From a candidate division WOR-3 bacterium (GTDB lineage: Bacteria > Hydrothermota > 32-111): a DNA stretch of 64,000 bases. Where the stretch lies: contig JBDRZU010000001.1 in NCBI GenBank assembly GCA_039804105.1, positions 1,088,001-1,152,000 on the forward strand, written 5' to 3'. The translations under genes and the position numbers were made by a program. This document shows positions 1-64,000 of the stretch, piece by piece; positions within the stretch are counted from its first letter, which is position 1, and each line of letters begins with the position of its first letter. The notes beneath the pieces were generated by a model. The model had not been told where the DNA came from. It saw nothing but the letters and a program-made list of their open reading frames with translations, and made no database searches.

Positions 1-257
1 TTGAAATCAACTTCTTTACACATATTTTTATAAATTCTATAACTTAAACCCAATAGTTCTAAATTATCTTCTATTCTTAACCCTGAAACCTCTTGAACAA
101 AATCTTCCATAGTTTTTAAATCTGGAAGCATTGTATCTATTTTTTTCTTTTTAAATTCTTCTTTCAAATAAAGAATACTCCTTTTTGAAGGAAGAATAAC
201 CAGTAAATCTTCATTCTCCTTTACTATTAGGTCAACCAATTTTTCAAGAAACCTCAT
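1..257 (-). CDS. addB: AddB-like PD-(D/E)XK nuclease partner of AddA, N-terminal part only (runs off the window edge)
   Basis: Not in ORF track. Manual translation from ATG at 257, overlapping the addA stop: MRFLEKLVDLIVKENEDLLVILPSKRSILYLKEEFKKKKIDTMLPDFKTMEDFVQEVSGL, resembling the 'vilPnkRa.lfl....P...ti.df' N-terminus of Bacteroidota-type AddB. Confidence 0.7.
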   Translation of the reverse strand, partial: MRFLEKLVDLIVKENEDLLVILPSKRSILYLKEEFKKKKIDTMLPDLKTMEDFVQEVSGLRIEDNLELLGLSYRIYKNMCKEVDF

Positions 258-3200
258 ATTCAACCTCTATCGTTTTCATAGAATCAACATAAACCAGAAA
301 ACCTTTTATTTCAAAATTTTTATTTTTAAAGAATCTCATATACTCCTTTATCTGTTCAACATGACTTTTTTGTTCTAACCCTGTTTTATAATCAACAATA
401 TAACAATTGTTTCCGTCAAAAACTATTCTATCAGGCCTTAAAATTTTTCCTTCAAAACATATATCTTTTTCATTAAAAACCTTCAACTCCTGTTTAAAGA
501 ATTTTGATAGAACACTATCTTTAATTATATTCTTTAAAAGATTTTCATATGTCTTTTTTTCATTTATGCTGAAAAAACCTTCAACTAAGCCAAAATTTAA
601 AGCTTTTTCTATATCATTTTCAGTATAGATTAAAGAAAGCAACTTATGTAAAACGTCTCCTCTTTTGATCTTTTCATTCTCTTTCTCAATATTTAAGATT
701 CTTTTTAAAGACCTATCAAGAAACAGATGCTGTTCGTGAGAGCAAAGGTTTAATTTTGATATTATTTCGATTTTTTGTTTGTCTTCATTTTGATTATTTC
801 TTGTGTCATTCAAGCAAGAAAATTTTTTTCCAAATTTTACTTGACTTTCAGAATATTTGTAGTTAATAAATTCTTCTTCAAAACATTTTTTGTTAATAAG
901 TTCTATTATTGTTGGTATTTGATCTTCATCTTTTTTATTTTTAGAATCTTTTTTCTTTTCAGTAAAAACATAAAGTTCCTTTTTCGCTCGTGTAAATGCA
1001 ACATATAAAAGATTCAGATCATCATAAAAAATGTTTTTTAATTCTTGTTCTTTTGTCTTTTTCAGAGGATTTTCTTTATCTAAATATCCCTCTTTAACAT
1101 CACCATAACTAAATGATATTTTTTCTCCATTAATGCTTTCAATCAGAAAACTATTAGAAATTTTCCTTCTTCCATTCCATGTTGCAAAAGGAACTATAAC
1201 AACATCATACTCAAGCCCCTTTGATTTATGTATCGTTGAAATAGTTATTGCATCTTGTTCTGAAGGTGATGATATTTTCAAATCATCTTTGTTTTCATCA
1301 TAATACTCTAAAAAATCTATAACACTTCCCTCTTTTCCAAATTTGCATGACTCATCAAGAAGTTTCACGATGTAAGAAACTGATCCTGTATAATCATTAC
1401 AATTTGGATTTATTATGTGTTCTATTATTTTTGATACAATTTCATATGGAGTTGAAAAATTTACACTCTTTTTTATCTTTTCATAATAATTTTCTAAAAT
1501 GTTTTCACCCCAGAGAATTCTTAAAACTTCAGAACAATTTAACTTTTTGTTGTTATCTTTTATCTGACCTAAAAAAATCTTTTCCGCTTCTTTAAATTTT
1601 GAATCTTTTACATCCATATCCTTCCATGAATATAAAAGATTCGCAAAATCTTCAAGAGTGTTGAACATTGAAAATTTTAATAGAGAAATAATAAATACAA
1701 CATAAGGATTATTTTCAATAAAAAGTGTATCAGCGGAAACAATTTTTATTCTTTGATTTTCGATTTCAAGACCAGTCAAAACCTCAGCAATTTTACTTCC
1801 TTCTGCACTTGTTCTTACAAGTATTGAAATTGATAATTGTTTAAATCCTCTTTTCAGACAATCTGTAATAATTTCAACCAGTTTCCTATTTTCTAAAATT
1901 TCTTTTTTTAAATCTTTTTCAATAATATTTATTTCAACATATCCACAGCAATTTTGACTTTTTGATCCTTGAACTACATTTTCTTCCTTATATATTCGAT
2001 CATCTTTAAATATATCTTGATCAATATTTGCAAAAAAACAATTGTTAAATTCAACTATTTCCTTTTCACTTCTCCAGTTTTTTGTTAATTGTATTTTTTC
2101 AACATTTTCATTTTTTTCAAACTCCTTAATAACATCTGTTGAACCACCTCTAAATCTATATATTGCCTGTTTATCATCACCTACAAGAGTACAGTTATAT
2201 CCCTCAGCAATTCCATTTTCTATAAGCGGTTTCAAATTGTTCCACTGAGCAGAAGATGTATCCTGAAATTCATCTATAAGAAATTTTTTGAATTTTTCAC
2301 CAATTTTAAAATATATAAAAGGTATATCATTTTCATCCTTGAAAAGTTCTTTCACTTTCTTGTTCAATTCATCTATAAAAACTATTTCATTTTTTTTTTG
2401 ATATTCTTCGATAAGATTAGTGATTCTTTCATAGATAAGATTTGAGTAAATATTTTTTAAGTAGATTTTGGTTTCAAAATATTTCACAAGATTTTTTCTT
2501 AAAAAAGAATGAAAACTCGAAATTTCCTCTTCAAGTTTTTTGTATTCTTCTGATTTCTTAAAATTTTCTATCTTTGATTTTTGTTCTTTACTTTTATTTA
2601 AAAGATCATCAAAACTGAATTCATTTTTGTAAAAATCATTAAAAGATGTTTTACTTATCAGGTTTATAAAAAGTTCAAAAAAATTTGGACTATTCTCTGA
2701 CTTTGAATTTCTGTCGCTAAAATTTTTTATATAAGCTACCACACTACGACTTTTACCTTTAAAAAGTTCAATATCCAAATTCTTTATCTCTTCTTTATTA
2801 CAATGTTGTACAAAATTCAGTTCAAAATTTTTGATGTTTTGTAAGATGTTTTCTTTATTTTTTCTGTCATACTCATTAACTTCTATAGATTCATCAAAGT
2901 TCTTTTCTCTTTCTCTAATAGATTTTGTTGTATCATAAACTTCTCGTTCAACATTCAAAGATTTTTCCTCATCACTTCTCAGGTAAAGATAATCTAAAAA
3001 TATATCTTTTAATTTTTTTCCTTCATCGTTTTCATCTGAAACTTTTGAAATCAGAACATCAATATATTTTTTGATAACATTTTTCACATTAAAACTTATT
3101 TCATAAGAAGGAGAAATGTTCAAATCCTCTGAAAATACTTTTACCAACCTATTTGTAAATGAATCAATCGTCATAACAGAAAAATCAGAAAAACCATTCC

Positions 3201-3531
3201 CATTTTTAGAGTATAAAATTCTTTCGAGACATTCTTTGCTTTTCTCCTTTATCTCTTCATCTGTAAATTTCAATTTAGTTTTTATTTCTTCTTTCAATTG
3301 TTGTATTGAGTTTCTCCTTTTTTCATTAACAATTTCATCAAACCCTGCAAGTCCTTTTAAAAATTCAAGAATTCTTTCCTTCATCTCAAATGCTGCTTTG
3401 TTGGTAAATGTAATCGCAAGAATATTTTTTATTTCATCTGGATTTTGGAGAATAAATTCAATATACTCCTTCGCTATCGTATATGTCTTCCCTGACCCCG
3501 CTGACGCTTTGATCAATGTATATTTTTTCAT
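244..3531 (-). CDS. addA: AddA/UvrD-type ATP-dependent helicase-nuclease
   Basis: Walker A ASAGSGKT, AITFTNKAA, IDEFQDTS, VGDDKQAIYRFRG, TIHKSKGLEY, LLYVAFTRAK; C-terminal RecB-type nuclease RPDRIV..IVDYKTG. Confidence 0.92.
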   Translation of the reverse strand: MKKYTLIKASAGSGKTYTIAKEYIEFILQNPDEIKNILAITFTNKAAFEMKERILEFLKGLAGFDEIVNEKRRNSIQQLKEEIKTKLKFTDEEIKEKSKECLERILYSKNGNGFSDFSVMTIDSFTNRLVKVFSEDLNISPSYEISFNVKNVIKKYIDVLISKVSDENDEGKKLKDIFLDYLYLRSDEEKSLNVEREVYDTTKSIREREKNFDESIEVNEYDRKNKENILQNIKNFELNFVQHCNKEEIKNLDIELFKGKSRSVVAYIKNFSDRNSKSENSPNFFELFINLISKTSFNDFYKNEFSFDDLLNKSKEQKSKIENFKKSEEYKKLEEEISSFHSFLRKNLVKYFETKIYLKNIYSNLIYERITNLIEEYQKKNEIVFIDELNKKVKELFKDENDIPFIYFKIGEKFKKFLIDEFQDTSSAQWNNLKPLIENGIAEGYNCTLVGDDKQAIYRFRGGSTDVIKEFEKNENVEKIQLTKNWRSEKEIVEFNNCFFANIDQDIFKDDRIYKEENVVQGSKSQNCCGYVEINIIEKDLKKEILENRKLVEIITDCLKRGFKQLSISILVRTSAEGSKIAEVLTGLEIENQRIKIVSADTLFIENNPYVVFIISLLKFSMFNTLEDFANLLYSWKDMDVKDSKFKEAEKIFLGQIKDNNKKLNCSEVLRILWGENILENYYEKIKKSVNFSTPYEIVSKIIEHIINPNCNDYTGSVSYIVKLLDESCKFGKEGSVIDFLEYYDENKDDLKISSPSEQDAITISTIHKSKGLEYDVVIVPFATWNGRRKISNSFLIESINGEKISFSYGDVKEGYLDKENPLKKTKEQELKNIFYDDLNLLYVAFTRAKKELYVFTEKKKDSKNKKDEDQIPTIIELINKKCFEEEFINYKYSESQVKFGKKFSCLNDTRNNQNEDKQKIEIISKLNLCSHEQHLFLDRSLKRILNIEKENEKIKRGDVLHKLLSLIYTENDIEKALNFGLVEGFFSINEKKTYENLLKNIIKDSVLSKFFKQELKVFNEKDICFEGKILRPDRIVFDGNNCYIVDYKTGLEQKSHVEQIKEYMRFFKNKNFEIKGFLVYVDSMKTIEVEYEVS

Positions 3532-3537
3532 AGTTTT

Positions 3538-3565
3538 ATTATAGAAGCAAATCTCATTTTTTCAA
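3538..3565 (-). promoter_or_regulatory. sigma70-type promoter of addA (probably leaderless)
   Basis: TTGAAA-16 bp-TATAAT, ATG 6 nt after the -10, no SD. Confidence 0.65.
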
Positions 3566-3608
3566 TTGATTAATGGTAAATTTTAGCGATAAGATTCAAA
3601 AATCAATT

Positions 3609-3638
3609 TTCTGGATACCAAAATGGTACATAAAAAAA
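3609..3638 (-). repeat. Degenerate trailer-end CRISPR repeat remnant
   Basis: ATACCAAAATGGT core (3615-3627) in the array orientation, about 44 nt (one spacer length) left of the first intact repeat. Confidence 0.55.
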
Positions 3639-3682
3639 CTTAACCCTTTTGAAGACATCGAAGCACTAGCAACATTCGACAC

Positions 3683-5525
3683 ATTTCCATACCAAAAATG
3701 GTGCGATTAAGACGATACATATGGGAAGAAGGAGGGGCATTCAGCGACAACGGATTTGGTTTCCATACCAAAAATGGTGCGATTAAGACTTGAGTCGGTT
3801 GCAACACTTTACAAATCAATGAAAAGTTGTTTCCATACCAAAAATGGTGCGATTAAGACGAAAGGCATATGATATAACAGCATTTAGAGCTGGATCATAT
3901 GCGTTTCCATACCAAAAATGGTGCGATTAAGACAAAGGCAGAAGCAGAGGTTGAAAAAAGATACAGCTTCTCGGGGTTTCCATACCAAAAATGGTGCGAT
4001 TAAGACTTAAGACGGAAGATGGGAAGATAGGAAGATAGGAGAAAAACAGTTTCCATACCAAAAATGGTGCGATTAAGACACAATTCAACTTTGGTGAGTA
4101 AAGAGTATCGGTAAAACTGTTTCCATACCAAAAATGGTGCGATTAAGACAAAGAAACAAAAGAAAAAAATAATTCTTAAAAGGAGAAAAGTTTCCATACC
4201 AAAAATGGTGCGATTAAGACGTTGAAGTAAGATCGAATTACAGCAATTTAAAAAAATTGTTGTTTCCATACCAAAAATGGTGCGATTAAGACTAGAAAAG
4301 AGAAAAGAGAGGCTATCGTTTTATATGTAAAGCGTTTCCATACCAAAAATGGTGCGATTAAGACAGAAGAAGACACTCAAAATAATCAACCCCAAAATAC
4401 GGGTGGTTTCCATACCAAAAATGGTGCGATTAAGACCATATTGCAAAATATAAGACCAGATTATTTTACTCATTACGAAGTTTCCATACCAAAAATGGTG
4501 CGATTAAGACGATATAGTTATGTATATGTTATTCCATATTTAGAAAAAACGTTTCCATACCAAAAATGGTGCGATTAAGACTTTATAAGAGTTATTACAT
4601 CAGAGTCATCATTGCTTTTATTATGTTTCCATACCAAAAATGGTGCGATTAAGACAGATATGATTTTGAGATTATTGACGAGAACTTAATCCGTTTCCAT
4701 ACCAAAAATGGTGCGATTAAGACTAAAAACATAGGGGATAAAGTTTTAGAATGGAATGATAGGTGTTTCCATACCAAAAATGGTGCGATTAAGACTTTCT
4801 TTTATCTCATTGCTTGGTTCTGTATTTTTAGGTCCAGTTTCCATACCAAAAATGGTGCGATTAAGACGGAAAATATAATGTTGAGGAATTGATTGAACTA
4901 AAAAAAGCGTTTCCATACCAAAAATGGTGCGATTAAGACTCTCAAATTAGATGATGCAGAAATAAAGAAATTTAAAGAGTTTCCATACCAAAAATGGTGC
5001 GATTAAGACTAGGGAGATGGGAAGAGATAAAAACAACAAAAGGAGGTTATAAGTTTCCATACCAAAAATGGTGCGATTAAGACTTAAAAAAAATTTTTCG
5101 AGAGGAATTAAAAAGAACTAATAGTTTCCATACCAAAAATGGTGCGATTAAGACAAGGTCTACCGCCAAGAGGTGTGGGATGGAAACATTACAATAGGTT
5201 TCCATACCAAAAATGGTGCGATTAAGACAAGGAGGTAAGATGTTAACAAAACTAGAATTATTATTCATAAAGTTTCCATACCAAAAATGGTGCGATTAAG
5301 ACTCGGCATTAGAGATGTTAGAAAGAGTAATCAGTCTCTTCGGAAAGTTTCCATACCAAAAATGGTGCGATTAAGACGAAAAATATTATGGATTTCAATA
5401 GTGAATACATTCCTTATTTTAAGTTTCCATACCAAAAATGGTGCGATTAAGACGATAATGCCAAAGGTGCATATCTATGTGGTATTAATCCAAAGTTTCC
5501 ATACCAAAAATGGTGCGATTAAGAC
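3683..5525 (-). CRISPR. CRISPR array, 26 repeats / 25 unique spacers (37-45 nt); repeat in crRNA sense GTCTTAATCGCACCATTTTTGGTATGGAAAC (31 nt); no cas genes in window
   Basis: Identical + strand repeat GTTTCCATACCAAAAATGGTGCGATTAAGAC from 3759 to 5525; leftmost copy (3683) has G>A; 3' handle GGTATGGAAAC and right-side promoter fix the minus orientation. Confidence 0.99.
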
Positions 5526-5630
5526 AGGATCATAAATTTAATTTTATTATATACTTATTTTAAAATTTGTCAAGATTTTTCTGTCGATCGGTGGTCGTGC
5601 AAAAAACCCGGGGGATCGACAGAAAAAACA
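5526..5630 (-). promoter_or_regulatory. CRISPR leader with promoter and 14-bp inverted repeat
   Basis: TTGACA (5573-5568)-16-TATAAT (5551-5546) pointing into the array; IR TTTTTCTGTCGATC (5576-5589) / GATCGACAGAAAAA (5614-5627). Confidence 0.85.
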
Positions 5631-5766
5631 TCTCCTTTTATTTTAATTTAAAATTAACAATAATAATGTAATAGATTTATTATGATTATACAGACAAGTT
5701 TAAAAAATTTTTAAAATCGTTTCTTAATCATTGACAAAGATTTTATATTGAGTAATATTAATTTTT

Positions 5767-6582
5767 ATGAATGTTCAAAAATTGAAAGAAATTTCAAAAA
5801 AAGCACGAATCGATATTTTAAAAATGGTTTACAATGCTTCTTCTGGACATATTGGAGGAGCATTTTCAGCAATCGACATAATGGTTTATCTATATTTTCA
5901 TAAAATGAATTATTCGTTAGAAAATTATCAAGATAATACAAGAGATAGGTTCATTCTATCAAAAGGACATGCTTCTGCTGCACTTTATACGTGTCTTGCA
6001 TATAAAGGTATCATCCCTGAAAGTGATTTGATGACTTTTCGAAAGATAAACTCTTCTCTTCAAGGACATCCTTCAAAAAAACTCACAAAGGGAGTCGAAA
6101 CATCAACAGGTTCTTTGGGGCAAGGACTTTCTTTTGCAAACGGAGTTGCAATCGGCCTAAAATTAAAAAAAATAAACTCAAAAGTTTATGTTATGATCGG
6201 AGATGGAGAGATAAATGAAGGACAGATCTGGGAAGCGTTGATGACTTCAATTAGATACAAACTTGATAATTTAAGAATCATTCTTGATTACAACCATTTA
6301 CAGATCGATGGTTTCATCGAGGATATAAAAGATCCAAAACCAACAAAAGAAAAATTTGATTCGTTTGGGTTTGAAACTTTTGTTATGGATGGACACAATT
6401 TTCAAGAGATTGATAACACATTTACAAAAGCCGATCAAGTAAAAAATAAACCAGTTTTCATAATTGCAAATACAATAAAAGGAAAAGGTGTTTCTTTCAT
6501 GGAAAACAATGTTGACTTTCACGGAAATCCTCCAACAAAAGAACAATATGAGAAAGCATTAGCGGAGCTTTTAAATGTTTGA
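5767..6582 (+). CDS. tkt: Transketolase, N-terminal (TPP-binding) subunit
   Basis: SGHIGG, DRFILSKGHAS, LQGHP, GSLGQG, GDGE..EGQIWEA. Confidence 0.95.
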   Translation: MNVQKLKEISKKARIDILKMVYNASSGHIGGAFSAIDIMVYLYFHKMNYSLENYQDNTRDRFILSKGHASAALYTCLAYKGIIPESDLMTFRKINSSLQGHPSKKLTKGVETSTGSLGQGLSFANGVAIGLKLKKINSKVYVMIGDGEINEGQIWEALMTSIRYKLDNLRIILDYNHLQIDGFIEDIKDPKPTKEKFDSFGFETFVMDGHNFQEIDNTFTKADQVKNKPVFIIANTIKGKGVSFMENNVDFHGNPPTKEQYEKALAELLNV

Positions 6583-7516
6583 AAAAAAATCATCAATGAG
6601 AACAACCTATGGTAAAGAACTTGTGAATTTAGGGAAAAAATATGATGATGTAGTTGTTCTTGATGCTGATCTTGCAAAATCAACAAAAACAGAACTCTTC
6701 AAAAAAGAGTTTCCAGATAGATTTTTTGATATGGGGATATCTGAAGCGGACATGGTTGTCACAGCAGCAGGTCTTGCTTCTGTCGGGTTTAAGCCGTTTT
6801 GTTCTTCATTTGCAATCTTTTTAACTGGAAGAGTTTATGACCAGATCAGAAACTCCATAGCATATCCTCATTGGAATGTGAAACTTGTTGCTTCTCATGC
6901 TGGAATCTCTGTCGGAGAGGATGGAGCAAGCCACCAGATGGTTGAGGATATTTCTCTTACAAGAGTTATACCTGGCATGACAATAATATCTCCTTCTGAT
7001 TCAACGATGGTGAAAAATTTGATGGAAAAAATTTATCATTATGATTCATATCTTTATATGCGACTTTCAAGAAACGATGTTTATGACATATATCCTGAAA
7101 ATACAAATTTTGAAATCGGTGATTCTTATATACACAAAATTGGAAAAGATTTAACGATCATTTCAACAGGTCAGATGGTTGCCAAAGCGTTAGAAGCAAA
7201 AAATGAGCTTGAAAAAGAAGGTATCGATACAGGTGTTGTTGATATGTACACATTAAAGCCACTCGATACAAAAACTATTGATAAAATTTTAAACACTTCA
7301 AAAGGAATTCTTGTTTGTGAGGAACATTCCTATATCGGTGGACTTTTTGGTGCTGTATCAGAATATGTTGTTAGAAAATATCCTGTTCCTGTAGATTTTG
7401 TTGCTTTGGAAGATGTGTTCGGTGAATCAGGAAAAGTTGAGGAACTTTTTGAAAAATATTCACTTGATACAAAATCTATAATTAAAAAGGGGAAAAAACT
7501 TTATGATAGAATTTAG
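6575..7516 (+). CDS. tkt: Transketolase, C-terminal (pyrimidine-binding) subunit
   Basis: LDADLAKST, RFFDMGISE, HAGISVGEDGASHQ, EEHSYIGG. Confidence 0.95.
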   Translation: MFEKKSSMRTTYGKELVNLGKKYDDVVVLDADLAKSTKTELFKKEFPDRFFDMGISEADMVVTAAGLASVGFKPFCSSFAIFLTGRVYDQIRNSIAYPHWNVKLVASHAGISVGEDGASHQMVEDISLTRVIPGMTIISPSDSTMVKNLMEKIYHYDSYLYMRLSRNDVYDIYPENTNFEIGDSYIHKIGKDLTIISTGQMVAKALEAKNELEKEGIDTGVVDMYTLKPLDTKTIDKILNTSKGILVCEEHSYIGGLFGAVSEYVVRKYPVPVDFVALEDVFGESGKVEELFEKYSLDTKSIIKKGKKLYDRI

Positions 7517-8198
7517 AAATGTTTCAAAATATTATAAAAACAATTGGCTCGCTTTAAATAAAGTCAACCTGTTTTTTGAAAAGGGACAATTTTATTATTT
7601 GATAGGAAAAAGTGGAGCAGGAAAATCAACAATTTTGAAAATGATATATATGGAAATATTTCCTTCCGAGGGAGAAGTTATAGTTGGAAATCATAGTAGC
7701 AAAACAATAAAACAAAATGAAATTCCTCTTTTAAGAAGAAAAATTGGTGTAATCTTTCAGGATTTTAAACTTTTAAAGGATAGAAATGTTTATGATAACG
7801 TTGCTTTCGCTTTACAGGTTACAGGTGAAAGGTATCAAAATATCAAAAAAAAGACACTTGAAGCACTTTCCCTTGTAAAAATCTCTCACAAAAGAAACTC
7901 TTTCCCATATCAACTTTCAGGCGGAGAACAACAAAAGGTTGCTATCGCAAGAGCACTTGTAAAAGAGCCGTTTATACTTATTGCTGATGAGCCAACAGGA
8001 AATGTTGATCCTGAAGGAACCAAAGAGATTATGGATATACTTTTTGATATAAACACAAAAGGAACCGCGATACTTATGGCAACACATGATTATTCACTAA
8101 TCAAAACATCAATTGGAAAAGTAATTGGCCTTCGAGAAGGTAAAATTGTGAAGCCAGAGGATATTTTCAAACTCGATCTTTCAGGGGGGAAAGAATGA
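7503..8198 (+). CDS. ftsE: Cell division ATP-binding protein FtsE
   Basis: GKSGAGKST, IPLLRRKIGVIFQDFKLL, LSGGEQQKVAIARA, ADEPTGN; upstream of ftsX. Confidence 0.93.
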   Translation: MIEFRNVSKYYKNNWLALNKVNLFFEKGQFYYLIGKSGAGKSTILKMIYMEIFPSEGEVIVGNHSSKTIKQNEIPLLRRKIGVIFQDFKLLKDRNVYDNVAFALQVTGERYQNIKKKTLEALSLVKISHKRNSFPYQLSGGEQQKVAIARALVKEPFILIADEPTGNVDPEGTKEIMDILFDINTKGTAILMATHDYSLIKTSIGKVIGLREGKIVKPEDIFKLDLSGGKE

Positions 8199-9106
8199 TC
8201 TATATTTTGCAGGAGACATTCAAAGGATTTTTCAAAAATAAATCGATGAATCTCATCACAATTGGAACTATAACAGTTGCCATATTCATTTTTGGACTCT
8301 TTATTGCAGGAACAACAAATCTTTTGAATGTTATAAGAATCGCTGAAGATCGAATTGAAATGGTTGTCTATCTAAAAGATGATATTACGAAAGAACAGAT
8401 TGAAAATATACAAAATAAAATCTCAACGATACTTGGTGTTCAATCAACACAGTTTGTTTCAAAAGAGGAAGCTCTTGAACAGTTTCGAAAAGATTTAAAA
8501 GATGATGCAACACTTCTATCAGCGTTTGAAACAAATCCTCTTCCTCCATCAATAAAGGTAAATATCAGTATGGCTTTTAAGACCCCAGAGTATCTTAAAG
8601 AAATATCGGATAAAATAAAAATATTTGAAGGTGTTGACGATGTTGACTATGGCGCAGAATGGATAAAAGAACTGGATAAACTTGTTAAAATCCTTTTCTT
8701 CATTGATATTTTTCTCGGTATAATCATAATTTTTGCATCAATATTTATCGTTTTTAATACTATTCGATTGACCGTCTATGCAAGAAAAGAGCAAATAGAT
8801 ATAATGGATCTCGTTGGTGCAACAGAGATTTACATTGAATTACCATACATAATCGAAGGGATGGTTTATGGATTTTTAGGATCGTTAATATCAACATTGA
8901 TTTTATATATCTTGTTTGAGACAATCAGCAAAAAGATTCCAAATCTAATTTTCATGAACAATAACGCAATATTCTTTTTTATCTTTTTTGGAACAATACT
9001 AGGTTTTATCGGTTCTTTCCTATCTGTAAAACAATGTATCAATGAGATAAGAGAGATGAAGCGTGATGATAGTTTGAAAAGGACTACATTAAAGAGGTCA
9101 TTTTGA
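8195..9106 (+). CDS. ftsX: Cell division permease FtsX
   Basis: N-terminal TM, SKEEALE, NPLPPS, NTIRLTVYARKEQIDIMDLVGAT. Confidence 0.93.
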   Translation: MIYILQETFKGFFKNKSMNLITIGTITVAIFIFGLFIAGTTNLLNVIRIAEDRIEMVVYLKDDITKEQIENIQNKISTILGVQSTQFVSKEEALEQFRKDLKDDATLLSAFETNPLPPSIKVNISMAFKTPEYLKEISDKIKIFEGVDDVDYGAEWIKELDKLVKILFFIDIFLGIIIIFASIFIVFNTIRLTVYARKEQIDIMDLVGATEIYIELPYIIEGMVYGFLGSLISTLILYILFETISKKIPNLIFMNNNAIFFFIFFGTILGFIGSFLSVKQCINEIREMKRDDSLKRTTLKRSF

Positions 9107-10273
9107 AAAAACTGTTATAGAACTTTTTCTATAAATTAAAATATCATTTGGAGTTTGTAAATATTCTTTATTTGCAGGAAAAACTTTGATTTTATAATCT
9201 GTCATTTTTGGTTTTCCTTCTTTCATAAAATCATCAAACCTTCTTTTAAAAATATTTATCGCTTCATCATTTCCCCAGAAGTATACTTTTTTGTTCTGCA
9301 ATAATGCTATTCCACTTCCCCTTGTTCTAACAAATATGCCATAACAAACATTCTTCTTGAATCCTTCAAGAGGATAGTAACTTATAAAATTTTGATCTAC
9401 AATCGAAAGATAGAAGAGAAAATCGTCTATCTCTTCTTCAGAAAATTTTTCGAACATATTTGAAAGTTCAAAATCTATTGATGCTTCATCTTCTATTATT
9501 TTTTTCAAACTTTTTAAACTGTTTTCATAATAAGAGTAATGTGAAACAATAGAAAAATTACCTTTTAATGGAAAGAAATGCACATGTTTGTAAACTCTTC
9601 CTTCGAGTTTATCCTCTTTTGTTTTTTCAAGCCCAACAATTACCTGATAACCTCTTGTTGAAAGCGGAGCAACGATTTTGCCTCCCACTTTTAATTGTTC
9701 GATCCAGAAACTTGTTATATCCGCAACAGTGCATGAAACAAATATTCTATCGTATGGAGCAAAATCAGAAATTCCATAACCACCATCTCCTTTTTCAATG
9801 TATATATTTTGAAGATTTATTTTTTTCATATTTTTTTTCAAAATTTCGAACACATAATCGTTCATCTCTACTGTAAATATATGGCCATTTTTAATAATAT
9901 CTGCCAATAAAGCAGTTGTATATCCCACTCCCGATCCAATTTCTAGTATTTTGTTTCCATCATGTATATCAAGAAGTTTTAACATATAAAAAATTACAGC
10001 GGGAGAGGATATTGAAGTTATTGTATCACCATTGATATAAAAATTTATCGAATTCTCAGTGTATACAGTTCTCAAAAGAACTGGATCAGAGAAAATTTCA
10101 TCTATCGTCTTTTTTACTTTTTTGTCATTTAAACAAAGACAAACATTATCTATAAAATCCAATCTGTTGAACTTAAAATAACTCTCAACCATTTTTTGAT
10201 CTACCTGTCCAAATTTTTCTTCAATCTTTTTTAGTATATTTTTGTCCAACTCTTTTAATTCTTCTTTTTCCAT
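9098..10273 (-). CDS. pcm: Protein-L-isoaspartate O-methyltransferase family protein with C-terminal extension
   Basis: SISSP, ILEIGSGVGYTTALLA, GDGGYG..APYDRIFV, WIEQLKVGGKIVAP; 391 aa. Confidence 0.8.
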   Translation of the reverse strand: MEKEELKELDKNILKKIEEKFGQVDQKMVESYFKFNRLDFIDNVCLCLNDKKVKKTIDEIFSDPVLLRTVYTENSINFYINGDTITSISSPAVIFYMLKLLDIHDGNKILEIGSGVGYTTALLADIIKNGHIFTVEMNDYVFEILKKNMKKINLQNIYIEKGDGGYGISDFAPYDRIFVSCTVADITSFWIEQLKVGGKIVAPLSTRGYQVIVGLEKTKEDKLEGRVYKHVHFFPLKGNFSIVSHYSYYENSLKSLKKIIEDEASIDFELSNMFEKFSEEEIDDFLFYLSIVDQNFISYYPLEGFKKNVCYGIFVRTRGSGIALLQNKKVYFWGNDEAINIFKRRFDDFMKEGKPKMTDYKIKVFPANKEYLQTPNDILIYRKSSITVFSK

Positions 10274-10274
10274 A

Positions 10275-11270
10275 TCAATTCCTTGAAAAAACTTTTATTC
10301 CTAAATCTGAAAACTCATTTTTTATAAATTTTAAATATGCAAGCCCAGCAGTTAATGCAGCATTGTCAGTGCAAAATTCAAAAAGAGGAATGTATATTTC
10401 ATCGATTCTGTTTTCAAAAAGTTTTTTAAATCTTTCTCTGAAATAACTGTTAGCGGAAACTCCTCCAGCAAGTGAAACAGATTTAATTCTATCCTTGTAA
10501 TCATGATAACATTTTTCAAATACATTTAAAAGTTGTTCAACTATTGCTTTCTGTAAAGATGCTGAAATGTGTTTAATATTTTCACTTACAAATTTTTCTC
10601 CCATTTTTTGAGTATAATACAAAACTGAAGTTTTTAAACCACTAAAAGAAAAATCGTATCCATCAAGTTTAGAAACAGGAAATTTATAAAAATTTTCATC
10701 TCCATTTTTCGCAACACTTTCAATAACCGGACCTCCAGGATAACCAAGATTCAAAATTTTTGCACATTTATCAAACGCTTCCCCCGCAGCATCATCTTTT
10801 GTTCTTCCGAGTAGTTCCACTTTAAAATCTTCATCCACATAAAATATTGAAGTGTGTCCCCCAGAAACAACCAAACTTAACATCGGTAATTTTATATTTT
10901 TGTATGTTAAAACATTTCCATAAATATGCCCAACAATATGATCTGTTGTTATAAGCTTTTTATTATGTCTTATACATACCGCCTCGGCAAAGGATACTCC
11001 AACCATTAAAGAACCAACAAGACCTGGTCCATTAACAACTGATATTGCATCTATATCTTGAATCTTCAAATTTGCTTTTTTTAAAGATTCATTTGCAACA
11101 TTTAAAATAAAATTTACATGTTCTCTTGAAGAAAGATCTGGAACAACTCCACCGAACTTAGAATGAACAACTTGCGTTTTCACAACATTTGATAACACAT
11201 TCACTCCATCTTCAACAACAGAAACTGAAGTTTCATCACAGGAAGTTTCTATTCCAAGTATTTTTGTCAT
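10275..11270 (-). CDS. tsaD: tRNA N6-threonylcarbamoyltransferase TsaD
   Basis: ILGIETSCDETS, GGVVP, GPGL, HIVGH, VSGGHT, DDAAGEAFDK, YPGGP, CTDNAA. Confidence 0.97.
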   Translation of the reverse strand: MTKILGIETSCDETSVSVVEDGVNVLSNVVKTQVVHSKFGGVVPDLSSREHVNFILNVANESLKKANLKIQDIDAISVVNGPGLVGSLMVGVSFAEAVCIRHNKKLITTDHIVGHIYGNVLTYKNIKLPMLSLVVSGGHTSIFYVDEDFKVELLGRTKDDAAGEAFDKCAKILNLGYPGGPVIESVAKNGDENFYKFPVSKLDGYDFSFSGLKTSVLYYTQKMGEKFVSENIKHISASLQKAIVEQLLNVFEKCYHDYKDRIKSVSLAGGVSANSYFRERFKKLFENRIDEIYIPLFEFCTDNAALTAGLAYLKFIKNEFSDLGIKVFSRN

Positions 11271-12196
11271 CTAACAACCACCTTGATCTCTGATGGATTC
11301 ACATTTTTTATTCTAACAAATTCTTTGATTGGCTGATTAACTCTTAAAATATATTCTCCTTTTTTTTCTATTGAAGAAAGATCAATAGTCAAAGTTAATT
11401 CTCCAGGAAGCATATTTTTTATCAAAGATTCTGGACCTTCAACTTCAACTGTAGCACTTAAACTATCAGGTAAAATCTTCAAATTTTTATTTTTGTTAAC
11501 AAAAAGAACTGGAACATCTTGAAAAATTTTAGCAATTTTTCTCTCAATAAAAAACTTAACATTTATATAATGGGTTTCGTATTCTATAAATTCACTAATC
11601 TTTTTAAGTTTTGTTTTTAAAGATAAACTTTTTTTAAGTTCGGAAAGATCTATTTCTTCACTCTCAACAAAATCAAGATCTTTGATCAAAATTTCAGGTC
11701 CAGATATTTTTATTCTCTTCGGTTCAAACTCAACATCTTTATAAAATGAAATATTTTGGTTCAAAACACCTTTAAATTTTAAAACTACATTAACATCTTT
11801 TATAATTTTTCTATTAATATAATATTTTAAAATCCTTTTACCTTTGAATTTAATCGGCACCAAATTAACCTGCTGTGGAATTAAAAGATTATCAAAGTTC
11901 AACTCTTCTTCATTTTCTCTTAAATCATAATTTTCGACTCGTATCTCATATTGAGGGAAAATTTTTAACAATTTCATCATCATAAAATCTTTTCTCTTCC
12001 CTGAAAATTCAATTTCTATCTCACTTCCATCATAGATAAAAAAAGTCATATCTTCATCATCTGTAATTATATTAACCCTGACTGGAAAAGTTATAACCAA
12101 ATCTTCCTGAATAAAAGCATAGAACCAAATCAAAAAACCTATGAGTAATGAAATTAATTTTAACGAGATGTTTGTTTTAAAAAAATTTTTGTTCAT
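11267..12196 (-). CDS. YbbR/CdaR-like domain protein
   Basis: N-terminal LKLISLLIGFLIWF anchor; repeated EPKRIKISGP / VEVEGP / PSEIKV YbbR-type motifs. Confidence 0.75.
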   Translation of the reverse strand: MNKNFFKTNISLKLISLLIGFLIWFYAFIQEDLVITFPVRVNIITDDEDMTFFIYDGSEIEIEFSGKRKDFMMMKLLKIFPQYEIRVENYDLRENEEELNFDNLLIPQQVNLVPIKFKGKRILKYYINRKIIKDVNVVLKFKGVLNQNISFYKDVEFEPKRIKISGPEILIKDLDFVESEEIDLSELKKSLSLKTKLKKISEFIEYETHYINVKFFIERKIAKIFQDVPVLFVNKNKNLKILPDSLSATVEVEGPESLIKNMLPGELTLTIDLSSIEKKGEYILRVNQPIKEFVRIKNVNPSEIKVVVR

Positions 12197-12404
12197 AAGT
12201 TTATATTATAATAAAGAAATAAAATGTCAACAAAATGATTTTACAAATTTCTAAGTTTTTATATTTTTACACTTATGGCTATTTTTATTTTTTTAAAAAA
12301 TCAATAAAAATTTTAAGTTGTTTAAAATTTATAAGTTATAAAAAAAAGTTTGATGTTTTTGGAAAATCGTCTATAATTGTTAAAAAATAAAAGGAGAGAA
12401 ATGT

Positions 12405-13892
12405 ATGAATACTCGTATAAAAGAACTTTATGGAACTGTTACAGATACTTTTAAAAATCTTTTGGTAAATTACCAGAAAGAGAGATGGAACTTTTTAACA
12501 AATGCTACAAGTGAAAACAAAAAAAGATTACTTCATTCAGTAGATGAAATAGAAAATTTTATCAACTTTGATAAAGATTTTGTTGAAATTTTTACACTTC
12601 TAAAAAAATTTCCTAAAAAGTTTACAGATTCAGAAAAAGAAATTTTAAATCAGATAAAAAAAATCTCTGAAATTATTAAAAAAACTCCTCAACAGGAAGA
12701 ATATTTTGAAACGTTTTTAACAATCTTAATGGACCTGATCAACGATAGAATAAACTTTAACAATAAAGAGACAACAACGAGTCATCTTGCTGATCTTGCC
12801 GAGCATGAAACCTCATTACAGGAAATAAGAAAAATTCAGGTACATTTTTTCAGTCCAATCGAAAAATTTAAAACAAAAATTGAAAATCTTCTTGTTTTAA
12901 GAAATGAATATGTCAAAAGTAAAAATTATAAAAACTATTTTGAATTTTTCATAAAGATGAACGATTTGAAAGAAAAAGAAATTTTTAAAGATATAGACGA
13001 GTTGGACACTCTAACAAAAGATGAATTTAAAAAATTAAAAACACAACTGGAAAATGATCTGGAAAAAAAGTTAAAAGTTCAGGCGAAAGGCAATCCTTCT
13101 TACATTTATGGAGATCCATTCTTCCGAACATATCCAGTTCATCTTGATGATAATGTAAACACAATGTTTAAGGGTAAAGATATCGCTTACACTGGAAAAA
13201 AATTCTTTGAAATAATGGGTTATGACCTCTCTGATATTTATGAAGTTTCAGATCTTTATATAAGACCAGGAAAATACCAATATCCTTTTATTATTGATTT
13301 AGATGGAAGTGATATAAGATTCTCGGTGAATACCAAATCAAATTTCAGAGGAACATACTGGGTTTTGAGAACACTTTCAAAAGTTGTTTACAAACTTGAA
13401 AAATCAAAAAATAAAAATTTCTTTGGAAGAGATAATTTTGACAGAATAAAAATGGAGGCATTCGGAATCATTGTAACCAATTTTGCTTTCAAATCTGGCT
13501 TGATATCAAGGATCTCATCTCAATACGAGGATGAAGAGGATGTACTTTCTTTAGATATTTCAGATTATGTTGAAAAAAACAATATAATACTCTCAAGGTT
13601 TTTTCTTACACTGTCAAATTTTGAAATTGATATAAACAATATTGAAAAGATTAACAATATTTCAGATATCTGGTTGAAAAACATAAAAAAATATCAAATG
13701 ATTGAACCTAAAGATGTTTTTAACAAAGATGGGTGGGTACTGATCGATTCTATTATAACGGATCCATTCTCTTCTATTTTTGAAGTTGAAGGATTTTTAC
13801 TTTCAAAAAAACTTGAAAAGAAAATAGATTTTAAAAATTTAAAACAGAAATTATTTGTGAAAACAATTTTTGAAATGCTTGAAAATATATAA
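12405..13892 (+). CDS. M2/M3-family metallopeptidase homologue lacking HExxH
   Basis: YGDPFF, SDLYIRPGKY, DIRFSVN resemble bacterial peptidyl-dipeptidase A; zinc-motif position reads LRTLSKVVY. Confidence 0.6.
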   Translation: MNTRIKELYGTVTDTFKNLLVNYQKERWNFLTNATSENKKRLLHSVDEIENFINFDKDFVEIFTLLKKFPKKFTDSEKEILNQIKKISEIIKKTPQQEEYFETFLTILMDLINDRINFNNKETTTSHLADLAEHETSLQEIRKIQVHFFSPIEKFKTKIENLLVLRNEYVKSKNYKNYFEFFIKMNDLKEKEIFKDIDELDTLTKDEFKKLKTQLENDLEKKLKVQAKGNPSYIYGDPFFRTYPVHLDDNVNTMFKGKDIAYTGKKFFEIMGYDLSDIYEVSDLYIRPGKYQYPFIIDLDGSDIRFSVNTKSNFRGTYWVLRTLSKVVYKLEKSKNKNFFGRDNFDRIKMEAFGIIVTNFAFKSGLISRISSQYEDEEDVLSLDISDYVEKNNIILSRFFLTLSNFEIDINNIEKINNISDIWLKNIKKYQMIEPKDVFNKDGWVLIDSIITDPFSSIFEVEGFLLSKKLEKKIDFKNLKQKLFVKTIFEMLENI

Positions 13893-13899
13893 TTTTGAT

Positions 13900-14763
13900 G
13901 TGATAAAAAATATTTTATTGCTATTCTTTTTAATAATATCTTCTACTTTAAATGCATATACTTTTATTGTGTTTTCTTTTAATCAGAATTTGTTAAAAGA
14001 AAATGAATTTTTAATCTATTCAGATGATAAATTCCTCTCATTAAGTTTTGATTCTCTTAAGAATACCTCATTTATCGCAGTTTTTGATTTTTCGTACAGG
14101 GCAAAAATGTTCTGGGGCCCAACAAAGATTTCTTACGAGGACAAAATCTTATATTTCGATTTCAATGAAAACATTTTGTTTACTTTTAATCAGTTAAATG
14201 AACTTGAAAACGATGTTTTCTTAGATGATACAACTCTTGCTAAAGCATCCTTTGTAAATAATCTCAAAGACCTCAATAATGTTATGTATGGCATTTTTCA
14301 GTTGAATCATAATGAAAAAGATTTTTATTTCTTCTCCTGTGCCTATGAAAAAAATGATATTTTAAAAACTTATTTTGATATAAAAAACTACTATGAAGAA
14401 AAAAATTTCGACTCTTTAAAAACCATTTTTAAAAGATTACACAAAATTTATCCAAACAATAAAGATTTTTTCCAGTTTTACATATTATCTTTACTCGATT
14501 GTGCAGAGTTTAACGAAGCATATTCATATATGGACACATATCTTATAAAATTTGATGATGACACTTTCTACTATTCGATCAAAGGAAACATTCAAGCAAT
14601 CTGGGGAAATCTTGAAAAAGCAAAAAATTATTTTGAAAAGGGAAGAAAAAAATATCCAGAATCTTTAACACTTTTAAACGATATTTTGAATGTATATTCT
14701 ATAACAGATTCATTAAAATTTGATGAATATAAAAATTATCTCGATTTAAAATTGAAAAGATAA
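13900..14763 (+). CDS. Secreted TPR-containing hypothetical protein (GTG start proposed)
   Basis: Signal-like N-terminus; helical TPR-like C-terminus (YYSIKGNIQAIWGNLEKAKNYFEKG). Confidence 0.55.
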   Translation: MIKNILLLFFLIISSTLNAYTFIVFSFNQNLLKENEFLIYSDDKFLSLSFDSLKNTSFIAVFDFSYRAKMFWGPTKISYEDKILYFDFNENILFTFNQLNELENDVFLDDTTLAKASFVNNLKDLNNVMYGIFQLNHNEKDFYFFSCAYEKNDILKTYFDIKNYYEEKNFDSLKTIFKRLHKIYPNNKDFFQFYILSLLDCAEFNEAYSYMDTYLIKFDDDTFYYSIKGNIQAIWGNLEKAKNYFEKGRKKYPESLTLLNDILNVYSITDSLKFDEYKNYLDLKLKR

Positions 14764-14818
14764 AATCTTGACTTTTTTAATGTTTATGTTAATTTAAAAT
14801 TTAATAAGGAGCGTGAAT

Positions 14819-15484
14819 ATGAAAAGATTATTAATGATCGTCTTTTTCATGTTGATTTCAACACTTTTATACTCTCAGAATTATTACAAAGATACACTAA
14901 AATTTGAAACCAGGAATGTAAAATGTATTTATGAGTATCCAGTTTTAAAAGGAGAAAAATATAATATTGTAAATAAACAATTGAAAGAAAAAATTTTCCA
15001 GATGTTTGAAAACGACTATAAAAATCTTTGTGATCTTTCAAAAATGGATACTTTTTTTTCCAATATTACATTCTATTCTGAACTTTCATGTTCGATTTTT
15101 TCAATAAATGATACTTTTTTAAGTATAAGATTCTATAATGAATCTTTTTCCGGTGGAGCACATCCATCTCATAATTTTTTTTCTTATAACTATAATTTTA
15201 AACTTGGAAGAGAGTTTGAATTTAAAGATCATAATGTAGAAAAAAATGCACTAAAAAAAATTTCAGAATATTGCAAAAAAGAAATAAAAAAACAGTTGAA
15301 AGAAAAAAATGAACAAAATATTGATTTTGAAATTCCAGCCAATATAGAAACATTTAAAATTTTTAACATAGATAAAAATGGAATATACTTTACTTTCAAC
15401 GAATACGAATTTTTACCTTATTATCTGGGCAGTTTTTCTGTTTTTATACCACATAATGAATTTAGTAAATTTACAACAAAATAA
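14819..15484 (+). CDS. RsiV/PdaC (DUF3298) family secreted protein
   Basis: Signal peptide, GGAHP, GIYFTFNEYEFLPYYLG; SD AGGAG 7 nt before ATG 14819. Confidence 0.75.
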   Translation: MKRLLMIVFFMLISTLLYSQNYYKDTLKFETRNVKCIYEYPVLKGEKYNIVNKQLKEKIFQMFENDYKNLCDLSKMDTFFSNITFYSELSCSIFSINDTFLSIRFYNESFSGGAHPSHNFFSYNYNFKLGREFEFKDHNVEKNALKKISEYCKKEIKKQLKEKNEQNIDFEIPANIETFKIFNIDKNGIYFTFNEYEFLPYYLGSFSVFIPHNEFSKFTTK

Positions 15485-15547
15485 GATCTTTAATTGTTGA
15501 CTTTGACTTTTTTATGTTTAAAATTTCTATTTGATTGAGGAGAATGT

Positions 15548-16366
15548 TTGTTTAAATTAAGATTTTGGGGAGTAAGGGGTTCAGTCCCTTCTCCAGGAAA
15601 AGAAACAAACTTTTTTGGTGGTAATACAACATGTGTTTCAATTGAAAACAATAAAACTTTTTTAATAATAGATGCAGGAACTGGAATCAGAAATATCAAT
15701 TTTTATTTAAATGAAAGAAAAATTGATAAAATCTATATAATTTTTACACACTATCATTGGGACCATTTACAGGGTTTACCCTTTTTTGCTCCAATATTTA
15801 ATCCCCAGATTAAGATTGAAATTTTTGGTAAAAAAAATGTTTCTGAAGTTTTATCTTTACAGATGAAACAACCATATTTCCCTGCAGATTATAAAAATCT
15901 TCCTTCAAAAATTGAACATAAAAATTTACAGAAAAAATTTAATATAGAAGACATTTTCATTGAAACTATCGAGAATAACCATCCATCAGGTTGTGTTGGA
16001 TTAAAGTTCACTTACAAAAATAGAAAAATATCTTTCATAACGGACAATGAACTTCTTGATCATGGAGAAAATATAACGACCAAAAAAGATTTTTCAGATT
16101 TTATAAAAGATACCGATATTTTTGTTCATGATGCACAATACACAAATAAAGAGATCGTATCGAAAAGGGGATGGGGACATTCTACTTTTGATGATGTTAT
16201 TGAAATAGCTAAAATGGGAGGAAACAAAAAAGTTGTTTTTACCCATCATGATCCGATGAGAAGAGATAAAGAATTAAAAGAGATAATAAATGGATTAAAG
16301 GAAAAAAATAAAAAACTTAAACTCACTGCTGCAAAAGAAGGAATGGAAATTAAATTCGATATCTAA
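15548..16366 (+). CDS. MBL-fold metallohydrolase (cyclic-nucleotide phosphodiesterase/ElaC-like subfamily)
   Basis: FWGVRGSVP, GGNTTC, DAGTG, THYHWDHLQG, HDAQY, GWGHS, HHDP. Confidence 0.85.
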   Translation: MFKLRFWGVRGSVPSPGKETNFFGGNTTCVSIENNKTFLIIDAGTGIRNINFYLNERKIDKIYIIFTHYHWDHLQGLPFFAPIFNPQIKIEIFGKKNVSEVLSLQMKQPYFPADYKNLPSKIEHKNLQKKFNIEDIFIETIENNHPSGCVGLKFTYKNRKISFITDNELLDHGENITTKKDFSDFIKDTDIFVHDAQYTNKEIVSKRGWGHSTFDDVIEIAKMGGNKKVVFTHHDPMRRDKELKEIINGLKEKNKKLKLTAAKEGMEIKFDI

Positions 16367-17367
16367 TGAGATACAATTTTAATCTGTTTATTGTATTCTC
16401 CATCATTATAACAATAGTGATTTCATTAGGTTTTTATAATATATTCCACCTATCCTCCGATGGAGTAATTTATGAGGAAAAAGATGATAAAACGATTGAA
16501 ATAGTTTATATAAAACCATCTTCATCCGGTTTTTTTACAAATCTTGAAGTTGATGATAAAATAGTTGCTGTAAATGGAAAAATACCAAAATCTTTATCAG
16601 ATCTCAAAGGAAACATTATTGAAAAAGGTGGTGCAGGAAGAATCTTAATTTACACGATAGCAAGAGGGAAACAGATTTTAAACATTCCAGTTAAACTTGG
16701 ATACTATTATTCAAGAAGTTTTTTTATAACCGAAATGATAATCGTTTCGCTTTTTTTATTCCTTTCTTTTCTTTTTTACATTTCTTTTGAAGAGAATTCC
16801 ATGGAAAGTTTTTATGTTTTCCTTTTTTACTCTTTAGTTTCTGTCACTCATATCTTTTCTTTAGTTTCATTTATCACTTATCAACTCTATATTTTTTTAA
16901 TAATCTCCGCTTCCTTTTTACCAGCGATAATAATCCATTTTTCTTTAATTTTAAGAAAGGATCTTAAAAGAGAATATATTGTCATCACTTATTTAACATC
17001 TTCCTTTATATTCTTTGTCTGGTTATTTTCATATCTCATTTTCGCTTTCACTTTAACAAAACAAAGTTTGAACAACCTAATGACAACTGTAAAAATTACT
17101 CAGTTTTTAATGGGAATTATGACACTTGTTGGAATTTTTTCTATGGTTTATTCTATTTACTCAAATATAAGAGAAAAAAAGTTCGATCTTGTAACGATTA
17201 CATCCATTTTGTTTCTTATGGGATTTTTACCATATATATTTCTCTATGCTTTTCCTGTTGCTTTTGGAAAACAAGAGATTTTGCCTGTAAACATGTGTAT
17301 TAGTTTCTCAATAATACCCCTTTTTTCAATTTTGATTTATAAGTTTTTTTCAAAATCTAAATTATGA
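16366..17367 (+). CDS. PDZ-domain multi-pass membrane protein
   Basis: TM1, PDZ-like IVYIKPSSSG..LEVDDKIVAVNG, then about 7 hydrophobic segments. Confidence 0.65.
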   Translation: MRYNFNLFIVFSIIITIVISLGFYNIFHLSSDGVIYEEKDDKTIEIVYIKPSSSGFFTNLEVDDKIVAVNGKIPKSLSDLKGNIIEKGGAGRILIYTIARGKQILNIPVKLGYYYSRSFFITEMIIVSLFLFLSFLFYISFEENSMESFYVFLFYSLVSVTHIFSLVSFITYQLYIFLIISASFLPAIIIHFSLILRKDLKREYIVITYLTSSFIFFVWLFSYLIFAFTLTKQSLNNLMTTVKITQFLMGIMTLVGIFSMVYSIYSNIREKKFDLVTITSILFLMGFLPYIFLYAFPVAFGKQEILPVNMCISFSIIPLFSILIYKFFSKSKL

Positions 17368-18368
17368 ACAAAATTAAAAAAATATTTATCATTTTTTCTT
17401 TTTTGTTTTGTCTTTTAATCCAAATATATGCAACCTATAAAGTTTTTTTGATATCTACAGATAAAGCTGTTTATGAAGAAAAAGAGGATGGAATATATTT
17501 CAAATATATCCCAACTCAAAGTAATCTGTTTAAAACAGATGCTGCAATAGGTGATAAACTTATTTCAGTAAATGATATAAAAATAGAGAATAAACATTAT
17601 TTGCATAATCTGATCTTTGATAGAACGAAACCTTCGACTGTTGTTCTTTACAAAGCATTTGATGGAGAAAAACTAAAAATTTTTTCTTTAGAACTTGAAA
17701 AAAGATTTTCGAATTTTGATATACTATTCTCATTTTTCCTGGGGTTATCATTTTTGTTTTTAATTTTTTTAATTTTTTTAAATTATCTTCCTTCGAAAAC
17801 AAATTTTTCTTTCTTTTTTATGTTCCTAACATTATCGTTTATTTCAGTTTTCATCAATGTTCCTTTCAGTAACAGATTGTTATATCTATCTTTTATAATA
17901 TTCTGTTTGTTGAATCAGATATCATTATTCATTTTTACAAAACATTTTCTTACCAATATCAAATATTTTTTTATTTCTTATTTGATTTTTGGTTTGACTT
18001 TGATATCTATAATTTTATGGGCTATACATTACTATTATTGGACAACAACATTAAAAGTATCAGATTACAGAAATCTTATGAATTTTGTTCGATTTTTTCA
18101 GTTAAGTATATCTTTAAATATGATACACTCAATAGTGATAATAATGAAAAAAATTTTCAAACTTTATGAAAAAAATTCTCCAGTTGAATATTTTGTTGCT
18201 GCTTATTCTTTTATTTTCATTATTCTAACATATCCAATTTTTTATTCGTTACCGATAATATTAAGAAAAAAGGAACTCATACCATTTTATTTTTTCTTTT
18301 TATTCTATTTTATAGCTTTAATTTTAATGTTAAGATATAAAAAAAGATTACAAAAAGTTTTCTTATAA
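17364..18368 (+). CDS. PDZ-domain multi-pass membrane protein, paralogue of the preceding gene
   Basis: AVYEEKEDG vs VIYEEKDD; GDKLISVND; YSLPIILRKKELIP vs YAFPVAFGKQEILP; same length and TM layout. Confidence 0.6.
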   Translation: MNKIKKIFIIFSFLFCLLIQIYATYKVFLISTDKAVYEEKEDGIYFKYIPTQSNLFKTDAAIGDKLISVNDIKIENKHYLHNLIFDRTKPSTVVLYKAFDGEKLKIFSLELEKRFSNFDILFSFFLGLSFLFLIFLIFLNYLPSKTNFSFFFMFLTLSFISVFINVPFSNRLLYLSFIIFCLLNQISLFIFTKHFLTNIKYFFISYLIFGLTLISIILWAIHYYYWTTTLKVSDYRNLMNFVRFFQLSISLNMIHSIVIIMKKIFKLYEKNSPVEYFVAAYSFIFIILTYPIFYSLPIILRKKELIPFYFFFLFYFIALILMLRYKKRLQKVFL

Positions 18369-19754
18369 ATGAAAAAAGAATACTTATACTATATCATAAT
18401 CATTGCCGGAATTATTCTCTTTCTTGAATTATCATTTTCTTTTATTTTATATACAAATATAAGAAACGATATCAGACAGGACTGCTTCATAAACAATCAG
18501 TTGAATTTAAAAAAGATTATTTTACTTATAAACTCTAATCTGTTTTCTATTTTACAGGAAGAAAATGTTGTAAAAGATATTTATTTTGAAGCTCAAAATA
18601 AATATAATACAAATTTTTTCATAAATAATAATAATCTTTATATTAAAAATGAAGAGAAAACTTATAAAGTTCCTGAAGAAAGTAAAAATATTCTTTTTGA
18701 TATTTTCTTAGAGAGAAAAGAAAATGGAAAAAATTTTTCAATATTTCTCGATTATGAGCAAATTCCAGAGGAGATAAAAGAACAACTTGATAAATATTGT
18801 TTACTGAACAGTTCTTATGGTTTTTTCGAAACAAAAAATTATCTTGTCAATTATAAAAAATCATCTTTTAAGGGATTACCAAACTATACTCTAATATTTT
18901 GGGAGGATAAAGATCTTGAATTCAAACATTTTAACGATATATTGTTTCTTTTTGTTTCAATTCACATTTTAGTTTTGATATTTATTTCAACATTCATAGC
19001 TTTCTACATAAACGCATTCTATACAGTTATAAAAATGGAAGAGGAAGCAAAAAAGAATCTTGAACTTCTAAGAATAAATAGAACTTTGACTATAGAAAAA
19101 TTCAGTGAAGCAATCGTTCATAATATCAACAATCCATTAACAACCGTGTATGGTTATATACAGATCCTTGTAAAAAAGAAACCAGAACTTATCAGTCAGT
19201 TCAAACTTGATAAAGTTTTGGAAAATATTGAATTTATATCAAACCAGTTAAAATTATTGCTGAACAAAAAAGTTTCTGAAACAGAAGAGTATATTGATAT
19301 AAATGAATTCATAAAAAATGAGTTAAAATTTTTAGAGCAAACTTTAAGATCTGAAAATATAACAGCTTTCTTTTATGAGGAAACCGGAATTCCAAAAATA
19401 AAAATCAACAAAAACGATTTAAAAATGATTTTTGATAATCTGGTAGATAATGCTATCGATGCTCTTGAAAAATCAACATTAAAAAACATAATCATTCGAA
19501 CATATTATAAAAACCATAAAGTTTTTTTGGAAATCGAAGATTCAGGTGAAGGTATAACAGATGAAATAAAGGAAAAAATTTTTGATCTTTATTTCACTAC
19601 GAAAAATTCTCAAAAATTTTATAAAAGAGGTTCAGGAACCGGGATAGGACTTTATTCTGTTAAAAAGATAGTAGAAAATTATAATGGAAATATTACTTTT
19701 TCAACAATCTTTGGAAAGGGAACAACTTTTACCGTTTCATTTCCTGCTGATTAA
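18369..19754 (+). CDS. Membrane sensor histidine kinase (no response regulator in window)
   Basis: 2 TM, H-box HNINNPL, N-box NLVDNAIDA, DSGEG, FTTK, GTGIGL. Confidence 0.9.
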   Translation: MKKEYLYYIIIIAGIILFLELSFSFILYTNIRNDIRQDCFINNQLNLKKIILLINSNLFSILQEENVVKDIYFEAQNKYNTNFFINNNNLYIKNEEKTYKVPEESKNILFDIFLERKENGKNFSIFLDYEQIPEEIKEQLDKYCLLNSSYGFFETKNYLVNYKKSSFKGLPNYTLIFWEDKDLEFKHFNDILFLFVSIHILVLIFISTFIAFYINAFYTVIKMEEEAKKNLELLRINRTLTIEKFSEAIVHNINNPLTTVYGYIQILVKKKPELISQFKLDKVLENIEFISNQLKLLLNKKVSETEEYIDINEFIKNELKFLEQTLRSENITAFFYEETGIPKIKINKNDLKMIFDNLVDNAIDALEKSTLKNIIIRTYYKNHKVFLEIEDSGEGITDEIKEKIFDLYFTTKNSQKFYKRGSGTGIGLYSVKKIVENYNGNITFSTIFGKGTTFTVSFPAD

Positions 19755-20244
19755 AATAGAATAAAAATTCCCCTGAATCGATTCGTAAACTTTCCGAATG
19801 ATCTTGAGTATTCAATAATATTCCCTCAAAACTTCCACTCAATTGACTAAAAAAAGAATCTGGAACTGATTCAAGATAGATTTTTCCACTTCCAATAAAG
19901 GATGAGCATTTATAAATTTTGTTTAGGTTTTTAAAATTAACCATTATAAAAGTATTATAATCGTATGGAATATATATAAAATTGAACCTTGTTGTTTCTG
20001 GAAACGATATGGTTATGTTAATACTACCATCATAATTTTCAGCATAAAGATAATAGTATCCAAAATCTTTCTGTCCTTTACAATTTTTTTCAAAATCAAG
20101 AGAATCTTTTTCTGAAATAAATCTGATGTATTCGTAAGATGCACCAGAAAAAAAAGAGCATGAACTAAAATTTATAAGAGAAGAGTAAAGAATTAGAATT
20201 AAAATTGTAGTAAGGATTTGTTGATTCTTTTTTAATATATTCAT
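19729..20244 (-). CDS. Putative lipoprotein
   Basis: Hydrophobic stretch ending FSSC; beta-rich body; start uncertain because of overlap with the upstream gene. Confidence 0.5.
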   Translation of the reverse strand: MNILKKNQQILTTILILILYSSLINFSSCSFFSGASYEYIRFISEKDSLDFEKNCKGQKDFGYYYLYAENYDGSINITISFPETTRFNFIYIPYDYNTFIMVNFKNLNKIYKCSSFIGSGKIYLESVPDSFFSQLSGSFEGILLNTQDHSESLRIDSGEFLFYFNQQEMKR

Positions 20245-21163
20245 ATTTTATATTATAAACATTTTTTTCCTTTGAGTAAACAAATGTTAAACTCAGATTA
20301 AAAATATTGTCTGATCTATTTTCAACCTCTCCAACAGTAAACAACGAATCCAAAACGGTGTGAATTAGTGGATTAAATTTTATTTTTTCATAGGTTGATG
20401 CAAAAACAAACTTTGCTTTCCTATTTAACTGAAAAGTTATTTTTCCTGTCAAAGACAAATCTTTATTGTAAGAATAATCATCCAAAAATGAATCATCATA
20501 GTAGTAATCTATATTTTTTGTCGTAACTTTTTGAAAATTATAGGAAAAGGATAATCCTATCAAATTCAAAAGATTCAAACTAAAAAGTGGTGTTATGTTA
20601 AAAAGAAATATTTGATCAGACACTTTGTATCCTGCCTTTGAATACAGATGAAAGGAAGAATTGAACGGAAAATAGAATATATTTTTATTTACTAGTACTG
20701 AATATAATGATGAGTTTGTATTTAAAAAAGGATAATAATTGTAGTAAATATCAAAAGAATTTTTTAATGTATAAACAAAATTAAAATTTTCTTTAAAATC
20801 AAGAAAGATTCCAGGAGAGAACATGTTATTTTCTTTATAAAATTCGTTTAAATATAGATTCTGATACGAATAGATTCCAGAAATAAAACTGGTCTTAATA
20901 TCCTCTTTAAAAATCAACTGATACAAAAAATCTGAAGGAAAATTCATATAGTAATTGTTTATAAATGGTGTGTTCAAACCAAAATTAAAAAATATATCGG
21001 ATCCTTCAAAATTTCTTTTCAAATTGAATTCAAATGAAAGTAAAAGATCAGAAATTTTATCATTTGTTTTGAAAAGGTTATCAGTTAAACCAACTGTTAT
21101 ACTACTTGAGAAACTGTGAATAAAAACTAAAAGCAAAAGTATCAGTACGAACTTTTTTGTCAT
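20165..21163 (-). CDS. Putative outer-membrane beta-barrel protein
   Basis: Signal peptide, alternating aromatic strands, C-terminal LLFSYKF. Confidence 0.6.
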   Translation of the reverse strand: MTKKFVLILLLLVFIHSFSSSITVGLTDNLFKTNDKISDLLLSFEFNLKRNFEGSDIFFNFGLNTPFINNYYMNFPSDFLYQLIFKEDIKTSFISGIYSYQNLYLNEFYKENNMFSPGIFLDFKENFNFVYTLKNSFDIYYNYYPFLNTNSSLYSVLVNKNIFYFPFNSSFHLYSKAGYKVSDQIFLFNITPLFSLNLLNLIGLSFSYNFQKVTTKNIDYYYDDSFLDDYSYNKDLSLTGKITFQLNRKAKFVFASTYEKIKFNPLIHTVLDSLFTVGEVENRSDNIFNLSLTFVYSKEKNVYNIKYEYIKKESTNPYYNFNSNSLLFSYKF

Positions 21164-21822
21164 CTCTTCCCCTTTTTTGGAACATTTGGTTTCACTTTTC
21201 TATATTCTATGTCAGGCATAAAACTTTTTTGTCTTTCATCATTTATTCCATCTCCATCTTCATCGATAAATCTATCACTTTGTTTAAAATCTTTCATACT
21301 TTTTCCTATACGATCATCCACAAAATCTCCATCGGTATCAACAAAGTCATCAATAATTATACCCATTTCCTCAACAACTTTCCCAAAAGAGTAGCCATCA
21401 TAAAAACCTTTTTTGTATCCATGTCCTGTTATATCGTTAACAAAATTACTATCTCTATCTATAACAGGCATATATTTCGAATAAATAAATTTATCATTTA
21501 TTCCATCTCCATCCTCATCACTGAAAAGATCGTTCACCCCATCTTTATCTTCATCAATAAATTCGATTTTTACAATTGTATCACCTGTTAAATCGTTTAT
21601 CCCATCTCCATTTTTGTCAAAGTATAGATCGTTTATTCCATTTTGGTCAACATCTTTATACCCATAAACATATCCTAAGTTTTTTGATGGAGCTGCTGAA
21701 AAAATAGGGATACAAACAAATACAATCAAAAATAGCAAACACTGGAAGGAAGGGATACCTTCCAGTGTCGCTGTTTTATTTAAAAAGGGAGTGTGAGGTC
21801 TAATTCTTCTTTTTAGTATCAT
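21160..21822 (-). CDS. Secreted protein with multiple Dx[DN]xDG calcium-binding-type repeats (start tentative)
   Basis: DVDQNGIND, DKNGDGIND, DEDKDGVND, DEDGDGIND, DTDGDFVD, DEDGDGIND. Confidence 0.7.
   Translation of the reverse strand: MILKRRIRPHTPFLNKTATLEGIPSFQCLLFLIVFVCIPIFSAAPSKNLGYVYGYKDVDQNGINDLYFDKNGDGINDLTGDTIVKIEFIDEDKDGVNDLFSDEDGDGINDKFIYSKYMPVIDRDSNFVNDITGHGYKKGFYDGYSFGKVVEEMGIIIDDFVDTDGDFVDDRIGKSMKDFKQSDRFIDEDGDGINDERQKSFMPDIEYRKVKPNVPKKGKR
21739..21768 (-). terminator. Hairpin (partial terminator or mRNA stabiliser) after the Q/N-rich gene
   Basis: 11-bp stem ACACTGGAAGG/CCTTCCAGTGT, 8-nt loop, followed on - by TTGCTATTTTT. Confidence 0.6.
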
Positions 21823-22297
21823 TTTTGGGAGTCCTGTTACAATTTCCCTGACAATTACCATTACCCTGTTTGTCCTGATTTCTCATTTGATTCTGGTTTC
21901 TATACTGGTAATTATTTCCTTCACCATCTTTTGCGTTATCACAAATTCCATCACCATCTTCATCTACAAAATTCTTCTCTTGATTTTTTATCTTGTTTTG
22001 CTCTTTGTTCTGGTTTTTTGCTGATTTATCAGTATTTTTGTTTTTCTCTTGATTTTTTACCTGATTTTTTTCTTGGTTCAGATTACCATTTTGTTCTTTA
22101 TTTTGAACACCATTCTTTTCTTGGTTTCTGTTCTGTTCTTTGTTTTGGGTCTCACCCTTGTTTTGCTCTTTTTCTTGATTCATTTCTTGTTCATAAACTT
22201 TTTGATCCTCATCTTTAGTCGTTGTTTGATCTGCATAGAGATTAACTGCTACGACAAGAAGAAGAGAGAGAAGAGTTATTAAAATCCTTTTTTTCAT
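21800..22297 (-). CDS. Secreted Q/N/K/E-rich low-complexity protein with FVDEDGDGICD motif
   Basis: SD AGGAGG before ATG 22297; signal peptide; NQEKN/QNKEQN repeats. Confidence 0.75.
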   Translation of the reverse strand: MKKRILITLLSLLLVVAVNLYADQTTTKDEDQKVYEQEMNQEKEQNKGETQNKEQNRNQEKNGVQNKEQNGNLNQEKNQVKNQEKNKNTDKSAKNQNKEQNKIKNQEKNFVDEDGDGICDNAKDGEGNNYQYRNQNQMRNQDKQGNGNCQGNCNRTPKNDTKKKN

Positions 22298-22327
22298 TTT
22301 TGCCTCCTTTTTTTTCTTCAATAAAAG

Positions 22328-22343
22328 AGCAAAAGGTGTGCCA
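22328..22343 (-). promoter_or_regulatory. sigma54 (-24/-12) promoter
   Basis: TGGCAC-ACCTT-TTGCT, matching the RpoN consensus, about 30 nt upstream of ATG 22297. Confidence 0.8.
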
Positions 22344-22395
22344 AAACATAAATTCTGTTATTTCGAAACTTAAAATTTTGTTAAAATAAAAACTC

Positions 22396-22429
22396 TTACA
22401 ATTTTGTAAGTTGAATTACATTTTTGTAA
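22396..22429. promoter_or_regulatory. Tandem palindromes, candidate enhancer (UAS) for a sigma54 activator
   Basis: TTACA-N4-TGTAA at 22396-22409 and 22416-22429 (20-bp period). Confidence 0.6.
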
Positions 22430-23302
22430 TTACTCTTTTGAAAAATTAGTTAAAATCAACCCTGTTATTACCAAAACAAGTGCGATATAAAAGTTGATTT
22501 TGGGAAATGTTTTTAAAATAATAATCTCTCCCGTGATCGTAAAAATGGGAATAGTATAGATAAAAGAATTAACAAGTTTTTCATCAAATTCCTTTAAAGC
22601 TTTATTCCATAAGATATAAGCAAGAGATGAACAAACAATTCCAAGATACAAAATCGATATTATTGTTGAAATGTTTAATTTATATATACAGAAACTTCCC
22701 TTTTCAAAAAAAACAAAAGGAAGAAAAAATATAGATCCATAAAAAGTCATCTCTTTTGTTATAAAAAAAATTGAATATTTTGAACTTTTCATTTTTGATA
22801 TGTATGTATAAATGATCCATGATAGAACCGGTATGAACATCACAAGATCACCTTTAACATTTAAATTTTTGATTTTAGAAAAACCAAAGAGTAAAATGTA
22901 GATACCAATAAAACTAAGAATTATTCCGGATGTTAGAATGTATGAAATTTTTTTTCTATAAACTATTTTATCAACAAGTAATGTAAAAATAGGAATCGTT
23001 GATACTATAAGAGCACCGTTGGATGAAGTTGTATATTTTAATCCGAAATTTTCACCCAAAAAATAAAAGGTTATTCCAAAAAAACCCATACACATAAAAA
23101 GTATTCTATCCCTCAAATTTATCCTTGCATTTTCCTTTCTTAAAAAAACCAGAAATTCAAGAATTACATAAGAGATTATAAATCTTACAAAGCCGAGTGT
23201 TGCAGGTTTAATATAAGAAACAGCATATTTTGTTGCTATAAAAGAATAACCCCAAATTATCGCTGGAATTAGAGCAAATATTGCAAGATAAATCTTTTTC
23301 AT
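22430..23302 (-). CDS. DMT/EamA family transporter (start revised to ATG 23302)
   Basis: IWGYSF, GLKYTTSSNGALIVSTIPIF, LYLGIVCSSLAYILWNKAL; about 10 TM. Confidence 0.9.
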   Translation of the reverse strand: MKKIYLAIFALIPAIIWGYSFIATKYAVSYIKPATLGFVRFIISYVILEFLVFLRKENARINLRDRILFMCMGFFGITFYFLGENFGLKYTTSSNGALIVSTIPIFTLLVDKIVYRKKISYILTSGIILSFIGIYILLFGFSKIKNLNVKGDLVMFIPVLSWIIYTYISKMKSSKYSIFFITKEMTFYGSIFFLPFVFFEKGSFCIYKLNISTIISILYLGIVCSSLAYILWNKALKEFDEKLVNSFIYTIPIFTITGEIIILKTFPKINFYIALVLVITGLILTNFSKE

Positions 23303-23375
23303 AAGAGTAAATATATTGTAACCTGTCTTAAAGTCAATATGTTGAAAATAGTTTTTTTTGTGATAATATTTTTTT

Positions 23376-24158
23376 ATGATAAAAAGGATTAAATACAAAA
23401 AAGTTTTTTTTCATTATTATAATGAAAGTCAAAATACTTCCGCTGTCCTGCTTTTACATGGTCTTGGGGGAACATCTTTTTCTTTTAAAAAATATTTTTA
23501 CATTTTAGAAACACAGAAAATACCTTTTTTAGCTTCAGATCATCCTTTTCATGGAAAAACTGATGAGAAAGATTTTTTTGTCTATGTTGATAAAATATAT
23601 GAATTTTTAAGAAAACAGGGAATCGATAAAATCAAAATAGTTTCACATTCGTTCGGTTCTTTCATTACTGAACTTTTTTATAACAGATATAAAAATTTCG
23701 TTACAGAAATAATGCTCATCACACCTTTTATTGAAGCAAAAAAACAAACAAAAGGTGTAGGACTTTTTTTATATAAAAAAAAATATTTTTTCAAATTTGC
23801 TGGAAACATTTTATCAATCTTTCCTGAAAAATTTAAATACCCAGATTACTCTAAAATTCGTCGAAAACCATACTACGCATACTGGTTAAACGATATGACA
23901 CATTGTGATAGAAAAGGATATTTTGATGTACAATATTTTATTTCTGATCGAAAAAGTGAAAATCCAGAATTTTTAAAAATGAGCGAGATACATTTAGGGA
24001 AATATGATGTTATTACTTATTCTGACCTGACTTTAAAACTATTAAAAAAATATCAAGTCAAAAATATCACAGTTCATGAAGGTGATCATCTGTTACCTTT
24101 AAAAGAATTTTTTTATTTTAAAGATTTTTTTATAAAATTTGTAAAACAAAATGGATAA
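23376..24158 (+). CDS. Alpha/beta hydrolase
   Basis: LLHGLGG, DHPFHG, nucleophile SHSFG, C-terminal GDH. Confidence 0.75.
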   Translation: MIKRIKYKKVFFHYYNESQNTSAVLLLHGLGGTSFSFKKYFYILETQKIPFLASDHPFHGKTDEKDFFVYVDKIYEFLRKQGIDKIKIVSHSFGSFITELFYNRYKNFVTEIMLITPFIEAKKQTKGVGLFLYKKKYFFKFAGNILSIFPEKFKYPDYSKIRRKPYYAYWLNDMTHCDRKGYFDVQYFISDRKSENPEFLKMSEIHLGKYDVITYSDLTLKLLKKYQVKNITVHEGDHLLPLKEFFYFKDFFIKFVKQNG

Positions 24159-24960
24159 AATTTTAACAGAAAATTTTTCACCTCTTTTATTTGCTTTTTG
24201 TGGAGGTGTTTTTACATTTCTTTTGACTGCAATTGGTTCTTCAACTGTTTTCATTTTCAAAAAAATTACTTCAAAAATATCTGATTCGATTCTTGGATTA
24301 TCAGGTGGAATAATGCTTGCTGCAAGCGTGTTCTCTTTGCTTTTACCTTCAATTGAGATTTCAAAAAAACAATTACCACTTTTTTTTCTACCTCCAATTT
24401 TAGGTTTTTTACTTGGAGCATTTTTTTTAAAATTACTTGATAATCTACTGCCACATATCCATATAAACAATGAAAAATCAGAGGGAATAAAGACCAACCT
24501 TAATAAAAAAATTCTTTTAATGATAGCGATTACTCTTCATAATATTCCTGAGGGACTTGCGATAGGGGTCTCTTTTGGCTCAATAGCAGAAAAAAGTTTT
24601 GCTCTTTTGATACCATCTCTTGTATTAACTCTTGGAATTGGGCTTCAGAATATACCTGAAGGTGCTGCAATCTCTTTTCCTTTAAGAGGAATGGGACTTT
24701 CAAGAACTAAATCATTCTTGTTGGGGGCATTATCTGCAATAGTTGAACCTGTATTTTCATTTTTGGGGGCTTTTATTGTTTCCTTCTTTTCAACCATCCT
24801 TCCTTATGCTTTATCTTTTAGTGCTGGAGCCATGATTTATGTTGTTGTAGAAGAAGTTATCCCTGAAAGTCAATCAAATGGAAATGTAGATCTTGCAACA
24901 GTAAGCACCATGATGGGATTTACCATCATGATGCTTCTCGATATAATTTTTAATGGCTAA
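24151..24960 (+). CDS. zupT: ZIP family metal transporter (ZupT/GufA)
   Basis: AITLHNIPEGLAIG, IGLQNIPEG, AGAMIYVVVEEVIPE. Confidence 0.9.
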   Translation: MDKILTENFSPLLFAFCGGVFTFLLTAIGSSTVFIFKKITSKISDSILGLSGGIMLAASVFSLLLPSIEISKKQLPLFFLPPILGFLLGAFFLKLLDNLLPHIHINNEKSEGIKTNLNKKILLMIAITLHNIPEGLAIGVSFGSIAEKSFALLIPSLVLTLGIGLQNIPEGAAISFPLRGMGLSRTKSFLLGALSAIVEPVFSFLGAFIVSFFSTILPYALSFSAGAMIYVVVEEVIPESQSNGNVDLATVSTMMGFTIMMLLDIIFNG

Positions 24961-26599
24961 GAATTTCTTTAATATCCTCCTCAACCGACTTTATTGGAAC
25001 AAGATTGAAATTATCCTTTATCACCTGATAAACATTTGGCTTTACAAAAGCAGGCATTGATGGACCAAGTTTTATGTTTTTTATTCCAAGATGCAGTAAG
25101 GTTAATAAGATACAAACAGCTTTCTGTTCATACCATGACAAAACAAGAGATAATGGTAAATCATTCAACTGAAGATCGAACGCTTTGGATAATTCAAGTG
25201 CAATTTTGATAGCTGAATAAGCATCATTACATTGCCCAATATCAAGTAATCTTGGAATTCCTTCAATATCTCCAAAGTTAAATTTGTTAAATCTATATTT
25301 ACCGCAGGCAAGTGTTAGAATTATTGTGTCTTTTGGAAGTTTTGTTGCAAAATCGGTATAATAGTTTCTACCGGGTTTTGCACCATCACAACCACCTATA
25401 AGAACAAATTTTTTGATCTTACCTTGTTTAACCAGATCGATCACTTTATCAGTAACACTTAAAACAGCATTATGCCCAAATCCAACAGTGATATATTTTT
25501 CATCTCCATCAGATTCAAATCCTTCATTTTCGAGCGCTGCTTTAATAACAGGTGAAAAATCTTTATCTTCTCCTATATGTTCAACATCAGGCCATTGAAC
25601 AAGACCTGTTGTAAAAATTCTGTTTTTGTATGTATCTTTTGGTTTTTGAATACAGTTTGTTGTCATAAGTATTGCACCTTTAAATTGGTCAAACTCCTCT
25701 CTCTGATTTTGCCATGCTGATCCATAATTTCCAACAAGATGTTTAAACTTTTTTAATTCTGGATACCCATGTGCTGGAAGCATTTCACCATGAGTGTAGA
25801 TATTTATTCCCTTTCCTTCTGTTTGTTGTAAAAGCAAATAAAGGTCTTTTAGATCATGACCAGAAACAACTATCGATTTACCTTTTATAGGTGTTACTCT
25901 AACCTTTGTTGGAACAGGATTTCCATAAGCAGAAGTATTCGCTTTATCAAGCATTTCCATGACTTTGAAATTTATTTCTCCAACCTTTAATGCAAGTGAA
26001 ACAAGATTATTTTTATCTCTCTCTCCCATAGCCAACCGGTTCAAAGCGTCATGGAAAAATTTGTAAACATCATCATCTTCTACACCAAGAATCATTGCAT
26101 GATCAGCATAAGCAGCTGTTCCCTTTAAACCATAGATAACAAGATGTCTTAACCCTGCTATATCATCTCCATATTTTTTAACTTCTTTATCAAATGTAAA
26201 ATTTTCAGATTGTTTTAAAACTTTTTCATAATCTTTTTCAACCATAAATGTTGCATTTTCAGGTAAATCTTCTTTATCAAGTTTCTTTTCCAATAAAATT
26301 TTTTCATATAAATTCTTTGCTTTCTCTCTTAACTCTTCTCCTTTTTTTATCATGTCAAAAACTTTTTCAGGATCAAAATTAACATTTGTTACGGTAGTAA
26401 ACAATGCCTCAAGAATAAATCTGTCTATCGCTTTTTCAGTTTTACCAAATTTGTTTATCTTTGAAGCATAAACAGATATACCTTCTGTCAGATAAACAAG
26501 CATATCCTGCAAGTTTGAGGTTTGAGGATCTTTACCACACACTCCAAAAGATGTACACCCCTTCCCATTTGCGGTTTGTTCACATTGATAACAGAACAT
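24950..26599 (-). CDS. hcp: Hybrid cluster protein (hydroxylamine/NO reductase)
   Basis: MFCYQCEQT..GC...GVCGK, THGEMLPAHGYP, GGCDG, GQCNDAY, SWYEQKA. Confidence 0.97.
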   Translation of the reverse strand: MFCYQCEQTANGKGCTSFGVCGKDPQTSNLQDMLVYLTEGISVYASKINKFGKTEKAIDRFILEALFTTVTNVNFDPEKVFDMIKKGEELREKAKNLYEKILLEKKLDKEDLPENATFMVEKDYEKVLKQSENFTFDKEVKKYGDDIAGLRHLVIYGLKGTAAYADHAMILGVEDDDVYKFFHDALNRLAMGERDKNNLVSLALKVGEINFKVMEMLDKANTSAYGNPVPTKVRVTPIKGKSIVVSGHDLKDLYLLLQQTEGKGINIYTHGEMLPAHGYPELKKFKHLVGNYGSAWQNQREEFDQFKGAILMTTNCIQKPKDTYKNRIFTTGLVQWPDVEHIGEDKDFSPVIKAALENEGFESDGDEKYITVGFGHNAVLSVTDKVIDLVKQGKIKKFVLIGGCDGAKPGRNYYTDFATKLPKDTIILTLACGKYRFNKFNFGDIEGIPRLLDIGQCNDAYSAIKIALELSKAFDLQLNDLPLSLVLSWYEQKAVCILLTLLHLGIKNIKLGPSMPAFVKPNVYQVIKDNFNLVPIKSVEEDIKEILSH

Positions 26600-26612
26600 A
26601 ATTCCTCCTATT

Positions 26613-27020
26613 TTATATTTTTTTTGTGAGAGTATCTATCGTTGTATTTTCAAGATATTCCAAAAATTCCCTATTAATCTTTTTCACCACATTATCAAAA
26701 ATACATTTTTCAAAGTGACATTTTTTCTTATTAAATGGACAAATATTTTTTTCAAGTGGACCTTCCATTATCTGAAATATATCCAGAAGTGTTACACTGG
26801 AAGGATCTTTTGAAAAAATAAAACCGCCCTGTGGACCTCTTATTGAATCGATAATGCCTCTTTTCGATAAATATTGTAAAACTTTTGAAAGAAGCGGAAT
26901 CGTGCTACCTATCTTTTCCGATAATTCCCCAATCTTCACAACCCTTTTTTCCTTTGCAAGATAAACAACGGAATGTATTGCAGCAAAAGTTGATTCTGAG
27001 ATTTTTATAAGATTTGACAT
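26613..27020 (-). CDS. Rrf2 family transcriptional regulator (3 Cys, Fe-S type)
   Basis: SIRGPQGGF, TLLDIFQIMEG, CPF...C....C. Confidence 0.9.
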   Translation of the reverse strand: MSNLIKISESTFAAIHSVVYLAKEKRVVKIGELSEKIGSTIPLLSKVLQYLSKRGIIDSIRGPQGGFIFSKDPSSVTLLDIFQIMEGPLEKNICPFNKKKCHFEKCIFDNVVKKINREFLEYLENTTIDTLTKKI

Positions 27021-27036
27021 TTTTTCTCCTTTTATT

Positions 27037-27068
27037 ATTTTAATATTTGAATGTTATAATATTAAAAT
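27037..27068. promoter_or_regulatory. Candidate Rrf2 operator overlapping the rrf2-hcp promoter
   Basis: ATTTTAATATT-N10-AATATTAAAAT inverted repeat; all A/T so could be chance. Confidence 0.4.
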
Positions 27069-27078
27069 TAAAAAAATC

Positions 27079-27104
27079 AAGAGGGGAATTTAAATTCCCC
27101 TCTT
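27079..27104 (-). terminator. Intrinsic terminator
   Basis: Perfect palindrome AAGAGGGGAATTT/AAATTCCCCTCTT followed on - by a T-rich run, just after the 27118 stop. Confidence 0.8.
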
Positions 27105-27117
27105 ATTATTTTATTCT

Positions 27118-27564
27118 TTATTTTCTTTTAAGATTTTCTTTTGCAACAACTTCAGACCATTTTTTGCCGCCCATGGTCTCAGTGATATAAACTATCATAC
27201 TATAGATGTTGGCAACTGGAACATATGTGAGCCACTCTATTAGTCTTCCTTTTGTTTCCTTCATCATCTGCGCTGTTGTATAACCTCCAACATATCCGAT
27301 GCAACATCCTTCAACTCCAGCATTTTGGAAACCAACAAAAGCATAGTAAACTCTTAAAATTGGAAAGAAAAGTTGTAATAACTGTAAAAGGTCAACATTG
27401 ACTGCTTTTTCGTTAGCAATGTATCCCATCCTTATATCAAAAATTCCAAGAAGACATGGGACTATTCCACCATTCTGTTTTTGAATTGAGAAGACGGGAG
27501 CTGCAAACAATGATGGTGTTAACAATGAGATCAAAAGAAAGATAATAATAATTTTTTTGGTCAT
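27118..27564 (-). CDS. Hypothetical exported/membrane protein
   Basis: Strong SD AGGAGGAG, signal peptide, own terminator. Confidence 0.7.
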   Translation of the reverse strand: MTKKIIIIFLLISLLTPSLFAAPVFSIQKQNGGIVPCLLGIFDIRMGYIANEKAVNVDLLQLLQLFFPILRVYYAFVGFQNAGVEGCCIGYVGGYTTAQMMKETKGRLIEWLTYVPVANIYSMIVYITETMGGKKWSEVVAKENLKRK

Positions 27565-27593
27565 TTCTCCTCCTTTATGTTATTTTTATTTTA

Positions 27594-28481
27594 TTAAAAA
27601 ATTTTTTTAAAGTCAAGAGAAAATTTTAAGGATGATTGTCCGCAATTTGATCCAACTATATTTTCTTTCAATTCACCTATTGACACTATGACATCAAAAC
27701 CATTTTTGTTAAGTTGTTTTTTTATATCTTCCATTCTTTTATAAGAATCAACACATAAATTATTTTTTATAGATTGATATGTCGGGTTTACAGGTGTCAA
27801 TTTTATGATAAAAGTTTTTTTATCAAAGTAAAGTGCAATTTTTTCAAAGGAGATTTCGTTTGACTCACTTACAGGAAAATTTAAAACTATCTTTCTTTTT
27901 CCAGGTGAATAAAATTCTTTTCCATATTCATTCAAAAATACAAAATTTTCTTTTTCTATTGGAATCGTTTTATCTCTTTCGTTCGTATTGGTGGAATATA
28001 TAGAAAACTGTAGTTGGAAATCGACAAAATTTTCTCTGATTGATAAAAGTTTTTCAAACCATTTTCTTCGATTTTTCGGAAACACAGTTGATATACACGG
28101 TATACAATTTTTATACTTTTTCTTTAATTCTTTAATCACCTCCAAAACATCATCGTTGAAAGATGGTTCTCCCATCCTTGCGAACTGAACTTTGAATTTC
28201 TTAAATCTGTTTGGACTCAAATTTCTTTCATTTATCATAAAATCTATCTGATACATCATTTCATCAAAAGTTAAATTCCTTGCGAATTCGTATCCGCTAT
28301 CACAAAAAACACACCGAACAGGACAGCCAACTTGTGTTGAAACAATTAGAACCCATTTTTCGTGATTTTTGCCAGAAATAACTGGTTCAACATCAACGGA
28401 TTCTATAAATTTTTTGTCTTCCGTTTCAAAGACGAGAACCTTTGAAACTTTTACCATTTCATTTTTTAACAAAAGATTCAT
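27594..28481 (-). CDS. RlmN/Cfr-related radical SAM protein (short, atypical)
   Basis: STQVGCPVRCVFC, RMGEP, C-terminal SNCGQ; lacks the N-terminal domain of RlmN. Confidence 0.8.
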   Translation of the reverse strand: MNLLLKNEMVKVSKVLVFETEDKKFIESVDVEPVISGKNHEKWVLIVSTQVGCPVRCVFCDSGYEFARNLTFDEMMYQIDFMINERNLSPNRFKKFKVQFARMGEPSFNDDVLEVIKELKKKYKNCIPCISTVFPKNRRKWFEKLLSIRENFVDFQLQFSIYSTNTNERDKTIPIEKENFVFLNEYGKEFYSPGKRKIVLNFPVSESNEISFEKIALYFDKKTFIIKLTPVNPTYQSIKNNLCVDSYKRMEDIKKQLNKNGFDVIVSIGELKENIVGSNCGQSSLKFSLDFKKIF

Positions 28482-29307
28482 TCTGCCTCCTTTCAGATGA
28501 GAGTTTCATTGCAAGTTTTACTCCATCAGCAAAAGAAATACTCCCCTGCTTGAAATTTTTGCCTTTCACACTACCGCATAAAAGAACTCTTTTACTCTTG
28601 TTTACAATCTGTGGAAGATTTTTTCTTGAACCTATACACAAAAGAATATCATCAAATACTCTCTCAAAGTGTTTGTTTTTACTTTTGAAAAACACTCTGT
28701 ATTTATCAACCTCAGTCTTATTTATGTATAAAATCTGCGAGAAAGGATAAATATCTTTGACAAATGTTTTTACTTCTTCCAAAAGTTTTTTGTTCACTTT
28801 CCTAAAGTTCCCTTTGGAAATAATGGTTAGTTTTTTTCTTTTTTTTGTTAAAGTCAAAGATTGATCGAGTGCAACCTCTCCACCACCTATAACACAAATA
28901 TTTTTCCCTTTAACTTGATCAAAACGATTCTTAAGGTTTAACTCCCGAAATTTTTTTAAAACTTTTTCCTTTCTCCCAGTTGCAATTATACAATATTTCG
29001 TTGAGTATTCGTTTTTTTCAGTTTTTACGATTACAAAACTTTTTCTTACTTCTATTTTTATGCATTTTTCAAACTTTATTTTTCTTTTATATTTTTCCAA
29101 TTGTTTTTCAAAGTGAGAACATAATCTATTCCCTTTAACATCACAAAAACCCGGAAAATTTGTTACTCGGTGAGCATACCAGATATCACCACCTATTCTA
29201 TTCTGTTCAAGGAGTAAAACTTTTTCAAAATCTTTTAATATCTGTAAAAAGAATCCAATTCCAGCACATCCACCACCAATGATTATAAAATCATATTTTT
29301 CCATCAA
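28459..29307 (-). CDS. FAD/NAD(P)-dependent oxidoreductase, thioredoxin-reductase-like but without CxxC
   Basis: IIGGGCAG, NFPGF, IIATG, VIGGGEVA. Confidence 0.75.
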   Translation of the reverse strand: MMEKYDFIIIGGGCAGIGFFLQILKDFEKVLLLEQNRIGGDIWYAHRVTNFPGFCDVKGNRLCSHFEKQLEKYKRKIKFEKCIKIEVRKSFVIVKTEKNEYSTKYCIIATGRKEKVLKKFRELNLKNRFDQVKGKNICVIGGGEVALDQSLTLTKKRKKLTIISKGNFRKVNKKLLEEVKTFVKDIYPFSQILYINKTEVDKYRVFFKSKNKHFERVFDDILLCIGSRKNLPQIVNKSKRVLLCGSVKGKNFKQGSISFADGVKLAMKLSSERRQNESFVKK

Positions 29308-29833
29308 AAATATCCCTTGAATTTATTATTTTTGCAAAACCTCGTTTCATATTTTCAATAGAATATCTATGGTGTTTTAATTTTCTAGATTTCACAAGAT
29401 CCTCAACTACATAATTTTCAAAACCATTTTCAAACGACTCTCTAACATTACTTTCAACACATAATTCGGTCATTACACCAACAAAAAAGATTTGTTTGAT
29501 TTTCAAAAGTTTTAAAAGTTTTTTAAAACTTTTTTTTTGAAAAACCGAATAGGAATTCTTTCTTACAATATAGTAATTTTTGGGTAAATATATCTTTTCA
29601 TAAAGTTCAAGATCGTTTCCATAAGGTAAATGTTTCCACCATTTGTTAAAATTTATCTTTCTCTTTGACGGAATAAATTGTAAAAAAATTATAGGACTTT
29701 TATTTTCTTCAAATATTTTTATAACTCTATTTATTTTTTGGGCTAAATTTTCTGCTCCCCTGATGTAGGATTTAGAACTTTTTTCAAAAAAATAGTTTTG
29801 AACATCAACTACTAAAAGCAAACTTTTTCTCAT
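29291..29833 (-). CDS. Isochorismatase-family cysteine hydrolase (start revised to ATG 29833)
   Basis: LLVVDVQNYF, KNSYSVF, GVMTELCVES (D-K-C triad); SD GGGGGTG. Confidence 0.88.
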   Translation of the reverse strand: MRKSLLLVVDVQNYFFEKSSKSYIRGAENLAQKINRVIKIFEENKSPIIFLQFIPSKRKINFNKWWKHLPYGNDLELYEKIYLPKNYYIVRKNSYSVFQKKSFKKLLKLLKIKQIFFVGVMTELCVESNVRESFENGFENYVVEDLVKSRKLKHHRYSIENMKRGFAKIINSRDIFDGKI

Positions 29834-29849
29834 AAAATTAAACACCCCC

Positions 29850-29930
29850 AAAAAAAAGAGCCATCCGGTCTGGATGGCTCTCGCCTGACATAACCTGATT
29901 GGATTATATATTTTTAACAAAAAAAATCAA
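29850..29930 (-). promoter_or_regulatory. Promoter plus short terminator-containing leader (candidate attenuator/riboswitch)
   Basis: TTGATT-16-TATAAT (29930-29903), then AGAGCCATCC-AGACC-GGATGGCTCT stem and a T-tract ending 16 nt before the ATG. Confidence 0.75.
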
Positions 29931-29996
29931 GATATTTATTGTTGATAATTTATTCTTTTTTGGTAAAATAAAAAATTAGATTTAAAAAGGAGAGTT

Positions 29997-32147
29997 ATGC
30001 TTCAAATATCTCAAAACCTGAAGAGTGGAAAGATCGAACTGATTGAGGTTCCAATACCTTCTTGTAAAAAAAATGGTGTTATAGTTAAAACAGTTTATTC
30101 TTGTGTTTCAATGGGAACAGAATCGATGAAAGTAAAAACCGGAAAAATGAACATTATTGAAAAAGCAAAAGAGAAACCCGAACAGGTCAAACAGGTAATC
30201 GATTCTGTGAAACAACTTGGTCTTGTTTCAACTTACAGAAAAGTTATGAATAAACTTGATTCGTTGTCACCTCTTGGATATTCATTGTCAGGAATAGTTG
30301 TCGAAACTGGAAGTAATGTAAACACATTGAAAATTGGCGATAAGGTTGCCTGTGGAGGTGGTAATTATGCTACACACTCAGAATTTAACTATATTCCCGA
30401 AAATCTATGTGTAAAATTAAAAGAAAATACAAACATGAAATATGCTTCAATGGCAACAATTGGTGCTATAGCGATACAAGGTTTAAGACAGGCAAATCTA
30501 CAATTTGGTGAAACAATCGGAATCATTGGAATGGGACTCATAGGTCAGTTGATGCTTCAAATAGCCAACGCTTCAGGGTTTAAGGTTCTTGCAATCGATA
30601 TTGACAAAGAAAGAGTTGAACTCGCTTTAAAACACAATGCAGCAAGAGGTGCAATTTTTGGAGAGGATAATTTAAAAGATATATCTCTTGATATGACGGA
30701 CGGTTTTGGACTCGATGCAGTATTTTTGGCCTCATCCACAAAATCGAATGGTCCTATCGAAATAATACCTGAAATAATAAGGGATAGAGGAAGAGTTGTT
30801 GATATCGGGATAACGAATCTGGATATACCCTGGCAACCATATTACGACAAAGAGTTGAACATATTCATGTCAAGATCTTATGGCCCAGGTAGATATGATC
30901 CACTTTATGAAGAACACTCAATAGATTATCCAATTTCTTATGTAAGGTTTACAGAACAGAGAAATATAAAAACTTTTATAGATTTAATTGAAACTGGAAA
31001 GATGGATCTTGACTATATTATTTCAGAAGAGATCGATTTTACTGAAAGCGATAAATTCTACAACAATTTGACAAACGAAAAAAACAAATATCTTTCAGTT
31101 GTTTTTAAATATCAAAATAAAGAAGTAGATATAAAAAAGGACAGAACATTAATCAATGAAAAAAAATTAGACACAAAAAAAATAAATCTTGGTTGCATCG
31201 GAGCAGGGAATTTTGCAAAAACTATGCTTTTTCCAGAATTGAAAAATATTAAGGATCTTTCTTTTTACTTTTTATCAACATCTACTGGAATTTCAGCAAA
31301 AGATAGTATGAAAAAATTCAATTTTTCAAAAATAACAACACAAACCGATGAATTGTTGAATGATAAAAAAATTAATCTACTCATGGTTTTAACAAGACAT
31401 TCTACACATTCAAAATATGTTATGGAGGGATTAAAAAGAGATCTCTTTGTTTATACTGAAAAACCATTATGCCTTGACGAAGATGAACTAAAAAATATAG
31501 AAAAAGTTTATACAGAATCCAGAGGAGATCTTTTTGTTGGTTATAACAGGAGATTTTCAAACCAAATTTTAAAAATAAAAAATTTCTTCGAAAGAGTTAA
31601 TCAACCAAAACACATTTACTACAGAGTCAACGCAGGATATCTTGAAAAAACCAACTGGTATAACGATTATGAAGAGGGAAATCGATTTATCGGTGAAGGT
31701 GGACATTTTGTGGACACATGTTTATTTCTAATTGATAAAAATCCAGTTTCAGTTTATGCTACATTCATAGGACTTGGAAGAACAGACGAAAAAACAAAAG
31801 ACAACATATCGTTAACCATAGATTTTGAGGATGGTTCAGTAGCAAACATTCTCTATTTCACCTTTGGTGATAAATCTTTACCAAAAGAATATCTTGAAAT
31901 ATCGTCCGGAATGCAAAGTGCTATCCTTGACAATTTTAAAAGTGTTGTTTTCCATAAAAATGGATCTACAAAAAAAATTAAATTTTGGTCCGCGGGAAAA
32001 GGCCATAAACAGGAAATGATCTATTTAACAGATACAGTTCTCGGAAAAAAGAATAATCCGTTTACCTTTGAACATCTGAAAAAAGTTTCACTTATAACAT
32101 TTAAAGCAATAGAAAGTGCAAACAAAGGAGTGCGAATTGAAATCTGA
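29997..32147 (+). CDS. Bi-domain oxidoreductase (Zn-ADH-like + Gfo/Idh/MocA), polysaccharide biosynthesis
   Basis: PLGYSLSG, SRSYGPGRYD, IGAGNFA, EKPLC, VGYNRRF, GEGGHF. Confidence 0.88.
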   Translation: MLQISQNLKSGKIELIEVPIPSCKKNGVIVKTVYSCVSMGTESMKVKTGKMNIIEKAKEKPEQVKQVIDSVKQLGLVSTYRKVMNKLDSLSPLGYSLSGIVVETGSNVNTLKIGDKVACGGGNYATHSEFNYIPENLCVKLKENTNMKYASMATIGAIAIQGLRQANLQFGETIGIIGMGLIGQLMLQIANASGFKVLAIDIDKERVELALKHNAARGAIFGEDNLKDISLDMTDGFGLDAVFLASSTKSNGPIEIIPEIIRDRGRVVDIGITNLDIPWQPYYDKELNIFMSRSYGPGRYDPLYEEHSIDYPISYVRFTEQRNIKTFIDLIETGKMDLDYIISEEIDFTESDKFYNNLTNEKNKYLSVVFKYQNKEVDIKKDRTLINEKKLDTKKINLGCIGAGNFAKTMLFPELKNIKDLSFYFLSTSTGISAKDSMKKFNFSKITTQTDELLNDKKINLLMVLTRHSTHSKYVMEGLKRDLFVYTEKPLCLDEDELKNIEKVYTESRGDLFVGYNRRFSNQILKIKNFFERVNQPKHIYYRVNAGYLEKTNWYNDYEEGNRFIGEGGHFVDTCLFLIDKNPVSVYATFIGLGRTDEKTKDNISLTIDFEDGSVANILYFTFGDKSLPKEYLEISSGMQSAILDNFKSVVFHKNGSTKKIKFWSAGKGHKQEMIYLTDTVLGKKNNPFTFEHLKKVSLITFKAIESANKGVRIEI

Positions 32148-33270
32148 AATCATCAAAGAATCTATTGAAAAACTTTTTGATTACCTAGAAAAAAATGATT
32201 ACAAAGGATATGATCCATTTGATGGTTTGAACTCTTTTCTTTATCCTTTTACTTTTAAAAATAAATTCCTTTCAATCGCTTTACAGCAAAGTGTAAGGAG
32301 ATTACCTTTTAACATTAGGCCTTTTATTGGTATAAAAAAAGAAAGATCAACAAAAGGAATTGCATACATAGCTTCCTCATATCTCAAATATTATAAATTA
32401 ACGCAAAATAAAAAATTTTTAGAAAGAGCGGAAGAACTTATCAACTGGGTTATACAAAATCGTTCACCATATTTCGATAACTATTCATGGGGTAACCATT
32501 TTGACTATGTTTCGAGAGTTTTTTATCTAAAAAAAGGAATGCCTACAGTTGTTTGGACGGGACTAATCGGGAGTATCCTTGTTGAATTTTTTCTTGAAAC
32601 AAAAAAAGAGGTATACCAAGATGCTATTTTCAAAACAGCAAAATTTATTCTTGAGGATCTTCCAACTTATGATTATGACCATACATTTTGTATAAGTTAC
32701 ATTCCTTTTCAGAAAAAAAATGTTCACAATGCAAATGTTATCGGTGGATCATTTCTTGCTCAAGCAAAAAAGATAACCGGCATCGATACAGGAAAACTGG
32801 AAAGGTTGTCAATGGAATATACAGCAAGATTTCAACATGAAGATGGGAGTTGGTATTATGGTGAGAGAAAAGACCTTCATTGGATAGACAATTTTCATAC
32901 AGCTTATGTTCTTGATAGTTTTAAAAGGTATCAGGAATTCTCTGGTGATAATACCTTTAAGGAAAATATTAAAAAAGGATTTGATTATTATAGAAAAAAC
33001 TTCTTTGATGGTGATATTCCTAAATACTATTTCAGCAAAACATACCCTATAGATATACAGTGTGTCTCCCAATCGATTGAAACTCTGGCTAACTTTAACG
33101 ATATTGAAAAATCATACAGTGTTGCTCTTTGGGCTATTAAAAATATGCAGGAAAAAGATGGTCATTTCATTTTTAGAAAATATAGGAAAATAAAAAATAA
33201 AACCCCAATGTTACACTGGGGATTAGGAACGATGGCACGAGCACTGACTTTCCTTCTTGAAAAATTATGA
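32137..33270 (+). CDS. Polysaccharide-locus (alpha/alpha)-barrel protein (TTG start after AAGGAG)
   Basis: YKGYDPFDGLNS, WGNHFD, HNAN, WIDNFHTAY, YPIDIQ. Confidence 0.7.
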   Translation: MKSEIIKESIEKLFDYLEKNDYKGYDPFDGLNSFLYPFTFKNKFLSIALQQSVRRLPFNIRPFIGIKKERSTKGIAYIASSYLKYYKLTQNKKFLERAEELINWVIQNRSPYFDNYSWGNHFDYVSRVFYLKKGMPTVVWTGLIGSILVEFFLETKKEVYQDAIFKTAKFILEDLPTYDYDHTFCISYIPFQKKNVHNANVIGGSFLAQAKKITGIDTGKLERLSMEYTARFQHEDGSWYYGERKDLHWIDNFHTAYVLDSFKRYQEFSGDNTFKENIKKGFDYYRKNFFDGDIPKYYFSKTYPIDIQCVSQSIETLANFNDIEKSYSVALWAIKNMQEKDGHFIFRKYRKIKNKTPMLHWGLGTMARALTFLLEKL

Positions 33271-34454
33271 AAAAAGATGTACTTTTTGTTGTTGAAAACC
33301 TTTCATTTCCTTTCGATAGAAGAGTATTTAGAGAATCTGTCTCTTTAAAACAAAATGGTTACAATGTAACCGTAATTTCTCCAAAGGGTATTGAAAGGGA
33401 TCAAAAATCTTATGAAATTTTTCAAGGTATACATATTTACAGATACCCTTTACTTGTTAAAGCAAAAAATAAATTCGATTATCTTTTAGAATATTCTTTT
33501 TCGTTCATATTCATTTTCTTGTTATCTATAAAAGTTTTAATGGAAAGAAATTTTCATGTTATACATATTGCTAATCCTCCAGATATTTTTTTCCCAATTC
33601 TATTCTTTTATCGTATGATTGGCAAAAAGATAATTTTTGATCAACATGACCTAACGCCTGAGTCATATCTTTCAAGATTCAGAGATGAAAGAAAAGATTT
33701 TTATTACAGGTTTCAAATAATTTTTGAATTTTTAACCTATAAAGTTTCAAATTATATTATTGTAACAAACAGATCATATTTAAAAATAGCAAAAAAGCGT
33801 GGTAGGAAAAAGAAAAATGTTGTTATAGTAAGAAATGGACCACAAAAAAAATTCTTTGATTACAAAGGCATTTTTCCTCAACTGAAAGATAATTTCCAAT
33901 ACCTTGTTGTCTATATTGGAATTATGGGAGTCCAGGATGGAGTTGATTACCTTATAAGATCGATAGATCATTTTGTCAATGTCTTGGGCCGAAAGGATAC
34001 ATTGTTCGTTTTAATTGGAAAAGGTGATGATTTTGAAAATTTAAAAAATATGGTAAAAGAATTCAAAATTGATAACTATGTTAAATTCACAGGAAGAATA
34101 TCCGATGAAGAAGCTTTAAAATATTTGTCAACAGCAGATGTAGCTGTTTCACCAGATCCTAAAAATCCTTTAAATGATCTTTCAACAATGAACAAAGTTA
34201 TGGAATATATGATAACAAAATCTCCGATAGTTTCTTATGATCTTAAAGAAGCAAAATATTCCGCGGGAGAAAGTGCTTTATATGTTGAAAACAATGATTA
34301 TAAAATTTTTGCAGAAAAAATCTCTTACTTACTTGACAATGAACCTGAAAGGAAAAAGATGGCTGAAATTGGCTACAAAAGGGTTGTTGAACATTTATGC
34401 TGGGAAAAACAGGAAAAAAATCTTTTAGATTTGTATAATGGGATAAAAATATGA
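33267..34454 (+). CDS. Glycosyltransferase family 4
   Basis: ENLSFPFDRRVFRE, FDQHDL.PE, GIMGVQDG, STMNKVMEYM. Confidence 0.9.
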   Translation: MKKDVLFVVENLSFPFDRRVFRESVSLKQNGYNVTVISPKGIERDQKSYEIFQGIHIYRYPLLVKAKNKFDYLLEYSFSFIFIFLLSIKVLMERNFHVIHIANPPDIFFPILFFYRMIGKKIIFDQHDLTPESYLSRFRDERKDFYYRFQIIFEFLTYKVSNYIIVTNRSYLKIAKKRGRKKKNVVIVRNGPQKKFFDYKGIFPQLKDNFQYLVVYIGIMGVQDGVDYLIRSIDHFVNVLGRKDTLFVLIGKGDDFENLKNMVKEFKIDNYVKFTGRISDEEALKYLSTADVAVSPDPKNPLNDLSTMNKVMEYMITKSPIVSYDLKEAKYSAGESALYVENNDYKIFAEKISYLLDNEPERKKMAEIGYKRVVEHLCWEKQEKNLLDLYNGIKI

Positions 34455-35485
34455 ACGAATCATTCAAAAATCCTTTTTTTAGATGGGATAACGGAACATT
34501 TATAACGATAGATCAAACAAAATTACCTTTTAAAGAAACATATATCAAATTGTATAAAACAAAAGAGTATTATGATGCAATTAAAAAATTAAAGGTTCGT
34601 GGTGCACCTGCTATTGGAGTTGTAGCATGTTATGGTGTTTTATCATCAATTTATCGAAGCAAGAATTTTAAAAAGGCAAAAGAAGAATCTTTAAAGACCA
34701 TTGAAATATTAAAAACTGCAAGACCTACTGCTGTAAACATATTTAACCTTCTTGAAAAAATGAAAATTATCATTGAATCTTTTGATATAAACGATTATAA
34801 ACTTTTCAAAGACAAAATTTTTGAATTTTGTGAAAGTGTTTACAGCTATGAGGTTTACACCTGTGAAAAGATGGCTGACTATGGGTACAGACTGATAAAA
34901 AATGGAATGAACGTTTTAACACATTGTAATACCGGAATGCTTGCAACTCCAGGTATTGGAACAGCACTTGGAATTATTTTTAAAGCATTTCAAAAAAATA
35001 TCAAATTTAACCTTTTTATACCTGAAACAAGACCACTACTTCAGGGGAGCAGATTAACAGTGTTTGAAGTTGAAAAATTTAAAATTCCATACACTCTTAT
35101 CACGGACAACATGAGAGGATATTTGTTTTCACACGGGAAAATTGATATAGTTTTTGTTGGAGCTGATAGAATCGCTTTAAACGGTGATACTGCAAACAAA
35201 ATTGGAACTTTCGAGTCAGCTCTTTTTTCTTACTACTATAAAAAACCATTCTATGTTGTCGCTCCAACAACAACATTTGATCAAAAGATAAAAACAGGTA
35301 GAGAAATAATTATCGAAGAGAGAAACAAGAAAGAGATAACTTTTATACAGAATAAAAAAATCACTATAGCAAAAAATGTTTTCAATCCTGCTTTTGATAT
35401 AACTCCTTCAAAATTCATAACTGGAATAATAACCGAAAAGGGAACTATAAAAGCGGAAAGGAAATGTATAAAAGAAATCTTATAG
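34451..35485 (+). CDS. mtnA: S-methyl-5-thioribose-1-phosphate isomerase
   Basis: DQTKLP, VRGAPAIG, RPTAVN, THCNTG.LAT, ETRPLLQG, GADRIA.NGDTANKIGT. Confidence 0.95.
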   Translation: MNESFKNPFFRWDNGTFITIDQTKLPFKETYIKLYKTKEYYDAIKKLKVRGAPAIGVVACYGVLSSIYRSKNFKKAKEESLKTIEILKTARPTAVNIFNLLEKMKIIIESFDINDYKLFKDKIFEFCESVYSYEVYTCEKMADYGYRLIKNGMNVLTHCNTGMLATPGIGTALGIIFKAFQKNIKFNLFIPETRPLLQGSRLTVFEVEKFKIPYTLITDNMRGYLFSHGKIDIVFVGADRIALNGDTANKIGTFESALFSYYYKKPFYVVAPTTTFDQKIKTGREIIIEERNKKEITFIQNKKITIAKNVFNPAFDITPSKFITGIITEKGTIKAERKCIKEIL

Positions 35486-36639
35486 TTATTATTTTGGTCC
35501 ATTGTTTAAAATTGTTTCCAATCGATACTGAATTTAATTTGGAAAGATATTTTGTTGATACAATTTTACCAAAACCAGTTGATATGTTATACCCCGTTTA
35601 CAATTACAATGAAATCTCTTTCTGTTTCCCGAAATTGATTTATTTTTTTTCAAAACATTATGAAAACAGTTTTTCCTACTCTTTAAGCAGTTTCACAGAC
35701 TTTAAAGATTCTCTAAAATTTGATTTTAAATATAATGGAAATATTTTCTTTAGAAATCAAAATATTTCATTTGAAAACAATACTCAAATCAATAATAAAA
35801 ATATTATTTTAAGTAAGTTTTTATACCGGACAAATTTTCAGTATAATGATTTTTATGTTCTCATAACCCCACAGTTTTATGCTTATCCAACGGTTTTTTT
35901 TTTCAAGAACCTATCAAGTGTTGAATTAATTTACAAAAGAAAAATCTTTTTAAAATCGAACTACCAAAATTTTACTGATTTAAAGACAGGTTACCTTGGA
36001 GCAGGTATTTTATCTCGTTATGGTAATCTTGGAATTTTTTATTCAACACTTATACTTCCATCCTATTGTTTCGATAAAAAGATTAAAAATCTACATATAA
36101 AATTTAACCTTGATGCTAATATGAATGAAAAAGATACTCTTGGAATTTTATCAAAAAAAAGAAAAGACATTCACTCTATTGTTCCTCAAAGGAAATATTT
36201 CTTCGATTTAGGTTTAAATTTTCAAAATATTGCTTTAAATTTTCTAGCTGTAAAAATACTCGAACAACTGAAATCTTATGAAGAATTTAAAAAATCTCCT
36301 ATTTTTTATGATTTTGTCTTCTCTGTTAAAAACGAAGGGAGAAATTTTAGATATAATTTTAAAATAGGAAATTACTATGATAATTTTACTTCTAAGAATT
36401 TTTTCATTTCACTTTTTTATTTAAACAAATTTGGTAAAGTTTATTTAACAAATGAGTTAAAATATTATATCTATAAATCTATTATCTATGATATATCCAT
36501 TAGTTTTAATGAGGAAAATTCTTACTTAACATTTGGCATTAAAAATCTTTTTTCTACATATGATTTAATCTATTCTTATTTCACTGATAGAACATATTTC
36601 TTTTTGCTTTCATTTTCAAACATACAATTTTTTGATTGA
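35464..36639 (+). CDS. Hypothetical aromatic-rich protein, possibly outer membrane
   Basis: Long ORF continuing the operon; F/Y-rich; ends IQFFD. Confidence 0.5.
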   Translation: MYKRNLIVIILVHCLKLFPIDTEFNLERYFVDTILPKPVDMLYPVYNYNEISFCFPKLIYFFSKHYENSFSYSLSSFTDFKDSLKFDFKYNGNIFFRNQNISFENNTQINNKNIILSKFLYRTNFQYNDFYVLITPQFYAYPTVFFFKNLSSVELIYKRKIFLKSNYQNFTDLKTGYLGAGILSRYGNLGIFYSTLILPSYCFDKKIKNLHIKFNLDANMNEKDTLGILSKKRKDIHSIVPQRKYFFDLGLNFQNIALNFLAVKILEQLKSYEEFKKSPIFYDFVFSVKNEGRNFRYNFKIGNYYDNFTSKNFFISLFYLNKFGKVYLTNELKYYIYKSIIYDISISFNEENSYLTFGIKNLFSTYDLIYSYFTDRTYFFLLSFSNIQFFD

Positions 36640-36669
36640 CAAGGTTTTTATTCAAGTTATACTTCTATT

Positions 36670-37290
36670 ATGAGATTGTATAGGATATATGTATTTTTAA
36701 TATCAGTTTTTATACTTATTTCTTGTTGTAAAAAATACCCTTATCCACCAACTTTTCAACTTTCTGAAAACTCTCCATTAGGTATTTTTCAGACACAGGT
36801 CGTTAATGGTGATTCAACGATTTCTCCGTTAGTAACAACCAAATTGGTAGAGTATATAACATATGAGCAGAAAGGTTCATTTTTAGAATTAGGAAATGTT
36901 ACGAATATTTTAAAGCGTTACAACTCTTCGGACTTAACTTCTGAAGTTTTGAGAAAGGTCGGGGACGATTTTAAAGTAAAATGCATAGTTTTAAGTGAAA
37001 TAGAATTTTCTGATGTTGAGCCTAATTTTAATCTAAATTTTGTTAATCCTTCAATATATGCTAATGTAAAATTGACTGCAACTCTTAGATTGAAAATTTA
37101 TGAAACAGAAACTGGGGCATTGCTTTATATAAAATCCATAATTAAAAAAACAGAACTTTCTAACGTATATGTCAGTAAAGATATGATTTTCTTCAACTCA
37201 AAAACTTTCGATGAATCTCAGTACGATCTTATAGATCACCTCACATGGAAAATTACAAAAGATTTTAGAACTGTTTATAAATGTAAATAA
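36670..37290 (+). CDS. Putative lipoprotein (CsgG/LpoB-like fold possible)
   Basis: Lipobox-like LISC; LRLKIYETETGALLY. Confidence 0.6.
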   Translation: MRLYRIYVFLISVFILISCCKKYPYPPTFQLSENSPLGIFQTQVVNGDSTISPLVTTKLVEYITYEQKGSFLELGNVTNILKRYNSSDLTSEVLRKVGDDFKVKCIVLSEIEFSDVEPNFNLNFVNPSIYANVKLTATLRLKIYETETGALLYIKSIIKKTELSNVYVSKDMIFFNSKTFDESQYDLIDHLTWKITKDFRTVYKCK

Positions 37291-37307
37291 TGTAAATAGG
37301 AGGAAGT

Positions 37308-38633
37308 GTGAAAAAATTATTTTTCATTTTTCTTATTTCATTTTTGTGCTTTTTATTTTCAACATCTCAGGAAAATATAACCTACGAAAAATATATCGAT
37401 ATAGATGGGAAGCTTTATAAAGTGGTTCTATCTGAAAATGGTGATACTTTATCAAAAACCGAAATCGAGGTTGAGCAAAAAATTAAAGAGGAAGAAAAAC
37501 CCATAACTGAAATTATTAGAGAGTATAACCCTCAACTTTTAAGAATTGTGCCTTATAAATGGCAGGCGGGGTGGTATGGAGCCTGGCAGGGATTTTCTTA
37601 TGGGTATTTCATTACAGAGGGGTTGGGTTTGTCGACAAGTAGAATTGCACCTTTAGTTTATTTATCAACTCCTTCTTTGATGTTTTTCTTACCTCCACTT
37701 ATTATAAAGGATGATGTTCCTATTAGATCTCTTGCGTTTATCGATTGGGGATACAGATTAGGACCTTTTGATTTTATAGTAACAAGATTAGCCTTTGGAA
37801 AATCAGAATTTGGTGTGATTGATTTTGGACCTTTTAATTTAGATTTCCTTGGTTTATCTTTAACAGGTTATACAGAATCCTGGCTCGGATATTATCTTTC
37901 AAGAAAAAACACAAATTTAAGAAGAGCTGCAAGTGATTTTTATTCATCAGGAGCAGTTCTTGGATATGCTACTGGTGGACTTATTGGAATTTACCTTGCA
38001 GAAAAGATAGTTCCACAAGATCCAGTATTAGATAGCACTGATTGGGCAGATAGTTTAAAAGTTGCTCAATATGAAGATTCTGTATTTAAACTAAACAATA
38101 AGAGAGAATTTTTCGGTTTTACAACAGCATTTTTGTCTTCAGCAATATTTAGATCTTTTGGGTTTTATTTAGGAAATAGAGAAGATCTTAAATTTAAATC
38201 TTTTGATGGATATTTTTATACTTTCAATATGTTACCTGGAATTTTATTGACAATTGAAGCATATAATTACATTGACAGAAAAGACGAATTCCCGCTCGTC
38301 GCTGGTATATCTGGACTTGTTTCTAGTGGAGTTACTGCATATTTTATGAGAAATATTCGACTTGATGATGGAAATGCAATTTTGATGATGATTGGAGGAA
38401 TAGTTGGCGGTGCTCTTGGACAGGGTATTGAACGAACTGTAGCAGCATATACTGACGATGACAATATTCATTCTTCGATTGGTGCATTAAGTATGATTCT
38501 CGGAGAGTATCTTGTATATCTTTTGAGAAAAAATGCGATACAATCAGGAATCGATTTTGGATACAATTTAGGATTTTACATTTATCCTTCTATAAAAAAA
38601 GGAATAGGTGGAAATTTAACTTTCAATTTTTAG
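37308..38633 (+). CDS. Hypothetical Gly-rich membrane/envelope protein
   Basis: SD AGGAGG + GTG; signal peptide; many Gly-rich hydrophobic helices; C-terminal F. Confidence 0.65.
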   Translation: MKKLFFIFLISFLCFLFSTSQENITYEKYIDIDGKLYKVVLSENGDTLSKTEIEVEQKIKEEEKPITEIIREYNPQLLRIVPYKWQAGWYGAWQGFSYGYFITEGLGLSTSRIAPLVYLSTPSLMFFLPPLIIKDDVPIRSLAFIDWGYRLGPFDFIVTRLAFGKSEFGVIDFGPFNLDFLGLSLTGYTESWLGYYLSRKNTNLRRAASDFYSSGAVLGYATGGLIGIYLAEKIVPQDPVLDSTDWADSLKVAQYEDSVFKLNNKREFFGFTTAFLSSAIFRSFGFYLGNREDLKFKSFDGYFYTFNMLPGILLTIEAYNYIDRKDEFPLVAGISGLVSSGVTAYFMRNIRLDDGNAILMMIGGIVGGALGQGIERTVAAYTDDDNIHSSIGALSMILGEYLVYLLRKNAIQSGIDFGYNLGFYIYPSIKKGIGGNLTFNF

Positions 38634-38712
38634 TTTATTGTTGATTTTTGTTTATTTTTGATTATAATATCACCCTTTGTATAGTTTGTTAATAAACGTA
38701 ATAGGAAATTTT

Positions 38713-39204
38713 ATGGAAAAAAATTTAAATGAAGTAGAAATTGTTAATCTTACAAAAAATATTTTGATGGAAAGTGAAGCATTTAAAGATAACGATTACT
38801 ATAATCCTGAACTTTATTATCTTGTTTCATTATACATCATTGAAACTCTGTTTGATTTTTATTCAGAAGATCTTTTTAAATTTTTACTTTTTAGTGGAGT
38901 TAAGTACTTTAAAACTCAAAAATTGTCTGAAGAGGACAAACAATATCTACTTATATTTGAAAAGGAAATAAAAAATTGGAACCTTTATAATTCTTTTCCT
39001 GAAATGGAAAAACTTTTCATTGAACTTCTGAAAACTGAAAAAAAGAAGATTGTTGAAAGTATAAAGAAAGACAATAACAAAAATATGCTAATAGAAGATA
39101 AAATCTTTTATATGGTAAAAAAGATCAAAGAAAAATCAAATAAAAAAATAAAATTTGATGGAGATGATCTTTTCAACGAATTTTCCGATTTGTTGGACTT
39201 GTAA
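38713..39204 (+). CDS. Hypothetical protein (alternative TTG start 38677)
   Basis: ORF downstream of TTGATT-16-TATAAT (38641-38668). Confidence 0.55.
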   Translation: MEKNLNEVEIVNLTKNILMESEAFKDNDYYNPELYYLVSLYIIETLFDFYSEDLFKFLLFSGVKYFKTQKLSEEDKQYLLIFEKEIKNWNLYNSFPEMEKLFIELLKTEKKKIVESIKKDNNKNMLIEDKIFYMVKKIKEKSNKKIKFDGDDLFNEFSDLLDL

Positions 39205-39241
39205 TTGTATTAACAAATAATACATTTTTTGTATAAAATAT

Positions 39242-41002
39242 TTAATACAAAAATATAGTGTCTCTATTACCTTCTTTATCTTTAACTACAAAAAATTTTT
39301 TTTCATTTTTGTTTATCCTTAATTTTACTTTTGATTCTCCTGGTAATGGTTCAACATATAAATAGTTCGAATCAGAAATGAAAAACCAGTCAACACCACT
39401 CCCCTGATCAATTATTTTAAAAATATAAGTGATATTTCCAGAGGATTCATATTTTTTGTTCAAATATACTTTTGGTTTTATTGTATCTTTTCCTATTACA
39501 AAATCTGATAACTTATTAACTATCAAGGAATCAAGAAAAGCAAGTTTTTTAACAAAACTTATATTTTCACCGCTCACATTATAAAAAGAGTATCCATTAT
39601 AGCCTTTCAAATAAATTTTTATCTCTTCTTTTGATATATCATCAGTTAAACTAAAATCAAACAATTGAGATGCAGATTGAAATTCTCTATGGTGAAATTC
39701 TTTTGTATTATATAAAAAATACAAATCAAAAAAAGAACTTATTGAAATTGAATCAGTAAGATTAAAAATATTTGCGCTTTTAATTAATACAATATTTTTG
39801 TCGATAAGGATTCCATCGATTATATTTTTTGACTTAATATTACATTCCTTTGATAAGATATAATATTTGTAATTTGTAGAAGGTTGAAAAGCTGAAAAAT
39901 AATTTATATATGGCTCATTTAATGTATAGTTTGAGTATATTCCTTTTGTTATCAACACAAGTTTTTTGTTTATCTTTTTAATTTTAAGTTCATTTTCGAT
40001 TGATTTAATATTCAATTTTACATTTTTTACATTAATTTTTAAATTTGATACATTTCCATAGTGGTCATATACTTCAACGGTGATATTTGTATCGATATTA
40101 CTATACAAAGTTTCTTTTGCACATATAACAAAAGGAGCTTTAAAAAAATCATAGAATTTTATCAGATAGTTTGAATTTGATACCTTGAGATCTGTTCTGA
40201 AATGTAATGGAGAAAATTTATTATAATTAAATGATAGAGAATCAAAAACGATCGAAGAAACAATCTTATCATCCGATTTTATGTTAATTTTGTATACAAA
40301 AATTTTTGATGAAATTGAATTTATTCTATCAAAAAATTTACCAGATAAAAAAAATTTTCCTGATATGTTGATATCAATTTGATTTAATGTTATACCATTT
40401 TTTTTCGTTACAACATAGTAGTTATCGTAAACACCATTGATTAGAGTTGTATCATCTGCAGGTTCAAAGAGTATACCTTCTATCGATGGATTTATTGTAT
40501 CGTAAATATTATACAAAAATAATGGATTTATGCAGGAGTTATTTTTCTTTCTTATTTCAAAGTGTAGGTGAGGAAGCACACCACCTGATGATCCAGTATA
40601 AGCTATCACTTCTCCTTTGCTGAAAGTTATATTGCCTTTTTCAGGATATATTGTCTGCCTGTACTTGTTTTTTGAAAGTAATGTATCAATTTTTGTTACA
40701 AAATTCTTTAAATGTGCAAAGACATAAATGTAATTTTCATCTTCTAAAAATAAAGTATTACCGTACCCATAAAAATCTCTTTTAATGTAACTAACATAAC
40801 AGTTGGAAGGAGAATATACTTTTTTTCCTTCAATTCCATCTGTTGATATATCTAAACCTGCATGAAAATGATTCCACCTAAATTCACCAAAACCGCCTGT
40901 AATAATATTGTTTTCTGTAGGAAAAATTATATCTGTTGAGTATACAAAAAAAACATTAAAAAATATAGCGAATACTAAAATGATAAAATGTATCCTACCC
41001 AT
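39242..41002 (-). CDS. M23 family metallopeptidase
   Basis: FGEFRWNHFHAGLD, YGYGN, FAHL, GSSGG..PHLHFEIR. Confidence 0.88.
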   Translation of the reverse strand: MGRIHFIILVFAIFFNVFFVYSTDIIFPTENNIITGGFGEFRWNHFHAGLDISTDGIEGKKVYSPSNCYVSYIKRDFYGYGNTLFLEDENYIYVFAHLKNFVTKIDTLLSKNKYRQTIYPEKGNITFSKGEVIAYTGSSGGVLPHLHFEIRKKNNSCINPLFLYNIYDTINPSIEGILFEPADDTTLINGVYDNYYVVTKKNGITLNQIDINISGKFFLSGKFFDRINSISSKIFVYKINIKSDDKIVSSIVFDSLSFNYNKFSPLHFRTDLKVSNSNYLIKFYDFFKAPFVICAKETLYSNIDTNITVEVYDHYGNVSNLKINVKNVKLNIKSIENELKIKKINKKLVLITKGIYSNYTLNEPYINYFSAFQPSTNYKYYILSKECNIKSKNIIDGILIDKNIVLIKSANIFNLTDSISISSFFDLYFLYNTKEFHHREFQSASQLFDFSLTDDISKEEIKIYLKGYNGYSFYNVSGENISFVKKLAFLDSLIVNKLSDFVIGKDTIKPKVYLNKKYESSGNITYIFKIIDQGSGVDWFFISDSNYLYVEPLPGESKVKLRINKNEKKFFVVKDKEGNRDTIFLY

Positions 41003-41814
41003 TCGCCAAGAACCTTTTTTAATAATATTTTATAGCCATTTTGTTCAAAATATTTCTCAATTGTATTAGATTCTTCATACAATATTCCAGAAATTATTAT
41101 TTTACCGTTTTTTTCTAAGATTTTTTTGATTTTGCTGAAAAATGTTTTAAATTCTTTTGAAAGCATATTTATTAGAATAATATCATATTTTGTATTTTTG
41201 TTTAATACATTTATATCACCAAATTTATATTTAACATTTTTTACTTTGTTAAGTTTAAAATTTTCTTTGGTTGAGACCTTTGTTGACTCATCAATGTCAA
41301 AACCAAAAATTTTTTTCGCTTTCTTTTTTGAGGCAGCAATTGCAAGAATTCCTGAACCAATACCACAATCAAGTACTGTTTTATTTCGAAATTCTACAAA
41401 TTTCATAAGTAGTAACACAAGTTTTGTTGTCGGGTGTTCTCCAGTTCCAAATGAATAGCCTGGATTTAATATTATATTTATCCCTTTTTTATATTTTTTT
41501 TGTTTATGAAAATAGGGAATTATGTTAAATTCTCCTACTTTGAAAGGTTTGTAATTTTTCAGATATCTTTTAAGATAAAATTTTTCATAGATCGATTCTA
41601 TTTTTTGTTCTTTGATATCAATAATCTTTTCAAATTTGGATAAAATATCAGAAAGTTTATCCTTGTTTTCAGAATAAATAAAAAAATAATTTTTCCCTCT
41701 TTCAATATCATAAAAGATGGAATATTTTATGTTATTGAAAAAAGAAATTTCAAAAACTTTTTCCTCGTCAATATCATTATCAAAAGTTAAAACGAGTTGA
41801 TAATATTTTTTCAT
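40975..41814 (-). CDS. prmA: Ribosomal protein L11 methyltransferase
   Basis: NPGYSFGTGEHPTT, LDCGIGSGILAIAA, IISGIL, GEW. Confidence 0.9.
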   Translation of the reverse strand: MKKYYQLVLTFDNDIDEEKVFEISFFNNIKYSIFYDIERGKNYFFIYSENKDKLSDILSKFEKIIDIKEQKIESIYEKFYLKRYLKNYKPFKVGEFNIIPYFHKQKKYKKGINIILNPGYSFGTGEHPTTKLVLLLMKFVEFRNKTVLDCGIGSGILAIAASKKKAKKIFGFDIDESTKVSTKENFKLNKVKNVKYKFGDINVLNKNTKYDIILINMLSKEFKTFFSKIKKILEKNGKIIISGILYEESNTIEKYFEQNGYKILLKKVLGEWVGYILSF

Positions 41815-41856
41815 TGAATGAATTTTAATTTCAAAGTGAAAAAAGTCAAGAAAAAA

Positions 41857-42282
41857 TCATTCAACAGATACTTTTATCTGAACACTTCCCTCTTTCTCAT
41901 CGTCGGCAACTATATTGACTATTTCTGAGGGTTTTTCTTTACAGAGTTCATCTATCGCTTTAGAAAATGATGTAAAATCCACTATTTTACCATCCTTATC
42001 AATTTTTATTCCCTTCGAATTAAAATAGTTTTTCAATGAATCGTCCTGAATATCGAAAGAGAGCTTTCCAGTTGCTTTTACCATAAATTTAATAAATTTG
42101 ATGGGAAGTTTTATGTTAACGAGTTTTCCATCTCCTTTTATAATTTTTACAGTAAAATAACATTTTTCACTCATTTGCTCTTCATTTTCGTAAAGAGCAG
42201 AGATCAAGTTATCCGCTTCCTGTGGAGTAATTTTGCCTTCTTTTACAAGATTTAAAATTTTTTTCAATCTATCTTCCATCAT
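41857..42282 (-). CDS. SHOCT-like domain protein of a DUF2089 operon
   Basis: DRLKKILNLVKEGKITPQEA, VNIKLP. Confidence 0.7.
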   Translation of the reverse strand: MMEDRLKKILNLVKEGKITPQEADNLISALYENEEQMSEKCYFTVKIIKGDGKLVNIKLPIKFIKFMVKATGKLSFDIQDDSLKNYFNSKGIKIDKDGKIVDFTSFSKAIDELCKEKPSEIVNIVADDEKEGSVQIKVSVE

Positions 42283-42542
42283 TCCTCCTCCAATTCTTCT
42301 ATCGCTTCTTCTACACTTATCTTTCCATCTTTTAAATCTTCAAGGATTTTTTTTCTTTTTCCAGCACTTATATTAATCTTTATATTTCTTTTCTTTTCAA
42401 ATGAAATTAAATTCAAAAGTCCAATGATTATCAAGATCCATGGCCAATCACGAGAAAATGTAAAAAAGAAAATGTTATAAGTTGAAAGTAAAAGAAAAAT
42501 TCCAACAACTATTAAAATAAAACCAAATTTTGAAAATTTCAC
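42279..42542 (-). CDS. Small membrane protein (LiaF-like TM + SHOCT-like)
   Basis: GFILIVVGIFLLL..WPWILIIIG; ILEDLKDGKISVEEA. Confidence 0.65.
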   Translation of the reverse strand: MKFSKFGFILIVVGIFLLLSTYNIFFFTFSRDWPWILIIIGLLNLISFEKKRNIKINISAGKRKKILEDLKDGKISVEEAIEELEEE

Positions 42543-42919
42543 TTTTTCCTCCTTTTTAAATTTTTTATAACTTCATCAACAGATATCTCTCCCTTTTCGA
42601 GCAAAGATAAATAAATATCAATATCATCATGTTCAAAAATTTTTTCATTTTCCTTTTCGCTTATATTCAATTTATCTTTAATCTTTGATAACTTTATTTT
42701 TAAGGTTGGGTAAGAAAGATTCATTTTATCTGATAATAACCTGAAATTACCCTCACAATTTATAAACTCTTTAACAAAATTCCAATCATCCTCGTCCAGA
42801 ATATGTGATTTTTCTACACCAAACTTTCCATTGATTTCAGTTTCACAACTTTCACAAACTAATTTTCTTACTGTTAAAATACCACCACAAACAGGACATT
42901 TTTTTATAATTTCTTTCAT
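42539..42919 (-). CDS. DUF2089 family zinc-ribbon/HTH protein (start revised)
   Basis: CPVCGG...CESCETEING.F, SYPTLK. Confidence 0.85.
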   Translation of the reverse strand: MKEIIKKCPVCGGILTVRKLVCESCETEINGKFGVEKSHILDEDDWNFVKEFINCEGNFRLLSDKMNLSYPTLKIKLSKIKDKLNISEKENEKIFEHDDIDIYLSLLEKGEISVDEVIKNLKRRKK

Positions 42920-43025
42920 AAAATTAAATCCTTTTTTTATAATATTAAACATAAATTTAATTTTGTCAATATTGATTTTAATCTTTTTTACTTGACTTTT
43001 GAAAAAATTAAGATAAACTAATCTT

Positions 43026-44162
43026 ATGAATGCTAAAAAAATTTTTCTTTTAGTACTAATTTTCTTTTTTCTGCTTCAAAATTTATTTATCATTAAAAAT
43101 TTTTACTTGAAAAAAATCGACTACAGTTTTAGAAACTTGAAAAAAGAATTAAATTTCGAAAAATTTGTTATTGTTAGTACAGGTGATATTTTTTTACATA
43201 CATCGAATATAGATGATGCTATTATTGAAGAACAAAAATACTCTTTCGATTATATTTTTGAAGAAACAAAAGAATTGTTGAAGGGTTCTGATATAACAAC
43301 ATGCTGGTTTGGAGGAGTTGTGGATACCAATCCTCCTTTTTCAGGTTATCCTTTTTTTAAATCTCCAGTAGAAATTTTAAAAACTCTAAAAAGATTGGGT
43401 TTTGATATACTGTTAAGAACAAATCATGTTTATGATTTTGGACAGGAAGGAATGTATAGAACAAATTCATTCATTCAAAATTTGTCATTAAAACAGATTG
43501 GTGGATATTCAACCAAAGAAGAGAGTGAAAAAATTTTAATCTTCAAAAAAAGAAATATTAAGGTTGCTTTTTTAAGTTATACTTATGGAACTAATGGTTT
43601 AATACCCAAAAATAAATGGGAAGTTAATTTGATCGATTTTAATAAAGTTCAAAATGATATAGAAAAATCAAAAAAAATGGCTGATTTTGTCGTAGTTTTT
43701 TTCCACTATGGAAATGAATATGAAAGAAAAGAATCAGAATTTCAAAGAAAAGTTGCATATTTTGCTGCCTCAAAAGGTGCTGACATTATAATTGGTTCCC
43801 ATCCACATGTTGTTCAACCGTTAGATTCTTTCATTCTTGACGATGGAAGAAAAGTTTACACAATCTATTCTCTTGGAAACTTTTATTGTGGACAAAGAAA
43901 AAAATACACAAACTCTGGAATAGTTTTAAAAGTTATTCTTGAAAGATCAAAAAGAACAAGCGAAAAGACAAAACTTTCAAAAATTGTTTTTTATTCAACA
44001 TACATAATTAAAAACTCTAATAAAACAATACAGAAATACAAAATTGTCCTGTCTAACAACTATTTAAAGGAGCATCCTTTTGACAAAGATACATTAACCG
44101 AAAATATAAAAAATAGTATTGAAGATTTACGAGAACTTATCCCTTCACAATATATCCATTGA
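43026..44162 (+). CDS. CapA family metallophosphatase-like protein
   Basis: GDIFLH, NHVYDFG, SYTYGTNG, HYGNEY, GSHPHVVQ, YSLGNF. Confidence 0.88.
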   Translation: MNAKKIFLLVLIFFFLLQNLFIIKNFYLKKIDYSFRNLKKELNFEKFVIVSTGDIFLHTSNIDDAIIEEQKYSFDYIFEETKELLKGSDITTCWFGGVVDTNPPFSGYPFFKSPVEILKTLKRLGFDILLRTNHVYDFGQEGMYRTNSFIQNLSLKQIGGYSTKEESEKILIFKKRNIKVAFLSYTYGTNGLIPKNKWEVNLIDFNKVQNDIEKSKKMADFVVVFFHYGNEYERKESEFQRKVAYFAASKGADIIIGSHPHVVQPLDSFILDDGRKVYTIYSLGNFYCGQRKKYTNSGIVLKVILERSKRTSEKTKLSKIVFYSTYIIKNSNKTIQKYKIVLSNNYLKEHPFDKDTLTENIKNSIEDLRELIPSQYIH

Positions 44163-44194
44163 AAAATAAAAATTTTTTAATATACTAAAATTGG

Positions 44195-46036
44195 ATGGAA
44201 TTAAAGAAAACTTTAACTTTAATAGATATATTCTGTTTAGCATCAGGATCAATGATAAGTTCTGGTATATTCATTTTACCTGGAATCGCTCATTCCAAAG
44301 TAGGTCCTGCACTTTTTATTTCATACTTTCTTGCCGGAATTCTTGCTATGACAGGTGCTATATCTCTTGCGGAACTCGCAACAGCAATGCCTAAGGCTGG
44401 TGGAGATTATTTTTTTATCACACGAAGCCTTGGTCCAGCACTCGGCACAATTTCAGGTGTTTTAAGTTGGTTCTCAATCACTGTTAAAAGTTCTTTTGCA
44501 CTTATAGGGATGTCTATTTTTTTATCAAAATTTATCAGTTTTGACATTGTTTACATTGCTTTATTTTTCTGTATTTTTTTTACAATTTTAAATATTGTAG
44601 GAGTTAAAGAAGCAAGTATATTTCAAATAGTTTTGGTTATCGCTTTACTTACCTCAATGATCGCATTTGTAGTATTTGGAATCCCACACATAAAAAAGGA
44701 AAACATGTTTCCAATTGCACCATATGGAGTTCTTTCTATTTTTTCTACAGCTGGTTTTGTTTTCGTTTCCTATGGGGGTCTATTAAAAGTCACCAGTGTT
44801 TCAGAGGAAGTAAAAGATCCTTCAATAACCATTCCGCTCGGACTTCTCATATCGCTTTTCATTGTTGCAATTCTTTATTCTCTTATGGTAATAGTTGCAA
44901 CAGGAATCCTACCTAATCATATACTTGACAGATCTCTGACTCCATTTAATGATGCAGCAACATTTTTCGGTGGGAAATTGTGGGATTTGATTCTCACAAT
45001 ATCAGCATTACTTGCATTTATTTCAACTGCAAACGCTGGAATAATGTCAGCATCAAGATATCCTTTCGCTTTAAGTAGAGATAAAATGATACCAGAAGTT
45101 TTTTCAAAGTTAAACCAAAAATTTAAAACACCTATTTTCTCAATAGTTTTTACAGGTATTATAATGAGCATTTTTTTATTCTTAAATGTTGAACTTTTAG
45201 CAAAAGTGGCATCTTCTACTTTGATACTAACATATATACTTGCAAATTCTACTTTGATAGTAATTAGAGAAAGTAAATTGATCAATTATAAACCAAAATT
45301 CAAATCTCCACTTTATCCCTACTTACAGATTTTTGGTATCATGGGGTTTCTATTTTTACTTTTTGAAATGGGATATTTTGTTTTAATGTTGAGTTTTTTA
45401 TTGATTGTTTTTTCTCTTTTCATCTATATCTTTTATGGAAGAATTAAAGTCAATAGAGAATATGCTTTACTCTATCTTCTTGAAAGAATAACAACAAAAA
45501 ACTATACAAATCATCTACTTCAGGAAGAGTTAAGAGAAATCTTACGAGAAAGAGATGAAATTGAAATCGATAGATTTGATAAAACAGTTGAAAACAGTAC
45601 AATTTTCGATTTAAAAGGGAAATATACATATGAGCAAATTTTGGATTTTATTTCTCATGAAACATCTCAAAAACTCAACATAGATAAAAATCTAATAAAA
45701 AATTTCATAATACAAAGAGAAGAAGAATCATCAACAACATTATCTAATTTTGTTGCAATACCACATCTAATACTTGAAGAACCTAAAAGATTTGAAATCT
45801 TTTTTTTCAGGATAAAAGATGGCGCACAATTCGGGAGCGAAAATGATATTAAAATGATTGTACTTATCGCTTGTTCAAGAGATGAAAGGAACTTTCATTT
45901 AAAATCTTTATCAGCCATAGCACAGATAGTATCAGACAAAAAATTTGAAAAAGAATGGTTATCTGCAAAGAATGAAAAAGAATTAAAAGAAATACTTTTA
46001 TTGTCGGAAAGAAGAAGGATAAAACCATTAATTTAA
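44195..46036 (+). CDS. APC amino acid permease fused to a PTS EIIA(Ntr/Fru)-like domain
   Basis: GSMISSGIFILPG, ELATAMPKAGGDY, about 12 TM; C-terminal REEESST...VAIPH. Confidence 0.88.
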   Translation: MELKKTLTLIDIFCLASGSMISSGIFILPGIAHSKVGPALFISYFLAGILAMTGAISLAELATAMPKAGGDYFFITRSLGPALGTISGVLSWFSITVKSSFALIGMSIFLSKFISFDIVYIALFFCIFFTILNIVGVKEASIFQIVLVIALLTSMIAFVVFGIPHIKKENMFPIAPYGVLSIFSTAGFVFVSYGGLLKVTSVSEEVKDPSITIPLGLLISLFIVAILYSLMVIVATGILPNHILDRSLTPFNDAATFFGGKLWDLILTISALLAFISTANAGIMSASRYPFALSRDKMIPEVFSKLNQKFKTPIFSIVFTGIIMSIFLFLNVELLAKVASSTLILTYILANSTLIVIRESKLINYKPKFKSPLYPYLQIFGIMGFLFLLFEMGYFVLMLSFLLIVFSLFIYIFYGRIKVNREYALLYLLERITTKNYTNHLLQEELREILRERDEIEIDRFDKTVENSTIFDLKGKYTYEQILDFISHETSQKLNIDKNLIKNFIIQREEESSTTLSNFVAIPHLILEEPKRFEIFFFRIKDGAQFGSENDIKMIVLIACSRDERNFHLKSLSAIAQIVSDKKFEKEWLSAKNEKELKEILLLSERRRIKPLI

Positions 46037-46930
46037 CTTATCCCCAATTTTTGATAAAAAGATTTTTTCTTTTAAAATATAAACATCATATATAAAAAAT
46101 ATTAAAATAAAAACTGTAAGGGACAAAAATCCAGAAATTCCTGTGAGACAAACTGTTAAATCGTTTCCGCCTTTTACATAAATGATTGATATTCCAGCAA
46201 GTGCGTTTAAAGTTCCATGTAACACTGCTGATGACAAAACATTCTTTGATTTGATCCTTAGATAATTAAAGATAAAAGTAAGCAAAATACACCAAACGAT
46301 CATCATAAAAACACCAATTTGAGGATGCTGGGGATAGTTATGACCAGAGGCAATTATAGGGGCATGCCATGCACCCCATAAAAGCCCTATTCTTATACTT
46401 GCATCAAAAAATTTTTTATCTTTCATTTCATTTAACAAAAAACCTCTCCATCCACTCTCTTCTCCAAAAGCAGCTACAGCGTTAATCGTTGCTCCAGCAA
46501 AAAGTCCCTGAATCAATGATAAAAAGAAAAATAGTAGTGGCATTTTTTCCATCTGCTCTTTCATTTTTAAGGTTGAAGGATCTTTCAAAAGATCTGAAAA
46601 CTTTTCAAAAAAACCTTCCATCTTTAAAGATAATGAAATTTTAGGAAAGAGAATAGAGATTAAAATTGTAAAAATCACGATAAAAACAAAAATAAACCAT
46701 GAAACAAAAAACCAACTGTTAATTTTTTTATTAAGACCAATTTTTTCAGTAAATTTTTCTTTTTTAATTTTGGTGACTATATAGGAGGCAATAAATGGTC
46801 CAAACATGTAAATCACTAAAAGTATGATTGTAATTGGATTTTTATAGGAAAGGTTAAACAACAAAACCAAAAAGAAAATTATCCATGAAAACCCAAAAGA
46901 AATCAAAGAATAGAGTAAAACAGGGTTCAT
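46028..46930 (-). CDS. CPBP (CAAX/Abi) intramembrane protease
   Basis: GEESGWRGFL, WGAWH, HGTLN. Confidence 0.88.
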   Translation of the reverse strand: MNPVLLYSLISFGFSWIIFFLVLLFNLSYKNPITIILLVIYMFGPFIASYIVTKIKKEKFTEKIGLNKKINSWFFVSWFIFVFIVIFTILISILFPKISLSLKMEGFFEKFSDLLKDPSTLKMKEQMEKMPLLFFFLSLIQGLFAGATINAVAAFGEESGWRGFLLNEMKDKKFFDASIRIGLLWGAWHAPIIASGHNYPQHPQIGVFMMIVWCILLTFIFNYLRIKSKNVLSSAVLHGTLNALAGISIIYVKGGNDLTVCLTGISGFLSLTVFILIFFIYDVYILKEKIFLSKIGDKLN

Positions 46931-46931
46931 C

Positions 46932-47624
46932 TTATTTTAGTTTTTTGTGACAGAACCACCAATCATAACAAATAAATTCCCCTGCTTTTGATTTCTGTAG
47001 ACGTTCTTTTGCAACATTTTCAGTTTTTGCAGGCGGTATTATAACTTCATCTTTCAACAAGTCGTTATTTGGCCAATTGGCAGGCATTGCTACACCATTT
47101 TTATCAGATATCTGCATACCTTTTACAATTCTTAAAATCTCTTCAATATTTCTTCCAAGTTCTTGTGGATAGTAAAGCATAATTCTTATGATTCCTTTAT
47201 CATCTATTACAAAAACTGCTCTTACAGTATTTGTTCCTTTCCCCGGATGTATTAAACCAAGTTTGTTTGCAACCATCCCAGTATCAGCAATTATTGGAAA
47301 AGTTATTTCAACATCAAGTTTCTCTTTTATCCATTCTGTCCATTTAATATGAGAAAAAACCTGATCAACAGAAAGCCCTACAAGTTCGCAGTTCAACTCT
47401 TTAAATTTGTCAATATTTTTCTGAAAGGCAACAAATTCTGTTGTACATACAGGAGTAAAATCTCCTGGATGACTGAAAAGAATAAACCATTTACCTTTAA
47501 AATAATCAGGTAACAAAATCTCTCCATGAGTTGTTAAAACTTTCATTTCGGGAAAAGAATCTCCAAGAAGTGGAATACCATTGTTTTTACAACTACAATC
47601 ACAATTACAATCTTTATCACACAT
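46932..47624 (-). CDS. Peroxiredoxin (Prx6/TDXH type) with Cys-rich N-terminus
   Basis: [29 protein letters not shown]. Confidence 0.93.
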
Positions 47625-47673
47625 AGTTCCTCCTTATATAAAAAAATTTTATACAAAATTTAAAAATTTTCAA

Positions 47674-48942
47674 TTAAATTCCTTTTACCTGTTCTCCAAT
47701 TTTTCCTTCTAATTTATCGATTTTTTTCATAGCAATAACTTGCGACGAATAGATACTGTTATGTCCTGTTATTAAAAAACTGATTATACAAGATATTGAA
47801 GCATAAGGTGCCAAAGAAGAACCTGCAAGCTCAACAGCTAATAAACTTGAAGAAATAGGAGTATTCGTCGTACCAGCAAGAAAAGAAACAAGTCCAAGTA
47901 TTGCAAATATTTGAACATCTATCTTTGTAAACAATATAGAGAGAAAATTTCCAAAAGTTGTACCTATAAAAAATATTGGATTTATAAGTCCTCCGTTACC
48001 TCCAAAATTTAAAGTTAAAGAAGTGGTGATAATTTTAATCAAAGGATAATATAAAGGATATTCTTTACCTTTTAAACTTTCCTTAACAACTTCCATTCCA
48101 ATTCCCCCAAAATCCTTAGATATAAATCTATAAATAAAAACAAGTATTGACCCTGCAACAAATGCGTAAAAATAAAAATTTTCTAATTTTTTAGAAATTT
48201 TTTTAAAAATATTATTAATAAATATGTAAAAATATGAAGTTAAACCAAAAAATATTCCAGCAACAATTGAAACAAAAAGGAAATAGAATGAAAATTCAGG
48301 AAAATCGATTTTGACGATATTTAACAAATTCTCAATATTAAAAAATAGTTTAACAACTAATACAGAAACAATACTTGAAACAAATGATGGTAACAAAACA
48401 TCATACAAAAGTTTTCCAATAAAAAGCACTTCAATTCCAAAAATCGCTCCAGCTATTGGAGTTCCAAAAACAGCAGAGAAACCAGCCCCTATTCCACATA
48501 TAACAATCTTTTTCAGATCATCTTCTTTGAATCTAAATTTTTGACCAATAAAAGAAGAGATACTTCCTCCGATCTGTGCGGAAGGGCTCTCCTTTCCTAC
48601 AGAACCTCCAAAAGAAATTGTTAAAATTGTTGTTATGATATCGATGGGAAGTTTTACTATATCTATTTTTCCATTCTTTTTATGAATAGAATCAATTATT
48701 TTATCTGTTCCATGACCTTCGTTAATATCTAAGAATTTAATTTCAATATATTTATTTATTAAAAGAATGAACGGTAACAATAGATAAAGAAGATTATTTT
48801 GAAAAATTTTTGATGTAACTTTTAGCAAACTTAAAAATAAACCAACGCTTATACCAACAATAAAACCTATTCCCATCGAAATAAATACCCATCTGAAAAC
48901 AGACCAAAAAACTATTTTAGATTCCTCAAAAATCTTTTTCAT
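47674..48942 (-). CDS. ClC family chloride channel/antiporter
   Basis: GHGTD, GGSVGKESP, AGFSAVFGTPIAGAIFGIE, NTPIS. Confidence 0.88.
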   Translation of the reverse strand: MKKIFEESKIVFWSVFRWVFISMGIGFIVGISVGLFLSLLKVTSKIFQNNLLYLLLPFILLINKYIEIKFLDINEGHGTDKIIDSIHKKNGKIDIVKLPIDIITTILTISFGGSVGKESPSAQIGGSISSFIGQKFRFKEDDLKKIVICGIGAGFSAVFGTPIAGAIFGIEVLFIGKLLYDVLLPSFVSSIVSVLVVKLFFNIENLLNIVKIDFPEFSFYFLFVSIVAGIFFGLTSYFYIFINNIFKKISKKLENFYFYAFVAGSILVFIYRFISKDFGGIGMEVVKESLKGKEYPLYYPLIKIITTSLTLNFGGNGGLINPIFFIGTTFGNFLSILFTKIDVQIFAILGLVSFLAGTTNTPISSSLLAVELAGSSLAPYASISCIISFLITGHNSIYSSQVIAMKKIDKLEGKIGEQVKGI

Positions 48943-49144
48943 AATTTGAATTATATTATTATATTAAAAATTTTCAATGAATTATCTGTAATTTTTTTAA
49001 TAGGGTGTAATTTTTATGATACATTTTTTAACATTTTTTGTATCTATTAAAAAATTACATCTATTTTATCTCTTGTCATAAAATTATGACTTGCTTTTTT
49101 TATAGATAAAAATAATAAATATTAAAATTTAATAACTTAAATCT

Positions 49145-49160
49145 GGGCATGAATATTGCG
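49145..49160 (+). promoter_or_regulatory. Probable sigma54 promoter of the C25 protease gene
   Basis: GGGCATGAATATTGCG: GG-N10-GC spacing; upstream palindrome GTCATA-AAAT-TATGAC (about 49075-49090). Confidence 0.55.
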
Positions 49161-49189
49161 CTTTCATGAAACCTCAAAATGGAGGTTTC

Positions 49190-52100
49190 ATGAAAAAGTT
49201 AATATTAATATTGATTCTATTTTTAATCTCAACCAAAATTTTTTCAAATAGTATTAAATTTAATGTAAACATCAATGAAGAAATCAAAAATAAAAATTAC
49301 AATTATGAATTCTCAAAGGATGGTGATTTATATATACAAAAAATTTTTGATGTTGGCTACAATAAAAATATAAAAAAAATAGAATATAAAATTAAATCTT
49401 TTCAAAAAAATATTTTTGAAGGTAAAAAAAATAATCCATCAATATCTCTTGATCAGAAAGGCAAAATTTTGTATGAACAGCCAGAGGATTATGTTGAAAT
49501 TCAACCTGTTGCATCAATTTTAAATCGAAAGCTTATATTTGTAAAAATATATCCATATCTGATAAGTAAAAATCTCGAACAATCGATTAAAGAAGTTGAA
49601 ATAAATGTTGAATATGAAGATATTATGGATAAATTCAAAACATCTTATTTCGACTATTACTATTTTGAAGGAGAAGTTAAAAATCTTGAGTTATTAAACG
49701 AAAAAAGCAATGTTGATCTTTTGATAATAACAAAGAACTGCTTCATAAATCATTTTAAAACATTTATTCATATTTCAAAATCTATGGGATTTTCAACTGA
49801 AATAGTTTCTGTTGAAGAGATATACAACAGTTGTTCAGGTTCAGATGAACAGGAAAAGATAAGAAATTTTGTAAAAAAAACCTATGATGAAAAAGGACTA
49901 AGATTTCTACTTCTTGGTGGTGATAATGAAATTGTTCCAATAAGATTTGTGAGATCCAATTTATATTATTATTATGGTGATTATCCATCAGATATCTATT
50001 ATGGAGATGTTGATGGAACATGGAACAAAGACAACGATCATATCATTGGAGAAACAGATGATATTGAGGATGGTTTTTTAGATGTAATAGTTACAAGATT
50101 ACCCTTCTCGAATGAAAACGAACTAAAAATAATACTTGATAAATTTGAAAATTATATTTTTAAAATGAAAGATACAAATTTGAAAAATTTTCTTCATTGT
50201 GCTGCATCTCTTTTATCAGATCTTTCAGACGGATCAGGACAATTAATGACTAACAACCTTTTATCACTCTATGATATCACCTATTACAACAATTTTACAC
50301 TATTCTCTCCTCTTGTTGATACTTTCCATCAATTTCCCTATTATCAGGGGAATATGCAACTTAACAAAAATTCATTCTCAAATAAGATTTCTGAAAATTT
50401 TTACTTTGTTAACCATATAGATCACTCCACAGAATATTTTCTCGGAACCGGATTGATCGAAACTAAAACAGAATATTCAAATTGGGATACAAATTGTTTT
50501 TCAACAAATGATTCATCTTTTTCCATTGTTTTTTCTCTTGGTTGTTCTTCAAACTCCTTTGATAAAATCTCAGTTTCAAGATCTTTTTTGTTTTCAAAAA
50601 ATTCTCCTGTTATAAGTTTTACAGGTTTTGTCAGAACCGGATGGACTGGAGCAGAAAATTATATGCTGAATTTTTGGAAAAAACTTTTATCATCTCAAAC
50701 AATGTTTATTGCGGAAGGATTAATCTATGCAAATTTAAATCCAAACCTTTATTTTAGAACTGCAATAAACACGATTGGTTTTCCGATTTTGCCAATTTAT
50801 TCAAACAATATTGATTCATTTTTTATTCTTGAGAAAAATTTTAATGATTCAATTTTTTACAGAATAGTTGATTCGAAAGGTAAAAAATCAGGTTTTCTTA
50901 TAACCATCTTTTCTGAAAACAGGGTAATATATAGAGGTGTTACGGATGATAATGGATGTGTTTCCTTTCCGAAACCAATCGATGATTCTATTATTTATGC
51001 TGGAATATTCTTTAAAGATCATAGATTAAAGATAGACACAATAATAGATCAAAAAACTATAGATGTAAAAACATCTTTGGTTAACGATACAAATCTTATA
51101 ATGTTAAAAATAAAAAACATTTCTTATTCAAAAATATTTATAAAAAATTTTAAACTTTTTAAAGATTCCCCATATCTTTCACTAAATGATTCATTGCAAA
51201 ATGTTGAAATCTTACCTAAGGATTCAATAATAAAATTTCTCGAGTATAAAAGAGATGTTGTAAAAGATAACACGATACCACTGTCGATAAACTTTTTTAC
51301 AGTTATTGAAAATAAAAAATATGTTGACTCAACATATATTCACTTTGAAAATGATTCTTTTAAATTGATCGGTTTCTATATAGAAAAAAATTATTTCAAT
51401 TTATATTTTCTGAAAAAGTCAAACAATTATTTAGACTCATTCAAAATACTTTTAAAAAGTTCAAATCAGAATCTATGTATAATAGATTCGATAAAAAACT
51501 GTATGAATGTGAAAAAAGATACACCAATTGAGATAAATAATATTAAATTCAAATATTCTGGGAACAATTCAAATCTTGATACTTCATACATTAAGGTTTA
51601 TTTCATAATAAAAAATGATATAGATTCTGTTATTTTTAGAGTTAAGGAAAGCGATACAACTTTTTCATTAAAGTTGTTACAACACGAGAATGGTATAAAA
51701 ATATATCATAACATTTATGGATATTTTTGCGATATTTACAAAATTATAAACAATGAAAATATCCTTTTAAAAAAGATGAATCCTGAGGAAAAATTTTATA
51801 TAGATACAAATTTAACTATCGGAGAAAACAAATATTTTGCAATATTCTATGATAACCTCAACAGAGTTGTTGATACAACAGATATAATCGCTATGAACGT
51901 TAAAGCAAAAGTTAAAAAAACAAAGATGTTGATCGCTGGTTCATATTTTGGCAAACTTAATGGCAAATCTCTATATGCAAAATCATCTTTTAACTATGCT
52001 GACTTTAACAATGATGGAAAAACCGAGGTGATCGTTCTAAGTGATGATGGAAGAGTTATCATTTTAGATGAAAATTTGTCAGATATTACACCTTTTAAAC

Positions 52101-53413
52101 TTATCACAAATCCCTATCAGGAAACTTCTCCTGCAATTGGAGATCTTGATGGAAACGGATATATGGATATAGTTTTAGCAAATGGATACTTTAAATCAGA
52201 TACATCAGGATTCTTAATTTTAAATCCATTTTCTTCCAACATAAAGATAATCCCAATAAAAGGATACGGAATTTTTACTTCGTCACCAGTTTTAGAGGAT
52301 ATTAACAATGATGGTAAAAATGAGATATTTATTGGAACAAATACCGGTCTTTATGTTTTAGATAAAGATTTGAATTTGATAATGGTTAAAAACATTGTTA
52401 ATGTTTGTGGAATATCTGTTTGTAAAGATATTGGAAAAATATTTGTCAATGATTATTATGGCAGAATATTTTCTTATGACTTTTATGGTAATAACCTCTA
52501 TGGGTTTCCAAAACTGTTAAACCATTTAACATTTTCCCCTTTAATAGTTTCAGATATTGATAATGATGGGACAAATGAGATAATCGTTTCAACAGTTGAT
52601 AATTATATTTTTGTTATCGAGGAGAATGGAAACATAAAATCTGGTTTTCCATTCAACACTAACTCTCCAGTATATTCAACTCCAAGAGTAACAGATATCA
52701 ATGGTGATGGAAAGAAAGAGATCTTATCTTTAAATAAAAATGGATACATCAACATTTTGAATTATAAAGGTGAAAGTAAGGCAACATCATTCGTCGGAAC
52801 TAATGAAAACTATTATAATGAACTTTTAATATACGATTTTGATGGGGATTTAAAACCTGATATAGTTTTGATAAACAACAAGGGTTATATAGTAAAATTT
52901 ACAAATGATTTAAAAATTTGCGATACGATTCTATCATTAAATTCAGATTTCACTTCAGCACCTTTAGTAATTTCTTTTAATAATAATTATGATTACAAAC
53001 TTTTGACTAAAGATCTTTCAGGTAAAATTTATATAGTTGATAATATATCATCAGATTACAAAAAAATTCTTTTTGGAAAAACACTTTATGATAATCAAAA
53101 CAGATCTTACATACCTGGAGAGATTTTGAGGTTAAATGATTCTGATAAAAAATGGATAGAAAAGAAAATTGACAATTTTAAAGTGGAGTATAGATTGAAT
53201 GATTCAAAATTAGTTATATTCAACAATATTTATGAAAATGTGATTTTAAATGTTTACAATATAAGTGGAGCAATTGTACTATCAAAAACAATAAAAAAGA
53301 GTGATATTAATGTTTATTTTGATTTTAAGTTTCCTTCAGGAAAATATATATATGTTTTAAAATCAAAGGAAAGTATATTAAAAAAAGATAAAATCATAGT
53401 GTTGAAGAAGTGA
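49190..53413 (+). CDS. Gingipain-like C25 cysteine peptidase with FG-GAP/VCBS repeats and a T9SS-type C-terminal domain
   Basis: LLLGGD...VP, SDIYYGDVDG.W, NHIDH and SLGC (His/Cys dyad positions), repeated D[FIL][ND].DG..EI, C-terminal VYNISG..V...FPSGKYIY; SD GGAGG before ATG 49190. Confidence 0.85.
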   Translation: MKKLILILILFLISTKIFSNSIKFNVNINEEIKNKNYNYEFSKDGDLYIQKIFDVGYNKNIKKIEYKIKSFQKNIFEGKKNNPSISLDQKGKILYEQPEDYVEIQPVASILNRKLIFVKIYPYLISKNLEQSIKEVEINVEYEDIMDKFKTSYFDYYYFEGEVKNLELLNEKSNVDLLIITKNCFINHFKTFIHISKSMGFSTEIVSVEEIYNSCSGSDEQEKIRNFVKKTYDEKGLRFLLLGGDNEIVPIRFVRSNLYYYYGDYPSDIYYGDVDGTWNKDNDHIIGETDDIEDGFLDVIVTRLPFSNENELKIILDKFENYIFKMKDTNLKNFLHCAASLLSDLSDGSGQLMTNNLLSLYDITYYNNFTLFSPLVDTFHQFPYYQGNMQLNKNSFSNKISENFYFVNHIDHSTEYFLGTGLIETKTEYSNWDTNCFSTNDSSFSIVFSLGCSSNSFDKISVSRSFLFSKNSPVISFTGFVRTGWTGAENYMLNFWKKLLSSQTMFIAEGLIYANLNPNLYFRTAINTIGFPILPIYSNNIDSFFILEKNFNDSIFYRIVDSKGKKSGFLITIFSENRVIYRGVTDDNGCVSFPKPIDDSIIYAGIFFKDHRLKIDTIIDQKTIDVKTSLVNDTNLIMLKIKNISYSKIFIKNFKLFKDSPYLSLNDSLQNVEILPKDSIIKFLEYKRDVVKDNTIPLSINFFTVIENKKYVDSTYIHFENDSFKLIGFYIEKNYFNLYFLKKSNNYLDSFKILLKSSNQNLCIIDSIKNCMNVKKDTPIEINNIKFKYSGNNSNLDTSYIKVYFIIKNDIDSVIFRVKESDTTFSLKLLQHENGIKIYHNIYGYFCDIYKIINNENILLKKMNPEEKFYIDTNLTIGENKYFAIFYDNLNRVVDTTDIIAMNVKAKVKKTKMLIAGSYFGKLNGKSLYAKSSFNYADFNNDGKTEVIVLSDDGRVIILDENLSDITPFKLITNPYQETSPAIGDLDGNGYMDIVLANGYFKSDTSGFLILNPFSSNIKIIPIKGYGIFTSSPVLEDINNDGKNEIFIGTNTGLYVLDKDLNLIMVKNIVNVCGISVCKDIGKIFVNDYYGRIFSYDFYGNNLYGFPKLLNHLTFSPLIVSDIDNDGTNEIIVSTVDNYIFVIEENGNIKSGFPFNTNSPVYSTPRVTDINGDGKKEILSLNKNGYINILNYKGESKATSFVGTNENYYNELLIYDFDGDLKPDIVLINNKGYIVKFTNDLKICDTILSLNSDFTSAPLVISFNNNYDYKLLTKDLSGKIYIVDNISSDYKKILFGKTLYDNQNRSYIPGEILRLNDSDKKWIEKKIDNFKVEYRLNDSKLVIFNNIYENVILNVYNISGAIVLSKTIKKSDINVYFDFKFPSGKYIYVLKSKESILKKDKIIVLKK

Positions 53414-53419
53414 GAAAAC

Positions 53420-53923
53420 TCACTTCTTCAACTCTTCAATAATCAGATTTTCAAGTTCCATGTCGAGTGCAGGATCATATCCAACTTGAGTTTTTACAAG
53501 GTTTCCTTTTTTATCAAAAACAACAAATGTTGGAATTCCCGATACTTGATACAAGGAAGCAAGATCCTGGTTCATGTACCCTATTTTGTATGTTATGTTC
53601 TCTTTTTCTAAAAACCCTTTCATCTGTTCAAACTTTTCATTTACATTAACACCAACTATAACTAACCCATCTTTTTCATATTTGTTATAAAGTTGAACAA
53701 GAAAAGGGATTGATCTTCTGCATGGTGGACACCATGTAGCCCAGAAATCTATCAAAACCACTTTTCCAGTTAGATTTTTAAGTTTTAAAGTATCACCGTT
53801 GACTGTTTCAATCCAGGTTTTTTCAAGAAATGTATTTTCAGTTTTGTTTGAGGGAGCACATCCTGAAAAAACCAGAAAAAGAACCAAAACAAAATATGAA
53901 AGAATAAAGATTTTTTTTCTCAT
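53420..53923 (-). CDS. TlpA/ResA family thiol-disulfide oxidoreductase lipoprotein
   Basis: Lipobox FSGC, DFWATWCPPC, GIPT. Confidence 0.9.
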   Translation of the reverse strand: MRKKIFILSYFVLVLFLVFSGCAPSNKTENTFLEKTWIETVNGDTLKLKNLTGKVVLIDFWATWCPPCRRSIPFLVQLYNKYEKDGLVIVGVNVNEKFEQMKGFLEKENITYKIGYMNQDLASLYQVSGIPTFVVFDKKGNLVKTQVGYDPALDMELENLIIEELKK

Positions 53924-54156
53924 TTTATCCCCAAAAGTGCATCGATTCTTTCTTTATCAAAACCAACAACAATGTTTCCATCTATGTCTAAAACTGGAAC
54001 TCCCTGCTGCCCCGATTTTCTTATCATTTCCATCGCTGCATTTCTGTCTTTTGACACATCATAATCAGTGTAGGGAATATTTTTTGATGCAAGATACTGC
54101 TTTGCTCTTGTGCACCAGGGACATGTTGGGGTTGAATAAATTTTTACTACTGCCAT
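53920..54156 (-). CDS. Glutaredoxin-like (YruB/NrdH) protein
   Basis: YSTPTCPWC, SGQQGVPV, VGFD. Confidence 0.9.
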   Translation of the reverse strand: MAVVKIYSTPTCPWCTRAKQYLASKNIPYTDYDVSKDRNAAMEMIRKSGQQGVPVLDIDGNIVVGFDKERIDALLGIK

Positions 54157-54157
54157 T

Positions 54158-55123
54158 TTATACCTCCTTTAAGTTTTCAATATATTTTTCAACTGATTTT
54201 GCAGCCAAAGCACCATCTGATGCAGCTGTTATAACCTGTCTAAAACTTTTTTCTATAACATCACCGGCCGCAAAAACTCCTTCAATATTTGTTTTTAAAT
54301 CTTTATCAACTTTTATATAACCATATTCGTTAAGCAAAACTTTTTTATCAAGGAAATCTGTTTTTGGAATAAGACCAATATAAACAAAAATACCATCAGT
54401 TTTAATATCAAATGTTTTTCCGGTTTTTTTATCTTTTACACTCATGGATTCAATCTTTTCTTCTCCATTTATACTCAAAATTTCAGAATTGTAATAAATT
54501 TTTATTTCAGGATTTTGAAACAATCTTTCCTGTAATATTTTTTCCGCAGTAAGATTTGGAAGATCCTGAACAAATGTTATATCCTTTGTGAATCTTAACA
54601 TAAAAAGACCTTCCTCAACAGCAGAGTTTCCTCCACCAACTATTATCACTCTTTTATCTGTAAAAAGTGCACCATCACATGTTGCACAGTAAGATATTCC
54701 TTTACCATGAAATTTATCACTTCCTGGAACATTTAATCTTCTTGGAGATGCACCTGATGCAATTATTATACTTTTTGATCTATAAATTTTGTCAGAAATG
54801 TAAACTTTCTTTTCTCTTCCTTCAAGATCGGTTTTTTCAACTTTCTCAAACAAAAATTTTACTCCAAACCTTTTTGCCTGTTCTTCCATCTTTTGAGCAA
54901 GTTCATAACCTCCGATTCCATCTGGAAAACCCGGATAATTTTCAATCGTTTCTGTAGTAGAGGATTGGCCTCCAACTATAAGTTCCTCAACCACAAGAGT
55001 GTTTAACCTTGCCCTTCCAGCATATATTGCTGCAGAAAGTCCTGCTGGTCCACCACCTATTATTATTAAATCGTATAGAATTTCAGGGGATATTTCATTA
55101 TCTTTCCTTAGATTTAAAATCAT
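54158..55123 (-). CDS. trxB: Thioredoxin-disulfide reductase
   Basis: GGGPAGL, ENYPG, SYCATCDG, GGGNSA, FAAGD. Confidence 0.95.
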   Translation of the reverse strand: MILNLRKDNEISPEILYDLIIIGGGPAGLSAAIYAGRARLNTLVVEELIVGGQSSTTETIENYPGFPDGIGGYELAQKMEEQAKRFGVKFLFEKVEKTDLEGREKKVYISDKIYRSKSIIIASGASPRRLNVPGSDKFHGKGISYCATCDGALFTDKRVIIVGGGNSAVEEGLFMLRFTKDITFVQDLPNLTAEKILQERLFQNPEIKIYYNSEILSINGEEKIESMSVKDKKTGKTFDIKTDGIFVYIGLIPKTDFLDKKVLLNEYGYIKVDKDLKTNIEGVFAAGDVIEKSFRQVITAASDGALAAKSVEKYIENLKEV

Positions 55124-55130
55124 AAAATCC

Positions 55131-55778
55131 TCACATCAAAGAGTTTAAAATTCTTCTTAAAAACTCTTTTTCAGGTAATCCACCCTCAAAACTCTCTTTA
55201 TCATTTATAACAACTTTTGGAACAGCGGAAACCCCATAACTATCAGCATAATCATAGAAAGTATTAGCATCTATCATATCCGCTTTTATTTTTTCATTTA
55301 TCATAGCAAACTTGTGGGCTGTTCTAACAGCAGCAGGACAGTATGGGCATGAATGTGTTACAAAAACTTTTATATGAACATCTCTATCTATCGATTTTAA
55401 ATCATCTTCAATCGATTCATCTATGGGAACAAAATCGTTTCCGATATCGTTTATATCCTCGACAAAAGATGAAAACTCATACCCTGCTGGGATACCATAA
55501 TATTTTACTCCGAGATCTTTATCAGATAGCAAAACTATTGCAGGAGCCATTTTTACATCATATTTTTTAACTTCATCAAGATCCTTTTCATAATTGTAAG
55601 TTTTTACTTTTATCCTATCGGATAGATCCTTCAACTCATCAAGAATTTCTTTTATATCATCACACATAACACATAGATTCTTATCATCTGTTCTGAAGAA
55701 AAGAATATTTACATCTTTTTTCATATTTTTGTAAAGATTTTTCAAGTAATCACGATCCTCTTTTGATAAAAGTGCCAT
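55131..55778 (-). CDS. Protein disulfide oxidoreductase (PDO, two thioredoxin folds)
   Basis: CVMC and CPYC, GIPAGYEFSS, VPKVVIN. Confidence 0.88.
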   Translation of the reverse strand: MALLSKEDRDYLKNLYKNMKKDVNILFFRTDDKNLCVMCDDIKEILDELKDLSDRIKVKTYNYEKDLDEVKKYDVKMAPAIVLLSDKDLGVKYYGIPAGYEFSSFVEDINDIGNDFVPIDESIEDDLKSIDRDVHIKVFVTHSCPYCPAAVRTAHKFAMINEKIKADMIDANTFYDYADSYGVSAVPKVVINDKESFEGGLPEKEFLRRILNSLM

Positions 55779-55780
55779 TT

Positions 55781-56023
55781 TTACTCCTTTTCAAGTAGTT
55801 TTTTTATGTTATCAAACATTTTTTCCTTTTCTTTTCTTTCAATCTTCTCAAAAGATTTTTTACATATATTAATTACTTTTTCAAAATCCCTATACTCTTT
55901 TGAACAGATTTTGCAACTTTTTAAATGTTTTTTTATCTTTTCACAACATTCATTATCAATATCCTTATCAATATACTTGCAAAGATTTTTCAACACAAAA
56001 TCACATTCTTTTTTAGATTTCAT
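55781..56023 (-). CDS. Soluble zinc-binding anti-sigma factor (zf-HC2/ZAS)
   Basis: C...L..YID......HLKSCKIC, no TM, directly after an ECF sigma. Confidence 0.8.
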   Translation of the reverse strand: MKSKKECDFVLKNLCKYIDKDIDNECCEKIKKHLKSCKICSKEYRDFEKVINICKKSFEKIERKEKEKMFDNIKKLLEKE

Positions 56024-56546
56024 CTTTTATTAAATCCTTTAAAATTTTTCTTGCTCTATGTAATCTTGTTTTCACTGTACTTTCAGAAATTCTTAACATC
56101 TTTTTTATCTCTTGTATCGATAATCCATCTATATCTTTTAACACTATCACCTCTCTATATTTATAAGGTAATTTTTTCAAACCTTTATTTACTACCTCTT
56201 TTAATCTTCTTACTCTTTTTTCTTCATTGATTTTTTCCTCATCAGAGAAAATTTCTTCATTTTCAAGATCTACATACCTTTTTTCATTTCTGTACCTTTT
56301 TCTTACTTCATTCAAAGAAATTGAAATTATATAGGTTAAAAGAGACGATTCCCCTTTGAACTGTCTATGATTCTTAAACAATTTGTAGAATGTTGTTTGA
56401 ACAATATCTAACGCATCATCATGGTTTAAACCAAGTTTTAAAACGTTGTTGTAAATTTTATCAGAGTAAAGTTTAAATATTTCAGAGAACGCTTTCGTAT
56501 CACCTTTTTTAAAGTTCTCAATCAATTCTTTATCTATTAGATCCAT
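56013..56546 (-). CDS. ECF RNA polymerase sigma factor
   Basis: DKELI..FKKGD..AF, QFKGESS, LPYKYREVIVL, TVKTRLHRAR. Confidence 0.92.
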   Translation of the reverse strand: MDLIDKELIENFKKGDTKAFSEIFKLYSDKIYNNVLKLGLNHDDALDIVQTTFYKLFKNHRQFKGESSLLTYIISISLNEVRKRYRNEKRYVDLENEEIFSDEEKINEEKRVRRLKEVVNKGLKKLPYKYREVIVLKDIDGLSIQEIKKMLRISESTVKTRLHRARKILKDLIKDEI

Positions 56547-56562
56547 AAAGTTTCAAAAAGTT

Positions 56563-56994
56563 TCAAAAAAAGAATGTGAAATATCCCCTTATTTTGTTTT
56601 TGTACCATTTTTCGGAAATTTTATCTATTGTAACACCTTTTAATGTTGAAGCATGTATAAATTTATTATTCCCAATTAGAATTCCAACATGTAAAGGATC
56701 ATCAAAGGTTACAATATCCCCTATTTTAGGATCTTTTACTCTTTTTCCAGCAATCTCCATTTCAGAAACCGTTCTTGGTATAATTATTCCGTTTTTTTTA
56801 TAAATATATTGAACAAAACCGGAACAATCAAAACCTGAAGGATCTGTTCCTCCATATCTATATTTTACCCCTAAATATTTTTTTGCATCAGAAACAATAT
56901 TTTTTCTTACGGTTGAGATTCCCCTCTTTTGAGGGGAAACACAACCTGAAATAAATATTAAAAATACTAAAAAGGAAAGAAAAATTTTTCTCAT
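56563..56994 (-). CDS. NlpC/P60 (C40) lipoprotein
   Basis: ISGC lipobox, GFDCSG, HVGI, FIHAS. Confidence 0.9.
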   Translation of the reverse strand: MRKIFLSFLVFLIFISGCVSPQKRGISTVRKNIVSDAKKYLGVKYRYGGTDPSGFDCSGFVQYIYKKNGIIIPRTVSEMEIAGKRVKDPKIGDIVTFDDPLHVGILIGNNKFIHASTLKGVTIDKISEKWYKNKIRGYFTFFF

Positions 56995-57443
56995 ATTTTT
57001 TTCAGTGTAATTATAAAAAAACTGAAAATAACATATACAAAGAACAAAAATAGAACAGCATAAAATGGAAAAAAGAAATTAGCTTCAAGAGCGATCAAAC
57101 TATCTGGTGGAGCAACTTTGTTTCTTATATCATTGTAAAGCAAAAGCATCGAAGCAATTCCTGCTATAGAAAAAATGGAAGTTATGATCAAAGATATTTT
57201 ATTATGTATAAATGAAAATATCAAAGATAAAAGAGCAAGTATTAAAACCAAAGATGCATATTTGTTTGGCTCAGTTTTTTGCTCTTCTCCACCATATTCT
57301 ATCGTTTTGCCACCTGTTGCAAGTTCAAATCCGGTAAACTCATACATTTTTTGGTTGTTACATTTAACATCAAAAAAGGGGAAAAAGAAAAGAATGATTA
57401 TTATAATAAAAACCATTCCCCTTAATTTTACTATCTCTTTCAT
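56991..57443 (-). CDS. Hypothetical membrane protein (start revised)
   Basis: 4 TM; FTGFELATG; AAGGA before ATG 57443. Confidence 0.6.
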   Translation of the reverse strand: MKEIVKLRGMVFIIIIILFFFPFFDVKCNNQKMYEFTGFELATGGKTIEYGGEEQKTEPNKYASLVLILALLSLIFSFIHNKISLIITSIFSIAGIASMLLLYNDIRNKVAPPDSLIALEANFFFPFYAVLFLFFVYVIFSFFIITLKKI

Positions 57444-57444
57444 A

Positions 57445-57951
57445 TTATTTCCTTGGTATATATTTAAAGAATACCTCAGCATCATAGGTAGTGCTATCTT
57501 CATCGACTTTTATAGAGTCAACAAGCATAAAATACTCTTTTTGATCAGGAGTTGAAATCACATAGTAAACATGATCCTTTTTTGCTGAAAGATCCATCAC
57601 AAATGAATCTGGAACTAGTTGACTGTCATCAAGTTTTAAAGCATCATCAAGAGAAATTATCCCTAAATCCATTATAAAAGAGAAAGAATCTGGTGAGGAG
57701 ATGTTTAACATTATTGTTGGCATAGGATCTCCATTCAGGTCGTACCATGGCTCAAGGATTATGTCTATATAACTTTCAAGTGTTCCTGTTCTTTCAACTT
57801 CACCTTTTGAATCGAAATCGAAATCAACTGGATTTTTCCCCGTTTTTCCATAAAAACCAATTTTACCTGTCTTAATTGGATTCAAAAAAGGAAGCAATGA
57901 ACAGGATAATAACAAAAGAACAAATACTGAAAAAATTAAAAATTTTTTCAT
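57445..57951 (-). CDS. Putative lipoprotein
   Basis: SD AGGAG, lipobox LLSC. Confidence 0.65.
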   Translation of the reverse strand: MKKFLIFSVFVLLLLSCSLLPFLNPIKTGKIGFYGKTGKNPVDFDFDSKGEVERTGTLESYIDIILEPWYDLNGDPMPTIMLNISSPDSFSFIMDLGIISLDDALKLDDSQLVPDSFVMDLSAKKDHVYYVISTPDQKEYFMLVDSIKVDEDSTTYDAEVFFKYIPRK

Positions 57952-58075
57952 AAAAACTCCTTTTTGAATTTTCCCATTTTTTCAGAATATACTAAAAAAA
58001 AGTTGTTGTCAACTTTTAAAAAAACGGGTTGAAATTTATAAAAAATTTTTTAAAATACAATTAAAAAGGAGGATT

Positions 58076-58465
58076 ATGTTATTTTTTGAATGGAATGATA
58101 ATCTTAAAACTGGAAACGAAAAAATTGATGAACAGCACAAAAAACTGATTGAAATGATAAATTTACTTTACACTTCAATGAAAAAAGGTGAAGGGAAAAA
58201 TGTTTTAGAAAAACTTTTAAAAGAACTTTTGGATTATACACAATACCATTTCGAAACTGAAGAAAAATTTTTTAATAATATCAAAGAAAAAAATTTTGAT
58301 AAACATATAAAGGAACACAACAATTTTACATTTAAAATTAAAGAATTCAAAATAAGATTTGAATCTGGAGAAAAATTTTTTACCATAGAACTTTTGAATT
58401 TCTTGAAAGACTGGCTTTTAAATCATATCAGAAAGGTTGATATAGAGACATTCAAAAATATTTAG
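58076..58465 (+). CDS. Bacteriohemerythrin
   Basis: W..., IDEQHK, HFETEE, HIKEH, WLLNHI..D. Confidence 0.92.
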   Translation: MLFFEWNDNLKTGNEKIDEQHKKLIEMINLLYTSMKKGEGKNVLEKLLKELLDYTQYHFETEEKFFNNIKEKNFDKHIKEHNNFTFKIKEFKIRFESGEKFFTIELLNFLKDWLLNHIRKVDIETFKNI

Positions 58466-59297
58466 TCACTTTTTTATCTGCAGGGTATCTTTTATAAAAT
58501 AGAAGGTATCTTTTTCATCAAAAATAATACCTCCAAAAGAACCTATTTTAAAAAATTTTGTAACTTGTGGACCTGATCCAACTTTAATTCTTTCGGTCTC
58601 TATCGAACCACCATAAATCCTTGTGCTATCCTTTTTTATCTTATCCACAAAGAAAAAACCTCTTGTAGTTTCATTGTAATTGTTATAGAAATTTGAAAAA
58701 AATGATGTTGAAATATAATTTATGTATGGAAGAAGAGTGTACCCTGTTATTATGTTTGAAGGATAAGAAAATCTTTCTGTGTTTAACAGGTTCATTGCAA
58801 AAAGAATCGATCTTCTGTCCCAATTTTTTATTGAAAGTTTTCCAGATATTTCACTATTTTGTAACTCCACAAAAGTTGTTTCTGGAGTATCGGATATAAG
58901 ATCGTTTATATAGCACATCGCTGCAAACAGAGTGTATTTTTTTTCCATAAATAGAAAAATTATCGAGATGATCAAAAAGAAGAATTTTGTCAGGTTTATC
59001 TATTATAAAAATTGATTTATTAAGATTATTTGCACCAATATTTTATGCAAGCATTCCTTTTATATTTACTATTTTTATCTTTTCGGGAATTTTTACACTA
59101 TCAAAATCGAGTGTTCCTAAAACTAAAATGGATGCTATCGAATCATTTTTCTCTTCAAAAAACTTTAATGCCTTATTTATCGTATTAAACATAGAATCGT
59201 TTCTTGAAACAAGAATAATATCTTTCGAAGAAAAATTTTGTGGGTTTAACGATAAAAAGATTATAAGATAACAAAAAATTAAAAAAATTTTTTTCAT
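58466..59297 (-). pseudogene. Possibly one disrupted secreted-protein gene (tracked as ORFs 59043-59297 and 58466-58975)
   Basis: Frame stays open and protein-like past TAA 59043 and joins the second ORF if one A is removed from the A8 run at 58937-58944. Confidence 0.4.
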
Positions 59298-59309
59298 AAT
59301 CTAAAAGAT

Positions 59310-59999
59310 TTAATTTTTAAAACTCTGAGAATAGCCAAAACCAAACCAGGAAAAAACTCCAAAGTATTCAGGATAGTTTAAATATGCTTCACCAATGTAA
59401 ACTTTTTCTCTTTTTGATGTCAAAAATAAATCTATAAAAGGTATATCTATGAAGAGGTGTTTAAAAAAGGTGAATCTGAACTTACTTATCAAATCTATAC
59501 TTGCTCTTTTGTATCTTATATTATCATTGTTTTCAAGATTTTTGTAATACCAATCGTTGTAACCGATTCCAAAAGAATTTATAAAATTGATTTTCAAAAA
59601 TGAAAACTCTTTTTCAAAAGTGTAATGATCTATCAACAACCTTGAAACAAAAAGTGTGCCTATCAAAGAATCCCTGTCTCCTTCGATAAAGGGGATCGCA
59701 TTTGAATCCGCAAGATGTTTCTGACTAAGTTGAACATTTATCAAAATTGTTGATAATCCAAATTTTTCAGATAAAAACTGTTTATTAAATCTTGCTCCAG
59801 CAATAAGTGTATAGTTTGAAACTCCAAGATTTTTAAAATCGTTCTGCAAAAGTTCAGATAGTTCAAATCCGATATAAAAATTATTTATATAAGATGAAAA
59901 ACTTGATACCCACACGAACATTAAAAATATAAAAAAAAGTAACTTTATTACTTTCGGGGACGGTGCTTGACTTTTTGACTTTTTTTTCAACAATAGCAT
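59310..59999 (-). CDS. Putative outer-membrane beta-barrel protein downstream of tRNA-Ala (start uncertain)
   Basis: Signal-like hydrophobic stretch, aromatic strands, ends WFGFGYSQSFKN; tracked start lies inside the tRNA. Confidence 0.55.
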   Translation of the reverse strand: MLLLKKKSKSQAPSPKVIKLLFFIFLMFVWVSSFSSYINNFYIGFELSELLQNDFKNLGVSNYTLIAGARFNKQFLSEKFGLSTILINVQLSQKHLADSNAIPFIEGDRDSLIGTLFVSRLLIDHYTFEKEFSFLKINFINSFGIGYNDWYYKNLENNDNIRYKRASIDLISKFRFTFFKHLFIDIPFIDLFLTSKREKVYIGEAYLNYPEYFGVFSWFGFGYSQSFKN

Positions 60000-60009
60000 A
60001 AAAAAATTA

Positions 60010-60082
60010 TGGAGGTAGTCGGATTCGAACCGACGACCCCATGCTTGCAAAGCATGTGCTCTCCCAACTGAGCTATACCCCC
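60010..60082 (-). tRNA. tRNA-Ala(TGC), CCA not encoded
   Basis: GGGGGTATAGCTCAGTTGGGAGAGCACATGCTTTGCAAGCATGGGGTCGTCGGTTCGAATCCGACTACCTCCA; G3:U70; followed by TAA. Confidence 0.97.
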
Positions 60083-61249
60083 TTAAAATTCAAAACCAGA
60101 ATATGAAAGACCAAAGTTCATCGAGATATTTTCTATCTCTTTTCCTGAAATTATAAATGGAATATTAATCAAATTCTTTGAAAAATCAAGAGATATTTTT
60201 AAATTTTCAAATTTAAATGTTAATCCAATCTTTCCATCATAACTAAAATTCGAATTTTTTATTGATGGATTTAAATTAGGGGAAAAATCTTCCACAACAT
60301 TATTAAATGAACCAGAAAAACCAACATTCAGATCAAGAGATTGTGTTATATAAAAATTTGAACCTATAGAAACTTTTGGGAAATATGTAAAAGTTTTTCT
60401 TGAATTGATCTCAGCAGATGAAAAATAGATCGTTTTTGAATGATAAACAACTTTTTTATATTCACCGGAAATATATGTGTTGTGATAGTTGAACGATTCA
60501 ATACCTGCAAAAATATTGAAAAGCAATGTATCGACCCGATCTATATAAACATCTCCAGAAACATTCCCACTTTCTATTTCTTGATATCCGAACGATTTGT
60601 TTTTATATGTGAAAAGTATACCAATAAAATTTTCATTAAATTTCTGTTTTATCCTCAGATCAGCCCCATAACCAAACGGATTTGATGTTTTTGTTATAGT
60701 TGATAATTTTTCTGAACTTATTGAAATTAAACTTATATTTCCTGCAAGATCAATATCGATTCCATCGAAGAAAAGAAATGATAAAGATGGAGAGATTTTA
60801 AAATCTGATAAAGAAATTTTTGTATTTGAAAATGGAGAGTTTATATCAGTATAATTTTCATCAAAATAAAAAAATGTAAAACCGGTTCCAGCATTGATCC
60901 TATCAAAATTTTTCGCAAAGAACAAAGAATAGTTTACAGGTTTAATAATTTTGTTAAAATTTGTGAAAATGAATTTATCTCTCAAAGAATCACTATAAAA
61001 TTCAATACCAAAACCAATTCTTCCAGTTTGGTTTTCAAAAAAACAATAGGAAAATATACCACCATTGTAAAAATCAAATGAAAGATTGCTTTTAAAAATT
61101 TCTGTCTGGAGATCTGTTGTGATAAATTTTGAAAAGGTTATTGGATCTTTTGAAATTAGGGGAGAGATTTGTAGAGTTGCCCACTCTGTAAGGGAAGAAT
61201 TTAAGGTTAAAAATACAAGGAAAAGGAGTATAAAAATATTTTTTTTCAT
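60083..61249 (-). CDS. 388-aa putative outer-membrane beta-barrel protein between tRNA-Ile and tRNA-Ala
   Basis: SD AAGGAAGG + ATG 61249, signal peptide MKKNIFILLFLVFL, alternating strands, C-terminal FGLSYSGFEF. Confidence 0.75.
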   Translation of the reverse strand: MKKNIFILLFLVFLTLNSSLTEWATLQISPLISKDPITFSKFITTDLQTEIFKSNLSFDFYNGGIFSYCFFENQTGRIGFGIEFYSDSLRDKFIFTNFNKIIKPVNYSLFFAKNFDRINAGTGFTFFYFDENYTDINSPFSNTKISLSDFKISPSLSFLFFDGIDIDLAGNISLISISSEKLSTITKTSNPFGYGADLRIKQKFNENFIGILFTYKNKSFGYQEIESGNVSGDVYIDRVDTLLFNIFAGIESFNYHNTYISGEYKKVVYHSKTIYFSSAEINSRKTFTYFPKVSIGSNFYITQSLDLNVGFSGSFNNVVEDFSPNLNPSIKNSNFSYDGKIGLTFKFENLKISLDFSKNLINIPFIISGKEIENISMNFGLSYSGFEF

Positions 61250-61266
61250 TTTACCTTCCTTAAATA

Positions 61267-61343
<77 letters not shown>

Positions 61344-61357
61344 AGTTTATAAAAAAA

Positions 61358-61371
61358 ATGTGCACTACCAC
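61358..61371 (-). other. 3' arm of the 16S processing stalk (pairs with 62982-62995)
   Basis: Perfect 14-bp inverted repeat ATGTGCACTACCAC / GTGGTAGTGCACAT bracketing the 16S. Confidence 0.8.
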
Positions 61372-61405
61372 CAATTTTCGATTTCTTTTTACAGAAATCC
61401 CTTTA

Positions 61406-62945
<1,540 letters not shown>

Positions 62946-62998
62946 ATTTAATTTTTTTCGAATTAGGTTTTTAGTTTTGGAGTGGTAGTGCACATAAA

Positions 62999-63143
62999 TT
63001 TTCAAAGATCATTAATTTCTATTTTTAAAAGGATAAAAATTATATCAAAATTTTTCTATTTGTCAAGAGCTTTTTTCTTTTCTTTTTTAAGATCAATTTT
63101 TATCAGGTAAAAAGAAATATACACAAAAAAATTTTTTTGTCAA
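62999..63143 (-). promoter_or_regulatory. Tandem rrn promoters P1/P2 and boxA
   Basis: P1 TTGACA(63143-63138)-16-TATATT; P2 TTGACA(63066-63061)-16-TATAAT; boxA-like GATCTTTGAAAA (63010-62999). Confidence 0.85.
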
Positions 63144-63151
63144 GAGCAAAA

Positions 63152-63322
63152 TTATTTTTCTTCTTTTTCTGCTTCTTCAACGAATTTTTTTATATCTTCT
63201 ATCGCTTCAAGTATTAATTTTGCTTTTGATAATCCAAACGAAAAAGGAAATCTATCGTTTTCATCTCTTCTTAGTACCAAAACTTTTTTTCCTCTGTATT
63301 CTGTAATTTCTATTTTTGCCAT
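63152..63322 (-). CDS. 56-aa small protein missed by the ORF track
   Basis: SD AAGGAG; MAKIEITEYRGKKVLVLRRDENDRFPFSFGLSKAKLILEAIEDIKKFVEEAEKEEK; own TTGACA-16-TATTAT promoter. Confidence 0.8.
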   Translation of the reverse strand: MAKIEITEYRGKKVLVLRRDENDRFPFSFGLSKAKLILEAIEDIKKFVEEAEKEEK

Positions 63323-63445
63323 AAAAACTCCTTTTATGTTATAATATATTTTTTTTACTATTTGTCAATATAAAAAATTAATTAATCCATTGACAAATAT
63401 TAAAAATTTTATAATATAATAAAATAATACATTTAAGGAGGAACA

Positions 63446-63763
63446 ATGGATAAAAAATTCTGTCCAAGTTGTGGAAAGGAACTTGATGCAAGAGCAACGA
63501 TGTGTCCAAATTGCGGAGCACCACAACCTGGAATAAAAGATTCAACAAAAGATTGTGGAAAAAATAAAATTACTGCTGGAATTTTAGCTATTTTACTTGG
63601 AGGATTTGGAGTACATAAATTTTACTTGGGTCAAATTGGGTGGGGAATCGTTTACCTTCTCTTTTGTTGGACTGGAATTCCAGAAATAATAGGATTGATA
63701 GAAGGTATAATTTACTTAACTATGAATGATCAAGCATTCTGTGAAAAATATGGGAAAAAATAG
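63446..63763 (+). CDS. Zinc-ribbon + TM2 domain membrane protein
   Basis: FCPSCG..MCPNCG; KNKITAGILAILLGGFGVHKFYLG. Confidence 0.88.
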   Translation: MDKKFCPSCGKELDARATMCPNCGAPQPGIKDSTKDCGKNKITAGILAILLGGFGVHKFYLGQIGWGIVYLLFCWTGIPEIIGLIEGIIYLTMNDQAFCEKYGKK

Positions 63764-64000
63764 TTAACTTTTATTTCTAAACAACTTTATTTCATTCAAA
63801 ATTGCAATAAAAGTTAAAAATATTATTGACAAAATTGCTGATAAAACTACATAAGAATTTCTAAGATTTGATATTTGTTGTTTTATTATTATTCCAATAT
63901 AAGCCCAGATAAAAACAAGGGAAAAAATAAGATCATTATTTTTCAAAATCATAAAAATCGCAAGAAAGAGTGATGCAATTATCATCAAAACTGTCCATAA
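63764..64000 (-). CDS. C-terminal part of a membrane protein (tryptophan-rich sensory protein-like); 5' end outside window
   Basis: DLIFSLVFIWAYIGIIIKQ motif; hydrophobic helices. Confidence 0.5.
   Translation of the reverse strand, partial: LWTVLMIIASLFLAIFMILKNNDLIFSLVFIWAYIGIIIKQQISNLRNSYVVLSAILSIIFLTFIAILNEIKLFRNKS

Follow-up and report, generated by a model that had tools for sequence, protein, structure and literature searches.

A 47-nt leader that precedes an isochorismatase-family gene in a candidate division WOR-3 bacterium appears, from the comparison of sequences, to be a copy of a real, widespread and apparently undescribed cis-regulatory RNA. The leader lies in the stretch of 64,000 nucleotides analysed here, which we call the window. 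It probably belongs to a riboswitch-like class of RNA that controls the supply of p-aminobenzoate (pABA). The general marks of a riboswitch, namely a conserved structured 5′ leader, covariation and a coherent regulon across distant taxa, were all found. Of the readings first offered for this site, a riboswitch is the best.

The features of the leader and of the operon behind it are listed in Table 1. On the minus strand, TATAAT is followed by AGGUUAUGUCAGGCGAGAGCCAUCCAGACCGGAUGGCUCU and then by eight U. The promoter-like site and the start predicted from it were recovered by the scan where the original prediction had placed them. The hairpin and the U-run before the first gene likewise occupy their predicted place; the scan gives 11 pairs and eight U, where 10 bp and seven U had been stated originally. 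Six of the 11 pairs are G-C, the centroid energy is −19.4 kcal/mol, and the G+C-rich stem passes directly into the U-run, as in an intrinsic terminator. The sequence GGGGGUG lies 3′ of the terminator and is followed by the ATG (29833) of the isochorismatase-family gene. The upstream neighbour (29997-32147) is encoded on the plus strand and is divergent, as had been noticed before. Two parts of the leader belong to two alternative folds: the GCC of the possible inner stem also serves as the base of the terminator's conserved left-arm segment, and the letters AUCCA-G-ACC make up the upper left arm and the loop when the terminator is folded.

Table 1. Features of the leader and of the downstream operon, with their positions in the window
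Feature	Position	Strand	Details
Promoter-like site	29903..29930	minus	TTGATT 29930-29925, 16-nt spacer, TATAAT 29908-29903; scan score 10/12
Predicted transcription start	near A29896	minus	placed from the promoter-like site
47-nt conserved element	29896-29850	minus	predicted start to U-run
P1, 5′ strand	29892..29896	minus	pairs G29895-C29867, G29894-C29868, U29893-A29869
P1 end	U29892 / G29870	minus	wobble opposition; A29896 unpaired in the window copy
AUGUCA	29886..29891	minus	conserved 5′ side of internal loop
GGC-GAGA-GCC	29876..29885	minus	possible 3-bp inner stem with 4-nt loop; RNAalifold on the 5′ domain
AUCCA, then G, ACC	29867..29875	minus	AUCCA, 3′ side of internal loop; ACC, 3′ strand of P1
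Intrinsic terminator	29850..29882	minus	11-pair stem 29882-29856, loop AGACC, U8 29857-29850
Gene 1, isochorismatase-family cysteine hydrolase, 180 aa	29291..29833	minus	PF00857, E 1.8e-33
Gene 2, thioredoxin-reductase-like FAD/NAD(P) oxidoreductase, 282 aa	28459..29307	minus	Pyr_redox_2, E 1.2e-16
Gene 3, radical-SAM protein with distant RlmN/Cfr likeness, 295 aa	27594..28481	minus	PF04055, TIGR00048
Gene 4, 148 aa, hydrophobic N-terminus	27118-27564	minus	no family match in the family search
Bidirectional terminator, operon end	27078-27105		after gene 4

Simple promoter and terminator scans by themselves give no excess over chance. Positions 26000-34000 contain 47 promoter-like sites versus 39.2 ± 6.0 in shuffled sequences and seven terminator-like sites versus 4.0 ± 2.5, and the fold z-score of an 81-nt stretch is only −1.32. 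It is conservation that raises the feature above chance. The whole intergenic region, compared by blastn with 40 relatives, can be aligned within the genus only; in other genera and families just the 47 nt match, at 81–98% identity, where the flanks no longer align. The matches include two genomes of family f5 without a homologue of the downstream gene. The relatives also contain −35- and −10-like hexamers, and the −10 end, read off the sequences, lies about 6–10 nt before the conserved 5′ strand. The motif is single-copy in its own 1.81-Mb genome according to a repeat check and a covariance model, and a repeat element is ruled out by this uniqueness; a remnant of tRNA or tmRNA is ruled out as well, since none occurs near the site.

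The covariance model, R1, was built from 13 copies aligned by hand, with the hairpin as the sole structure. It found one copy each in 25 of the 150 genomes of a sample of the phylum: in family f1 (10/12), f2 (2/5) and f5 (12/15), and none in all other sampled families. The leader that had been predicted as cis-regulatory, with a terminator before the gene, is thus conserved in other genera and families. A scan with a pattern derived from the core, of which ATGTYAGG was a part and which left the P1 strands described below unconstrained, extended the distribution. It gave 84 stretches in a collection of species genomes, 80 of which were fetched, and 57 of these carry deltaproteobacterial or Thermodesulfobacteriota labels. 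The remainder are labelled Zixibacteria, TA06, Dehalococcoidia, Acidobacteriota, Leptospirales, Ignavibacteria or 'Thermotogae', or have no label; the labels are those of the records and some are doubtful, such as that of an 'Acetofilamentum' MAG in the genus of the window. In metagenomes this pattern matched at least 120 stretches, and 80 of these loci were analysed. Some contigs are common to both scans (for example, L142 = L164 and L131 = L219), and the counts from the two are therefore not independent. The linker and both arms were imposed by the pattern, so that the constancy of the core in these 160 loci is circular; evidence on constancy comes only from the 25 model-found copies, which were not selected letter by letter, and from those found by blastn. 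The AUG is invariant in the alignments of the 13 hand-collected copies. One metagenome match (L213) has neither P1 nor a U-run and resembles a chance match.

The 5′ GGU of the leader, with 0–5 further bases, pairs with the ACC of the terminator loop in a helix that we call P1, and the pairing is accompanied by abundant compensatory changes. The antiterminator first suggested, GGUU with AGCC of the left arm, has to be abandoned, because covariation assigns the ACC of the loop as the partner. P1 provides an independent test, since the pattern constrained neither strand of the helix. Among 95 distinct copies from 104 loci, the mean number of contiguous P1 pairs is 4.82, versus 2.75 ± 0.12 after shuffling of partners, with a maximum of 3.14 in 1000 shuffles. 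In 98 model-aligned rows, which comprise 96 loci and two reverse-strand hairpin partials, the four core pairs are distributed as UA70/UG11/CG10/GC4, GC87/GU5/AU4, GC51/AU43 and GC40/AU24/UA8/CG7, and 92.8% of P1 cells are paired, versus 29–53% for slid partners. At least three contiguous P1 pairs are present in 78 of the 80 metagenome loci. Compensatory changes occur at four pairs of P1, and none of 500 shuffles reached the observed P1 measures.

The P1 strands enclose a core of AUGUCA, GGY, four variable bases, GCC and AYCC that hardly varies. RNAalifold, applied to the 5′ domain alone of every second of 88 distinct sequences (44), predicted P1 and, beyond a 6-by-5 internal loop, a 3-bp inner stem GGY/GCC. 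The highly conserved internal loop has AUGUCA on its 5′ side and AYCCM on its 3′ side. The inner stem is paired in 99.7% of cells but never changes on both sides; it is compatible with the data and is a putative element only. Covariation is limited to P1 and the terminator, and the invariance of the inner stem and of the internal loop would be just as compatible with a site for protein binding. A pairing of AUG (columns 9–11) with CAU of the left arm was rejected, because column 28 alternates between U and C without any change at A9.

The letters that make up the left arm and the loop of the terminator are also the 3′ half of the 5′ fold, so that the putative aptamer lies inside the terminator. 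Each of the 95 distinct copies has a predicted terminator hairpin, with an energy between −12.3 and −27.8 kcal/mol; some copies rich in G+C have a weak U-run (L071, L077, L090 and L107). The stem covaries (28–58, UA39/UG32/CG24; 22–64, AU69/GC15/GU8; 98 rows), as is expected of any terminator. At least one of the three core bases of the P1 3′ strand is paired within the minimum-energy terminator in 62 of the 95 copies, and at least two are so paired in 32; none is in the other 33, which include the window. Of the 25 model-found copies, 24 retain U28 of the left arm, whereas the base opposite it varies (A in 18 copies, G in seven), which indicates a constraint on the left arm beyond pairing. 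No alternative fold that rivals hairpins of −12 to −28 kcal/mol was found in the 95 distinct copies. The overlap of the folds, the constraint on the left arm and the lack of a competing fold together favour two mutually exclusive states of which termination is the default one, and thus an ON switch. In the window copy, P1 and the terminator are not strictly exclusive, since the ACC lies in the terminator loop.

The genes that follow the motif point to pABA. Representative sequences were compared by tblastn to assign the first downstream gene. Among the 80 genome loci it is a symporter gene in 36, pabA with pabB behind it in 31 and an isochorismatase-family gene in eight, and the remainder have an ABC binding protein (2), an aromatic-acid MFS transporter (1), folP (1) or no assigned gene (1). 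The 80 metagenome loci gave pabA in 36, the symporter in 33, isochorismatase in two, folP in one and none in two, with too little DNA in six. The folP gene is located 295 nt 3′ of the motif, and its two scan entries are probably the same contig. Among the 25 copies of the phylum set, 12 precede isochorismatase and 12 the symporter; the copy L073 lies outside the core pattern and upstream of an isochorismatase-family match in the same genome. Overall, a recognisable same-strand gene of a few functional kinds follows the motif in 152 of the 160 pattern loci and in all 25 model loci, and the median distance from the end of the motif to the first aligned residue is 18–47 nt for the three common kinds. 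The locus L080 contains the motif and no recognised gene in the 1238 nt downstream. None of the ligands named at the outset, guanidine, nicotinamide, SAM and ions, fits the downstream genes, which point to pABA and folate.

Five of seven tested chorismate-binding proteins pass the NCBIfam pabB cut-off and the other two fall short of it by less than 2 bits, whereas none of the seven reaches or approaches the trpE cut-off. The next gene encodes a class IV aminotransferase of the PabC family in nine of ten tested cases. The cut-offs and the PabC-family gene identify these loci as pabABC operons and contradict a tryptophan or anthranilate reading of the GATase and chorismate-binding pair. The symporter is of the Na+/solute type, PanF/PutP-like, and is below every equivalog cut-off. 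In the window, gene 1 is also below every NCBIfam equivalog cut-off, gene 2 overlaps it, and gene 3 scores under the cut-offs of both its families (PF04055, 24.7 bits against 29.5; TIGR00048, E 7.5e-16) and has a CxxxCxxC motif visible in its translation. In relatives, gene 1 likewise lies 3′ of the motif and the order of genes 1–3 is kept; gene 4 also follows the radical-SAM gene in two relatives of the same genus (L119 and L151, 78% and 86% identity). It is through co-regulation alone that the symporter and the isochorismatase operon become candidates for a role in pABA supply. We infer that the operon in the window provides pABA independently of chorismate, either by salvage or through a new route.

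The folate physiology of the carriers is consistent with such a role. The genome of the window is 85% complete by marker genes and consists of two contigs; in it, folE adjoins the gene for dihydropteroate synthase (DHPS), and no Chorismate_bind protein, PabB or chorismate synthase was found in this 85% complete assembly. Five other carriers all contain DHPS (5/5) and lack Chorismate_bind (0/5). Carriers with DHPS and no chorismate-binding enzyme need pABA from another source, and the motif precedes the only candidates for its supply. The combination is not specific to carriers: as a rule, genomes of the phylum sample have DHPS and lack PabB (of the 150, DHPS occurs in 129 and Chorismate_bind in 25), a pattern that is consistent with the pABA reading. 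A single f1 genome (G004) has PabB, a 603-aa protein fused to a PabC-like part, on a 3-kb contig. Its isochorismatase gene contains an in-frame TGA, an anecdote that fits redundancy with PabB.

Based on the folds and on the regulon, a mechanism of control can be proposed. A small molecule is quite probably sensed directly by the leader RNA. Transcription would start at or next to the element, whose first 30–36 nt or so would form a small hairpin aptamer. In the unliganded leader, the two arms of the terminator would pair and transcription would end at the U-run, ahead of the genes. In the liganded leader, the left arm would be retained by the 5′ fold, the terminator would not form, and the operon would be read. 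Given direct sensing, we lean towards such an ON switch. Its ligand would then have a slightly better than even chance of being a pterin-branch intermediate, either 6-hydroxymethyl-7,8-dihydropterin or its pyrophosphate, which we prefer because of the analogy with the HMP-PP riboswitch discussed below. This ligand would be the co-substrate of DHPS, so that pABA supply would match pterin supply.

In its complete form the proposal is speculative, and we advance it tentatively: a new class of RNA may sense the pterin-pyrophosphate branch and switch on pABA supply, as the folate counterpart of HMP-PP/thiS, with a regulon that names Na+-coupled pABA importers and a chorismate-independent pABA route. 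If true, the symporter family, at present a candidate for pABA import, would consist of Na+-coupled pABA importers. The operon of hydrolase, flavoprotein and radical-SAM genes would be a chorismate-independent pABA route in bacteria that have DHPS without the end of the shikimate pathway; this three-enzyme operon is a candidate answer to the question of where many anaerobes with DHPS and without PabB obtain pABA. A terminator-embedded aptamer of about 35 nt would rank among the smallest natural switches and would be only the second of that architecture. Sulfonamides compete at the step of pABA supply, which makes its regulation of general interest.

The same facts are compatible with control in the opposite direction. 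An H-type pseudoknot in which P1 and the terminator stem coexist, and in which a ligand promotes termination, is sterically possible as a model. In such a switch, pABA or folate would bind the pseudoknot, with the 5′ GGU paired to the terminator loop, the stem standing and the conserved linker in the groove; termination would be favoured, and the end product would repress its own synthesis or uptake. The strand order a-b-a′-b′ of the leader is that of an H-type pseudoknot, the ACC of the window copy, being part of the loop, could pair with the stem intact, and the controlled functions all concern pABA supply, as would be the case in simple feedback. Among vitamin riboswitches OFF switches are the majority, and end-product repression is far commoner than activation by a partner precursor. 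Given direct sensing, an OFF switch would fall somewhat short of an even chance, and pABA itself as its ligand is the main rival to a pterin-branch ligand. Nevertheless, no fold was found that would stop the −12 to −28 kcal/mol hairpin and its U-run from forming without ligand, and the regulatory range of an OFF switch would then be small. The terminator stem takes up at least two of the three core bases of the P1 3′ strand in a third of the copies (32/95), which is unexpected if both helices coexist. The drift between U-A and U-G at the 28–58 pair speaks against sequence-specific triples on the helix. With folate as ligand, control of folE, folB, folK or folC as well would be expected, yet none of these is the first downstream gene in the 160 loci, and folP is the one exception among folate genes. 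Taken as a whole, repression by pABA or folate is possible and, in our judgement, doubtful.

Attenuation mediated by a protein, in which a conserved RNA-binding protein would read the single-stranded AUGUCAGG together with the hairpin and set termination according to pABA or folate status, would explain why these letters are invariant and do not covary, as in a protein site. TRAP- and PyrR-type control uses short leaders of this kind. We consider it improbable, since the same core occurs under the labels of at least six distant groups and with three unrelated kinds of first gene, the covariation of P1 reveals an RNA fold under selection, and unsystematic inspection of the neighbourhoods revealed no regulator gene common to the loci.

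A short transcript would result from a promoter-like site with a terminator immediately behind it. The leader had also been considered as a stand-alone sRNA of about 47 nt; it could likewise be an ordinary terminator of an antisense or upstream transcript. These explanations have very little probability, because the motif is placed directly 5′ of same-strand genes of few kinds in nearly all loci, occurs once per genome, and has a conserved and covarying terminator loop and 5′ tail, neither of which an ordinary terminator needs. The public runs that hold this DNA are DNA runs from hot-spring metagenomes. The sole RNA run contains one 246-nt contig of a relative, which spans the start of the divergent gene, the motif and 17 nt beyond; as an assembled contig, it shows no start, end or transcription.

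Ribosome-mediated attenuation through a 17-codon uORF is the least credible explanation: the frame is present in the window as first described, opens at the invariant AUG of the motif and crosses the hairpin, but in the 95 copies it ranges from 2 to more than 100 codons (at least 100 in 23), is closed by a stop at codon 3 in L068 and L073, crosses loops whose lengths differ by non-multiples of three, and starts without a Shine-Dalgarno sequence about 5 nt from the predicted transcription start, and the best Rfam score, that of the leader-peptide family Phe_leader (27.9 bits against a gathering score of 55), comes from a match confined to the terminator part.

The preferred reading, direct sensing by a riboswitch-like leader, concerns a class that seems to be new. 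Positions 29300-30500 of the window were scanned with the 4227 models of Rfam 15, which include the known riboswitch classes, at E up to 10. No model matched the leader at its gathering threshold, in agreement with the original remark that the leader fits no recognised riboswitch class. Among 20 loci of relatives there was no match at gathering thresholds, and the leader L092 gave nothing above 17.5 bits. A search of the full-text literature, subscription journals and supplements lying outside its scope, found no RNA element described ahead of pab genes; the paper on the genome of Geobacter bemidjiensis, considered as a possible prior description, was irrelevant. The main text of the consulted surveys from the Breaker laboratory makes no mention of chorismat-, anthranilate, isochorismatase, pabA or trpE. 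Going by this literature and by Rfam 15, the pABA branch of folate synthesis apparently has no known riboswitch.

Several known classes resemble the leader in part. The THF-I and THF-II (folE motif) riboswitches are also cis-regulatory RNAs of folate metabolism, and THF-II is a small hairpin with a conserved internal loop. They control folate transport and genes of the pterin branch, whereas the motif described here precedes pabABC, the symporter or the isochorismatase operon; their models do not match it, and folP is the first gene in only one or two of the 160 loci. The ZTP riboswitch (pfl motif) is an ON switch that reports folate shortage, in which a 5′ strand and a 3′ element form a pseudoknot, and its regulon consists of purine and one-carbon genes. 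It differs from the present motif in size and core and has no overlap with it in regulon, and its Rfam model gave no match. The preQ1-I, SAM-II and guanidine-III classes are similarly short and share the order of 5′ strand, stem arm, loop partner and second arm. They gave no Rfam match either. Unlike in these H-type pseudoknot classes, the second helix of the leader forms an entire terminator, U-run included, and in a third of the copies it is in competition with the first.

By analogy of architecture, the closest known system is the HMP-PP riboswitch (thiS motif). The leader shows no likeness to it in sequence or model, no Rfam model of any class matching it, and is associated with pab and folate genes instead of the thiS, thiG and thiH genes of the HET-P branch of thiamin synthesis. 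The report on thiS motifs places them in two phyla, including several classes of Firmicutes (PMC6478431), whereas the present motif occurs mostly in genomes labelled Thermodesulfobacteriota. According to that report, the HMP-PP riboswitch has a very small aptamer located almost wholly within an intrinsic terminator, with an unusually conserved terminator loop and an upstream strand that pairs into the hairpin region (PMC6478431). It is described there as an ON switch that senses the precursor of one branch and turns on the synthesis of the other branch and a transporter (PMC6478431). The leader analysed here may balance two precursors that are later joined in a comparable way, its direction of control being suggested by the overlap of the folds only. 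As in the HMP-PP riboswitch, its conserved core overlaps the left arm and the conserved loop of the terminator in which the putative aptamer is embedded.

Dihydropteroate synthase is encoded in 129 of the 150 genomes sampled from the phylum of the window, whereas a chorismate-binding enzyme is present in only 25. For most of the phylum, p-aminobenzoate (pABA), a folate building block, must come from uptake or from an unknown route. Open frames of approximately 390–420 residues encoding dihydropteroate synthase recur across the phylum, and the enzyme at locus L162 carries an unassigned N-terminal extension of about 130 residues.

The operon behind the motif, the conserved terminator-embedded leader, is a candidate for supplying pABA without chorismate. 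The same four genes are kept in relatives (loci L119 and L151), and the genomes that host them contain FolE and dihydropteroate synthase but lack chorismate synthase and the chorismate-binding enzyme PabB. The radical-SAM enzyme of the operon is distantly similar to RlmN/Cfr. Within family f1 of the phylum sample, a chorismate-binding enzyme was found only in genome G004, as a 603-residue PabB fused to a PabC-like part (L283, 197-2005). The fusion gene lies on a 3-kb contig, on which no motif precedes it, and the motif-controlled isochorismatase gene of the same genome contains an in-frame TGA (L042/L012). Possible explanations of the combination are functional replacement, a sequencing error and contamination.

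In five relatives (G003, G002, G012, G011 and G008), the U-run of the terminator is followed immediately by the start codon, with no separate Shine-Dalgarno sequence between them. The sole purine-rich stretch is the right arm of the terminator, GGAUGG or, in G008, AAGGAUGG. Because of this arrangement, the hairpin of the motif may also mask ribosome binding in these relatives.

Coordinates of the operon, its surroundings and the dihydropteroate synthase gene (window positions unless a locus is named)
Feature	Position	Strand	Remark
Isochorismatase-like hydrolase, TrxB-like flavoprotein, radical-SAM enzyme, small membrane protein	27118-29833	-	conserved operon
Palindrome AAGAGGGGAATTTAAATTCCCCTCTT	27078-27105		perfect, bidirectional terminator-like
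Rrf2-family regulator gene and hydroxylamine reductase gene (hcp)	24950-27020	-	regulator directly upstream of hcp
Zinc-type alcohol dehydrogenase–Gfo/Idh/MocA oxidoreductase fusion	29997-32147	+	716 aa, divergent neighbour
Next ORF beyond divergent neighbour	32116-33270		no Pfam family
Dihydropteroate synthase	L162 1099-2280 (G000:C1 ~145.1-146.3 kb)		394 aa

The palindrome separates the last gene of the operon from the Rrf2-hcp genes. The latter are unrelated to the motif finding, and they represent the usual nitrosative-stress pairing of an Rrf2-family regulator with hcp.
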